Notes under the pieces: generated by a model
Told to the model about the DNA's origin: nothing
Databases searched by the model: none
Seen by the model: only the letters and a program-made list of their open reading frames with translations
Part shown: positions 1 through 64,000 of the stretch, piece after piece
Numbering within the stretch: the first letter of the stretch is position 1
Layout of the letters: each line of letters begins with the position of its first letter
Translations under genes and position numbers: made by a program
Origin: Octopus sinensis
Lineage: Eukaryota
Direction: 5' to 3'
DNA: 64,000 nucleotides
NCBI RefSeq assembly: GCF_006345805.1
Contig: NC_043014.1
Span: 186,001-250,000 of the forward strand

Positions 1-1867
1 TGTACTGTTTGTCAAGTCGCAACAAGGACCTCAGACAGACAGTACTTTACACAATATGTGTACAGTTCCAAGTAGTGCTGTCTTTTGCAATACACCTAGA
101 TTGTAGGGTATTTCTAAGGTTTTCAGATGTTTTTCCAGATTGGGTGGTATTGAACCCAATGCTCCAATGACAATAGGGATAACCTTTATGTTTGACTCCT
201 GTAGCTGCCACATCTTAGTCATCTCAATTCTCAGGTCTCCATATTTATCAACCTTTTCTCTTTCTTTATGTTGATCTCCTGGCACTGCCGCGTCAATTAT
301 TAGGCACTCTTGTTTGTCCCTCCTAAATGTTACTATGTCTGGTTTTCAGTGCTTTAACACTTTGTCTGTCTGGAAGTCAAAGTTCCAGAGGATTTTTGCC
401 TTCCCCCTTTCCAGTGTTTGTTGGTACCAAGCACCTGTAACCACATATCCATACTTACAGCATAGTAGCCAGTGGAGGTTTTGGGCTACCTTGTCATGTC
501 TATGCTTGTACTCTTTCTGCACAAGACTTTCACAAGCACTAACAATGTGAGTCAAACTTTCAACCCTCTTCCCACACATTCTGCAGAGGTTCATTGCACA
601 TGTGTGGTATATATATATTTTTTTTCACTGAGTTGGTATTCAAAGCCTGGTCCTGGACAGCAATGATTAGGCTTTCAGTATTCTTTTTTAGGTCACCCCT
701 GTTGAGCTACCTCCATGATGCTTCCTGGTCCTTTAATTTGTTGGTTTCACTGTGGAACTGACCATGTAATTCCATATGGAGTAGGGTTTCTTCTCTCTCA
801 TTGGTTGTTCTTGATTAGAATTCATGAGCACTCTCAAGTCCATTTTTGTTAACTCCTTCTATACTAACAGCATACAATAGCAGATCTTGTTTGCTGTTTG
901 CCAAACACTCTGCCATGTTTCTTCTTTCACTGTTGGTGCTCTCCCATACACTGATCAGCCCACATCCACCTTTACCTCTCTTCATGTAGAGCCTCTGTAC
1001 ATTTGCCTTAGAGTGGAGGGTACCATGCATTATCATTGTCTTTCGGGCAGTATGATCGAGTTGGTCAATTTCCACTTGTATCCATTTCGGGATAGGTGCA
1101 CTATAGCAGACTATAACAACAGCCCATATGCTGATGGTAGTCACAAGGTTCCTTGAGTTGAGTTTTGCTTTCAAGAGAAGTTCCAGACACTTAAAATATG
1201 CGGTGATGACCTTGTCTTTCATTTCTTAGTGCAAGATATTGTTCAGCTCTAGGATCCCAAAGTACTTGTACCCATCATCATCCAGATCTTCCATTCTCTT
1301 TCCATTTGGCAATTCTATGTCCCTGCAATTTACTCTTTTCCCCCTCTTCAAGATACCAAATTCTATCCCTATATCCTTGCTGCACATTTGCATAGTCTCA
1401 GCCAGCCTCTCCATTTCAGGCTGTTTTTGTGAACAGTTTTAAATCAGCCATGAAGAGAAGGTGGTTGAGACAAGTTCCGTTCTTTCTCAGCTCATAGTGC
1501 ATGTTGACGCTGCGTAGGACTACAGAAAATGGGATCAAGGCTATAACAAATAACAGAGGTGAACAAGAGTCTCCTTGGAAGATACTTCTTTTGATTGTTA
1601 CCTCGGCTAAGTGCTGCTTGTAACAGGAAACACATGTTTTCCAACTAGGCATGCTGTTCTTAATCAGTGCACACACTTTCTCAGCCGTTCCACATATGTT
1701 GAGTGTTTCCAAAATCCGTGCAGGCGGCAACATGTCCTAAGCCTTTTTGAAGTCTATCCAGGCCATGCATAAGTTCTTTTGGTCTGTTTAAAGTTCTTCA
1801 TTATAACCTTGTCTATCACAAGGTGGTCTTTTGGTGCCCTTGGATCCTTTTCAGCATCCCTTTTGTT
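1..1867 (-). mobile_element. R4/Dong-clade non-LTR retrotransposon, degenerate 3' part (RT, CCHC, RLE endonuclease)
   Basis: Minus-strand ORF pieces: IFQGDSCSPLLF and NHLLFMADLKLF (RT), LYMKRGKGGCGL, CRMCGKRVESLTHIVSAC...RHDKV (zinc knuckle/RHD), EKVDKYGDL...PIVIGALG (RLE). Several frameshifts. Confidence 0.9.
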
Positions 1868-2428
1868 CTACTGGTGAGGTTTTGTCTTGTAAACCTCCTC
1901 TTTTGTGTAACTCCACAGATAAAAATCACATGGAGTGAGTTCTGAACTTCTTGGAGTTCTGCAGTCACAGTCTTCAGGTTTTAGCTCCTGCACGTAATGG
2001 GGTTTGTATGGGCAAAAATTCAATTCTTTATGTAACACCATACATATTGTGTGTCGTGTCAGTCCACTTTCACGAGCTGCTTGACCAGTTGATTTTTGCT
2101 GGCTGCAATTAAACATTTCCTGCACTGTTGCCTCATTCTCCACTGACCGGGATGTGGTTGGATGGCTACTTCTTCTTGCATCATTCACGGAGCCCATAGT
2201 CATCAGCTTTGCATGACAACTTTTTATTGTCTCTGGATGTAGTATTGCATGCTTACCTTTCCATGCATGCCACCATCTCTGAACCAAAACAATAGAATTC
2301 CACACTTCATTGCATGCTGCTATTTTAGCTCACTCCTGAGCAGTCAAGTGACTGACCATCTGGAAAATAAGACAATAAGAAATAAGAAATCCCCATTTTT
2401 AAAAGATATTTTTGTCATGACTTCAGAG
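1868..2428 (-). mobile_element. Internally deleted Tc1/mariner (maT-like) transposon
   Basis: ORF 1868-2305 joins an HTH region (GSVNDARRSSHP...PYKPHYVQEL) directly to TPRSSELTPCDFYLW, the third-D motif. One TA-bounded end at 2428. Confidence 0.8.
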
Positions 2429-2892
2429 TAACTAAAAATTCTATAAGCAATTTCTAATGCCTACTTACTTTCCACCCACCCTGTATATATTGTTGTATTT
2501 CAGGATGGTTTTTTTTTTTTTTTTTTTTTTTCATATAAATACACACACACTATATATTCATTTTTCTCTTGTTTATTACTGTTCTTGTTTTAACTCATGT
2601 CCATTGTTCAGAAATCTTTCACCACACATCTCTGACCTTTTCAGCAACACTTTCTGTCCTCGTATTGAAGAACAGAATGGACTAATGAACTAACATGCAT
2701 GCACATTTCAATGGTGAGTGCAGCAAACACAGATGTTTTGGGTGAAGCACTGTGGATGGTCTTCTTTAAAAATCTGAAGACTAAGTTCTTGTGAAAGAAT
2801 TGGTGTTAGAGCTTTGATAAACTAAAGCAAGTATTTATAGAATATGTAATGCTGTGTATATGTGTGTGGTGGTAGGTTGTTTGTATTGTTTC

Positions 2893-2927
<35 letters not shown>

Positions 2928-5621
2928 GAGAGAGCAAAACTAAACCACCACCAACAACAACAACAACCTAACAAACAATGAGTTACAGTAAGTGAGGGTT
3001 AATCAACAACCCCGATTAACGATTAACGCAAGCACTATTACAAAGCCAGGTGCTAAAGTGAGCTGACTCTATAAATGTTAACATTGTTTCTCAAAGACTG
3101 GCAGCATTCTTCATCTAAAAATAATGTAAAATGATCAACTATTTGTTTCTTGTTGTTTAATTGGCTCTTTCTGCAACATCACCATCATCATCATCATCAC
3201 CACCACCATAGTTATTATTGGTGTTTGGGTGGCGGTGGGGTTGGGTGGGGTTTGTTCTACCTGGTTTCCAACACACAAAGGCCAACTGTAAGACATCTGC
3301 AAGTTTTATTCTCTATTCACTCATTCTTCACAGTGACCTGACATCTAATTAAACCCTCAGTTTCCATCACAGAAGCCAAATTTGGCAAAATCACTTCAAT
3401 TATGTTCCACTTCGTTTTTTCATATCTTTTTTATATAATTTGCATTGTTTTGGCATCACTGATTTGCTTTTACTTCTTGGGGAGGCAGAGCAGTCTCTCT
3501 CCCATGATACATATGCATACAGACAGACAGACATTCACACACACACACATATTGGCATAGCTGGGCATTATCTCTGACAATCTGACAATACATAAACACA
3601 TATACATACATAAATAAAATACACATGCACACACACACATATATTTTCAGGGAAGGGCAACAATTCTCTAGGTGTGTGTGTGTGTATGTGAATGTATAAT
3701 GGCCAGTGAGGAGTGTTTCAACTCTTCCTCACCACCACAACTGCAACATTTTCTTTTACTTTCATCAGTTTAGTGGGAAACTAGCAATGACTGTTTTTCT
3801 ACTGATTTTTCCACCCACTACACACGCCCAGTCATTTTTACTTTACCAATGTCAAAATCTCAAAATCATAATATATTTTAAGATTTCTTTATAAAATTTT
3901 TTACTCCATTAATCAATTGATATTCTCCTGTCTATGTGTACATATTTTGTAGTTCTTTGTACTTCAACATAGAATTATACATCTTGAAGTGAGTACAGAT
4001 TGGAATGAAGTACATTGTCTGGAAGATACTACAGCCTCATACTTCAGGTGTTGGAAAAAACGAAAATATTGGGATTGCATTGATTAATCTCATATTCTTC
4101 AGCTGTCTCCTGTTTCTGGACTGTAAAACCAAAAGCTTCTCGGTGGCATCTGATGTAACTATCACAGATACAAGAGAGCCTACCATTGCCGTCAATATTG
4201 TTTCTACTCTCTCACTGGCCTAACTCTATGTACTCAGTCACAACTTTCTCAACATATGATGAGTAATTTTTGCTTGTTTTTTTTTTCTCTGTTTTTCTAT
4301 TTAACTCAGTCCAACTTCCTTCAGTTCACATAGAACAGCTGGATACTCAGAATACCCACTCGGAAGTTCTTCATCTCCTCTCACAATATTATTTTTGCTG
4401 TCAAGTACGCATGTGATGCACTCATTTTTCTCCTTTCCTTTTCAGTAAATGTTGTATGACTGATGCAGTGTGACTCTCAGTGGCCACCACGACAAACCTC
4501 TGCCTTCATCTAATTTAGATCCTGTCAGTGTCGTTGTTGATATGAAAGTTACCAGCACTGGTTGATATCTTGCTCATCTTGATGTCCAAGTGATGGATCT
4601 CTTCATGTTTCAAGCTTAGTCTCATAAATCTTGGTACAAGAACTGGTACTGCAATGACACTTTGGAATATGGCTCAAGTATTCCTTTGTCACTCCAACAC
4701 TGCAACATTCTCATCAAGTCTGACATACTCTTAGCTTCTCTATTTATGTCCAACTATCTGGTCACTTCCTAGTGCTTCTCTATCCTGAAGTTTTTGAATG
4801 AATGAGTGAATGAATGAATGAATGAATGAAATGTATGTATGTATGTATGCATGCATGTATGTATATATGTATGGATGGATGGATATATGTACGCATGCAT
4901 GCATAATCTGACCCAGCTATAACAGAGATGAGATGAAAGCAATTGTAATAAGAATCAACACCATGGTCTTCTCATTACCAAAGATTATCACTTTATAATT
5001 AGTTTCTTTTTTAACTCCCTCAAACTCCTTCTTAACAAAACTAAGTACATATGTAAAGTGTAATAAATGGACTCATTATTTGGCTATTCAAGAAATAGCT
5101 TTAAAAAAACCTATCATCACTGATCAATCAGTTTAAAATTGACCTCTGTTTCAATCATCTGAAATTTGTGATAGAATAGTAAAAGTTGTGCAATGAATGA
5201 GTTCTGGTTATGTGGTTGCAGTAGTTGGAGTGAAGGAAATGACAGAAAGAGACTTGGTCAATAGACTGACCAGCTGTTGATTTTTTTGTTTTTTGTTTTG
5301 TAGAGATGTTTCAATGTTGTAATTAACCTCAAGGATTTGATTTTTATTAAGTATGCAACTTTACTATGATTGTTCAGTTTCAAATATTGTAATGTTAACT
5401 TTGCCAGTTACAAATATGACCTGGTAACATGCAGCAGCAATTGTTTTAGATATCCCAAGCATAGACACCTTCCTTGACTGCTTATCCTTTCAGCACCCAG
5501 TGGCATGGCTGGACTGAGAGAGGACAGCACCAACATTCAGCTAAGAAAACTAGAACAACATGAAATGAAGTATCTTGTTCAAGGCTGTGAGCCCAATCCT
5601 AACCACTAGGCCATGTGTCTT

Positions 5622-6000
5622 CATCATCGTCATCATCATCATCATCATTGTTTAACGTCCGTTTTCCATATTGGCATGGGTTGGATGGTTTGACTGAGGT
5701 CTGGAGAGCCAATGGTTGCACCAGGCTCCAATCTGATCTGGCAATGTTTCTGCAGCTGGATGCCCTTCCTAATGCTAACCACTCTGAGAGTGTAGTGGAC
5801 GCCTTTTACATGTCACTGGCACAGGAGGCAGCCAGGTGGTCCTGGCATCGATCATGTTTGGATAGTGCTTTTTACATGCCATCAGCACAGGGGGCAGTCA
5901 AGGAACACTGCCATCGACTACATTCGGATGATGCATTTTACATGCCACCAGAACAGGAGCCAGTCAGGGAGCACTGGCCACGCCTACGATTTTGGTTTTG
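5622..6000 (-). mobile_element. SINE family B (RTE-type tail ending in (GAT)n) with internal ~60-bp repeat units
   Basis: The core gtccgttttccatrytggcatgggttggayggtttgac...ggatgcccttcctaa...accactc recurs at about 8140, 9345, 19130, 23985, 28255, 39590, 41420, 44700, 49515, 52620, 58590, 59200 and 59630. Confidence 0.8.
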
Positions 6001-6897
6001 TTATTCAGTTAATATCCTCTTCCCCTTGTTTTAGTATTTTTAATCAGCTTCGATATATTAAATAGGTTCACATCTACTTAACTTAGATCAGAAAGATTTC
6101 ACTGTAAAACTTCTATAAAACAGGTTAAGATGTAGTAAGAGGAATTTGATTGCAAAGCTGTCCAACCTATGCCAACATAGAAACTTAATCATTTAACCAT
6201 TGGTGGTTGTGGTGGCAATGGTGACGATGGTACCAATGACAGCGGTGGTGGTGGTGTTTACGGATATAACTTGAAGCTAATATCAATCATACTGTAGGAA
6301 GATGACTTTTTTATATTGCTACGTCTTCCTTTTAATGTGATTCCCAAGCAAGATTCTTAACTCTATTTGTCATACAAAAACTATGTTTGAAATTAATGTT
6401 GAAAATATATTTAAAAGTTGTAAACACAATCAATACAGAAAAGATCACCTACTTCCTCATACAGTCCTTAAAAAAACAATCATGAGTCCAGCTCCCTAAA
6501 CATTAATTCACATGACCTCACAACACACACTCATTGACTTCTGTTATTCAAAATAACTACTGATTGCCTTATATGACATTACATGACTTGACTAATTAAA
6601 ATGAAAAGACTTATAATTTCTCATGTTGACACAATTATTAAGGTGTCACCTCCTGCAGTTAATAAAATAATGTAGCAGTGAAGTACTGAGGTCCTGTTAA
6701 CCAAATAGACTCTTAAAGGTGGTGCCCCAGAAGGATCACAGTCCGATTATTAAAATCAATAAATAAAAAATAAGATTTGATTTAATGGGTCGAGTAACCT
6801 TGGAGAAAAGAGTCAATTTTGACCACATTTGAAAATGTCTGATGACTAGGTCTCTTCTGTATCATAGACTAATTACCATAGACATACATACATACAT

Positions 6898-6947
<50 letters not shown>

Positions 6948-8441
6948 ACGTATTATTAAAAAACCCTTTTTCTTAGGTCAAATTCGTCAGCCCTCACTAT
7001 TTTTCCCTGCTACTGAAAGGGTTTCCTATCCCTAGCCTAACCAATTAAAATTATTTTAGCAATTTCTTAAAAACGGAAGACTAAAATCACTCTCAGACAA
7101 CCGCGTCAAACTCATATCATTATCGAGAGATACAATATATAGGACGGAGACAAGAGTCTAGTCCAGTAGTAATCTTCTGATCTTGTGACTCTTCCACCGC
7201 AAAGAACATTCTACCCCCACCCCCATCCCCCACCCCACCGCTTCCAATAATAAGAGAGAATATAAACACGTGCAAGAACGCCTCAGCTCACGAATTGAAG
7301 ACATGTAGAGTTGTTTCCCTTTAATCATAACTACAATCTTTTATAACTACAGTTAAATTTCCTAAGTAGCAATGTTATGTGTGTGTGTGCATATTTTTAT
7401 TCTCTCTCTCTCCCACTCACTCTCTCTCCCACTCACTCTCTCTCTCTCTCTCTGAATACATACATATATATATATATATATCAGTGACGTGTGTTGGTTG
7501 CTGTCATTGGGTATGCTGCTACTCTGACCATACTATGACAAACATTAGTATGACTCAAAATAGGTATGCAATGTCTCTTTGAAGATTAAACACGTTTTAC
7601 AAGTTTTCGAAACAAATTAAGATCAAAGTTATAAGTTGATATTATTGTAAAAAATTAGTTTTAGTTTAGGAATTCTAAATTATTTCAAACCTACAACTTC
7701 TAACCATGAAAATAAACATGTGACCATGTTGTCAAAGATGTTGCATGCCCTTTGCCATTAATTTTTCGCCATTCTTCCATTATCCTATGATATGCCTGGT
7801 ACCATATTATGATACAATGTGTTGTGAGGTGTCCAGTGTTATTTCGGGACACCCACCACCAAATTTCAAGCAGAGATATAATAAAAGTTTTCCATTGTGA
7901 TTTGTGATTAAATCAATAAGTAAGGTTGATATTTATCTATATATTCGCCATGATAGAATTGTTTCTCCTCAGCTGAGGAGACAGATTGATGTCAAAAAAC
8001 ACCAGATGTCCCAAAGTTCCCCTTACTGCAATGAATCGAGTATGTTACAAACACATGTTTGTTTGAAAAGAGAAGTTGTTCTCCAATGACATAACACAAC
8101 AGTGATTAACATAATCATGTAAAAAGAAGAAAAAAAAAGAACCCTCAGTACAGTGGTTGGCATTAGGAAGAGCATCCGGCTGTAAAAGACCAAGTCAAAA
8201 CAGACTGTGGAACTTGGTGCTGCAGTTGACCTTGCCACCTCCTGTAAAACCATCAGACCCAATCCAGCATGAAAAACATTAAATGATGATGATGATGATG
8301 ATGGAGGGGATTAAAGCTGCTAGATCATATTAACAACAGACATGTCATCATTCTGATTCTAGTTGTTCCCTGTCATTAATAATATTTCACCATATTTCCA
8401 GCGAAGGAAAGCCAGTGCATTTCTGCCATTAAACTGCAGTA

Positions 8442-8600
8442 CAGTCATCCCTTGCCATATTGTGGTTCACCTATTGCACACTCAGTACATCGTCGACTCC
8501 TCAGTATCGCACGGCTTTCTGCGGCTGATAGGTATTTATGTTTTTCACCTATCACAGGAGGTTTTGCAACATAACACATGCAATAGTCAAGGGATTTTTG
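8442..8600. mobile_element. Tigger/pogo-like MITE
   Basis: TA-flanked on both sides; ends cagtcatccct.../...agggatttttg. Both ends align to the element at 12250-12454 in opposite orientation. Confidence 0.7.
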
Positions 8601-9529
8601 TAAATGACATTCCATGTTGTCTGGCATATAATTGAAACTAGATTTTTATGTTATCTAAGAAACTTCCACCCCAGAACAATTCTTCAGTCATGTCTGCAAG
8701 GTACAGCTGGACACACAATTTAATGTGGGGTGGACACCCTGTTACTCCCTCCCCACTCCTCTGTTGCTTTTATTTTCTTTTACTTTATTTCCTTGGTGTG
8801 ATAGTTTTGGGTTGTTTATTCTTTCCTGGTCATTTGATCTTTTATACTTTCAATGTTGTTTTCTTTCTGTAAAAGAAAGAAAATTTTATTTGCTGCATTG
8901 TGATTTTAAAATTAGTTGCAAATATGCGAGAGAGAGAGAGAGAGAGAAAGCTCTCTAAAAGGTAAGCACAGAATTCTTTACTGTAATGACCTCCCTTGCA
9001 CTGGAGTAATGTAGGGTTTAACTCCCTTACATCATCCCAACCACCCTTCCCCACATCCACACCACCCAGTGCTGTTAAGCTATACTTTTTCTTTTATCTT
9101 TTACTTATTTCAGTCATTAGATTGCGGTCATGCTGGAGCACTGATTCGAAATGTTTTAGTTGAACAAATCAATCTCAGGATTTTTTTTTAAATAAGATAC
9201 TTATTCTATTTGTCTCTTTTGCTAAATCACTAAGTTACAGGGACATAAATTAACAGCAGTTGTCAAGTGGTGGTGGCCACAATCTCACACACACACGCGC
9301 GCGCGCACGCATCCCCACCCCACCCCCACACACACATATATATATCATCATCATCATTTTACGTCCGTTTTCCATGCTGGCATGGATTGAACAGTTCGGC
9401 GGGAGATGGTAAGGTTGGGAGCCACACTAGGCTCCATCATCTGTTTTGGCCTGGTTTCTACAGCTGGACACTCTTCCTAACGCCAACTACAGAGTGTACT
9501 GGGTGCTTTTCATGCGTCACCAGCACTGA

Positions 9530-10310
9530 CAGGATCACGGACTAACTTGTTAGACAAGAACCCCTTCAGCTGAGAAGAAGGGGTAGTAGTGAGGGGGATG
9601 GCTTTGTGCCAGCTGATAAGATTTGAGGTATAGAGGGACGACGGGGTAGGTGACTTGCTGTCGAGTAGATAGTTGAATACTCCTGTTGAAAAAGAAAGGA
9701 GGTTGAGTGAGAGAGGAAGATAACAAAAGCAGTCGTGAGAGAGATGGTGGTGAAGATGTATCAAGACATGCACGAAAGGGACTTTGGGAGTGGTGAGAGT
9801 AAGCGGGGGGGGGGGATGCAGAAGTTTGAACTGAGGTAAATGATGGAATGAAATATAGGAGAGGCTCAGGGACAGGAGTTGTGGTAGATATGGGAGGGCT
9901 TTGATGGTAACAGATAAGAGAGGTGTTAAGTGATGGAGAACAACATGGGAGAAAGTGGTGATTAGTGGAGACCATAGGCAGGGGGAAAATAATGGGAAAT
10001 GGAAGGGATTCCGGATTGGGAAGGAGGGAACGAAGAGTGCAGGTGGGTGTAGTATGCACCTATTCTGATCTCAGGTGATAGAGAGGGGACGAAATGTGGT
10101 GGTTGGTTTGGGAATAAGGTTGATGGGGAGACAGGATGAAGATAAGTACTACCAAGGTGGTTGGGTCTTCTTGTGTACAGCAAGGGGCCAGATATCTCAG
10201 CCCTTTGTCATTTCCTTTATAAACTTCAGTGTGTTAAGATCAACCTTCAGTACTTTGTCCCATGTCTGTCTACGTTTCCTTCTTATCAGACTATGGATGA
10301 TTAAATTCTA
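9530..10310 (-). mobile_element. Degenerate retroelement fragment, tentatively a Penelope-like N-terminal region
   Basis: GA-rich segment repeated at 57550-58580. The family assignment rests on weak peptide similarity only. Confidence 0.45.
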
Positions 10311-11464
10311 ACATCTATTATAGTCCATTGTTATTATTACAGTGCATTGTTCTGTCATTCAAAATACATTATTTTTTACACACAATACACAATGCTTCAA
10401 GCGAATTACAATACTCTCCTATATATATATATAACAGGCTTCTTTCAGATTCTATCTACCAGATCCACTCACAAGTCATTGGTGGCCTGAGGTAAGGGTA
10501 GAAGACACTAACCCAAGGTGTCATGCAGTAGGACTGAACCTGAAACCGTGTATTTGGGAAGCCCATATCTACAAAATCATTATAACAGGCAATATGTGAC
10601 TTACTCTCGTTTCTATTCCATTATAATTTTTATTTCATTCATTGTTCCTTGATCTTTCAGAACAAAGTTTATTATTAATGGGAGTTATGTGCATATTTAG
10701 TTGGCTTCTGGTAATTGATAGCAGCAAAGGATGGGATTATAAATATTGACCAGAACCATTGAGACTTTGTCTTTTAAGAAACTCGAGTTAAAGGCCTAAC
10801 TCTGGACATTTCACCTTCATTGTGTGACATCATAAATTCCTAAGTTTAATCTTTAAACAGCAAACAGGAGTTGCATGAATGTGTGTGCCAAAACCTCTTT
10901 TCCTTCAGGCTAATTTTTATACTTATTTCCACTTTAAATAAGTACAAAAATTATAATAATTGTCTCTCATACAATGAAATTTACCAGATCATTATTGAAA
11001 AGTAATTTAAAGTCTTCCCTTTGCATCTGATGTGAGCATGAATTAATTTGAGGTCCTAGCATTGTTGTCAAACAAATGGAGAAATATAGATAAGTTGGTG
11101 CACTTATCCATCCTGAGATAATTGAAGCATCAGTTACTTCTGCAACATCATCATCATCATCATCTCCCTTGTTTGATGATGAAACAAAGTCAGAAAAAAA
11201 CTACTTCATCAATTATAAATTTTTCATTTCCAATTTGATTTCTCCAATCGATAAGGACCACTTACACTTAGGCGTATCTGACAAAGTAAGCGCTTGGGTA
11301 TCAATTGATGATGGCTCGATGACATGTAAAGTTTTTGAAATATCAGTTAATGATATCTGCTTTTTAATGATTGATATGTAAACATAAGCCTTCACTGAAC
11401 TTCTAAACATGTTGCTGTTTAAAATGCAAACATGTAGCCTTCACTTAATATATAAATGTTTAAT

Positions 11465-11866
11465 AGGCACAGGAGTGGCTGTGTGGTAAGTAGCTTGCTT
11501 CCCAACCACATGTTTCCGGGTTCATTCCCACTGTGTGGCACCTTGGGCAAGTGTCTTCTACTATAGCCTCAGGCCGACCAAAGCCTTGTGAGTGGATTTG
11601 GTAAGACAGAAACTGAAGGAAGCCCGTCATATATATATATATATGTATGTGTGTATATGTTTGTGTGTCTGTGTTTGTCCCCCCAACATTGCTTAATGAC
11701 CGATGGTGTGTTTACGTCCCTGTAACTTAGCAGTTTGGCAAAAGAGACCGATAGAATAAGTACTAGGCTTACAAAGAATAAGTCCTGGGGTCGATTTGCT
11801 CGACTAAAGGTGGTGCTCCAGCATGGCCACAGTCAAGTGACTGAAACAAGTAAAAGAGTAAAGAGT
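11465..11866 (+). mobile_element. SINE family A, near full length (tRNA-like head, ggcaccttgggcaagtgtctt core, internal (AT)n, aaagagt tail)
   Basis: Pol III box-like head (tggctgtgtggtaag; gggttcattccc). Other copies at 9090-9265(-), 10415-10565(-), 13595-13825(-), 42183-42480(+) and 59278-59612(+). Confidence 0.85.
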
Positions 11867-12249
11867 ATATAAATGCTTAATATTTAAACATGTAGCTTTC
11901 ATTTAACAAGTAAACATGTAGTCTTCATTTAATGTATAAACAGAAATATCATTCAAGCCATAACCATCCTATTTTTTCCTTGAGTATTACATATCAAAGA
12001 CTACATAATTCATCCCTTTTCAAGATGGTAAGATGTTATTTATAGCAAGTTGTCTTTTCTGTCTTTGAGAAAGCTGAAATACTGTGAAGAAATTCTTTAC
12101 ATGTTCAAAGATATATATATGTAATGAAAGCATATTATGATAAATATCTGTTAAAATATATCACACTTTCTGTAAAGTATATTATAAATATAATCATTAT
12201 GTCTTTGATATTGTTCCATAGTTTTTATTAATCAACTGTTTTATGACTG

Positions 12250-12454
12250 CAGTAATCCCTCAACTATTGCAGGTGCAACGTTCCAAAATCTCCCACAGAA
12301 ATAAGTAAAATCTAAAAAGATATAAATACCTATATGACACAGAACCTGCAATAGACTAAGAATTCCATGATATGAATTTATATATATTAGCCAGAAAAAT
12401 TCGCAACGTACTGAGTGCACAATAGGTGAACCGCTATATGACGAGGGATTACTG
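12250..12454. mobile_element. Tigger/pogo-like MITE
   Basis: Perfect 12-bp TIR cagtaatccctc / gagggattactg; same family as 8442-8600. Confidence 0.75.
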
Positions 12455-13830
12455 CAATCCGGATGTTTATATTTAATAGAATATAGCTTCAATTACATTG
12501 CATAGTTCAGTGTTCCATACATCATAGACTGGAGTAAAATAATATTATAGAGGGTAAATATCCACTCTTTAAGTGGACTGAAAATACAGCAGATCATATT
12601 TGTTGCTTTATATTCAAAACATGGAATGAAAATGTTTAGAAATTGAATTTGATGAGAATAAGGAAAAATAATTCAGGTATTTTTATAATAAAGAAATACC
12701 ACTCCTACTCAGGATGAGTCCACTCATACTCATTCTACCTGGCAACAAGCTCCACTCCTAACTAGTTACCATAGTAATAGGTTCTACTCCTACTCAGTCT
12801 ACATGCTGCCACGTTCCACTCCAAACATACATAAGATGTCAAGACAGTTTTTCTAAACTTACCCAAACCCATTAAACCCCATCAATTGTGAAAATAAGTT
12901 TTAAATAATTTAAAAGAAATCAAAATATTTCTATTTTAACATCTCTTTATACTTTACTAAACCAATCCTTTGTAAATATCTGAATAATTCCCACCACCAC
13001 CACCACCACTATCTCCTTCATTTTTCTCTTCCATCTGGAACTTATCTTTCATGCCAGATGCCAGTACATTGGTCTACAGCCTCACTGTTTACTTTAGTCA
13101 TCCAAACCACCAGTTATTCTCCTCTGCTATTGAATAACTTTTTTGTTTTTTGTAACATTACTTAATGCGGTTGTATTGCAAAAAAATAGCTTACTTGATA
13201 TATTTTTAACTCTAAAGACTTTTAGAGTCAAATCTCAAAACTAAAACTATCATTCTGATATTCTTCTGTACCTGTTTTGTTTCAAAATCTATATTTCATG
13301 GATTTCTTTCTGCCTGATTCTACTTACAACCATCCCATCCTTTACATATCATCCGTCCTAAGGAGAATGAACGGAGAGAAAAGGACTTTGCAGTATTTGC
13401 TTACCTCCCTTTACACTTTGAGTTCAAACCTTTCCTTAATCAACTTTTAGTCAAATAAATAACTACCAGAGAAGTTATGGCATTCATTAAGTTTTTCATT
13501 AAGTGTCTCACTAAATTTCTGGTATTTTACCTATTTTAAGAATCATTACTATTTCTCTCTTTCTCTCTCTTTCCATCTCTCCCTCCCCCCCCCCCCATAT
13601 TTATTTTAATTGTTTCAGTCGTTGGACTGCTGCCATGCTGGGGCACCACCTTGAGATATTTTGTCAAAAAAGAAAGTGAACCCCAGTCATGTTTGCCAAA
13701 CTACTAAATTACAAAGCAACACCAGTTGCTAGGTGATGGTGGGGGACAAACACAAATATATATACAGAGGGACTGAACCTGAAACCACATTGTTGTAAAG
13801 TAAGCTCCTTAACCACTCAACCATGCCTGC

Positions 13831-13872
<42 letters not shown>

Positions 13873-14269
13873 CCAGAAGTGTAGAATCACATAAAAAATA
13901 GTCTAAGTTCATAAACGAACCATTGGAGATGATAGGATTTTTTAAAGGTCTCAGTCTAGATGAGGGTTTCTTATATCAGGAAGCTAATGTATGTAATTAC
14001 TCAACTTAATTGGAATAAATAAAATACTAATGACCTATAACATTTGTTTTGTATCCTCGGTATTAGGTCAGTGTCAACAAGTCCTCACCATTCTGTTAGA
14101 GGAGTGTCTACCACATATTCAGAATTGTTGTGCAGTACAACAGAAATAAAATAATTAATGAGTTCATTTAATTAGCTGCTGCCTCTATTCCAGGAAATGA
14201 TAAAACAATCTTAAATTCTGTGTTTTTCCCTTCAACACAAAGCACACTTTAACCACTATAACAATTATT

Positions 14270-14486
14270 CTTTCCTGCTCTAGTTACAAGGCCTGAAATT
14301 TGGGGGGAGGGGGCAGTCGATTAGAGTGACCCCAGTATGCAACTGGTACTTAATTTATCAACCCCGAAAGGATGAAAGGCAAAGTTGACCTTGGCAGAAT
14401 TTGAACTCAGAACATAAAGACAGACGAGATACTGCTAAGCATTTCACCTGGCATGCTAACGACTGTGCCAGCTCACCACCCTACTT
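14270..14486 (-). mobile_element. SINE family C (gagctggcagaa head, gttctgagttcaaatt B-box)
   Basis: Flanked by the 11-bp direct repeat taacaattatt (14259-14269 and 14487-14497). Other copies at 25040-25220(-), 40550-40700(-), and in arrays at 46650-47720 and 56690-57290. Confidence 0.8.
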
Positions 14487-16110
14487 TAACAATTATTGCA
14501 TCAAAACTGGGATCAAACATTAAACAAGACAACAGCAAGGATTTCACATCTGGGCTTCTATCTTTGAAAAATATTCTAGAAAATAGAGGAGACTGCATCA
14601 GACACTGGCATAAAATATTTCCATTTTTTATGAACTGCCAGCTCTTCAGACACAGTAGTAATACTATCTCTTTCCCCAACCCCAACCCCACTATCCATTC
14701 TAATATTCCTTGTCTATTAAATCATTAACTAGACCTACGCTTGCCTGCAGAAAAAAACTTGCAGAAAAACTTGAAGCTTTTTCAAATGAAGTAGTTGCCT
14801 CAACTTGAGATTATAAATAATCTCAAGTTTAGAAAAATGATTCCCAAAGAATTTTGGAGAATGAGACAGAAAGAATTAGTTAAATTTGGTTGATTTAAAT
14901 ATATGGGAGTCATTAACTCTCACTTATCAGGATATGAATCCTGGCAAATAGAATGTAAGGAGTTCTAGACTCACCCCAGGAGAATATTTACAAGTTCTGT
15001 AAAAAGAGAAAACAAATTTTTGTTGTCTTTAATTCTAAAAATGGAATCATTCTTTTAATAAAGAGATGGATCTCAAAAATATCACTTTTACTCATATTCT
15101 TCCAACTTTTCATTTTATGCACCAGTTTTTTTTTTTATTCTTTCTCTTTAATAATTCCTCTTCTTTTTATTCCTAGACATGAAAATCATAATTCTTGTGA
15201 TTATTAACCAAAATTGAAGTGCCTGACTTAGCTCCCCCTAGATATTTCTCAGTGTGTGTGTGTGTATGTGTGTGTGTGTATCCAAAGTTCTAAAAACACA
15301 AGACGACAAACATGTTGTAGTTGTTGGTCTGAGGTAAGAACTTTCGTGCAATTCAATCCCTTTTTTTCCTTTCTCACTCTCCGTCCTCTTTGTTTTTACT
15401 TTCCATCTGGTTCGCATAGTTTAGGTTTAGCAATTTAATTATCACATAATTCTTTTCTTTCGACATGTTTCTATATCAAACAGTTACTAGTTGCTCTAAC
15501 TTCCCTTCTACACTTTCTACCGTTCTCATTTTAGTACATTTTACATATCATCATCTTCTCTTCCTATCCTCATCGTCATCATCATCATCATTCTATACTT
15601 ATTTCTCCATTTTTGCATGGTCAGTTCCTTGTTCTCTCTTTCACAAGCTTCAGCATCCAATGTTTATCTCTCTCCACCCCCTCCATCACTGCCTCTGCCA
15701 TTCCTTCCCATGTCTACCCTCAGTTTTCTTCTACAGGGTCCGTCCACTTAGATTGCCTAAGCACATGTGTGTGTATGTGTATATATATAAATATATACAT
15801 ACACATGCACACACGTATATTTGGATGTGTGTGTGTGTGTGTTGCTCAGTCCTTCCAGAACTCTGAGCAATATATACCAACTATGTCACTTATAAAGTCA
15901 ATCTTTTTTTTTTCCGCTGTAAAATGTTTTGAAATTTCTTTCTTCTTTAACCTTAATTCATGTTTTAATGAATGTAATCCATTTGTGAGAGACCATTCAC
16001 ATGTTTTATGTCATCTCTACAGTGTAACAAGGGTTTTATATATTTTGAAACTTGATGAATATATCAGTTTCATACAAAACTAATATTGATAGACAGATAG
16101 ACAGGCAGAC

Positions 16111-16142
<32 letters not shown>

Positions 16143-18981
16143 CAGCAGCAGCAGCAGCAGCTTTAAATGATATGAACACTGTAGTTATGTTGTCTTAGTT
16201 TGGCAGTATGTTGGAAATATGGTTTGGTAAGCAGTAAATAACAGCATTGTAAGATATCACTTGCATAAGAAGAAGCACATGTGTTTGTAGAGTTGGCTGC
16301 TTTCTCCGAACAGCAGCAGTCGGTATGTTAGCCAAGTAACAACATCCACACAGGCCTCTGTCTACACAGGCTTCACACAAACACACTCCTTTCATTTGCT
16401 TCATTCAAGGGTTTCTCATTTCTTTCTATAGAGTCTTTTAATTTCCTGTTACCAGTATCCTTAACTATTTACTATTAGTAGAACAGCTATTAAGATGATC
16501 CAACTAAAAGCACAAAATCAGCTAAAATAATACATTTTTTTTAAAACCTAAAATAGGAAAAAACATTTTTTCGTATGCTACCCTTGCCTCTTTCCCTCCA
16601 TTTTCTTCTGAATTTTAATTACTGATTAATGATGTTATTGGTAGCATATTTTCATAAAATCAAATATTAAAACTTCCTCTAAGGTTCTCCACCCCCCAAC
16701 CTCTGACAGAATGTTGTTATATTTAAAACTAATTTGATTTACCATAATTAATTAATTAACATAAACTAACAACAATTTATTTCCAGTGTTTTTAAATAAA
16801 TTTAAAATACTTTTTTTTTAACTTTTACTAAATATGATTTAGATTTTTTTTTTCTTTAATAAATTTCTCTGAACCTTTATAAAAACCTTTAACATTCTGA
16901 AGGTAATATCTAAGAATGTCATGGTTGCTGGAATGATTGTTGAAAACTATGTCTACCTGCTGTGAGTCAACTTTCTAGAGCCCTCCTCTGTCAAAGCTGT
17001 ACGCTTGAGAATAAAAGTTACCATTACAAACGAAAAAAAAAAAAGAAAAGAATAAAATCTAGTGGCTCCATTTGGCATAAATCTGTATCTTGTTTAGATA
17101 TCCATTTACAGTTACATAGACAGTCAGTAGTGCTTAAATGTTTGGTTCACAACTCATTTACAATCAATGTTGTACATAATGTGCACCTTTCAGTCAGTGA
17201 ACTCAGTTCTGGGGATTTTAGTTGCACATAATATAGGAGTCACAGGGTGCTGCTCAATGTGGTGTCGCAGTTTCCATCTAACTAGGAATATTAGGGTCTC
17301 ATCCATTGTCTTGCATTCAGGATCCTCTGCATGACATCCTGCTAGTTCAAAGCCAGGAATCTGATCTGTTAAGGTCCTGCCGATTACTAAATCCATGCCC
17401 TGCTGCTGATGCTTCTATTCATTGTTGTTGAGGTTTTGTCTGTCTCCTACCCTTCGACCTGTCTGGCCTGGTAAGACCTGCCTGAAGATTTCTCTCCCTC
17501 CAGCATAGCTCTCTGGGTCAGTGGAGCACACAGGCACTTCACCGTGACAAGGTACTTGTTGAATTGGTTGTTGACTACACAGTAGTTCTTTCGCCCTTTA
17601 ACGGGTTTTATTTTTTGTCCTGCAGGGTGTCACCCTCCTCACCTAGCAAGCTTGATGGGGTTGCCAGTTTAGTTGCCGACGACCCGACCAGGTTATATTG
17701 GATTACATGTTACCAGTAGCACTTGACAGTGACCCGACATGAATAAAAAACAGGGTTTTAATAAACAAGAAATTTTAAACCACTCCGCGAATGTAGTTAT
17801 TATATATTTGTTTTTTTTATAAACATAAATCTGTCCTCAAATATCTTACGCACCCTGTATTTGTTGAAAATACTATTGAAAATACTATGTCGTTCTATAT
17901 GTCAGTTCCACCATCTTTTGATCATGATTGAATTGTTCTGTGTTTAATTAATTCTGGCCACTAGCAACATCCCCTTACCCTCCCAACCACATCAACTTAA
18001 TCATACAGTAATCCATTCTCGTTAAGTCTCTGTCACACTCTAGAATTTTATTCCATGAAACTTCAAATTCTTTCCAACATTTCTTAGACACTTAAGCTTG
18101 TTCTATGGCATATTATTTGTAACCTCTATGTCCCCATTTAACCTACATCAGGGCACTTTTTTAATAAAAGTTAATAAGCAGTTTTATTAATTAGTTTGAG
18201 CAGCCACAAAATGTAAACTGAAATCTTCTGAGCTGTTTTCTTAGTTCAACCTCTCGGTCTGCTTTGATCATAAAATCACTCTAATCATGGCTTTCCCAAT
18301 TTTGTTTCCATGCACAATGTAGTATCTGACCTGTTTTGTCATGTCTTTTATATGAATGGATGAGTTGGATTTGAATGGGATTTGGCTGCTATCTTGAATA
18401 ATCACAGGGAAAATTCATTATTAACCAAGTGGGTCCTAGAGAAATGGAGGGCTGATTTATTGTTATTATCAGGGTTTATTGGGATCAATCCTTGATTTAC
18501 TCTCATCTCATTAACACAGAAGTAACAATGTCATTGCTATTTATCTCTGGCTCAATTTTGGTCCGATACACTTATCATCAGTGGACAATCTCAATATATC
18601 AGTCCCATCTCTTCAGACTTACAATATTCAGGATTACATTATTGCAGATGTTCTTTTTTAAAATCAGATTTGGGAGAGATTTGACTTCTAACTCTAGAAG
18701 GTGAAGTAATTACATCATGCCTCTTGCCTAATCTATAATACATAGCTTGCCATCAGCAGATCTAATCCAGTGAAGAGAAATTATGATGGAATGATGAAAC
18801 CATGGCTAAGAACTGAATAAGCAGCGGGGAAAGGGACTAAATATATGAATAATAACAGCAAAGATGGACTAATGGGAAGTTTAAGGTGTGAAGTTGAAGA
18901 TAAACCATATTTCTGTATGACTTATTGCTTTGTAGTTTTTCTTTTGGTGTATTTTCAAATGTTTTTGTTTTCTAATTGAAG

Positions 18982-19083
18982 GGCCCTGTCCAGATAAAGA
19001 TAGAAAAATTAGAGCCAGGCAGTCCACCACCCAAGATTTCTGACATCAAATATGAATCTGGAACCAAAACAGAAGATTACTTT
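18982..19083 (+). CDS. C2CD2L: C2CD2/C2CD2L (TMEM24)-family gene, first identified coding exon (SMP domain): GPVQIKIEKLEPGSPPPKISDIKYESGTKTEDYF
   Basis: Acceptor ttttgttttctaattgaag, donor gtaagt, 102 nt, phase 0-0, open frame. The peptide resembles, from recall, the TMEM24 SMP segment '[20 protein letters not shown]'. The symbol reflects family assignment; the invertebrate gene is probably co-orthologous to C2CD2 and C2CD2L. Confidence 0.85.
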
Positions 19084-19119
19084 GTAAGTACACCTGTTAC
19101 ACCTGTGTGTGTGTGTAAG

Positions 19120-19150
<31 letters not shown>

Positions 19151-19409
19151 CTTAATGTCCATGCTGGCATGGGTAGGACAGTTTGACAAGATCCAGCAAG
19201 CCACACAGCCACCTTAGGCTCCAAGGTCATCTTTGATACATTTTCTTTATCTGGAGGCCCTTCTTAATGCCAACCTCTTTACAGACTTTGTTGGGTGCCT
19301 TTTTTGTGCCACCAGCACTTATGAGGTTACCAAGTAATTTGCATGACAGTAAAAAATCAGGGAGAGGAAAACAAACAAGCTCTCACTACTAACAGATATC
19401 ACTTGTGAG

Positions 19410-22177
19410 CAGGGTTGCCAGTTTAGCATATTTTATGCTAAATCTAGCATTTTTTTTCAGCATTTAGCAGAAAATTTTTGAATCTAGCATTTAGCAGGGA
19501 AAATAGCAGGTTTAAAATTTTATTTAGCATTTTTTAGCATTCTTCTCTGATCATGACATTTCCACAATAGTTACCCTTTTTTTCTTCTTTTTCCTCCTTT
19601 TCTACTTTCTCGTTAATGTATCTTACAGCCAAATTTTTAGTACTATCGGTTATTGTTGAATTTTTCTTTCACTTTTTTGAAACTTCAAATGAAAGTTTAT
19701 CAAAAGGAAGTTTATCAAAAGGAAGTTTATCAAGTTATGAACTTTTCCAGCATCCCCCCACCGCCTCTGCCACCGGCTTGTGGGGGGAGGGGGAGGAGAT
19801 AACTCGTGTCAGCACCTGAACTCCCTACACAATAACATAAATATATTGCAAAGAATGAAAGCATGCAAATTCGTCCTAACATTGCTTTATTCTGTCCTGA
19901 TGAGTTTTTGTCATGACAGGTTGACTGATTTACTTTCAGTTTGACTATTTAAAAGTAGGCCTGTGTTTTTTCATGCTTGTTTCAGATTATATATCTTGTA
20001 TAGAAGTACGGCAGGGTTTCCCCCTTTATATTTCTACTTACTTTTTTTTTTTTTTTTTTTTCAAGTATTGTAGTTATATTTGTGATTTTACCAATAGATA
20101 TTAAATGTAAGATTGGAAGCAAAATATAATGTTCCCAGGTTTATATCAGAACACAGTTTTGGGATTTCTGCAGATTCTACTTTTCCATTTATAAGTTGGT
20201 CACCCTGCATCCTGAATCAGTATTGTTCATCTCAAGAATTTGTAAGCAGCAAACATAAGAATTGTTGACAACGAATGAAGGAATTGTTAGCAGCAAACTG
20301 ATAAGTTGTGTTTTCAATTTTATATTTTTATTAATCATTCAATTTATTTTCTTGCTTCCCACAACATTATAATGAGAAAAGAAAAAACAAGGTTGTACCA
20401 GCAAAAATTCCAAAAGGTATGGCTTAAGATGCCAGCATTTACTAAACTGTTGTGTGAGAAATGTTCTAGTGCCATATTTTGATGGAGATTTGATTTCTGA
20501 TACAGGAGATAGAAAATTTAGCCTGTTATTAGATGAATCCAAATGATATATCGATAAACAAGTTGTTAGGAATTGTTATCATATATTACAGTGTCACTCA
20601 CAAAAAAGTAGTACATACATATCTCAGGATGGTATCTTTAGAAATATGTGATGCAGATGGCATTGTAGATGCCTTGAAAATTGAATTAGTGAAAAAGAAA
20701 TTAGATATAAAACATTTCCTGGCCATAGGAACTGATTGTTCTAGAGTAATGATAGGAGTCAACAATGGTGTTTTCCAGAAATTAAAAGAAGTTCTATCAT
20801 TACTTCTATTTAGATGTGTATGTCATTCTTTACTGTTGACAGTATCCCACATTTGTGCTAAATGCTTCCCATAAATTTAGAACTTTTAGTATCCAAAATC
20901 TATAAATGGTTCTCTCATTCTTCAACAAGACAAAGTGCCTACAAAAACTTTACCTTGCTATCAATGGTAAAGAGCCTTTGAAGATTGTGAATTCTTGTAC
21001 CACTAGGTGGCTGTCAAGAGAACCAGCAGTAAATAGAATTTTAAGCCAATGGTTTGAATCCAAACTCACTTCCAAACTACAAAGAAAAAGGCTTTACAGC
21101 ACAAACGTTACATGAAATGTTTTGTGATCTAGGAATGAACTTTACCTTTTATTTTTGCATCCAATTTTAAAACATGTTCAGGAAGTGACTAAACTGTTTG
21201 AATCAAACACTGTCGACAAAACAAAATTACTTGAAGATCTTTCAAATTTGATCAAATCTGTTGCTAATATGATAGTATCGCCAACATGTAGAATTGATCC
21301 TCTCGATCCGGATGCTTCTATTGAAACATTTCTGGATTCTAAACCAAATTTAGGCTACAAGTTCGAGAGAAAGATAGCAGAAATGATTATCAAGAAGACT
21401 GTAACAGCCACCGAAGAAAATAATATTCGCAAAAGAGCACAACAATTTTTTATTCTACCTTTATAAAGAGCTCAAGTACTGTTGGTCAGGAAATATTAAT
21501 ATACTGAGGAATATCAAATATCTTTCAGTAGAGAATATTTTGCAGCATTTCAAAGAGCCAATTTTACCTGCCTTTGAAGCAATGCATTTAAATGAAGAAA
21601 AAATCACTTCAATTGAAATTCAATTTAATAACATTCATTTAGTTAAATGGACAAATACATCTAGTACTGAGGCATTCTGGCTAGAAGTCTTGGAATATAA
21701 AGATGCTACTGGAGGAAATCCTTTTAGAGATGTCGCAAATTTTGCCATTAATCTGTTGACATTGCCAAACTCAAAGGCAGAAGTTGAATGGTTGTTCAGT
21801 AGTATGGGAGTAATCAAATCAAAATTGAAAAACAAAATGCATCTTCCTATTCTTAGATCAATACTGTCTATAGAATATGGCCTGAAAAGATATGGCAAAT
21901 GTTGCAAGGACTTCGATATTCCAAAACGCATAATTAAAAAGATTGGGACCCTGAATGTATACAGAAGTCAAGTTCTAGATACTGCAGCTGGAAGGGGTCA
22001 AAGCAGTGAAATTCAAGAAATTATTTCTCAATGCTGAATATAATTAAAGAAAGTAAATAAAAATGTAAGTAAAAATTAAGCTTTTTGATATAATTAGTCT
22101 TTAGCATTTTTTGGAATGTTTTTGGTATTTTTCTACTGAAATTTAGCATAAAATTCAGATTTAAGGTGGCAACACTG
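19410..22177 (+). mobile_element. hAT DNA transposon (2768 bp), both ends intact, transposase defective
   Basis: TIRs cagggttgcca / tggcaacactg (10 of 11 match). Perfect 8-bp TSD cttgtgag at 19402-19409 and 22178-22185. Subterminal ttagca repeats. Confidence 0.95.
20372..22037 (+). pseudogene. Frameshifted hAT transposase
   Basis: Motifs in order across frames: LLDES (D), IGTD (D), CVCH (CxxH), TTRW, SKAEVEWLFS (E, dimerisation domain). Confidence 0.9.
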
Positions 22178-22469
22178 CTTGTGAGTGCTATGTGACAAGC
22201 ACAGCTTGAACACAAATAAACACTTTTTGCTTCATCAGTTTCATACCAAAATAATTTTTTTCCATGGAAAATTATACATTTGAATTATATATTTGAAAGT
22301 TCTGGATGTGAACGTTTTCTCATTTAGTTTTAATTAAAATTCACTGTTACATATCATGTCAGGGTCCCTCAAACACACTGGTATTTCTACATTTAGAAAG
22401 TTTGTCCTGTTTTTTTCTTTTCTTTTTTTTGTGACTGCTGAACAGCAGCCCTCATTCTAGTTCAATGCA

Positions 22470-22941
22470 CTGGAGCACTAACTCAAGGTGGTGGTGGTCA
22501 TCGTCGTCGTCATCGTCATCATCCTCCTCCTTCTCCTCCTCCTCCAGAAACTACAGCCTAGAAGATGAGCTTCATCCTGGAAGATTTGTAGAGCTCAATA
22601 AGGATGTCTTGCAAACCCTGGTGGAACAAAATCCCATCATAACTGTTGAGGAACAAGGCAAAGAAGCTTGGATTTGGTCATTCAACCATTCATCGACACC
22701 TGCATGTCATCAGTAAAGTCAGCAAATTGGGTCAATGGGTTCCTCACAAACTTTCTGAGTCTACAGTTCTATATTTAAGAGATGAGGGATTATGTACATT
22801 ATTCACATTTGACGGATATTTGTCCTCATCTTGTTTGTTGTTAACACAATGTTTTGGCTGATATACCCTCCAGCCTTCATCAGGTGTCTTGGGGAAATTT
22901 CGAACCTGGGTTCTCATTCCTAAGGTATTTTTTCGATGTTA

Positions 22942-23007
<66 letters not shown>

Positions 23008-23775
23008 TCACTGCGGTATTAAGGAAAGATAGAAAAATAATATTAGATTTATAAGCCCTAAAATTCACTCCATAATTGCCCACCAGCATATAGTATAGTG
23101 GTTAAGAGCGCAGGCTACTAACCCCAAGATTCTGAGTTCAATTCCAAGCTGTCACGCCTGACTAATAAACCTTTTTTGGACTGAATAGTAACTGGTGATG
23201 AGAAACGGGTTCTCTATAAAAATGTCAAGCGCTGAATACAGTGGGTAGGGAAAGGAGAAACACTGGCACTCCAGGCTAAAGAAGGTCTTCATCCATGTAA
23301 GATTTTGTTATCTGTTTGATGGGATATGAAAGGTTTAGTCCACTTTAAACTTTTAAATCCAAACCAAAACGATAACAAAGGAGATCTACTGCAAACAGCT
23401 TGGGTGGCTTAAGTCAGCGCTAGAAGTTGCAAAGAGGACATTCCAAAGGTTGGAGCAGTTTGAATGGGAAACAATGCCCAACCCACCATATTCACTGGAC
23501 ATTACCCCATCTGATTATCATTTATTCTATAGTCTTCAAAATCATTTGGATGGAAAAAATATGAATTCTGTAAATAAGGTCAGACTAGTACTGGGGGAGT
23601 ATTTTTTGTCACAGACAAAATGAATTTTGGAAGAGGGCCTTGCAAGTCTACAAGATAGATGGAAGAGTATTGTAGAAAATGAAGGAGAGTATATTTTAGA
23701 TTAAAAAAGAACTTTTTGTTTATTTTAATTTTGAAAAATAAAAGTATAAAAAATCACATTTATAGGATGACCCAG
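22470..23775 (+). mobile_element. Degenerate mariner (DD34D) transposon, interrupted at 22764-23168
   Basis: SLEDELHPGR, WVPHKLSE, IVTGDEK, PPYSLDITPSDYHLF. 3' TIR-like end ...ataggatgacccag followed by TA. Confidence 0.88.
22764..23168. mobile_element. SINE-like insertion with a tRNA-like head (23086-23168, +) and an (AAT)n/hammerhead-like body (22764-23011, -)
   Basis: A-box tagtatagtgg at 23091, B-box gttcaattc at 23136; the body carries CTGATGA...aaa on the minus strand. Confidence 0.65.
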
Positions 23776-25271
23776 TATATAGAGATAGGTGAAAGTAGTT
23801 GAGAAGGAGATAAAAAGATTGGGATAGAGTGTCATACACACACGCACACACTTGTACATGTGCATGTATACATATAAGCACACCTGTTACAACTGTGTGT
23901 GTGTGTATAAAGATATATATATATTGATAAGGCCCAGGGATCCAAGTGTAGGAAGTTTGTAAGTTTCAAGCAGTCTGTGGCATCATCATCATTTAACGTC
24001 CATTGTTTGTGCTGGCATGGGTTGGATGGTTTGATCAGGGTTGGTAAGCTGAGGGTCTGATTTGGCATGGTTTCTACAACTAGATGCTCTTTCTAACATG
24101 CCAACCACTTTACAAAGTGTACTGGGTGCTTTTATGTGCCACCAGCACAGGTGCCAGTTGCATGACACCAGTATCTGCCACGACTATGTTTTCACTTGGT
24201 TAAATTGGTCTTCTTCTCAAGCACAGCATATTGCCAAAGGTCTCAGTCATTTGTCATTGCTTCCGTGAGGCCCAATACACTCTAAAATTGCCTTATACAT
24301 GCCACCAGCACAGGTACCAGTTACACAACACTAGCATCGGCCACATTGCCTCGGTGAGGCCCAACACTTGAGAGGTGCTTTTCCAGTGTTCCTGGCACAG
24401 ATGCCAATTGCATAAGACTGACATTGGCCATGACTACAATTTCATTTGATTTTACAGGTCCTCTTAAGCACAGCATATCACCAAAGGCCTTGGTCACTAG
24501 ACATTTCCTCTGTGAGGCCCACTGATTAAAGATCATGCTTCACCACCTCATCCCATATCTTCCTGGGTTTACCTCTTCCACAGGTTCCCTCCACAGTTAG
24601 ACATCAGCACTTCTTTACACAGCTGTCCTCGTCCATATGCATCACATGACCATAGCAGCACAGTCATCTCCCTTGCACACCACATTTGATGCCTCTTATG
24701 CCCAACTTTTCTTTCAAGGTGCTTAGGTATTGAAAACAAAAAGTGGACAGCATACAGTCAGCAACAATAACAATTCAGTGGCATCAAAGGTTACACACAT
24801 TTTCCCATTTCAAAGTTACAAGGAAATTCAATAAGCTGAAAGTTTCTATAGAGTTCACTGTTAACAACTAGAGTTGTGAATAAGTGTGAATAAAAATCCA
24901 AATTGAGGGAGTGGAACAGGTAAAATTCAGGCAACATATGTTTCCCAGCCAACAGATCCTCTGATGTAATAATTAATCAACGAGAGGTCTTCAACTTAAC
25001 TAATCATCAGGCTGGGAATACTTTAATTCTATGCAGGTTACATTGTTTTTAGGGGGGGGGGGCAGGACAGTTGATTAGACTGACCCAAGTACTTGACCTT
25101 TACTTATTTTATTGAAAGGGAAAGTTGACCTCAGAGGAATCTGAACTCAGAATGTAATGGTGGACAAAATACTACCAAGCATTTCACTTGGCATGCTAAT
25201 GAGTCTGCCAGCTAATTGCCTTAATAATGAGAATAATAATTTAAAATCATTCATTTCTACTTCTTTTCCAG

Positions 25272-25391
25272 GTCATCAATTATTTCTCTGATGCTCGCAA
25301 CTTGTCATTCTCTATGTTTGCCTCCCAAAAAACTCACACTGGAATGAAACTAACCAATTGTTTATGTGACGTGGCAAGATACCAAGCGAAA
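25272..25391 (+). CDS. C2CD2L: C2CD2L-family exon (SMP): VINYFSDARNLSFSMFASQKTHTGMKLTNCLCDVARYQAK
   Basis: Acceptor ttctacttcttttccag, donor gtaagt, 120 nt, phase 0-0, in frame with both flanking exons. Confidence 0.88.
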
Positions 25392-25519
25392 GTAAGTACT
25401 TTCTTCTCATTTTATCAGCACTCTGGTAATTGTTGTTGTTGTTGTTGTTGTATCCCTAATTTCTCCCAGGATTTGCTCCAAGATTTGAAATAGTTCCTAA
25501 GATCAAAGGTTTTCTTCCA

Positions 25520-27560
25520 TAGCTTAAAATTAACCTCTGGTTTGGGTCACTGGAAACAGTGCTGAAACCCCTCAGATGTATTTATCCCCATGTGATAATT
25601 CATCCCTTGCTTTAACATCATCCCCTTTTGGTCAAGGTGCTAACAAAGAGGCAGATGCTGATCGAAGAACTGAGCTGTGATGTGCAAAGATGCAGCACTA
25701 TTCAAAGCAATCCTATCCATGACAACTTGCAATTCTTGTAATACATCAAGGACAGGATGGCTAAAGAACTTGGCATGGATGGAGCTCTGATCAATTTGGA
25801 TCAATCAAAAGCCTTTTATAGGGTTGACCACCATTACTTGGCAGCCAGTTTTGGTCCCATTTTCCATGGCTAGATTGCCACAGTGTGCAACATCTGCTTG
25901 GTAGTTTGGGTGAATGATTACTTTTTGGAACCATTCAGCATCATGCACTCAGTCCATCAAGGTTACCCTCCCTCATTTCCTCTGTATGTACAAGCTCTAG
26001 AGCCACTGCTGTGAAAAATGGAAGTGTTGAGAGGCATCCCACGTGGGAGGACCATGTCAGCCTATGCAGATGATGTTACCTTACAGTGTCAGACATCAGA
26101 CACATAGATTACTTAATCAGCACTGCTCTAAAAGAATACAAAGTGGTGAAAGGGACAAAAATTAACGAAGAAGAGTCAATGGGCCTGCAGATTGGCACCT
26201 AGTGAGGTAGATCCAATAACATTGTGACATGCTGGACAGAAAAACCAGCTAAATTGCTTGGGATTTGGTTTGGTTTCGAGGTAGAGAAGAATTGGGATGA
26301 GGTGATGAGCAGGGTGGCTAATCTTACCCAGAAATTGACTGACAGAAACTATATCTCTGAAAGGGTGGCCAAAGGTAGCAAATGCATACATCCTCTTCAT
26401 TATATTTTACCACTTAACCATCATGCCTAGCCCCAGTTTATGTCTGACCAGACTGGAGCACCTACTCTTGCACTTTGTGTGAAAGGGATGCATTCCACTG
26501 GTTAGGTGCTCCATTGTCAACACCCACTGAATGGAGGACTGAGCATGTCTGGGCTGTTGATATGCAGACCTGTACTGAGGCTATGACATCTCCAGCACTT
26601 CTTTAATGGTGAGCAGGTGTGGTCACCTTTTGTCAGATTTGCTTTCCCACTGATCATCTCTTCAACTGAGCTGCAGGACACCTGGTCCTTAGGGTGTTGT
26701 CTGGCATTCACGGTACTTTGACACTCAAGTAAAAATGCAGTCAGTGGAACTTCCATTTTGGTGTTCCAAGGAAGATTCGTGATAGACAAGTGCAACAGCA
26801 TTCTAGGGGAGATTCTGGGTATCAGCATGAATCAACCGGCTGGTCTGTTCTGGTGATCTTTCAGGCCAGGGTCCACAGATAATTTCAGAAATCTTTGTTG
26901 CGATAATGCTACTGGGGGGGCACATTGCTGGTTTGGAATAAACTCCACAGGCATGGAAGTACCATCAGCCAGGCTTGCCTGAAATGCATGCATGCTCTCA
27001 TCCAGTGCTCAAGCATTGTTGAATTGTTGGTTTATGTGAAACACTTGCTGTTGTGTGTAGGACTGATCCAGCTATTGGCTGGGTCTATTGAGATTATCCT
27101 ACTTCCTTCCATTGGTCAGGAAGAGCAGACAATATTTATTTGTCCGGTAGCCTTAGCAAAAGAGATTGTGTGGTGGACCAGATTGAAAGAGCTGAAGACA
27201 GACACTTTCCTCTTTGGATAAGCACACATCAACTTTTTCAAATTTCACTTGAAAAGAAAAGTGAGGATGGAGAGGGAAGTGCTGCTAAGGGGAGTGAATG
27301 TCCCAAGAATGATCCAAGTGAATGGACCTACTCTAAGCAGGCACCTATAGATTGAAGGAAAATAATATGGAGAGAGCACTTGCTCTAGTGGTCAGGGCAA
27401 CTGTCGTTTTGTGGGGTTTCCATAAGTAGCCCAAGGAAGTTTCCCTCTTTTGGGGAATTATTCATCACTAGAATTTATCTTTTCACTGTTTTTTTACTTT
27501 TTAGCCACTTCTTTATGTAACCCCACATCATATTGTCCTGTACTGTCCCCAACGTTTTTT
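25520..27560 (+). mobile_element. Tx1/L1-clade LINE fragment (RT to C-terminus), degenerate
   Basis: Peptides LINLDQSKAFYRVDH, SVHQG, ALEPLL and SAYADDVT across frames. Confidence 0.8.
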
Positions 27561-27739
27561 GTGCACCCTCAGTAGTGAAAAAAAGGCATTACGTCATCAA
27601 GCACTCACTGCTTTCTGCCAGTTAGGTAATACAGTCAATGGAATTTCTATGGTAGCAATGTATAGAAATCTAGTGGTGAGTGAGACCAATGATGTTCTCA
27701 AGGAAACTCTAGGCTTTGACAAGGATGAACTAGTTGGTA

Positions 27740-28110
27740 TAATACTACCATGGATGACTTCCAGCAGAACCATTCCAAGATGCAGGCAGAGTGGCAAAAC
27801 AGTTCTGCATGCACTCATGCAGTATCCAAATGTTACTGACTTATGGAGTTATGTTGAACATCATCTGACTATCAGCCAAATCCATAGTGAGGATCATTCC
27901 ACCAGCCACCTTTAACAAGGCAGAGCAGGCATTGTGCCTCTGTCTAGTGGCTACAGTGAAAGAGATTGTGTGGTGAACAAGGCTGAAAGGATTGAGGAAG
28001 AAAAACACCTTCCTCTTCAGTCAAGCTCTCATCAACTTTTTTTATGTTCTACTTGGAAAGGAATGTGAGGATGGAGAGGAAAGTGCTAGCCCTGGTGAAT
28101 ATGTGAAAAG
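27740..28110 (+). mobile_element. Second Tx1/L1-like 3' fragment
   Basis: IPRCRQSGKTVLHALMQYPNVTDLWSYVE is a decayed zinc knuckle; the DNA resembles 27150-27300. Confidence 0.6.
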
Positions 28111-29399
28111 ATGGTTAGGGTCAAGCAACTGACAAGCAAATCTGGGGTCTTAAGCTGAATACTTGCTGTAGCCCTTCTTTTACACCAAGACAATACATGT
28201 ACATAAAAACTTCCAATCAGTTTAGATCAGAAGCCATGAGAACTGGTGCCCGCTGCATCAGCATCAGCATCATCATCATTATCATCATCATTACAATTAT
28301 TATTAATGTATGAAGCACATTCGAGTGTGATCGTTGCCAGGGCCACAGATTGGCTCCTGTGCCAGTGACACGTGAAAAGCACCATTCGAGTGTGATTGTT
28401 TCCAGTGTCACTTTACTGGCACATGTGCTGGTGGCACGTGGAAAACAACATTTGAGCGTGGTCGTTGTTAGTGCCATCAGACTGGCTCCCATGCAAGTAG
28501 CACATAAAAACATCTTTTGAGCATGGTCGTTGCCAGAACCGCCTAACTGACCGTCATGCCAGTGGCACATAAAAGCACCCACTACACTCTGGGAGTGGTT
28601 GGCATTAGGAAGGGTATCCAGCTGTTGAAACTCTGCCAGATCAGATTGAGCCTGGTGCAGCCTCTGGCTCACCAGTCCTCAGTCAAGCTGTCCAACCCAT
28701 GCCAGCATGGAAAGCGGACATAAAATGATGATGATGAGGAGGAGGAGGAAGATTGAGTTAACTCTTCTCAAAGGTAAATAGTCTATAAGAAGAGCAGGAT
28801 ACAATTTGTAATAGAAATCGACTCTGTTTATTGAATTGAACAATATTTCAAAAGTATGTCTGTCTTCCTCAAATTCTTTCATCTTTTTCGTTTTTTGTCC
28901 TGAAAGTAAAAAAGAAAACAAAAGGAAAAAAGGAAAAGAAACTGGAAAAGGATTTAAGTTGTACTGAGCCAATGAATGAGGGAATAATTTGGCTAAAAAT
29001 GATTGAAATATGTGGAGAAGTCATCTTTACTTTTATGACAAATGTTATGAGACCAACTTGTTAACGCTATCTTGAACATGATAACAGAAAATTTTCCTGA
29101 AATTTCTATACTACCTACCATTTTTTCTTACACTGAATTCCTCGCATACTGTCCACACCTCATATTGTTTACCCATCACATCAAAAACAATCACTTTACT
29201 TTATTGATCAATTTTTTTCAGAGATGTCTATGTTTATGAAAGTTTAAATTTACCATATTACAAGAGCTAACCACTCAGATAACAATACTCTACTCACCAT
29301 AAACAAACATTAACTCCTACAATTCAACATGTTCAAATAACTAATCCCCAGGTTGGCCCATATGATTGTGACATTTTTGCCCTTCCATACACATTTGAA

Positions 29400-31545
29400 C
29401 TAATCTCTGAAAACTCTTGAGAAGTTTTTATTTTAGCAATTGAGAGTCCAAACCCATTTTAGTTTTTGCCTTAAGAGCAATAAATTTGTTTATTCCCAAA
29501 AGTTAAAGTTTTTCAAATGCCAACAAAAACCAAAGAAGTCGCTCACTTTCTATCACCCATCCACAAATGGGTTCCTCCTAGAAAGACAACTAAAAGTTAT
29601 GACTTCTACGTAACTTTTGTCTCCCAATAAGTCTCATGTTTTAAGTGAAGAGTTTCGGCAAAAATCAAAAGATAGTCAGAAATTTAATGACAGTAACAAT
29701 GTGGGAAATAATTACCCAAGAAGATCTATCTTGTTAGAAAATTAGTTGGTTATAAATCTAAGTTAAAACTCTTAGTAGATGATATTTCCATCTTCGACCT
29801 TGGACTGAGATTCTGCCCAAGCACTAAGAATTTTCACAAAAATAAAGTAACCAAAAGATTATTTCAGTTTGGTCACTGTTATAAGCCTAAGGAACATATT
29901 TTTGAGAAAAACGGTTAAGAAGGAGTTGGAAAATCCAATGTTTATTGAAAATGATGATAATTAAACCTGGTGTAATTGGATTGAAAATATCCAAATTGGA
30001 TGAGTTTGGTGAGGACATTTACAAGCACTGCTAGAATTTCTTGAATGTTGTCAAGCAAGACATTAGGGAAAGTTTCAAAACAAGTAAAAAAAAAAAAGAC
30101 TTGGAATAACCTTATCCCAGCATAAAGCACTGTGTTATTGTTAAAATGGCTGATAAGGATGGGGTACTACTCTTATTATGGACAAGGATGAGTATACTTC
30201 AGCTTTTGAAGAAGATTTAAATGGCACAACTTCTTATGAAGAATTACATATTGATTCAAACTTGAATTACAGAGAGGAACTTGACAAAATAATTTTGGAA
30301 ATGGAGGAAAAAAATTTCATAAATGTAACTGATTCTAGGATTTTATGGTCAGAACAAAGAATACCTCTTTTTTGCCTTCCAAAAATACACAAAGAGTTTG
30401 AAAATTTTCCACCATTGCCCCCAATTTGTAGCATGTATAAATGTTGCACAACTAAAATTTCAGAGTGGTTGGATGGCTTCCTACTCCTTGTAGCAAAAAG
30501 ATCAAATTCCTGTATTCAGGATACTTTCGATTTTGTGTCCAAAATTACCACTTTTTCTAAGCATCAAATTAGAGTCAAACAATTTTTTTTTTTTTTTTTG
30601 GTTACCATGGCTGTTTCTTCACTATACCCTGACATTGACTGTGATGACAGGATGGGAGCATGCACAAATGTCTTTGAAAAAAGGTCAAACAAAAGTATTC
30701 CATTTCATTTTCTCTGTGAAATAGTTGAGTTGAGATTTTGCATTTCTGAGACTGCTTCACATAAAACTACGGCTTTAACTCTAATATAAAATTCTGATCA
30801 AGTTTTTCAAAAATTAGTGTCAAATTTTGGACACAAAAATTAAGTTTTCAGAAGGTTGAAATGTTATTTTGTAAACCCACATCATCTTATATTTATCTTC
30901 ACCACTGCTCCTCTCATCCACATCATATAATTAAGTCAAATTTGAAGCCTCAACTTTTGAGGATAAAATAGATTTGTATGACATAAGGGATTACTGGAAA
31001 CATGCAAACAGCCTTGTGTTCCATTATGTCAAACATGGTTACAGTTAATCATGATTAAAGGAAATACCAAATGTCATAGCTGAAATTAGCAAGGAAAGTC
31101 AAATGTAGATGCCTAATTTTTGCAAAGTGAAATTTACGACCGAATTCCTTTATTGATTAAGTTGCACCAAAATTTCACTGGCATTTCAAAAGTGTTGCTT
31201 GAAAGTTACTAGTATATTTCAGAAAAATATCCTTGTCAAACAAATATTTCTTCATCCAGACTTCAGATGCAACAAAAACATAAGAGAACAATTAACCAGT
31301 ATCTGTAATCCCAATAAAAACTCGATTAGAGTTTCCGCATGTCATGGCCTGAAAAACAGCCACAAGAGAGAGTTGACTCCTGTCCATTGTGCAGCAATAA
31401 GAATCAAGTCCACTCCATCACAAATCATAAGAGAAATGTTATAATTTATACAGAAGGTGGAACCTGTAAGCATTCCCATTTGGTGTACACAACAGGATGC
31501 ACCCAGCACAACTTGGCTTATGTTGGGTTATTCTCTGCCTCATGT
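29400..31545 (+). mobile_element. Penelope-like element (RT and GIY-YIG remnant)
   Basis: LGLRFCPS near 29800; LPKIHK...LPPIC, KISEWLD and LVTMAVSSLYPDI (RT); TCKHSHLVY..GCTQHNLAYVG (GIY-YIG-like). The 5' boundary is approximate. Confidence 0.8.
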
Positions 31546-31669
31546 CTGATATTCACTGTTGTTATGATCATCATCATCATCATCATTATTGTTGTTGTTA
31601 TTATGTTTTTCTTATTTTTGTTATTTTGTTGTTGTTGTTGTTGTTATTACTATTATTATTATTATTCAG

Positions 31670-31774
31670 GTGAAACTCTATTTCAAATACACTCAAGGCC
31701 ATATAATTCTTACGACTAGTTTTGATGGTCAGCCTTTAGCCAAAGTCAAGGTGAAACCAATTAACCCATATCAG
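31670..31774 (+). CDS. C2CD2L: C2CD2L-family exon (SMP): VKLYFKYTQGHIILTTSFDGQPLAKVKVKPINPYQ
   Basis: Acceptor (att)n-cag, donor CAG/gtgtgt, 105 nt, phase 0-0. Positionally equivalent to the TMEM24 'ISWAFTDRPDLSLTVLP' strand (recalled). Confidence 0.82.
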
Positions 31775-32323
31775 GTGTGTAAATTTTCTACCTCCTTGTT
31801 TTTAGTTAAGATTGACAAAAAAAAAAAGAGAAAATGTTCATTAAAACGAATAGAGAATAATTATTGTCTTTTATGAATTATTGGTTTGGTGTTGATTTTT
31901 TTTACTGTTTTTCCCAAATCTCTGAGATTTGTTGTTGTTAGTTCTGTGTTTGATTTCTTGTTATGTTGGTCAACCATCTTTTTGTGGCACAATTCCTTCT
32001 TTAGAAACAGTTTTATAAAAAACTTTGAATCAAACATCGTACAATTAGAGAATACAGCTGCTTTAGTTAATGTTCTTCTGGTTGTTGTCCTTGTTTAGTG
32101 TTGCTATAAATGGGACTGGAGCAAAAGCAAAATGCTTAAGAATTAAACTACTCAAACACACTGCTATGCCTATGCCTATATAACCACCTGTCTTTAAACA
32201 CACACACACACACACACACACAGATATATATATATATGTGTGTGTGTGTGTTAGAAGGTTTGGAGATGATGTACAGGTATTATATATTAGAAGAAAAGAG
32301 GTACTCAGAAATCCGGATGGTTT

Positions 32324-32760
32324 TATATTTACAGATATTTATTAATATGTCACGTTTTTATAAATCATATATTAGCGCTTGTGTCCACTCTAGTGGAGTC
32401 ATCAGATTGAACTTTTTTAAGTAATTGTGTCACCTTTTTATAGTATTATTGAGCGTGTAGGGGTGGAGAGAGATATAAAATAGTACAAGAGGGTGAGGAA
32501 TGGGGAGAAAGCGAGAGAGAGCACACGTGTGTGTGTGTGTGTGTGTATGCATACACGTGCGCTCTCTCTCACTTTATCCCCATTCCTCACCCTCTTGTAC
32601 TATTTTATATCTCTCTCCACCCCTACACACTCAATAATACTATAAAAAGCGACATAATTCCTTAAAAAAGTTCAATCTGATGACTCCACTAGAGTGGACA
32701 CAAGCGCTGATATATGATTTATAAAAACATGTGACATATTAATAAATATCTGTAAATATA
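32324..32760. repeat. 437-bp near-perfect palindrome
   Basis: Arms 32324-~32530 and ~32550-32760 are reverse complements with a few substitutions; the centre is gtgtatgcatacac with a (GT)n expansion. Confidence 0.95.
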
Positions 32761-33340
32761 CTGGGGGTTTGTACTGTTTGTCAAGTCACAGCAAGGACCT
32801 CAGACAGACAGTACCCCTAGATTGTAGGGTATTTCTAAAGTCTTCAGATGTTTTTCCAGATTGGGTGGTATTGAACCCAATGCTCTGATGACAATAGGGA
32901 CAACCTTTATGTTTGACTCCTGTAACTGCCACATTTTAGCCATCTCAATTCTCAGGTCTCCATATTTATCAACCTTTTCTCTTTCTTTTATGATGATCTG
33001 TTGATCTCCTGGCACTGCCACATCAATTATTAGGCCCTCTTGTTTGTCCCTCTTAAAGGTTACTGTATCTGGCCTTCAGTGCCCTAATACCTTGCCTGTC
33101 TGGAAGTTAAAGTCCCAGAGGGTTTTTGCCTTCCCCTCTTTGTTCATTACCTTTTCCAGTGTATGTTGGTACCAAGCACCTGTAAGTTCACATCCATACT
33201 TATGGCATAGGAGCCAGTGGAGGTTTTGGGCTACCTTGTCATGTCTACGCTTGTACCATTTCTGCGCAAGACTTTCACAAGCACTAACAATGTGTGTTAT
33301 GCTTTCGACCCTTTTCCCACACATTCTTCAGAAGTCCATT
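32761..33340 (-). mobile_element. R4/Dong 3' fragment, same family as 1-600
   Basis: Closely aligns to 1-590; CGKRVESITHIVSAC...RHDKV and RLE motifs. Confidence 0.9.
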
Positions 33341-33565
33341 GCACTAGAATACCAAATGGGCCAACAGCTGGGACAATGGCACATACAGGAGTGGTAACAT
33401 GAAACCCCCAACTTGAGGAAATCAGCCAAAGGATAATCATAAGTAACAGTGCAAAATCCTGATGTTCCAGAATGGCTGCAGCCGCATAACTGAAACAAAT
33501 AAAAGAATAAACATATATGTGTGTCTGTGTGTGTATATATATGTATATATGTGTGTGTGTATATA

Positions 33566-34388
33566 CAGGGTGCAGTGAATAACTGTCATCTAAATTACAC
33601 AAAAATGAAAATAACTCTGACATTTCATTTTAACAGATATATTTACCAAAATTACATAAAAATATCTTGAAATACTAAAGAGTAAATTTATTCAATAAAA
33701 TCAGCCATGGCCTCCAGATGACTTTGGAAGATCCTGCAAGTCTTTTGGATGGTCTCCTTATTTAAATTGGCGAATACTGTCATAATCCTTGCCTTCAGTT
33801 CATCTTTGGTGTGACAAGGAGTTTTGTTGGTCTCTCACTCAACTGAGCCCCACACATAATAATCAAGGGTGTTGCAGTCTAGGGAGTTAGGTGGCCAGAT
33901 GTTAGGGGTGATGTGGTCACCGAAATTGTCTGACTGCCATGACTGCGTTCTCCTACTTGTGTGACATGGTGCAGAGTCCTGTTGCCAGACGTAGGGTCTT
34001 CCAGCAGCCACCCTCTTGATCCAGGCAGCACTACCTCCTCCAGGCACTTGATGTAGGCTTCTGTGTCGAGTCTGAGGCCATGTGAGAAGATGAATGGAGG
34101 CATAACTTTGCCATCACTAGTGATCACTCCAAACACCATGATGTTGACTAGATGTTTGATTTTTATCACTCTTGGTAGATGTCCTCAGATTGACACCCAA
34201 ACACTCTAAAATGTTCATATTGGAGCTTCCAGCACAAATGCCAAGCAGTACAGCATGTCGTTTCCAAATTTCTGGCTGAGTAAATTGCATCATGGTGTTG
34301 TTTTTCTCACAGACAGTGCCCAGCTGACCCTACAAAAAATGCACATGCACAAAACTAAAAATGATGACAATTTACCCATTGCACCCTC
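33566..34388 (-). mobile_element. Internally deleted Tc1/mariner (DD37D maT-like) element with both TIRs
   Basis: TA|cagggtgcagtgaataactgtcatc ... gatgacaatttacccattgcaccctc|TA. Peptides MVFGVITSDG, YVWQQDSAPCHTS and WPPNSLDCNTLDYYVW. Confidence 0.9.
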
Positions 34389-34512
34389 TATATATGCATA
34401 TGTATGTATGTATACATGTTGTCATTATCATAAATATTCTAACTTTTTTGCTCATTTCTTCTAAAGTTTGCAGATCTTAAAAATATATTTTATTGTTTCT
34501 AAATGTTCCTAG

Positions 34513-34755
34513 GAGTCTGAAGAAGTTGTTGACCTTGGAGTAGTAGAAGAAGTTGTCCGCAACGCACTGTGTATGTCCTCAGTGACTATCAACATGTCTG
34601 ACTACCTGGGATTGTCATCCAGCTTTGACTCAAGCCACGACCTCGACTACAGGCCTCTGGTCACCTTTCCTGAGTTTGATGAAGAGATGCCTGTTGTAAG
34701 TCATAATATAACCGATCAAGTTGCTCTCAGTCATAAAATAGCTGAGATATACAGG
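34513..34755 (+). CDS. C2CD2L: C2CD2L-family exon (end of SMP plus linker): ESEEVVDLGVVEEVVRNALCMSSVTINMSDY...EEMPV(VSHNITDQVALSHKIAEIYR)
   Basis: Acceptor gttcctag. Donor AGG/gtgagt after 34755, or GTT/gtaagt after 34695; both phase 0. The helix VDLGVVEEVVRNAL matches the last SMP helix of TMEM24. Confidence 0.88.
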
Positions 34756-35533
34756 GTGAGTAAACAGTAAAAGATCTCTGCACGGCTGTTGCTTGTCCAA
34801 CTCAATCCCTTTCTTTAGAAAAGCAAACTTAAAATTCCCTCCACTCTCCCTTCCTTTTTGCCTCAGACACACACTACCGTTTTAGATTGCCAACCCTAAC
34901 CTAGATAATGTGGATGCTATCTAACGTTCCATATGTGTTTTATTTTTAAAATGAGTTCCCCCCCCTTTCTTTTTTCAAAAACAAACTGAATCTTTCTTTC
35001 CCCTCCCTTCCACTAATCTCCTTCCTTATCTCTTTCTCCCCCTTTCTCTCTGACTTCTTTGACCTCTTTACTTCCACCTCTCATTCTTTTCATCTCCATC
35101 TCATATTTCTTATTTATTTATTTATTTCTACTCTTCCCTCTCTTCACTTCTCATTATTACCTCCAATTCAATCAGGAAATCATTTCAAATATATTAAAAT
35201 TTATATATTAATACAATAGTATGTCCTACCTACCTACTTCCTTTTTGCATGGCAGTAAGGTAACTCAGCTAGGGAAAGATGAAGGGGCAGAGGAAATGAT
35301 AAAATGAGAAAGAGAGGAAGGGAGAGATAAGGAGAGAGAGAGAGATAGAGAGACAACAAGACAGAGAATACAAGAGAAAGTGGAGGAAAGTGATGTGGAA
35401 ATTTAAACAGAAAGGAGTGAGGAAGGAAGAATATCAAGACATAGCAAAGTTTGTGATATCAACTAGATCTTTAGTTATCTCATTCTTTTATTCTTTCTCT
35501 CATTCAAACAAACACACACACACACACACACAC

Positions 35534-35564
<31 letters not shown>

Positions 35565-35646
35565 TTCTCTCAAGTATTTTAAAATTCTATTTTAGTATAT
35601 AAGATAATTATTTCACTTCAAGAACAGAAAAACAAATACTGAGATC

Positions 35647-35686
<40 letters not shown>

Positions 35687-35689
35687 ATG

Positions 35690-36560
35690 TGCTAAGCAGA
35701 AATGATAGTGTGATACAGTATCCTATGCTTTTTGTAGTCTATCCATCCATTAAGAAACTTCTTATCTCAATATCACACTGTCGATCAAAAAGATGCAAGC
35801 AGGCATCTTTCTGCATCCTTCTTACTTTTCTAGCAACAGATTCTCCTTCTCCAGAATGTTTTATATCTTATCTGCTAAGAGGCCAGTTAATAATTCCCAG
35901 AGTATTGGTAAGCATCTGATTGCTCTATAATTGCTAACTTCTGCTCTCTATCAGTACTGTCCATTTTATCATTCATATTGGTATTTTATTTTCTATACAG
36001 TCACTAAGAAACAGTTGTTTAGAGCTGTGTGTACTTGAGAGACATTGGAACCAGAATCCCTGAACACCGTTTGGTCCAGGGGTTGTTTTATTTTGCATTT
36101 CCCTTTTTCATTTCCATAAATAGTCTAATTTTCTGTTTCATTGAACTTCTTTGTTCCAAATATCTAACCAAAAGTTCCTTACTGCTTCAGTGTTTGGTAA
36201 ACATTCCCCTCATGTTCATCCTCATTGTTCAGCTGTTGGTAAAATCTTCTTTCATTGTTTCTGAAGACCCTCTTCAGCCAATATTGGTTTCTTCCGTTGG
36301 TATCTGGTCTCTTTTTGTTTTGTTTTTGTGCCTTAACTTTGCCTTAAATTTTTGTCTTTCCTCTACTTTAGCTACCTGTAACCTTCTTTTAAGCTCATCT
36401 TTATGTTTTTCCTTCCCTGACTTCTTTTTAATTATTATTATTTAACCTTCCAAGATCTGTTGAACTGTTCAACTTGATTCCCAAGTCTTCTTTTCCACCA
36501 TGAGAACTTTTGCCTTATTTTTTCTGCTCGGTCTATGAGATTATTTACATGTAACATCCT
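35690..36560 (-). mobile_element. R4/Dong fragment (pre-RT and RT N-part)
   Basis: Minus strand: FRNNERRFYQQLN...FWLDIW, then SNYRAIRCLP and WIDYKKA. Confidence 0.75.
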
Positions 36561-36599
36561 CAACTTACATTTTTACTTATTATTATTATTATCGTGTTT

Positions 36600-37340
36600 T
36601 TTCCTTCTTTCTTCAAATTTTCTTCCGTTTGTCGCTGAGTGTTTTCCATACACCTAGGGCAGAGAAGGGCATTGTATGCATTCCCAGATTACACGCGCAA
36701 ATTCAAAGATAAAATATGTATTTAAAAATTAATAAATAAATAAATTCATGGATGGATGTTATTTTCACAGCGATAGTGCTCTTCTCAGTACATGAGCCAT
36801 TCCAGTTAATACGATTTTTTGCACTTCCTGTAGGGCTGGTAAGCCTGGAATCATTTTCAAATAGATTTCAGTACCTTTTTTATCATTCCTAGAGATCCTA
36901 CAATCACTGGTACTGTAGTCGTCTTGAGATGCCACATTTTTCCAATTTCCATTAGCAGGTCTTTATATTTACTAATCTTGTCAAATTCTTTCGCCACTAT
37001 ATTGTGATCACAGGGAATACTCATGTTGATTAATAAACACATACTTTTTGTCTGATCTTTTATAATAATATCCAGTTTATTAGCTTTTATAGTCCTGTCG
37101 GTCTGCACGGTGAAGTCCCATAGAATCGACACATTTTCTCCCTCAGTCACAGCTTCAGGATGATGTTTATACCATTTGTCAGCGGTTTTGATTTTATAAT
37201 GCCGACATATTGTCCAATGTAAATACTGGCTGACTCTGTCATGTCATGCTTTATATTCTGGAGATGCTAAGACTCTACACCCTGAGATTAGGTGGTCTAT
37301 TGTTTCAATCTCATCGTTACAGAACTGGCATTTTGGGTCA
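36600..37340 (-). mobile_element. R4/Dong 3' end (RLE domain and 3' UTR), bounded by (ATT)n
   Basis: ILWDFTVQTDRTIKANKLDIII...KISKYKDL...VPVIVGSLG. Confidence 0.85.
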
Positions 37341-37378
<38 letters not shown>

Positions 37379-37379
37379 G

Positions 37380-37880
37380 AGTAAGAGAGCAATGCATGCA
37401 ATCAAAGTGACACTGGGGTAAAATATACAAAGCCCAGTTTACCCATCATGACTACCTGTCTGATAAGGGTACACCAGGTACATGCATCACAACCATATGT
37501 GTGCAACATGGTGATCTATTATCAAGATAAAAACACATGACCTTGAAGGTGGAGCCCAGTTAGAATTTTCTTCAAGCTGAATAGCCTATCTCACTTAAAA
37601 CGTCCTTGACTAAGGTTTTTTTTAAGGATATTGAACAAAACACCCATGTTTCCAAAGGTGAATTATCCAAACTCCAAAGAATCCCTCTCAACACATGGTT
37701 ATGATGCTCCCCCATTACTTCTGCTTGTGGTCAGAGATGCACATATCATCAGACACTGAGGGACATGGTCAACTGGTTATAGTCAAACAACTGACAAGCA
37801 AATCTGTGGTATTGAGCAGAATATTTGCTGTAGCCCATCTTTTGTACCTTCTGTAACCCATCTTTTATACCTGCTGTAGC
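37380..37880 (+). repeat. Unclassified interspersed repeat; partial second copy at 28115-28260
   Basis: Shared caactgacaagcaaatctg...atacttgctgtagccc segment. Confidence 0.6.
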
Positions 37881-37894
37881 CCAACTTTTATACC

Positions 37895-37949
<55 letters not shown>

Positions 37950-37953
<4 letters not shown>

Positions 37954-39350
37954 TTTACTTCTCAGAACTTTCAATCTTACTTGCTCTGGTTAATTCAGTG
38001 AGTGCAGACAACAATCTGTTGTCAAAGGTCTCACAGAGTCTCTCTCAGGGTCTTTTTCCATGAGTTATAAGACTTGGTACCTAGATGTTAAGTATCATGG
38101 AAGATGCTTAACACCCAATCACCAATCTCAAGATCCTTCCTCTTCCCACCCAACAGAGTAGGTTTTTTTTAGCATGCTCTACTCTCATGTCAATTTCAAT
38201 TTCTCCCGCATATTTCTCAAACTTCATTTTTAGTGCACTGACTGCCCCATAACAGTTACACTGACCGCATTCTTACGATTTTGTCTTTTAGCAATTTGTG
38301 TTTTTCCACCTTTTCCACGTGTGTCCCAAGGTATGGTAGTATCTATAATCTTAGTTTCCTTTTTCCTTTAATCCACTACAACAATGTCTGGTCTTTAGGC
38401 ATCTTTTAGGGTCTCAAGGATCTTATATTCATTATTCTCAGTGATGCCTTCTGGTTTTTGTTCATACCATTTCTGTGTTCTTCCAAGACTATACTTCTCA
38501 CTCAATCTCAAGTGAACAATCTTAGCCACTATATCGTGCCTCCTTTTCTATTCCTTTGGTGCCAGTTTGCTACACTCACTCACATGTGATATTTTGAATT
38601 TGATGTAATTAACTCTCAGAATTTGTTCTTGGGTGCCACATATCAATGTCTCAGTGCCACCTCCAGGTGTTGGTCTTGTCTTTCTCTTTGATTTCTCTCA
38701 GGTACTACCCATGCATTGTTTTCATTTTCCAGTTGTTTAATCTTTGCTCTTCATCTTGGTTTTTAAATGTTTTGGGGTGTGTCATATTTTCGGTAGGTAT
38801 CATGTTGTTATTTCTAACAGTGACAAGCAAGGATTCACTCTGCTGTTTGATGTACCATCCCAGATTTTTCTTCTTGTAGGCAACACAGAACTTGCATCTT
38901 ATGAGGCCTCTTCCTCCCTTGTTCCTAGACACATACAGCCAGTCAATATTGCTTTTGGGGTTCAGTTCTTTGTTAATTGTCATCACTTCTTGGTTTTTCT
39001 CTCCGTTTCCTCAATCTTGTTCTTTGTTCAACCAACAACACCTGCACCCCATTGCATTGAGGAAACAGCTCATCTATTCTTTGCCCTGGTCTTGTTCTTT
39101 CCATTGAGTCTACTTTCCATAATTGATTTGATTCTTCTGAGGTATTCTCACCTAAAACTTTCTTTCATCTCACTCTCCTCTCTTTTGTCAGACTCCAAAA
39201 TACCCAGATACTTATATCCATCAATCTCAACATCTTTGATTCTCTCGCCATTGGACAACACAACTTTACCTTTTGTTTTTTATAAGCATACCAGACCAGT
39301 TATTTCACTTTCACTCTTTCCAAACATGTCTAAGTCATCTATATATAACA
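37950..39350 (-). mobile_element. R4/Dong fragment (RT C-part to 3' end)
   Basis: LNPKSNIDWLYVSRNKGGRGL...KTMHG; bounded by (ATT)n at 37900-37950. Confidence 0.8.
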
Positions 39351-39435
39351 GGTGATTTAATTTTTCTCCATTTTTCATTACTCACCACTCTCACTTTCAC
39401 TCTCACCCCTTATACACATATACATACACAAAAAC

Positions 39436-39437
<2 letters not shown>

Positions 39438-39524
<87 letters not shown>
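39438..39524. repeat. Long (CT)n microsatellite, one of many (CA/GT, GA/CT, ATC, ATT) tracts
   Basis: Read directly from the sequence. Confidence 0.95.
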
Positions 39525-39532
<8 letters not shown>

Positions 39533-40689
39533 CTCTTTTACTGCAAGACACCTAATTCTGTTCTATTTATATTGTAACCTCACTTGGCACAAAGCCACCT
39601 CCCTGAATACTGCTCAGTTGTGGGGTTTTGTAAATTAGTTGGTGACCTCACTGCTGATAATGCCATGTAAAAAGCACCCAGTGCACTCTATAAAGTGGTT
39701 GACATTAGGAAGGGCGTCCAGCAATAGAAGCCATACCAAAGCAAACAGCAGAGCTTGGCGCAGTCTTCTGGTTTGCCAGTTCCTGTCAAGTTGTCTAACC
39801 TATGCCAGCATAGAAAATGAACATTAAATGATGAGGGTATATATTATTTATAAGTTATTTGTATATTTAGAATGATAGGTGCTGAGAAAGTGGGCATTGT
39901 AGAGGATGAGAGGGAAGGAGAAATTGAGCAAACAGTAGAGGTAGGGATCAGGGGAGAGTAGACGGATGGATAGCTATGTATGTACACACACACACACATA
40001 CACACATATATATATACATATATATACATATGTGTGTATGCATGCATGCATCTACCTGCTCATTCATCCTCATTATCATTATATCCATTTTTCCATGCTT
40101 GTGGGTTTGCTAGGTTGACTCATACCCAGCATCATCTCACTGCTCATCTTTCATCTCTGAAGCTCGCTATCCTTACATGAACTTTCTACAATTCCTCTTG
40201 TGTTTTTCTCAGTCTTTCTTTCAACCCACATTCCTTGATATATCATTCCACAATTATTATCTTCCCCATACATCACAAAGCCCCACCTCCACATCTCAGT
40301 TTTTCCCTTCTTACTATCTACTACATTCACACACACACACACCCTCACACACACTCACTCTCACATACACATACACCCTCACACACACTCACACATACAC
40401 ACACCGACACAGACACATACACATTGTCCTTGACTTACACATCAGCACTTGTCTCAACGTCCTCATATGTTCACTTCAGTTCCCTTAATAAGAGGTTTCC
40501 ACAGCTCTATTCTATTGTTTCATATCTTAATAATAATAATAACAAACTACAAGGCCTGAAATTTTGTGGGAAGGGCTAGTCAGTTTTATCGACCCCAGTA
40601 CTCCACTGGTACTTATTCCATTGATTCCAAAAGGATGAAAGGTAAAGTCAACTGCAGAGGCATTTGAACACAGAATGTAAAGACAGGCA

Positions 40690-40728
<39 letters not shown>

Positions 40729-40744
40729 GTGCATGAATTTACCA

Positions 40745-41400
40745 AAGAAATAAACATGAAATTCTACTTATAAAAATGTGCCAAACCAACCTTGAAAAGA
40801 GGGAAACTAGACCAAAGCCAGACATACAAATCAGTGAACAAGATACAGTACAACACACACAAGTGAAAGAGAAGATAAGGAAGAAATACCATAGACAAGT
40901 TAGATTAATACTTAAAAGAGAGCTCAATGCAAAAAACAAGATGATAGGTATCAACACTCTAGCCATCCCAGTTATAAGTTACAGCTTCAGTATCCTTAAT
41001 TGGTCTCTAAATGGACTAACTAAATTAGACAGGAAGATAAGAAAAGTAATGAGAGAATTTAGGATGCAGCACCCAAGTTTGACATAGATGGAGGGTAACT
41101 CGAATGTGGAACCTAAAACAGAAACAATTCCTATAATAGTAGGTGCATTAAGTATGATTAAAAGACATTCAGACAAATACATAACCAAAACACCAGGACT
41201 TATGAATGTATATGACATAAAGAAAATAGCAGCACTAGGTACTGCACACATCCTACGCAGAACACTTTCAATACAGGAAAAATAACAACAAAACAAACCA
41301 CAAATACCCAAGGCACACAGAGCTGTGCTCGGTGGTGAGTGTGAAAGCACGTGATAAAAATAAGACTACTGAAGAAGAAGAGGAAGAAGAGGAAGAAGAA
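40745..41400 (+). mobile_element. Internally deleted R4/Dong element
   Basis: ELNAKNKMIGINTLAIPVISYSF...LDRKIRK jumps to the RLE tail IPIIVGALSMI...LGTAHILRRTL; preceded by (AAT)n. Confidence 0.85.
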
Positions 41401-42082
41401 GAAGAAGAATTGCTTCAAAAGCATCCAGTACACTTTGTAAATGGGTTGGCTTTAGGAAGGGCATCTGGCCATAGAAACTATGCCAAAGCAGACATTTTGA
41501 TCCTGGTGCAACCCTCCAGCTTGCAGGTTCCTGTCAAACTGTCCAACCTGTGACAGTATGGACAACAGACATTAAAAAGATGATGATGATGATGATGATG
41601 GTGATGAATATTCAACTGGAGTTACTCCTTCCACTGCCCTCATTTTGCTCCATCCTCTTGGCCCTTATATTCTTAACAAGCTTGCTTGCCACCACATCAC
41701 TACATTTCACTAAGAGCACCACTACTACTGCCACTGCTACTCCCACTTTTCCCTCCCTCTTACCTTTTAGATTCCTGAGAAACTAATTAGCTTTTAGAAG
41801 GCACCAACAAACCAATCAATCAACCAGCCATGCAACCACTAACAAAAGGGGTTTCCCTCCCCCCTCAGCTTCTCATCCCTGTTAATAATAGATTCTTATA
41901 TGTGTACCACTCCTTTAGCCAAGAGTTCTTCATTTATCTTTGGAATGTTGTGCAGTTTTCAACAAAGTCTAATACTGTTGGTAGTGTCTTCATATAATCC
42001 TATTAAGTGGTACCTTGAGCAGGTGTTTCCACTACAGCCCCAACCTGACCAAAACCTTATGAGGAAATTTACCTAACTGAAA

Positions 42083-42133
<51 letters not shown>

Positions 42134-42479
42134 TGTGGTTTCCTTGTCTTTTTTATATGCTAATTGTAAACAAATATCATTATTCAAGCCTTGTGAGTGG
42201 ATTTGGTAGACGGAAACTGAATGAAGCCCATCGTATATATGTATACATATATGTGTGTGTGTGTGTGTGTCTGTGTTTGTCCCCCAACATCGCTTGACAA
42301 CCAATGGTGGTGTGTTTACATCCCCGTAACTTAGCAGTTCGGCAAAAGAGACTGATAGAATAAGTACTAGGCTTACAAAGAATAAGTCCTGGGGTCGATT
42401 TGCTCGACTAAAGGTGGTGCTCCATCATGGCCACAGTCAAATGACTGAAACAAGTAAAAGAGTTAAAGAGTAAAAGAGT

Positions 42480-44060
42480 AATATTTCCTGGACATTTTGT
42501 CAAGCAGAGGTTCACACTTTCTATTCCCAAGTCATGTGGGATATTGGTGTATGGACTACTTATATCTAAGCTAGGGAGAATTGTCTCTTGATGTACACTT
42601 TGAGGAATGTAATTTAGAAATCCCATATTTCCTCAGATGAAGCTTGGTACCATGTTGCATAAAGGTTTCAGTATCCTCTCCTTTCGGTCATTTAAGCAGT
42701 GTGCTTTTTTATGTTTGTCCAGCTATGATTGAGTGTAGTTTCCAGTCTGTAGGTTTTGCAATTTTGACATTTGTTTTATGTTTTCCTGTTATGTTGTCTG
42801 ATTTATGAACTTTAGGTGATCCATTGAATTTATTGGTCTTTACTTCAAAGTTGGTTAAATAATTGACATCATTCTATCTGAGACTATTTTGGTGCCTTGA
42901 GATGAATCCACATGCTTTGTTCATGGCTTTTTTATCTTTGTTTTTATTTAGCTTCCTGTCGAAGGGTTTATTATTAAGTTGTTCCAGAACCTTGTCTCTC
43001 GAATGGGTTTTGTCCCAAATTATGATTTCTCCATCTTTGTTGGTTTCCTTGATTATTGATGATTTGTTTTGTAAATTGTTTTTTTAATTAAATCAACACA
43101 TTTCCTCTTTGTAATGTTGGACTCCACTGACTGTCACAAGGTTATTTATTCTTCCAAATGTTTGTCTCTGATTAAAGGTGGTTCAAATCCTTTCTTGTTC
43201 TTTACTCGTCATTCATCCGTTTGTTCAGCATTTTGAAAGAATTCTCTTAATCATGACTTTTGGCAAAAATCTTTTGTGTCTTTTACACTCACTTTGGTTC
43301 AATTTTGGAGTGGAAGTAAATTTTAGCCCATTCCCCAACAGTTTAATTTCTTCTTGAGATATTATTTTGTTGGATAAATTTATTATTCAAGGTTTACTTG
43401 TACATGTTTCCAAATGTCTTTTGAGGAATGGTATTATCTTTTTGTCCTTTTTCTGATGAAAGATCTCTTTTAAAAAAGGATTTTGATTTGACTTCGGAGT
43501 GTTTATGTTGAGATTTCACATTCTTCTGTATGTTCATACTTCAGGCTGGTTATCTCTGGCTAAGGAAACTTTTGATCCTTCATTTATGGGTTCGTTTCTC
43601 ACTCTGTTATTGTTCTGTGTAGTTTTGTTGGACTTGTCACTTGTCTCACTTCCTATTACATCTGTGGAGAGTCAAAAGTTTTTGTTTCTTTGGGGACTGA
43701 TCGATAGATCTTTGTCTGTTATGTGAAAATCCTTCATTTCTTTTAGTGTTTGAACTCTTTTCAGATCTGGAGGTTATCATCAAAAGCCAGTGTTTAGCTT
43801 TTATCTGTCCGTTCTCATTGGTCTTTTCATATTTCTGTAGCCATAGTGTTTTTGACTCTAAAATCTTCTTAGATGTTTTTTCCCTCTCTGCTAGGATCAG
43901 TTTTCCAAGTGCCATCCATACTACCACTGGTTCATTTGTTGATGTATTCATGTATAAAGAATCACATTTTTTCATCTAATTTTTTTTTTTTTTTTTTGTC
44001 TCCTTTTCTAAGTTGACTGAATTTTGGTTTCAGAAGTTGAAATTTTCTCTATAAATCCAT
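42480..44060 (-). mobile_element. Penelope-like element (N-terminal region to RT)
   Basis: LLGNGLKFTSTP near 43320; LPSLDISSPYTNIPHDLGIE (RT motif); ATG at 44060. Confidence 0.8.
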
Positions 44061-44215
44061 GTTTCTGATATATATATATATATATATAATATTAATTAGA
44101 GACAAAACCACTATTATGCAAATCAAACAAAGAAAGACTTAATCCAATACAAGACCTTCTTTGCAAGTTTTAAACTGAAGACTTCAGTTTAAAACTTGCA
44201 AAGAAGGTCTTGAAA

Positions 44216-44261
44216 CCACCTGATGAATGTCAATAGAAGTGACAAGAAACGATCGTAGTGG
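44216..44261 (+). ncRNA. Minimal type I hammerhead ribozyme in a Penelope pLTR
   Basis: ccac-CTGATGA-a-tgtca(atagaag)tgaca-a-GAAA-cgatcg-TA-gtgg: all conserved core bases present, three helices, palindromic stem III. The base of stem II is an A.A mismatch. Confidence 0.8.
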
Positions 44262-44587
44262 ATATCTTAATTATATTTAATTTATAAAATTTTTTTATGT
44301 ATTGGATTAAGTCTTTCTGTGTGTGTGTGTGGGTGTGGGTGTGTACATACGAACTGTTTAGGACAATCAGTAAGTTGTCATAATAGTACTCAGAGTTTCA
44401 AATGCTGGAGCTAAGAGCTACGATGCATTCTCATTGGCTATTAATGGCAACAGACACCATAAAATAACCGTTGAATAAAAGGGAAGTTACTCTAATAGTT
44501 AGGAAAAAATATAAAAGATAAAAAATACACGCAACCATATTCTCACAACACATAGACATGGAAACCTCCTGCGTTGATAACATCTAC

Positions 44588-44665
44588 ATATGTACACACT
44601 CACACAAACATGTATATGTACACACTCACACAAACATGTATATGTACACACTCACACAAACATGT
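44588..44665. repeat. Minisatellite, 26-bp unit x3
   Basis: atatgtacacactcacacaaacatgt repeated three times exactly. Confidence 0.95.
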
Positions 44666-46649
44666 AGGTACATATACAGACTCATACACATATCCACACA
44701 CACATCATCATCATCATCGTTTAGTGTCCGCTTTCCATGCTGGTATGGGTTGGACGGTGCAACTGGGGCACATATGAACATAAGCAACCACACTTCTAGG
44801 GGTTTTTTTTTCTCCTCCTCACTTTACAAAGCTTTCACCAATTCTGAATTATGATAAAAAACACATTTGCCAAACTTGTCATACAATGGGATTGAACCTA
44901 AGACAATGGAGTTAGTGAAGTTGCTAACCACTCACTCATACTTAACACAAAAAATAAGTTTTAAGTGAGTTTGACATAATTGTGTGTTTTGAGAGCAGCA
45001 CACAACCATGCCTTGGCTTAGGATTCCAAGTGTTAAAATTTACAGCATAAAAAAATGGTATTTTTATTGGATTCTGGAGAAGGTATAATTAGTAAGAAAT
45101 GCTAATTACCTCATGAACTAAATTAGTCTCATATTGAAACATTCAATTAAACATTATTCTTTAAACATTGACTTACAGTTAAACATTAACCGAATCAATG
45201 CCCTTTAGTCAAACCATCAAGGATCATCCACTCATTATTGCACTTTCCTCTCAGCCCTTAATTCTATTTCTTTTGTTTTAATATTTTTTTTAATCTGGAT
45301 TTAACTCCAGATTTTAAGTCTATTTCAGAAAGTAACTTTTGACGTCAAGGTAGAAATTCTCTGTACAAACAGATATCTATAACATCTCAAACACACACTC
45401 ACACACCTCCACAATGATAGGCAAGTCCCTCAATACTACGTCCAAACATTTTCCAACTAAGGAAGAAAAACTTGCTCAGATTTCACTTCAATTCATCAGA
45501 AAATTCGTAAATACAATCACCCGTTCGGTACTGATATCCAACACTTCTTTGGTAAAATAGTAATAGAATTTTGTGATTGTTGTTGTGGAATATTAGCACT
45601 GTTGGTGTTTACTTTAACAATGGGAGACAATAGATATGTGAAAGGTATGTGGTGAGAGAGAGAGAGAGAGAGTGTGTGTCTGTCTGTGTCTGTGTCTGTG
45701 TGTGTGTGTGTGTGTGTGTTTGAGACACAGCTCCAGTTTAAAATAATTTCGACTCCACAGCCATGTAGTTATTTCAAAACAAAATCTTATCAGATCAAAT
45801 CTTGTCAAGTATGATCTGAAGCAATTCTATCAGCCAGGCCAGCCACGGCCATCAAAACAATAAGACTCAGACTGAATTCATAGATTTTGCATTACATGGG
45901 TTTCAATGTTGCTTTCTGCAATCTCTTATTTATTTAATGGCTTGGTTTACAGAAAAGAAGATTGTCCTCTGATGTTCTTCACAAGACCCTAAGACCAGAA
46001 CATAAAGGCAATTGTCCCCACCTAAAAGTTAGAGGTTGCAAATGAAATGCAGGGAACTGCTTGTCCTCGTGTTTCCAGTGTTTGGATGCCTTTCCAGTCA
46101 CAATTTTCATGATGACAACAACAACAACAGCAGCAACAGCAACAACATTCACAATGCCCACTGCCACCACCACCATTACATCTATAAGGGTCACCATTAT
46201 TAACACCATCATTTTCTCCATCACTCAATCTCCACTTCTTTCACCCGTTCACCTCATCTTCCTTTCACCTCTGTCCTCTTGTATTTAAACATTTAACTCC
46301 ACTCTATTGCTTTGTACACACTCCCTCCATACATTGCTGAAAATTTCTGTTATGTTAAAAATTATAAAAGCATTGAGTCTTCCAAATTGCATTCAATGTT
46401 AATTAATATCTAATGTAATTATGCTTAATTAGTCAGTTAATAGACTGAGATCACCTTGATAGCTCCAATAGTTGCTGCCCTCAACATTAGTCACAGAAAC
46501 ATTGCTTGTAGCCCTTCATTGGACAATTCCTTAACAACAGCTTTTCTTGTCTTTTACTGTTTTCTCAAACTATTCCATCATTAATACATTCAATTATTGT
46601 AAACAGAAATATATTAATGTCACTTTATTTTCTATGTCAACAGGTTTGT

Positions 46650-47720
46650 TTGTAGATAAGCCATTTCCACTGGATTGTTAACAGTGTTAGCCTTGCAATC
46701 ATTGGTTCAGTTCTTTACATTCTGGGTTCAAGTTCTGCTGAGCTTTGTTTTACCTTCCAGGGTTAATAATACAAACTTTCAACTCTACCCCAATCAATCT
46801 GTGGTGGATGAGCAGAATCATTAGACTGCTTGGAAAAATATCTATAATATTTGTTTTCACTTTTTATGTTCTGAGTTCAAATCACACCAAGATCTGTTTT
46901 GCTTTCTTTGTTCCTCCAGGGCCAACAATTACTGACTTTGTGCTGAGGTAAAAAAAAAAAAAAAAATTGTCATTATTATTATTATTATTATTATTTTATT
47001 ATTATTATTATTATTATTTAAAGGTGATGAGCTGGCAGAATTGTTAGCGCACCAGTCAAACTGCTTAATGGTATTTCATCTATCTTCACATTCTGAGTTC
47101 AAATTCTATCAGGGGTCAACTTTGCTTTTCATTCTTTCAGGGTCGATAAGATAAGTACCAGTTGAGTACTGGAGTAATCGACTTGCTAGCCTTGTGCCAA
47201 AACTCGAAATCATCATTATTATTATTATCATCATCATCATCACCATCATTATCATCACTTAGGCAAGCTAGCAGAACCATTAGAATGCTAGGCAAAATGC
47301 TTAGCAGCATTTCAGGCATATTTCTGTTCTGAGTTCAAATTCTGCTGAGGCTGACTTTACCTTTCCTCCTTTTGGGGGTCAATGAAATCAGATGAACACT
47401 GTGGTCGCTATAACTGGTTTACCCACTTCTCCAAAAAATGCTGGCCTTGTGCCAAAATTTGAAACCATCATCATCATCATCATCATCATCACCATTAAAG
47501 TGGCAAGGTGGTAGAATCCTTGGCATGTTTGGCAAAATGCTTAGTGGCGGCGTTTCCTCCAGCTCTGTACATTCTCAGCTTCGATCTCGCCCAGGTTTCC
47601 TTTGCCTTTCACCCATTTGGAATCAATAAAATAAGATCCGGTTGAGCACCAGAGTCAATGGAAGCAACTAATTCTTCCCTTCCTAAAAACAATTTGCTGG
47701 ATTTGTTATTATCATTATTT
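46650..47720 (+). mobile_element. Head-to-tail array of about five family-C SINEs
   Basis: Repeated ...ttctgagttcaa... B-box units separated by (ATT/ATC)n. Confidence 0.75.
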
Positions 47721-48032
47721 TCTCTATAATTTTAATTAATAATTTCAATTTATCACAGTTGACAATCCGAAAGAAAGTCAATTTCCTCAGAGTGTCTTCT
47801 GCATGAAAAATATGTAGCTAAATGCTCATGAAACACACTGAGTAAAGGGAGCCAAAACAAATTCTTAATCAATGACAATTAACACTCACAATGAGAACAA
47901 AAGTTATTTGGGTTAATGGCAATTGTTATCAAGAGGGGCAAGGGAGAGAACTTTGACATAGACTGAGAGGGAGAGAAAGTGTCTGACATTTGGTAAGTTA
48001 AATAACTCAGGACATGTTTCAGTCTTATTTAA

Positions 48033-48812
48033 TCTCCTCAGTAAAACCTAACTACCAAACCACAGAATGACTTGTATGTGTTTGTAGTTTTGGTGTGAAA
48101 ATAACTGATTAGGGAATCTAAAATGACATTGATTAGAAAATTTCCTATGGGGCCTCTAAATGGAATACATAGATTTAATATTAATTATGATGATGATTGG
48201 CACCAAATAATTTCTGATTCTACATTCCAGCCATGGCCACCTTGTCTTATCTACAAGTATAAATGTTCAGTGTGTCTAAGATGGTAAGGTGTGACTTGAA
48301 GTAGATTTGGCTGTTATTTCTAGTTTGTCAAGCAAGCACATGCAGGCCCCTTCATTGGCTCTATTAATATTACAAAGCTAGCTAGGCAAATTAATCCCAA
48401 TATTTTACTGTTACTTTATTTTAATGACCCCAGAAGAATAAGAACAAAGTCTACCTCAGTGGAATTAGAGCTTGCAACCTCAAGACAACTATACACAGTA
48501 GTTTGTCCTTTACCAATAGTCCTGATCTAGATAAATAGATAACTTTCAAGTCACACCTTACCATCTTAGACACACTGAACATTTATAGTTGTAGACAAGA
48601 CAAGGTGGCCATGGCTGGAATGTAAGATTAGAAATTATTCGATGCCAATCATCATCATAATTAATATTAAATCTATGTATTCCATTTAGAGGTCCCATAG
48701 GAAATTTTCTAATCAATGTCATTTTAGATTCCCTAATCAGTTATTTTCACACCAAAACTACAAACACATACAAGTCATTTTGTGGTTTGGTAGTTAGGTT
48801 TTACTGAGGAGA
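48033..48812. repeat. Inverted duplication, ~270-bp arms with a ~240-bp spacer
   Basis: 48033-48302 is the reverse complement of 48543-48812 with few differences. Confidence 0.95.
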
Positions 48813-49469
48813 AAATAGCTGTTGGGTTATCTATGCAGAGTTAACTCCTTGTTTTAATGTTAATTCAATAATTACAATCTGTTTTAACATTAAGTATATC
48901 ACTGTGAGGTCAGCTGCTTTAATCTATTCTCAGAAACCAATTAAACAGCTTCTAAAGTGTTCCTTGGAGAATATGTGGCTGTAATTCTCTGATAGTTGAA
49001 ACAAATCAGTGGAAGAGAAACATTGGGAGCCAATGATGGACTCTTGACTTGCTGGAAACAGCAATGAAATCTCACTCTGGTCTAGGGCCACACAGTAAGG
49101 TGTTCAATACAGGAGGTATACTGGATATAGGCAGGCATCTATGTGGTACTTGACCATCAAGAAAGAGTCAAATCTCCTCAAATCAAACTTGCAGTGGGGA
49201 AATTTAAAAGACATACTGAATAATGTAGTTGTAGATGTGCTATGCTCAAATATAGGGAGCACAGCAGGAGAAAGTTTAAAATTGTTCCTTGCAAATAATG
49301 GTTATTTTGACTGATATATATTTGTACATAAATGGATTATGAAAGCAGCAGAGATTTCTGTGAAAATGGTTTGATGCAAATTAAACCACATATCAACTGA
49401 GAGTATTGTACTAGAAAACAAGAATTTTGAATTCATAGTATTTGGGTTAGTATTCTGTGCCCACAATAG

Positions 49470-49515
<46 letters not shown>

Positions 49516-49789
49516 TCATCATTATCATCATCATCATTTAATTTCTGCTTTCCATACTGGCATGGATTGGACAGCTTAACAGGAACTGGTAGACTAGGGG
49601 CCACATCAGGTTCCATAGTCTGATTTTGGCTTGGTTTCTATAGTTGGATGCCCTTCCTAATGCCAACCACTCCACAGAGTGTATCAGGTTCTTTTTTGTG
49701 GCACCATCACCAAATTTTTTTAAGTGGCACCAGCACCAGTGCTTTTTACATGGTACCTTGCTTTTAGGATCTCAATTCTGTTGTGGTGG

Positions 49790-51040
49790 GCAGGTCTTCT
49801 CAAATACAGCAATGCACCACATTTCTCGGTCCTCTGTCATTTCCTTCATAAGGTTTAGCATTTTGAGATTGGCCTTCAAAACTTGTCTTCCTGGGTCTCC
49901 CTCTTCCATCGGCACTTCTTTATCCAGCTGTCCTCATCCATCTGCATCACATGACCAAACCAGTGCAGTCTCCTCTCTTGCACACTGCATATAATTCCTC
50001 TTATACCTAACTTCTTCTTCAATACACTCATGCTCTTTTGCACATGCATACAGACATGTCACATCCAGTAAAAGATACTAGCTTCGTTCCACTCCAGCCT
50101 TCACATGTCCTCCACATTCAGGGCCCACGCAGCATTGCAGGTTCACTCAGAGAGAGAGAGAGACTTTTGGTTGCCAACAGAGGTAAAAGCTCTCTGAACT
50201 CTCTCCATACTATTCTTGAGATTACACTTTCTGTATAATCTCCTCTACTGCTAAATAGGGCACCCAGGTAGCAGAAATTATCTACAACTTCCAGAGAGCC
50301 ACTGGGACATTTAAGGAGATCAATCTCCTGTGTATTTATGGCCATTATGGCTTCCGTACATCTTCCACATACAAATACTACTTTCTCTGTTAATCTTCTA
50401 ACTAATCTACTGCACCTCTTGTGTGTCCATAGCTTGCACTGGGTACACTGAATGGAGTTTCTGTCTACACCCTTACTACAGGGCCATTTCCCTGATGGGT
50501 GAAGGGCCCTGTCCAATTCTTTGCTTACTCGTACCTTAGTCTTTGCTAAGTTTATTTTAAGACTTAGATTCCAGGTTCTGGTTCCACACCTGAAATTTCT
50601 TTTATAATTCTGTTACAGACTCTGCTGAGGGCAAGATCACCAGCCTATAGTAGTTCCCATGGGCTTCCAGTCTTAGATTCCTCTGATATGGTTTTGAGGA
50701 TGATGATGAATAGGAGGGGGTTGAGGACCAACTCTTGGTGGACACCTACCTGTACACTAAATTCATCACTGTACCCATGGCCAACTCTTTCTTTGCTAAC
50801 AGCATCCCTGTATATGGCCTGTACTGCTTTCACAAGCCATTCATCTCTCCCTGGCTACCTCAGGCACCACCATATCACAGAATGGGGTACTATGCCAAAG
50901 GCTTTCTCTAGATCAACAAATGCCAAGTACAACAACTCGTTCTTAGCTAAATACTTCTTTTGCAGTTGCTTGTCTATGAAAATAGCATTCTTGGTACCTC
51001 TCCGCTAACAATGCTGATCTGCATTTCATCTAGTCTTATT
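49790..51040 (-). mobile_element. RTE-clade LINE fragment
   Basis: LYLAFVDLEKAF, QVGVHQELVLNPLLFIII and GSPWELL, followed by a Cys-rich insert and VVDNFCYLG. Confidence 0.85.
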
Positions 51041-51127
51041 CTGTTCCTAATTAATTGAGCTATAACTCCCTCTGTAATATTCATCACATGGTCCAGTAAT
51101 TTAATGCCTCTATAATTACAAGTCTCT

Positions 51128-51537
51128 CAACTTAACATGAATATCTTGTTGGAACACTAAATACTGCATTAATAGCCTTGAGAGAACCTCTCATATAGGC
51201 ACTTGGTGCATAAAAGCAGACACAAGAATCACCTGTTATGGGTGCCATAATTCACATGATTTTAGTCAACTGGACACCATCAATAGGAGACATTTGGTCA
51301 CCACATACCAAAACAAATTTCTCTGCTACAATATATAGAATATCTACTCAGACACTGATGTCACAGATCACCAGCAGGCTTATTTGTGACAGAAGCACTA
51401 TAATAGTGCTTCTGTCACAAATAAGCCTGCTGGTGATCTGTGACATCAGGTAATCTTTATGTCCAAATGCACCAAGCAACTATATGAGAGGTTCTCTCAA
51501 GGCTAAGGTGTTCTAACAAAACATCCATGTTAAGTTG
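51128..51537. repeat. Inverted-repeat element (~85-bp arms) containing a perfect 47-bp hairpin; related sequence at 61190-61600
   Basis: caacttaacatg...gccttgagagaacctctcatatag and its reverse complement; hairpin at 51355-51449. Confidence 0.85.
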
Positions 51538-52904
51538 AATATAAAGATTGCCTTTTGGTACTGATGTTGCTTCCATCGCTAATAAATAATATTTGTATGT
51601 ATGTATGTTTGTATGTATTGGTCAGTAGTTCACAAGTCCGAAAAGAAGAACACGTTAAAACTTTAGAGCAGTAACAACCTTTTAAGTGTGTATGTGTGTG
51701 TATATATATACATATATACATGTGTGTGTGTGTGTTTGTGTGTATACACACACATACAAGAAGAGAAAAGGGATTAAAAAATCCAGGCAGATATAAATAA
51801 AGCACTCAGTTTTAAACAAATTTGTTTAACTATATCCAACAATCAGAAACCAGTAATTGTAAGATGAATACACATCCAAGGTAACCCCCTCATCTATGAC
51901 AAATAGATCCAAATAGCCTTTAGAAGAAATTCAGAGAATTAGACAATAAAAATAGGATAGAGAAAATCACATCTTTAATTGATGAATTCACCATACAATG
52001 GTGACAATCGCTCCTGTTGTACAAGGCAATCTGAAATGAGTTAAATTCAAAGTGAACTTAGAAAATATCTCCAGTATACAAATGCATCCAAAAAGAACAT
52101 TGTTCACTGTTCTGTAACTACAGCTGTTGTGGCAAGTTTTACAGCCATGAGTTTGATTTTCTTTTCCATAGAAAAAGGTTTCAAACAATCTTAGTTTGAG
52201 GTATTTTCAAACAGCAATTTTGTTGATTGGTTCATTTCTTCTACGAAAGAAAATAAGACATTCACAAAAGGTATGGATTTCTCATTTACTTTGCATTTAA
52301 TCACATGTGGTGTTTTGTTATCTTTCAAATTCCATACATAGCTAGCCAACTTAGTAGCTTTACTTTTGCCCTTATGTCGGAAGGGGGCTATGTGATTGCC
52401 AGAGCAATTTTTAAATTCACCTTCATATAATATAAGTCTTCTTTTCTGTTGTATTATTATTTAGGATTGCAGTAACTTCTGCCTCACATATGATAGATTA
52501 AATCATATATCGTTGGTCAAGTAGACAGGATCTTGGGTTGCAACTGGATTTAGGCTCTTAAAGATATGTATTATGCCCTTTAAATAAACAATGTATGTGT
52601 GTGTGTGTGTGTGTGTGTGAGTGGTCGGCATTAGGAAGGGCATCCAGCTGTAGAAACTCTGCCAGATTAGATTGGAGCCTGGTGCAGCCATCTGTCAAAC
52701 CGTCCAACCCATGCCAGCATGGAAAGCAGACGTTAAACAATGATGATGATGATGGTATAAACCATTGGCCCTTGAGTCATTCTGTAACTTCTGCTAATGA
52801 TGATTAAACAGCCTCTCTCTATATATACTCATGTTTTAAGATCCGTTTTCTTGTTGCAACAGGAAAATAGAACTGTTTGTATATGTCCGCATACATGCAT
52901 ATAT

Positions 52905-54230
52905 ATATGTAAACTTGTCAATGCACTTGATTTTGTCTTGTCCAAGACTGACAAGTTCTGCTTGGGTACCACCATTTGACATGGCTTTGGTCTTTTCAGC
53001 ATTAATCTGCGATCCTGCTTTCACCTCTTAACTGTAAAGGCCATCTGTCATGGCCTGTAGTGTTTCTCTATTGGAGCTTAATAAGGACAAGTCATCTACA
53101 AAATCAAAGCCCATCTGTCTTTTCACTCCCCATGATATTCTAAAACTATCCATTGCTTCGCATCAGGAACAGAAATGGTGACAAGATACAACCCTGTTTC
53201 ACTCCAGTAACAGTTTTGGATATATCTCTGCTTCTACTGCTCTTCTTCACACAAGACTGAGTTTTTATTCACAGACTTAAAGATGTTGATATATCTGCTT
53301 GGAACTCCTTAGATTCTCAGAATATTCCAGAGTGAATCTTGGTGAATTCTGTCAAATGCTTTCTTTAAAAAAAATGAAATCAATAAACAGCTGCAGTCTA
53401 TGTTTTCTACTTTGCTCAGTTATATTCCACAACATGAAAATCTGTCCCACACAAGACCTGCCACTCCAAAATCCTGTCTGCTTCTCTCTCAACACAGTTT
53501 CAATCTCCTTCTTTAATCTATTCAGCAGGACACAGCTGTAATGCCATGCCAGCTGTTACAGTTCACCAGATTATCTTTTGGGGGTAATGGAACCATCATT
53601 CCATGCTTTCGATCATCTTGTAGGTCCTCCTGCATCTAAACAAGGCTAAACAGAACGTTGATAAGGTTGCCTGTCTTGGAAGCTATAGTTTCAAGTAGTA
53701 TGATGCAAAAGTCAGTGATAACCAGGATAGGTGAAACAACATCAGTATTCCAATACCTTCGTCCAATATGGAGATCAAAAACCATCAGTAAGAAGATAAA
53801 ACTTCAGCTGTACTCAGCTCTTGTTATACCAACAGGCATCTACTCCTGTGAAACCTGGAAGAAGACAGCAAAGGTCTCTCAATTGCTGGACATGTTCCCT
53901 CAATGCTGTCTACATTCAATGCTGGGTATTGCTTAGGAGGAAAGAGTGAGAAACAAAGAGGTGATGAGACGAGCCTGGGAAGTTTGCAGGAAATGGTGAT
54001 TAAGAGGCAGATAGAGTTTACTGGCAGGAGAGACAGGTTACCATTGTGATGGAGTGGATGCCAGAGACTGAAGGGAAGACCAAGGAAGATGTATGTTTCA
54101 GGAAAACATGAAAGCAAAAGGATCTGGCCCAAGTGGAGTCAGGAAGAAGGCAAGCAATCAGGATGTCTGGAGATTCAGAGAAGGCTCGTTACCTGTTGTG
54201 CAGAAAACACTGGAGGATCTAAGAGCTAAG
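52905..54230. mobile_element. RTE-clade LINE in two oppositely oriented pieces (52905-53625 minus, 53630-54230 plus)
   Basis: The minus piece runs from the RT N-part to CIDKFTY. The plus piece begins DKVACLGS...RIGETTSVFQYLRPIWRSK...IYSCETW and runs to the 3' end. Confidence 0.75.
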
Positions 54231-54231
54231 A

Positions 54232-54271
<40 letters not shown>

Positions 54272-54469
54272 TAAAGCATATATTATATTTAATATTCCAA
54301 AGGTCTTCGGAAAGAAGTTGTCAGCTAAATTCTGTATAGAAAGAGCTTTACTTGTTCTTCTCAAATCTGTTCTGCAGAAAGTTCTGAAAGCCTGTAAAGA
54401 TTATCTGTCCAAGACTATAATAAGTTCCATTTTCTAGTTGAAACTAAAATGAAATTGTTTGAGAGGAAA

Positions 54470-54776
54470 TCTTTATATATAAAATTGAAGTTGTGTGTGT
54501 GAGACTCTGTCTCCTCCGATTTAGATTCCTAACTACTCCCACATTTTGCGGTGCCGTTTAACCAAAAGTGGGTATCTTATAGTCGTCATTCATATCGAGC
54601 CCTTCTGGGTATTAGCGCGCGTCTACGATGAGTCTACGGTTTCAAAAAAAATTTACCATCATTTTTCCGCATTTTTAATGATTTTTGCTCGGATTATATA
54701 AGGGAAGTAACTCTCTAAAAATGCTTATATAGTTATTTCCCTTACAAACCCGAGCAACGCCAGGTGATACAGCTAG
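54470..54776 (+). mobile_element. Non-autonomous Helitron-like element
   Basis: A|TCtttatatataaaa start, subterminal hairpin cccgagcaacgccagg, end CTAG|T, no TSD, CpG-rich relative to its flanks. Confidence 0.75.
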
Positions 54777-56104
54777 TATTTACTAAGTTAATTCAGTTGA
54801 AAATTACAATAGTTTTGGTTCTAAAATCATTCTTTAAATTTCATCTCAAAAATGTAAAGAGCATCACCATGAACAGTACCATTGTTAAGTGTTCTTCACC
54901 AGTGTGATGCTATTCTGATAAACAAAAGTATTTGGTAAGGAGTAATTCCTAAAATGTTGATTGCAATAAATGGAAATATTTGTTTTAGGTTTTCACATAG
55001 AAGACTTTTCTAAATCAGTTGGATGTTAAAAATGTCTTTTTAATAAACTTTTTTTTACTATATTTAATAAAAATTACAAGAAAATGATGAAACAAAAAAT
55101 ATATAACAATAAAATAAAATGTTGGTAAAAAATAGAAAATATTTCTTCAGAAGAATATTTAAAACATCAAACAATTTAGCTTTAAGATGGAATTTATTTT
55201 AAATGGAATCATTTGTAAGAATTTAAAGGTCAAAGAGATAAAAAAAAAATTTATTCCAGCTTGCTAATTAATTATTAGTTAGTTTTCGAGCCTGATATTG
55301 ACAAGAAGATTTTATAGCCATTTTTTTCATTAAATAGATGTCAGTGTTTTATGATTCTCTAAGAGACAGTTCTTTGAACAGTTATGTAGGTAAATGTTTG
55401 GACATTTGGTTTAGATTTCACCTATTTAGAGGTTAAATATCAATCAACATGATAGCAGTCAATATTCATTGACACAGCCACACATAAAGGATAAATACAC
55501 ATGGATATTGTCATTAGCTTGCCCTGTCTTTAAATTGATTTAAAAGGAGAATAATAGACAAAAATGGATAATTTTTGTGTATTTGCTCAGATTTAAGTAT
55601 TCCAATTGACTCATTCATATTTACTGGTTATTGATTTTGCAATCATAATTAAATGTAGAAAGAAGAGTTCAATTACTATAGCATCTTGTAGACAGATGTT
55701 TTCATGATCCTTAAAGGTTGCAGCCTGTTTAAGTTTGGGTATTTTGTCTTACAAGCTTCCAAAAAAGTCTTCAGGTTGTAATCTCCATAGGTAATGCAAA
55801 AATTTCCAAGGGTATACCTTATGTATAAATGCTATGATTTGGAACAGAATATCAAAATATTAAGAATTCAATACAAAACTTGCAGGATTATATCTTTTGA
55901 AAGTTTTCCTGAATTTATGATTTTAGTGCTTATTGATTGATTTCTTCTAAGATAAAATTCCCATGATCTCTTCCAGGCACAAATAGCAGATCTTTCCACT
56001 AGCATCATCCAGAAAAGCAGTCCATAATACAATCCAGGAGATGTTATATTCAATCTGTATGTGTGTATATGTTTGTGTGTTTATATATTATTATTATTTT
56101 TCAG

Positions 56105-56252
56105 CGTACGTCTCTGGCACAACAATCCACATTACCATTTAAAAGGGTTCCGGCTCTGACTGCTCCTCCTCCAAAACCCCCAAGAGCAGTTGGAGACAAA
56201 CGGTTGTTTGTGAAAATTATTAAAGCAACAAGTCTTGGAGGAAGAGATGTTG
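56105..56252 (+). CDS. C2CD2L: C2CD2L-family exon (linker plus C2 beta1): RTSLAQQSTLPFKRVPALTAPPPKPPRAVGDKRLFVKIIKATSLGGRDV
   Basis: Acceptor ttattttcag, donor G/gtaagt, 148 nt, phase 0-1. RLFVKIIKA is the start of the C2 domain. Confidence 0.92.
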
Positions 56253-56689
56253 GTAAGTAAATCAGTCTAAAATATGATGGGGGAGGGGTGTGGTTGGGTG
56301 GCAGTGGCATATAAACTAGATGCAAACCACCACATCTCCATGCAATGTCATTTCAAGTGATTCTACCAATTTAACACTGATTGATGTTTTCTTGGCTAGA
56401 TTTGATCTCAAAAACATAACAAATAACCACTTTTAATTCGTTAATTCTATCAGCTCTGCCTCCCTTATTATCATTGATGACAATGGCAGTGATTCGTCAT
56501 CATGATAACAACAATGATGTTGATGACAGGCAAAGGAAGTGACTGATTAAATTGAACCCAGCAGTTTTATTGACTCTTGATGTATAGAAGCTAAAGTCTA
56601 CCTTGACTGGATGTATAATTTCGTACAACTAGAACGCACACTGCCAAAAGTTTACCATAGAAAATCTATGAACATCATTAAAACATTGT

Positions 56690-57290
56690 TAACAAGAGAT
56701 TTTTGTGGCACTTGTCTAAGCATTTTGTCCATCATTATGTTCTGAGTTCAACTGCTGCTTAGTTGAATTTTTCCTTTCATCCTTTCCAGGTCAACGAAAT
56801 AAGTACCCCTTTATCACCCAAATTTCAGACTTTATGCCTATAATAGAAAGGAGTGTTGTTGTTGTTGTTAAGGCAGCAAGCTGGCAGAATGCTTAGCAGC
56901 ATTTCTCTTGACTTATTATACTCTGGCTTTAAGTTGCACTGAGGTTGGATTTGTCTTTCATGATTTTGAGGTCAGTAAAACAAGTACCAGTTGAGCACTT
57001 GGGGTTGATGTAATTGATTTACCCCAACCCCTAAAATTGCTGGCCTTGTGCCAAAATATGAAACCGTTATCATTATTATTAAGGCTGTGAACTAGCAGCA
57101 TCAGCAGACAAAATGCTTGCAACTTATTACAAACTAAGTTCAAATGCTACCAAGGTTGACTTTGCCGTTCATTCTTTCCAGGTTGATAAAATAAGTACCA
57201 GCTCTGCATTGGGGTTGATGGTATTGATTAGCCTGCTCTCCCAAAATGTCAAGACTTGTTTCTATGGAAGAAAGGATTATTATTTGCTCA
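56690..57290 (+). mobile_element. Head-to-tail array of three family-C SINEs
   Basis: Units ending ggccttgtgccaaaa...gaaacc(att)n and restarting aaggc..gagct. Confidence 0.75.
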
Positions 57291-57323
57291 TGATGAATGT
57301 GTTTTGTTTTTTTTTAATTTCAG

Positions 57324-57432
57324 GAACAGGTGACCCATTCTGTGTGATTATAATGGATAGCCCCTACCAAAAATATGAGACCACAGTCGTCAGAAATACT
57401 GTCAGTCCATTTTGGGACGAACACTTCCTCTT
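57324..57432 (+). CDS. C2CD2L: C2CD2L-family exon (C2): GTGDPFCVIIMDSPYQKYETTVVRNTVSPFWDEHFLL
   Basis: Acceptor ttttaatttcag, donor gtgagt, 109 nt, phase 1-2. DPFC...PFWDEHF is the C21orf25-like C2 signature. Confidence 0.95.
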
Positions 57433-57549
57433 GTGAGTTCTTTTAAATGGTTTTTAATGTAGCACCACATTGGTTCGTGATTGCTCTTCTACTGATGTTA
57501 GTCCAAACTAACACCAACATTTATAACCAAGGATATATCTATATTATAC

Positions 57550-58580
57550 CCTCAAGGGACACTGGGAGGGGTAAGAATAAGTGGGGCGGATGCAGAAGTT
57601 TGGACTGAGTGGGTAGGCAGGGTAGAGGTGGCTGAGGCAAATGATGGAGTGAAATATAGTCTCAGGGACAGAAGTTGTGGTAGATATGGGAGGGTATTGA
57701 GGATGATAACAGATAAGAGAGGTGTTAAGTGATGGAGAACAACAGAGGGGAGAGAATGCACGGGAAAGTGGTGGTTAGTGGAGACGGTATGTGAGGGAAG
57801 ATGTAGATGTTTTCGATCTTGTTTGGATTCTTTGCAATCAAATTTGAATTTTTCAATTGGTGCTCAAGCTGTGAAAAAAAAAAGAGTTAAACTATATCAG
57901 CTGTAAGGGAATACATGTCTATCTTATGTAACTGGTTTAGTAGAGCCCACCAATCGATATCTGAAAAGTTCGATGAAATAACTCATGAACACTTCTACCA
58001 AAAGATGCTCCATTACGACGACTGGCCTGAACAAGGGGAGATAATAAACGAATGATTCTTTTTCAATTATCTCCCCTTGTTCAGACCGTAGACGTAATGG
58101 AGCATCTTTTGGTAGAAGTGTTCATGAGTTATTTCATCGGACTTTTCAGATATCAGTTGGTCGGCTCTACTGGACCAGTTAGATAAGATAGACATGTATT
58201 CCCTTACAGCTGATATAGTTTAACTCTTGAGCACCAACTGAAAAATTCAAATTTGATGGCAAAGAATTCAAATTAGATCGAAAATATCAATAAGTGATTC
58301 AGGTGTGGGAAGGAGGTAACTAAGAAGGCCGAGGGATGTGGTATGCACCTATTTTGCTCTCAGGTGATAGAGAGGTTTCAGGTGTTAGGGGATGAAAGGT
58401 GGAGGTAGATGTTTGTCAGGGCAGAGAGGACGCTGGTGGGTGTGAGGCTGAGCCCCCTCACAGACAAGTATTAACCAAGATGCTGTAGGATATCAATTCT
58501 ACTGTGGTGAATGGGTCTTTCTGGGTACAGCTAGGCACCAGATTTCATGGTCCTTTGTCATCTACTTCATAATGCTTAGC
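57550..58580 (-). mobile_element. Second copy of the 9530-10310 retroelement family, split by the foldback
   Basis: Direct alignment with 9830-10300. Confidence 0.65.
57806..58288. mobile_element. Foldback element (~230-bp arms, 20-bp spacer) nested in a retroelement fragment
   Basis: Arms 57806-58045 and 58066-58288 are reverse complements. The flanks join into the sequence seen uninterrupted at 9950-10090. Confidence 0.85.
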
Positions 58581-59961
58581 TTCGTATATTTCATCATCAT
58601 CATCATTTAATGTCTGTTTTACCATGCTGGCATGGGTTGGACGGTTTGACAGGAGCTGGCCAGGCAGAAGTCTGCACTTGGCTTCAGTGTGTTTTGGTAT
58701 GGTTTTTATGACTGGATTCCCTTCTTAACACCAACCACTGGACTGAGTGCTTTTTACGTGGCACCAGCGCAGGCAAGGTCAGTTTTGGCATGGTTTTTAC
58801 AGCTGGATGTCCTTCGTAATACCAACCAAGTGACAAGTTACCATTCTAAAGTATGAAAACCACTCATAAACTGGTGTTCTAAGCTGGTTGAAGCATGACA
58901 ACTGTTTCAGCAGCCATTTTCCCCAGCAGAAAACAGAATTTCATGGAAACATGCTGTTCCTTCATTTCAGCCATCACAAAAATCAACGAACAGGAAAGAA
59001 ACAAAGACACACCACTTGGCAGTATGACTTTACTCAACAACACCGGCTGGCACACTGATGCCTGAGGGATGCATCAAGTGGCTTCTAGAAGCAGAAGCTT
59101 GAACTACAACAGGCTTGTCCCACAGAGAATGTTTCCAGTTATTTTTGTGTACCCCCTTGAATATATATACGAGACAGTCACAGAAATTATTGTAGGCTTC
59201 TTCCAGGCTGGCTCTTGTGAAACCGTCCCACCCATACCAGCATGGAAGGCAGATATTAAATGACGATGATGATATATGTAGTCCTACTGCATAGTACCTT
59301 GGGCAAGTGTCTCCTACTATAGCCTCGGGCTGACCAAAGCCTTGTGAGTGAATTTGGTAGACGGAAACTGAAAGAAGCCCATCGTATGTATATATATATA
59401 TATATTTATGCATATGTTTGTGTGTCTATGTCCCTCCACCATTGCTTGACAACCGATGTTGGTATCTTCACGTCCTTGTAACTTAGCAGTTTAGCAAAAG
59501 AGACCAATAAAATAAGTACTAGGCTTACAAAGAATAAGTCCTGGAGTCGATTTGTTTGACTAAGGGCAGTGCTCCAGCTTGGCTGCAGTCAATTGACTGA
59601 AACAAATAAAAGAATATGTATATCATCATCTACCTTCCATGCTGGCATGGGTGGAACGGTTTCACAAGAACTGGCCAGGCAGAAGCCTGCACCAGACTTC
59701 TGTCACGGTTTTATAGATATACAGCAAGGTGTAAATAATGGCCATTACATATTTTTCTTTATTTGGCCTACAGTAGTCATTATAGGTACATTACTCAATT
59801 GGTCTTTGAGTGTGTGCGTGCATGTGTGTGTGTGTGTGCATGTATGTATCTATGTGCATATATATGTATATGTGTTTATTGGTGTGTATGTATCTCTGGG
59901 TCTATGTTTGTATGCTGAATAAATTGTTCTCTATATTCTTGTTGTTGTTTTTTTTCCTCAG

Positions 59962-60026
59962 GGATGTTTCTCCAGCATCAACCCTTCTTCGTTTCGAGTT
60001 GTATGACAAAGGAAAGTCCCCAGCTG
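59962..60026 (+). CDS. C2CD2L: C2CD2L-family exon (C2): DVSPASTLLRFELYDKGKSPA
   Basis: Acceptor tttttcctcag, donor gtaagt, 65 nt, phase 2-1. Confidence 0.93.
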
Positions 60027-61659
60027 GTAAGTTCATGCAAACCTTACACCCACCACTACCATCTGTTTAGAAAGAAACACTTACTAGCTAAGTAATCATG
60101 GTAGACTTAGACACTCTAATTTCTCATAAATTCAATCCCAATCCATTTGAAATATCATCAAACGCCTCAGTTTACCTTCCAGGTTTCCCCTGCTTCTTAC
60201 AGAAATATTTCATTAGATCTCTCTCATTAAACTAATATTTGATTAACCAGTGATAAACGTTAGCAGCTGAAATAAAGCTTATCTCTAAGAAGGGGGCAAT
60301 ATATGTATAGGGGACTCTACAAGTCTACTTCCTTAAGCCCCTTTTACTGCCTGTGGAGCAAAGGCCATCAACATCTTTTCTTCTGTTGTTGACTCTGGTC
60401 TGTCTTTAAATGAGGGAAAGGTTCACTCTTCCAGGTTTTGTTCGTTTTGAATTGTCATCAATGCTTCTGTAACTTTGCTTTTTTCTAGGTACAAGTGTTG
60501 GCTCTATGTGAACCCCTTTTGACCTCTAAGAATAGTGGCTCATATTAGTCTGGTTCTATCTTTTGACCTCCTAGGAGCTTTCACTCTGCTGACATACTTC
60601 CCAGAATCATTGAAGCAGACAAACCAACACACAGTGGCAAGTCTGGAGCTTGTGGTAGTCTACAAATACAGGAAACAGCATAGACATAGGGAGCCACATA
60701 AGTAAAGGGAGCTATATAATAATGGAAAATTATACAAATATAAGGAACTGTTTCAAAAATTGTATTTTATTAGTGTTCTACTCACCCAAATTACGAATTA
60801 ATCATTTATTCATAAAATGTATTTGCTATTTCCAGAAACTTCCATGACAACCAATTTATATTCCTTTGTCGCTCTGCTTCTTCAGATTCTAACTTTTTCT
60901 TACTCTGTTGCTACTTCCTCAATAATATGGTCATGAACCATCTGTCATAGACATTGGTGAATATTTCCTGAAATATATTCCTCCTTGCAACCATTTCTTC
61001 TAGTTCCTTTATTCTGCAAATCCACTGGTCTTACCCAACATCTTTCCCAACATCATAGGGGATGCTTGCAATTTTGATTCCTTCATTTTTACCAAAAAAT
61101 ATGAAATGAGTAATTAATAGAGACAGAAACTTTATTAATACCAAAAAATGATTTTGTCTCCAACTTAAGACAGAGGTTGTGTTAGAACACAAAATACTGC
61201 AGTATTTGCCTTGAGAGGATTAACACAACCTGCATGTTAAGTTGTGGATTAAGATTACCTTTTGGTTTTAATATTGCTTCTGTTTCTATTAATTATTTTT
61301 TAATAAGCCCACTGACTATTTGAGACACCAGAGCCTGGGCAGACACTGATATTCTATCGATTGTTGATGGGAGATTCAGCTGTTATGCCACTACTGGACA
61401 TCTGTCACTGAGAAACCCACAGCTGGGTGAAGTCATGGCGTCTGGCAGTTCTGGTGGTCATAACAGATGGTTCTTTTTGTTGATGATATAAATACAATTG
61501 CTTTTATACACCACAAGTTCTTATGAGAGATCTTCTCAAACTAAATAAAAGCAGTTTTCTGTGTTCTAAGAGAACCCCACATTAAGCTGGAGATGAAGAT
61601 CATCTTTTATCAAAGAGGGTTTTAAATAATTTTGAACCAGGATGAAATAATAGACATGA

Positions 61660-61679
61660 TGGTGGTGGTGGCGATGACA

Positions 61680-61710
<31 letters not shown>

Positions 61711-61713
61711 CGA

Positions 61714-61761
<48 letters not shown>

Positions 61762-61790
61762 CGCCGCCGCTGCTGCTGCTGCTGCTGACA
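61660..61790. repeat. Compound trinucleotide tract (GAT)n(GAC)n(GCC)n(GCT)n
   Basis: Read directly from the sequence; intronic. Confidence 0.95.
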
Positions 61791-62514
61791 ACACCTTCAA
61801 GATAGTGATGGCTGCAACAGTACTAGTGTTGGTGCTGTTGTTGTTGAATGTTTTGTTATGCTTTACAGTTATGACTATTTTAGTTGAATTATGGACTAAA
61901 TGATGAAACATTTTTATTTATAAATCCTCATGTGACCATCTCATTCATATTATAAAACCATTTTAAAGATGGTGGATTCACAGAACCATATGAGTTCCCA
62001 CAAAATGTTTTATGATATTTAGTGTGAGTCCTTTAAAAACCCACCTTCACTGGAAGGGTGATATTTTGTCTTTTGCTCCTTTCCTGAAGTACTGGTCTCT
62101 GCCAGACATCTTCAAACCAAAGAGTGCAGCTAGAAATTTCAAACCAATCTTATTAATACCACTGAAAATTTTAAATATGAGACTCTAAACTCCAAGAGTT
62201 CTGTGTTCTTGTCAGGAGCAACTATTCCTGGTATTATTAGCATTTGAAGACACAGTGATGAAGCAATTTCAGACAAATTCTATAATTAGTGGCACATCTG
62301 ATATCATGTCTGATGAGAAAAAAATGACAAAAAAAAATTTTTTGAAATAATAAGTTTATGGCAACAGTTTCTGTTGAATGGAATTTTTGAAAAGATCCTT
62401 AAGAAACTACTCTTCATTGTTTAATGTCATTTAGTCTTAATGACTGAGATGATCACTTCTAGTTTCACTTTCTTGCATTAATTTTGCTCAACAAATTTTT
62501 TCTGTTAATTGAAG

Positions 62515-62642
62515 ATGAATTCCTTGGAGATGCAACAATCTACATTGAAGATGTCCGGAAAACTCCAAGCAGTCGACAGATTATTCCCTTACAGAGTCCT
62601 TCTGGCAGTATGGAATACCAAGTCGGCTCTTTAACAGTAGAG
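62515..62642 (+). CDS. C2CD2L: C2CD2L-family exon (C2): DEFLGDATIYIEDVRKTPSSRQIIPLQSPSGSMEYQVGSLTVE
   Basis: Acceptor ttaattgaag, donor GAG/gtaagt, 128 nt, phase 1-0. FLG..., PSSRQIIPLQ and GSLTVE match the C21orf25-like C2 family. Confidence 0.94.
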
Positions 62643-63313
62643 GTAAGTATAGTAACATCTTTATTCTAATTACATTGAGTAACTGTATGAGATGGGAAGT
62701 TCCAACAATAACCTGCCTCAGGAAGGAAGCTTACGATAGGTTATTGAGATGAATGATAAGGGTGGCTTACGTTGGGGCCTCATGAATATTTTCAGTTTAA
62801 TGGTAAGCTTTATTTAGGACATAATCAAGTGATACACACTTCATAATTGTCTTTGGTTATTGTGACAATAAGAGGAGTATCGAAATTTAGGGCTCAGTTA
62901 TTATGACAATAACAGGAGTACAAAGATATGGAAGATGGTTGGGATGACAGTAACATCTCACTCCACCTAACTGTAAACAGGTACCACATTGCAGCTCAGT
63001 CCATCTAACTGTATACAGCTACCACATCACAAGTACTACAAGATGAAACACTATGACAAGCTGCAGGAACAGAGGAAAGTTGATATGTCTATTGGACTGC
63101 TGTATGATGCTCAACCAATCAATATGGCTAGGGCAGGGAGTGGAGAACCTTATTTGTCTGGTTTCATTGTAATATGCCGCATAAATACATTGAAGTGATG
63201 CATCATGGGGTCTAATATGACACTGAATATGGTGGCTAATTTAAATACAGTTTCAACAAAAACTGAAGATGGGAATTTGAGTTTGTTCAGGTTTCATTTT
63301 ATTTAACTTTCAG

Positions 63314-63512
63314 TTCCTTCTCATGGAACCCTTTGAAGTAGAACAATACATGGACTCTGCTCTAGGACCAAAGAATCTCAGAAACAACCAGACCTCTCCA
63401 CGCCGCCGAGTTGAAGTGTCACGCACCATAACACCTGGTGGGACGGTAGTTACCACAACTACCACCACTACCCAGCGGCCACAGTACGGCACCCTTCTTC
63501 CCGGCAATCAGA
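63314..63512 (+). CDS. C2CD2L: C2CD2L-family exon (end of C2 plus Thr-rich tail): FLLMEPFEVEQYMDSALGPKNLRNNQTSPRRRVEVSRTITPGGTVVTTTTTTTQRPQYGTLLPGNQ
   Basis: Acceptor taactttcag, donor gtaagt, 199 nt, phase 0-1. It completes the C2 terminal motif TVE|FLLME. Confidence 0.92.
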
Positions 63513-64000
63513 GTAAGTGCGATATTTCCAAACAAGATCTAACCATTTTGTTCTTTGTTTTAATGTTTAAACTGCTAGTAGTCAGCATGGTGTGAGTAAA
63601 ATTCCACTCCATCAATTGAGTCTGAGAGTTTGTCAAGAATATTTTCCCATCTGTGAATTTATAGCCAATTTTAGTCAAAGTAACAATTTATTGGCTCACC
63701 TCTAATTGGCAATTTGTCCTTTGTCTCAGAAAACTGTGAAAGCTTGAATATGTTATGACAATATTTCTTCATTGAAATATCCATTTTATGGTAAACAGAG
63801 CAGGAGAAGGTATCCCCCACTCTTGCTTAGATTATTCCAACCATTTTTATTGATATTCCATTGATACTTTTTGGAGAAAACAATGGAATATTTTTATTTT
63901 TCCTTTCCATTAAGTTTATTTCTATATTTTGATTGCTAATAATAATTTACTTATCTATTGTTAATACTTTACAATTAACAATCTAATTGTTTTTGATACC

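Follow-up and report, generated by a model that had tools for sequence, protein, structure and literature searches.

A minimal type I hammerhead motif in a C2CD2L intron of Octopus sinensis, probably the solitary relic of a Penelope-like or retrozyme-type element

The host intron and its hammerhead motif

The window analysed here, the whole 64-kb stretch of the Octopus sinensis genome, carries on its forward strand a homologue of C2CD2L that is interrupted by an intron of 21.3 kb with GT-AG borders (34756-56104, +). The upstream exon (34513-34755) ends in AGG before GTGAGT, the downstream exon begins at 56105 after TTTCAG, and the two join in frame. A spliced model of six + strand exons (297 aa) matches C2CD2L of Aplysia californica (E 6e-56) as well as a protein with Pfam C2 and PF18696 (SMP_C2CD2L) domains, and the domain scan places a C2 domain at about 57.3 kb, again on the + strand. 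Inside this intron, in sense orientation and 11.85 kb upstream of the next exon, lies a 46-base minimal type I hammerhead-like motif (44216-44261, +). An earlier note had placed it on the sense strand of the C2CD2L intron between the exons bounded by 34755 and 56105, had given its letters and had predicted cleavage after 44257; the location is confirmed by splice sites, reading frames and homology, and the letters and cleavage site by our own reading of the sequence.

Helix I is an open-ended stem of 4 bp, formed by CCAC (44216-44219) and GTGG (44258-44261, +). The first strand is followed by the C3-A9 core box CTGATGA (44220-44226), by an A directly after A9 (44227) and by helix II, in which TGTCA (44228-44232) pairs over 5 bp with TGACA (44240-44244) across a 7-nt loop (ATAGAAG, 44233-44239). 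A second A (44245) separates helix II from the GAAA of G12-A15.1 (44246-44249, with G12-A14 at 44246-44248), after which the sequence runs CGATCG (44250-44255) and TA (44256-44257). A15.1 (44249) pairs with U16.1 (44256), H17 is A44257, and the GUA triplet at 44255-44257 puts the predicted scissile bond at 44257/44258. The hammerhead core is complete, with 13 of 13 positions intact (C3 U4 G5 A6 N7 G8 A9, G12 A13 A14, A15.1-U16.1 and an H17 that is not G). Helix III (ACGAUCGU) is a 2-bp stem, an A-U and a C-G pair closing GAUC, and it coincides with an 8-nt palindrome (ACGATCGT, 44249-44256) that could pair with a second copy of the motif. At the base of helix II, positions 10.1/11.1 form an A.A mismatch, and the helix is not contiguous with the core. 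A44227 has no Watson-Crick partner and can be taken either as an unpaired nucleotide or as the 5' half of that mismatch; a G-C pair closing helix II beside G12 is absent in every register, as A44245 intervenes.

The same letters can be read in quite another way, with UGAUGA as the C box and CCAC/GUGG as the terminal stem of an intron-encoded box C/D snoRNA. A sense intronic position is typical of such RNAs, and Rfam returns a weak match to snoZ161_228 (18.6 bits, E 0.51). That score is far below the gathering score of 45 bits, however; the C box would have C, not R, as its first letter, the 38 nt within the stem do not make a snoRNA-sized body, and no D box (CUGA) occurs anywhere in 44262-44340. 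The snoRNA was rejected for its missing D box, and we give it virtually no chance of being correct.

To the window we applied a descriptor consisting of helix I of at least 4 bp, CUGANGA, helix II of at least 4 bp with or without one basal mismatch, GAAA, helix III and UH. On both strands 44216-44261 was the sole match, and it stayed so when one core mismatch was tolerated. Dinucleotide-preserving shuffles (n = 300) gave 0.02 matches per window; decoy descriptors with permuted core boxes (n = 1600), run on the real window, gave 0.006, or 0.00125 when the helix III palindrome was required. For one window the motif exceeds chance (expected 0.001-0.02 per 64 kb). Across a genome of a few Gb, the same rate implies roughly tens to hundreds of matches, so the motif alone is no proof of ribozyme descent. 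The main rival to a relic of a mobile element is therefore a chance match, in which an A/T-rich segment of the intron happens to spell CUGAUGA...GAAA...UA with short complementarity and never was a ribozyme, a possibility that we take seriously but consider doubtful. It gains from the many windows that were scanned, from helices of merely 4 bp (I) and 5 bp (II) and from the missing G10.1-C11.1 pair, the most conserved feature outside the core. It would, on the other hand, have to bring together by accident several independent traits specific to the hammerhead class, namely the 8-nt palindrome, a base bulged out behind A9 and a helix I that is short and open.

The search for relatives cuts both ways on this question. 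Across the 64-kb window, the intron included, neither BLAST of the 240-nt surroundings, nor mismatch-tolerant patterns, nor the descriptor with one core mismatch detected another copy or a possible partner for dimerisation; exact stems with a free helix II retrieved 0 sister copies from metagenome and viral contigs, and 22 kb of O. sinensis likewise contained no further copy of the unit. This lack of family members favours a chance match; for descent from a mobile element, it means that there is no support from covariation or from a family. A looser pattern, CTGATGA and GAAACGATCGTA 12-26 nt apart, had 85 matches in public metagenomes, 84 of which are chance or bacterial coding sequence. The remaining one (L020; metagenome contig Ga0116226_10566335, 205-254) is a true minimal hammerhead, an independent and fully canonical textbook example of the type found in Penelope-like elements (PLEs). 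It reads cttac CTGATGA t GAATG...CATTC GAAA CGATCG TA gtaag, with an extra base after A9 and with G10.1-C11.1 present, and its helix III (GAAACGAUCGUA) is identical to that of the window motif. Among the 85 box pairs it alone has helices I and II, and this restriction of both stems to a true hammerhead speaks against chance as the source of the octopus motif.

The motif has no match at gathering score to the Rfam 15 hammerhead models (Hammerhead_1, _3, _II, HH9 and HH10), and on 44100-44360 no hammerhead is reported even at E<=10. Although this could be counted in favour of a chance match, it carries no weight, because the same models also miss the metagenomic control, which goes undetected even at E<=10. 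Curated hammerhead models leave a gap for the minimal subclass.

Local duplication and neighbouring retroelements

A perfect palindrome (44150-44212), whose 31-nt arms are 100% complementary around a 1-nt centre (44181), ends 3 nt upstream of hammerhead helix I. Farther out, a left arm (44131-44151) pairs with a right arm (44298-44318); the match covers 28 nt at 93% and includes a core of 21 nt that is perfect. The right outer arm abuts a (TG)n microsatellite (44319-44346), and 40 nt to the left of the foldback there is a run of (TA)n. When 44182-44330 (+) is aligned to 44119-44180 in reverse complement, both arms prove to be the same unit, and the right arm is seen to contain an 86-nt block (44213-44298, +) that is missing from the left. 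The block begins with AAA, continues with the hammerhead and ends in an A/T-rich tail of 37 nt, and TG is the sole dinucleotide repeated at its junctions. Over the inverted duplication (44131-44318), 52 of 52 bases are identical in two segments that meet at 44181, and the 211-nt RNA of 44120-44330 folds at -83.4 kcal/mol (z = -11.8). This places the hammerhead inside an indel that affects a single arm of a young inverted duplication.

No inverted homology extends beyond the outer arms in local alignments of the flanks, and neither a target-site duplication nor poly(A) was seen at the foldback or the 86-nt block; the foldback may be a TIR transposon or MITE, one lacking a target-site duplication and with inverted homology of just 21-28 nt. 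The window holds no other copy of the 240-nt motif region and no tandem repeat of the unit, and the open reading frames within ±1.8 kb of the motif contain no Pfam domain and no reverse-transcriptase or GIY-YIG remnant. In the pre-mRNA, 44131-44318 would form a near-perfect stem (31 bp + 21 bp), plausibly a substrate of ADAR or Dicer in a cephalopod neural gene, regardless of the hammerhead. Matches of miRNA families to the 31-bp palindrome were dismissed as generic hairpin matches far below the Rfam gathering score. Other repeats nearby include a tandem repeat 300 nt downstream of the motif (44562-44691; about 4-5 copies of the 26-nt unit ATATGTACACACTCACACAAACATGT) and SINE-like copies at 28571-28746, 39670-39834, 41417-41598 and 44705-44755. 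The same intron also contains a 268-nt inverted repeat (48033-48300 and 48545-48812, 97% complementary, 244-nt spacer), a second large foldback or TIR-type element with the same 60-codon open frame in each arm.

In the intron before this one, 12.5 kb upstream of the motif and on the same strand, is a decayed canonical PLE (29712-31716, +) consisting of ORF pieces with frameshifts and stops; it is not part of the motif. For one of these pieces (30157-30786, +), 876 homologues were recorded at E<=1e-3. Of the long ones that were scanned, three (P0016, P0023 and P0025) combine RVT_1 with a C-terminal GIY-YIG domain, the canonical PLE architecture, and the remaining ones have one of the two domains each. 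The nearest relative of the ORF pieces is LOC115222486 of Octopus sinensis (59-61% identity). More generally, the transposon-derived ORFs of the window are closest to sequences from Octopus bimaculoides and O. sinensis, and repeats common to the window and a 22-kb locus of O. sinensis are 83-88% identical. Canonical PLEs are described as carrying hammerheads universally, in their pseudo-LTRs (PMC8557442), an expectation that weighs against a chance match in a genome that harbours them. Elsewhere among cephalopods, 31 PLE families have been active recently in O. vulgaris (PMC13282606), and 235 Hammerhead_1 matches have been reported from the giant squid (PMC6962438). The genome region of the motif is one in which hammerhead-bearing retroelement lineages live, and the presence of canonical PLEs in genome and window raises the prior likelihood that a minimal hammerhead found there is of PLE origin. 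Counting against such an origin, no hammerhead-like box pair adjoins the PLE relic at 29712-31716, and five PLE-encoding loci, including the 22 kb of Octopus sinensis chromosome, hold neither a hammerhead by our descriptor nor a copy of the unit.

Further traces of mobile elements were noted along the way. A 210-aa open frame at 21405-22034 (+) resembles a hAT transposase relic (Dimer_Tnp_hAT, E 7e-4, just under the Pfam cutoff). Fragments of LINE-type reverse transcriptase occupy 50121-54000, mostly on the - strand, where a PHD-finger-like ORF (50121-50612, -) also lies, with relatives that are 53-61% identical, one of them from Octopus bimaculoides. A 6.4-Mb contig filed as metagenomic (L088; ENA ERZ25066847 ctg1202) is clearly eukaryotic and contains many ORFs encoding reverse transcriptase, including a gene with the PLE N-terminal domain (DUF8422).

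Dimer folding and descent of the motif

The motif was folded with ViennaRNA, by minimum free energy (MFE), by partition function and, for the dimer, by cofolding. In the partition function of the monomer, helices I and II have pair probabilities of 0.84-1.0 and helix III has 0.004; the monomer MFE structure pairs CUGAU with AUCG instead, which masks the core. The homodimer reaches an MFE of -25.0 kcal/mol, as against 2 x -8.4 (-16.8) for two monomers, and its fold has an 8-bp intermolecular helix III with swapped helices I. These models portray the motif as dimer-dependent in design, as is its class: minimal hammerheads work as dimers (PMC4209133, PMC6765202). As an isolated segment of 54 nt, the sequence folds no better than its shuffles (z = -1.3), a point in favour of a chance match.

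In our view the motif is probably a solitary, slightly decayed minimal hammerhead of PLE or retrozyme type, sitting on a short repeat unit and inert in its present context. The first support for this is the intact core with both helices, set against the chance rate for one window. In addition, the motif agrees in detail with the minimal hammerheads of PLEs (Cervera & de la Pena 2014, PMC4209133), which are also the subject of Lunse, Weinberg & Breaker 2017, as cited in PMC6765202. Like them it is of type I, with an open 4-bp helix I, a CUGAUGA/GAAA/UA core, one extra nucleotide after A9 and a 2-bp helix III whose palindromic loop permits a two-copy helix; like most of their copies it is solitary and away from a full element, in a metazoan genome with canonical PLEs. 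Beyond what a search descriptor asks for, the PLE hammerheads are distinguished by covarying families, by an additional nucleotide that separates A9 from 10.1, by strong conservation of the G10.1-C11.1 pair and by palindromic 15.2-16.2/loop 3 (PMC4209133). The inserted nucleotide and the palindromic helix III are found in the octopus motif, in line with that consensus; the G10.1-C11.1 pair is not. The helix III shared with the metagenomic hammerhead and the 8-bp intermolecular helix III of the dimer fold point the same way, as do the decayed PLE upstream, the O. vulgaris PLE families and the giant squid matches.

Inverted, 5'-truncated copies are frequent among PLE insertions, and so is integration into microsatellites (PMC8557442); the present arrangement, an inverted duplication pivoting on a single base with (TG)n adjoining and (TA)n close by, resembles such an insertion. 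This context is circumstantial evidence for a PLE-like origin.

Several observations stand against descent from a PLE or retrozyme. In the octopus motif A.A takes the place of the highly conserved G10.1-C11.1 or, equivalently, an extra A precedes G12, which argues either for decay or for chance. Helix II has 5 bp, compared with 6-8 bp in the described PLE families. No pseudo-LTR or ORF adjoins the motif, the nearest ±1.8 kb being free of PLE coding remnants, and the 86-nt block lacks poly(A) and has an end repeat of only 2 nt. The sequences searched yielded no family of sister copies, and the genome-wide chance rate permits tens of matches.

Animal non-LTR retrozymes offer a second comparison. 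They are tandem repeats of 150-450 bp with type I hammerheads that give rise to circRNAs (PMC7229834; bioRxiv 10.64898/2026.07.22.740005), and the octopus unit is likewise short, non-coding, low in G+C and highly self-paired, with a type I hammerhead and a short helix III; 'solo' monomers have been described among retrozymes. Unlike retrozymes, which have at least two consecutive tandem units, every one bearing a full type I hammerhead, the motif is single and not in tandem, and it has no loop-loop tertiary contacts. It is moreover intronic, whereas Xenopus retrozymes are depleted from introns.

How such a motif might have come to lie where it does can be sketched as follows. Minimal type I hammerheads are carried and scattered by PLEs and by non-LTR retrozymes derived from them. 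One may have reached the C2CD2L intron on a small repeat of roughly 137 nt (44182-44318), and a head-to-head inverted duplication would later have involved that repeat. During the life cycle of the element, two motifs pair through their palindromic helix III (here ACGAUCGU) into one active dimer. Here, with a single copy, a helix III predicted to be unstable in the monomer and G10.1-C11.1 presumably lost, the motif would be silent or nearly so, and no effect on splicing of the host pre-mRNA would be expected.

The earlier note had described an intact core and a PLE-type minimal type I hammerhead with palindromic helix III, and on this the sequence, the dimer fold and the published consensus (PMC4209133) agree with it. 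Its attribution of the motif to PLEs fares less evenly. Architecture and a PLE-bearing genome speak for it; the absence of PLE sequence adjoining the motif and of retrieved sister copies speaks against it, and we regard the attribution as plausible. The motif is, in short, a known kind of element that is mildly unusual in two respects, the A.A at 10.1/11.1 and a hammerhead block that forms an indel in one arm of a perfect palindrome.

Activity in the host transcript

The earlier note had gone on to suggest that the motif could cleave the transcript as it is being made and influence splicing. In this scenario an active intronic ribozyme, alone, in trans or helped by a chaperone, would cleave C2CD2L pre-mRNA after A44257 and lower or reshape mRNA output, in the manner of CPEB3. 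The complete catalytic core, a good GUA site and the sense position well ahead of the next exon are what one would wish for, and the expression of a host gene can be altered by a ribozyme in one of its introns (PMC10919898). Basal mismatches in helix II are tolerated to a degree: the axolotl hammerhead HHR_Amex2, with U.U where the octopus motif has A.A, is weakly active and cleaves 22% per hour (PMC7229834), and minizymes or hammerheads without helix II can keep some activity (PMC544870).

The model behind this functional suggestion is that of intronic ribozymes, the ultraconserved hammerheads HH9 and HH10 of amniotes (de la Pena & Garcia-Robles 2010, as cited in PMC6765202) and the HDV-like ribozyme of CPEB3 (PMC10919898). 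Like these, the octopus motif lies in sense orientation within a long intron of a protein-coding gene. Those ribozymes, however, are stable as monomers, make tertiary contacts, are deeply conserved and have had their activity measured; the octopus motif shares none of these features. A closer parallel is found in the satellite-2 hammerheads of newt and axolotl (Forster et al. 1988, as cited in PMC6765202; PMC7229834), which have a weak helix III and need to dimerise; there, long tandem arrays supply the partner that the octopus motif lacks.

The missing partner weighs against activity. There is no second copy in cis, the twin arm of the duplication being without the 86-nt block, and helix III of the monomer is predicted to be essentially unformed. 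Single minimal hammerheads show no detectable cleavage in vitro and dimers show low cleavage (PMC4209133), an axolotl hammerhead monomer cleaves 6% per hour (PMC7229834), and in Anolis RNA-seq no ends were seen at the PLE hammerhead site of the single PLE tested (PMC11167929). All of this favours inactivity of the octopus motif as it now stands. At usual rates of Pol II elongation, transit to the next exon would take an estimated 4-6 min, during which a monomer working at 6% per hour would cut fewer than 1% of transcripts. Slow intronic hammerheads reportedly leave splicing undisturbed, the exons staying tethered to Pol II, a finding said to come from Dye et al. in 2006; only fast hammerhead variants are said to abort processing, as Fong et al. 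reportedly found in 2009. Cutting of the nascent transcript with an effect on splicing is thus not supported, given the missing partner, the pair probability of helix III, the masked core, the A.A mismatch and the published behaviour of single minimal hammerheads. We consider an active ribozyme improbable, and an effect of the motif on C2CD2L output unlikely to the same degree.

A bolder variant would make the 86-nt block a tiny mobile or recombinogenic unit in a young palindrome and the A.A mismatch a functional, octopus-specific form that cleaves host pre-mRNA, for instance in trans or with the help of a chaperone, and so trims the output of a neuronal lipid-transfer gene. We hold this to be more improbable still. 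Should the motif be active, it would provide an invertebrate case in which a ribozyme of transposon origin cuts host pre-mRNA, something that very few intronic ribozymes have been shown to do; the present findings point the other way and disfavour it.

Read as the inert, solitary relic that we favour, the motif resembles one of the thousands of solitary minimal hammerheads left behind by PLE-type retroelements. Its A.A position would make a cheap test case for the weight of the 10.1-11.1 pair in dimeric minimal hammerheads. In practical terms, its value lies in marking past retroelement activity in the C2CD2L intron, and in serving as a reminder that Rfam misses this subclass.
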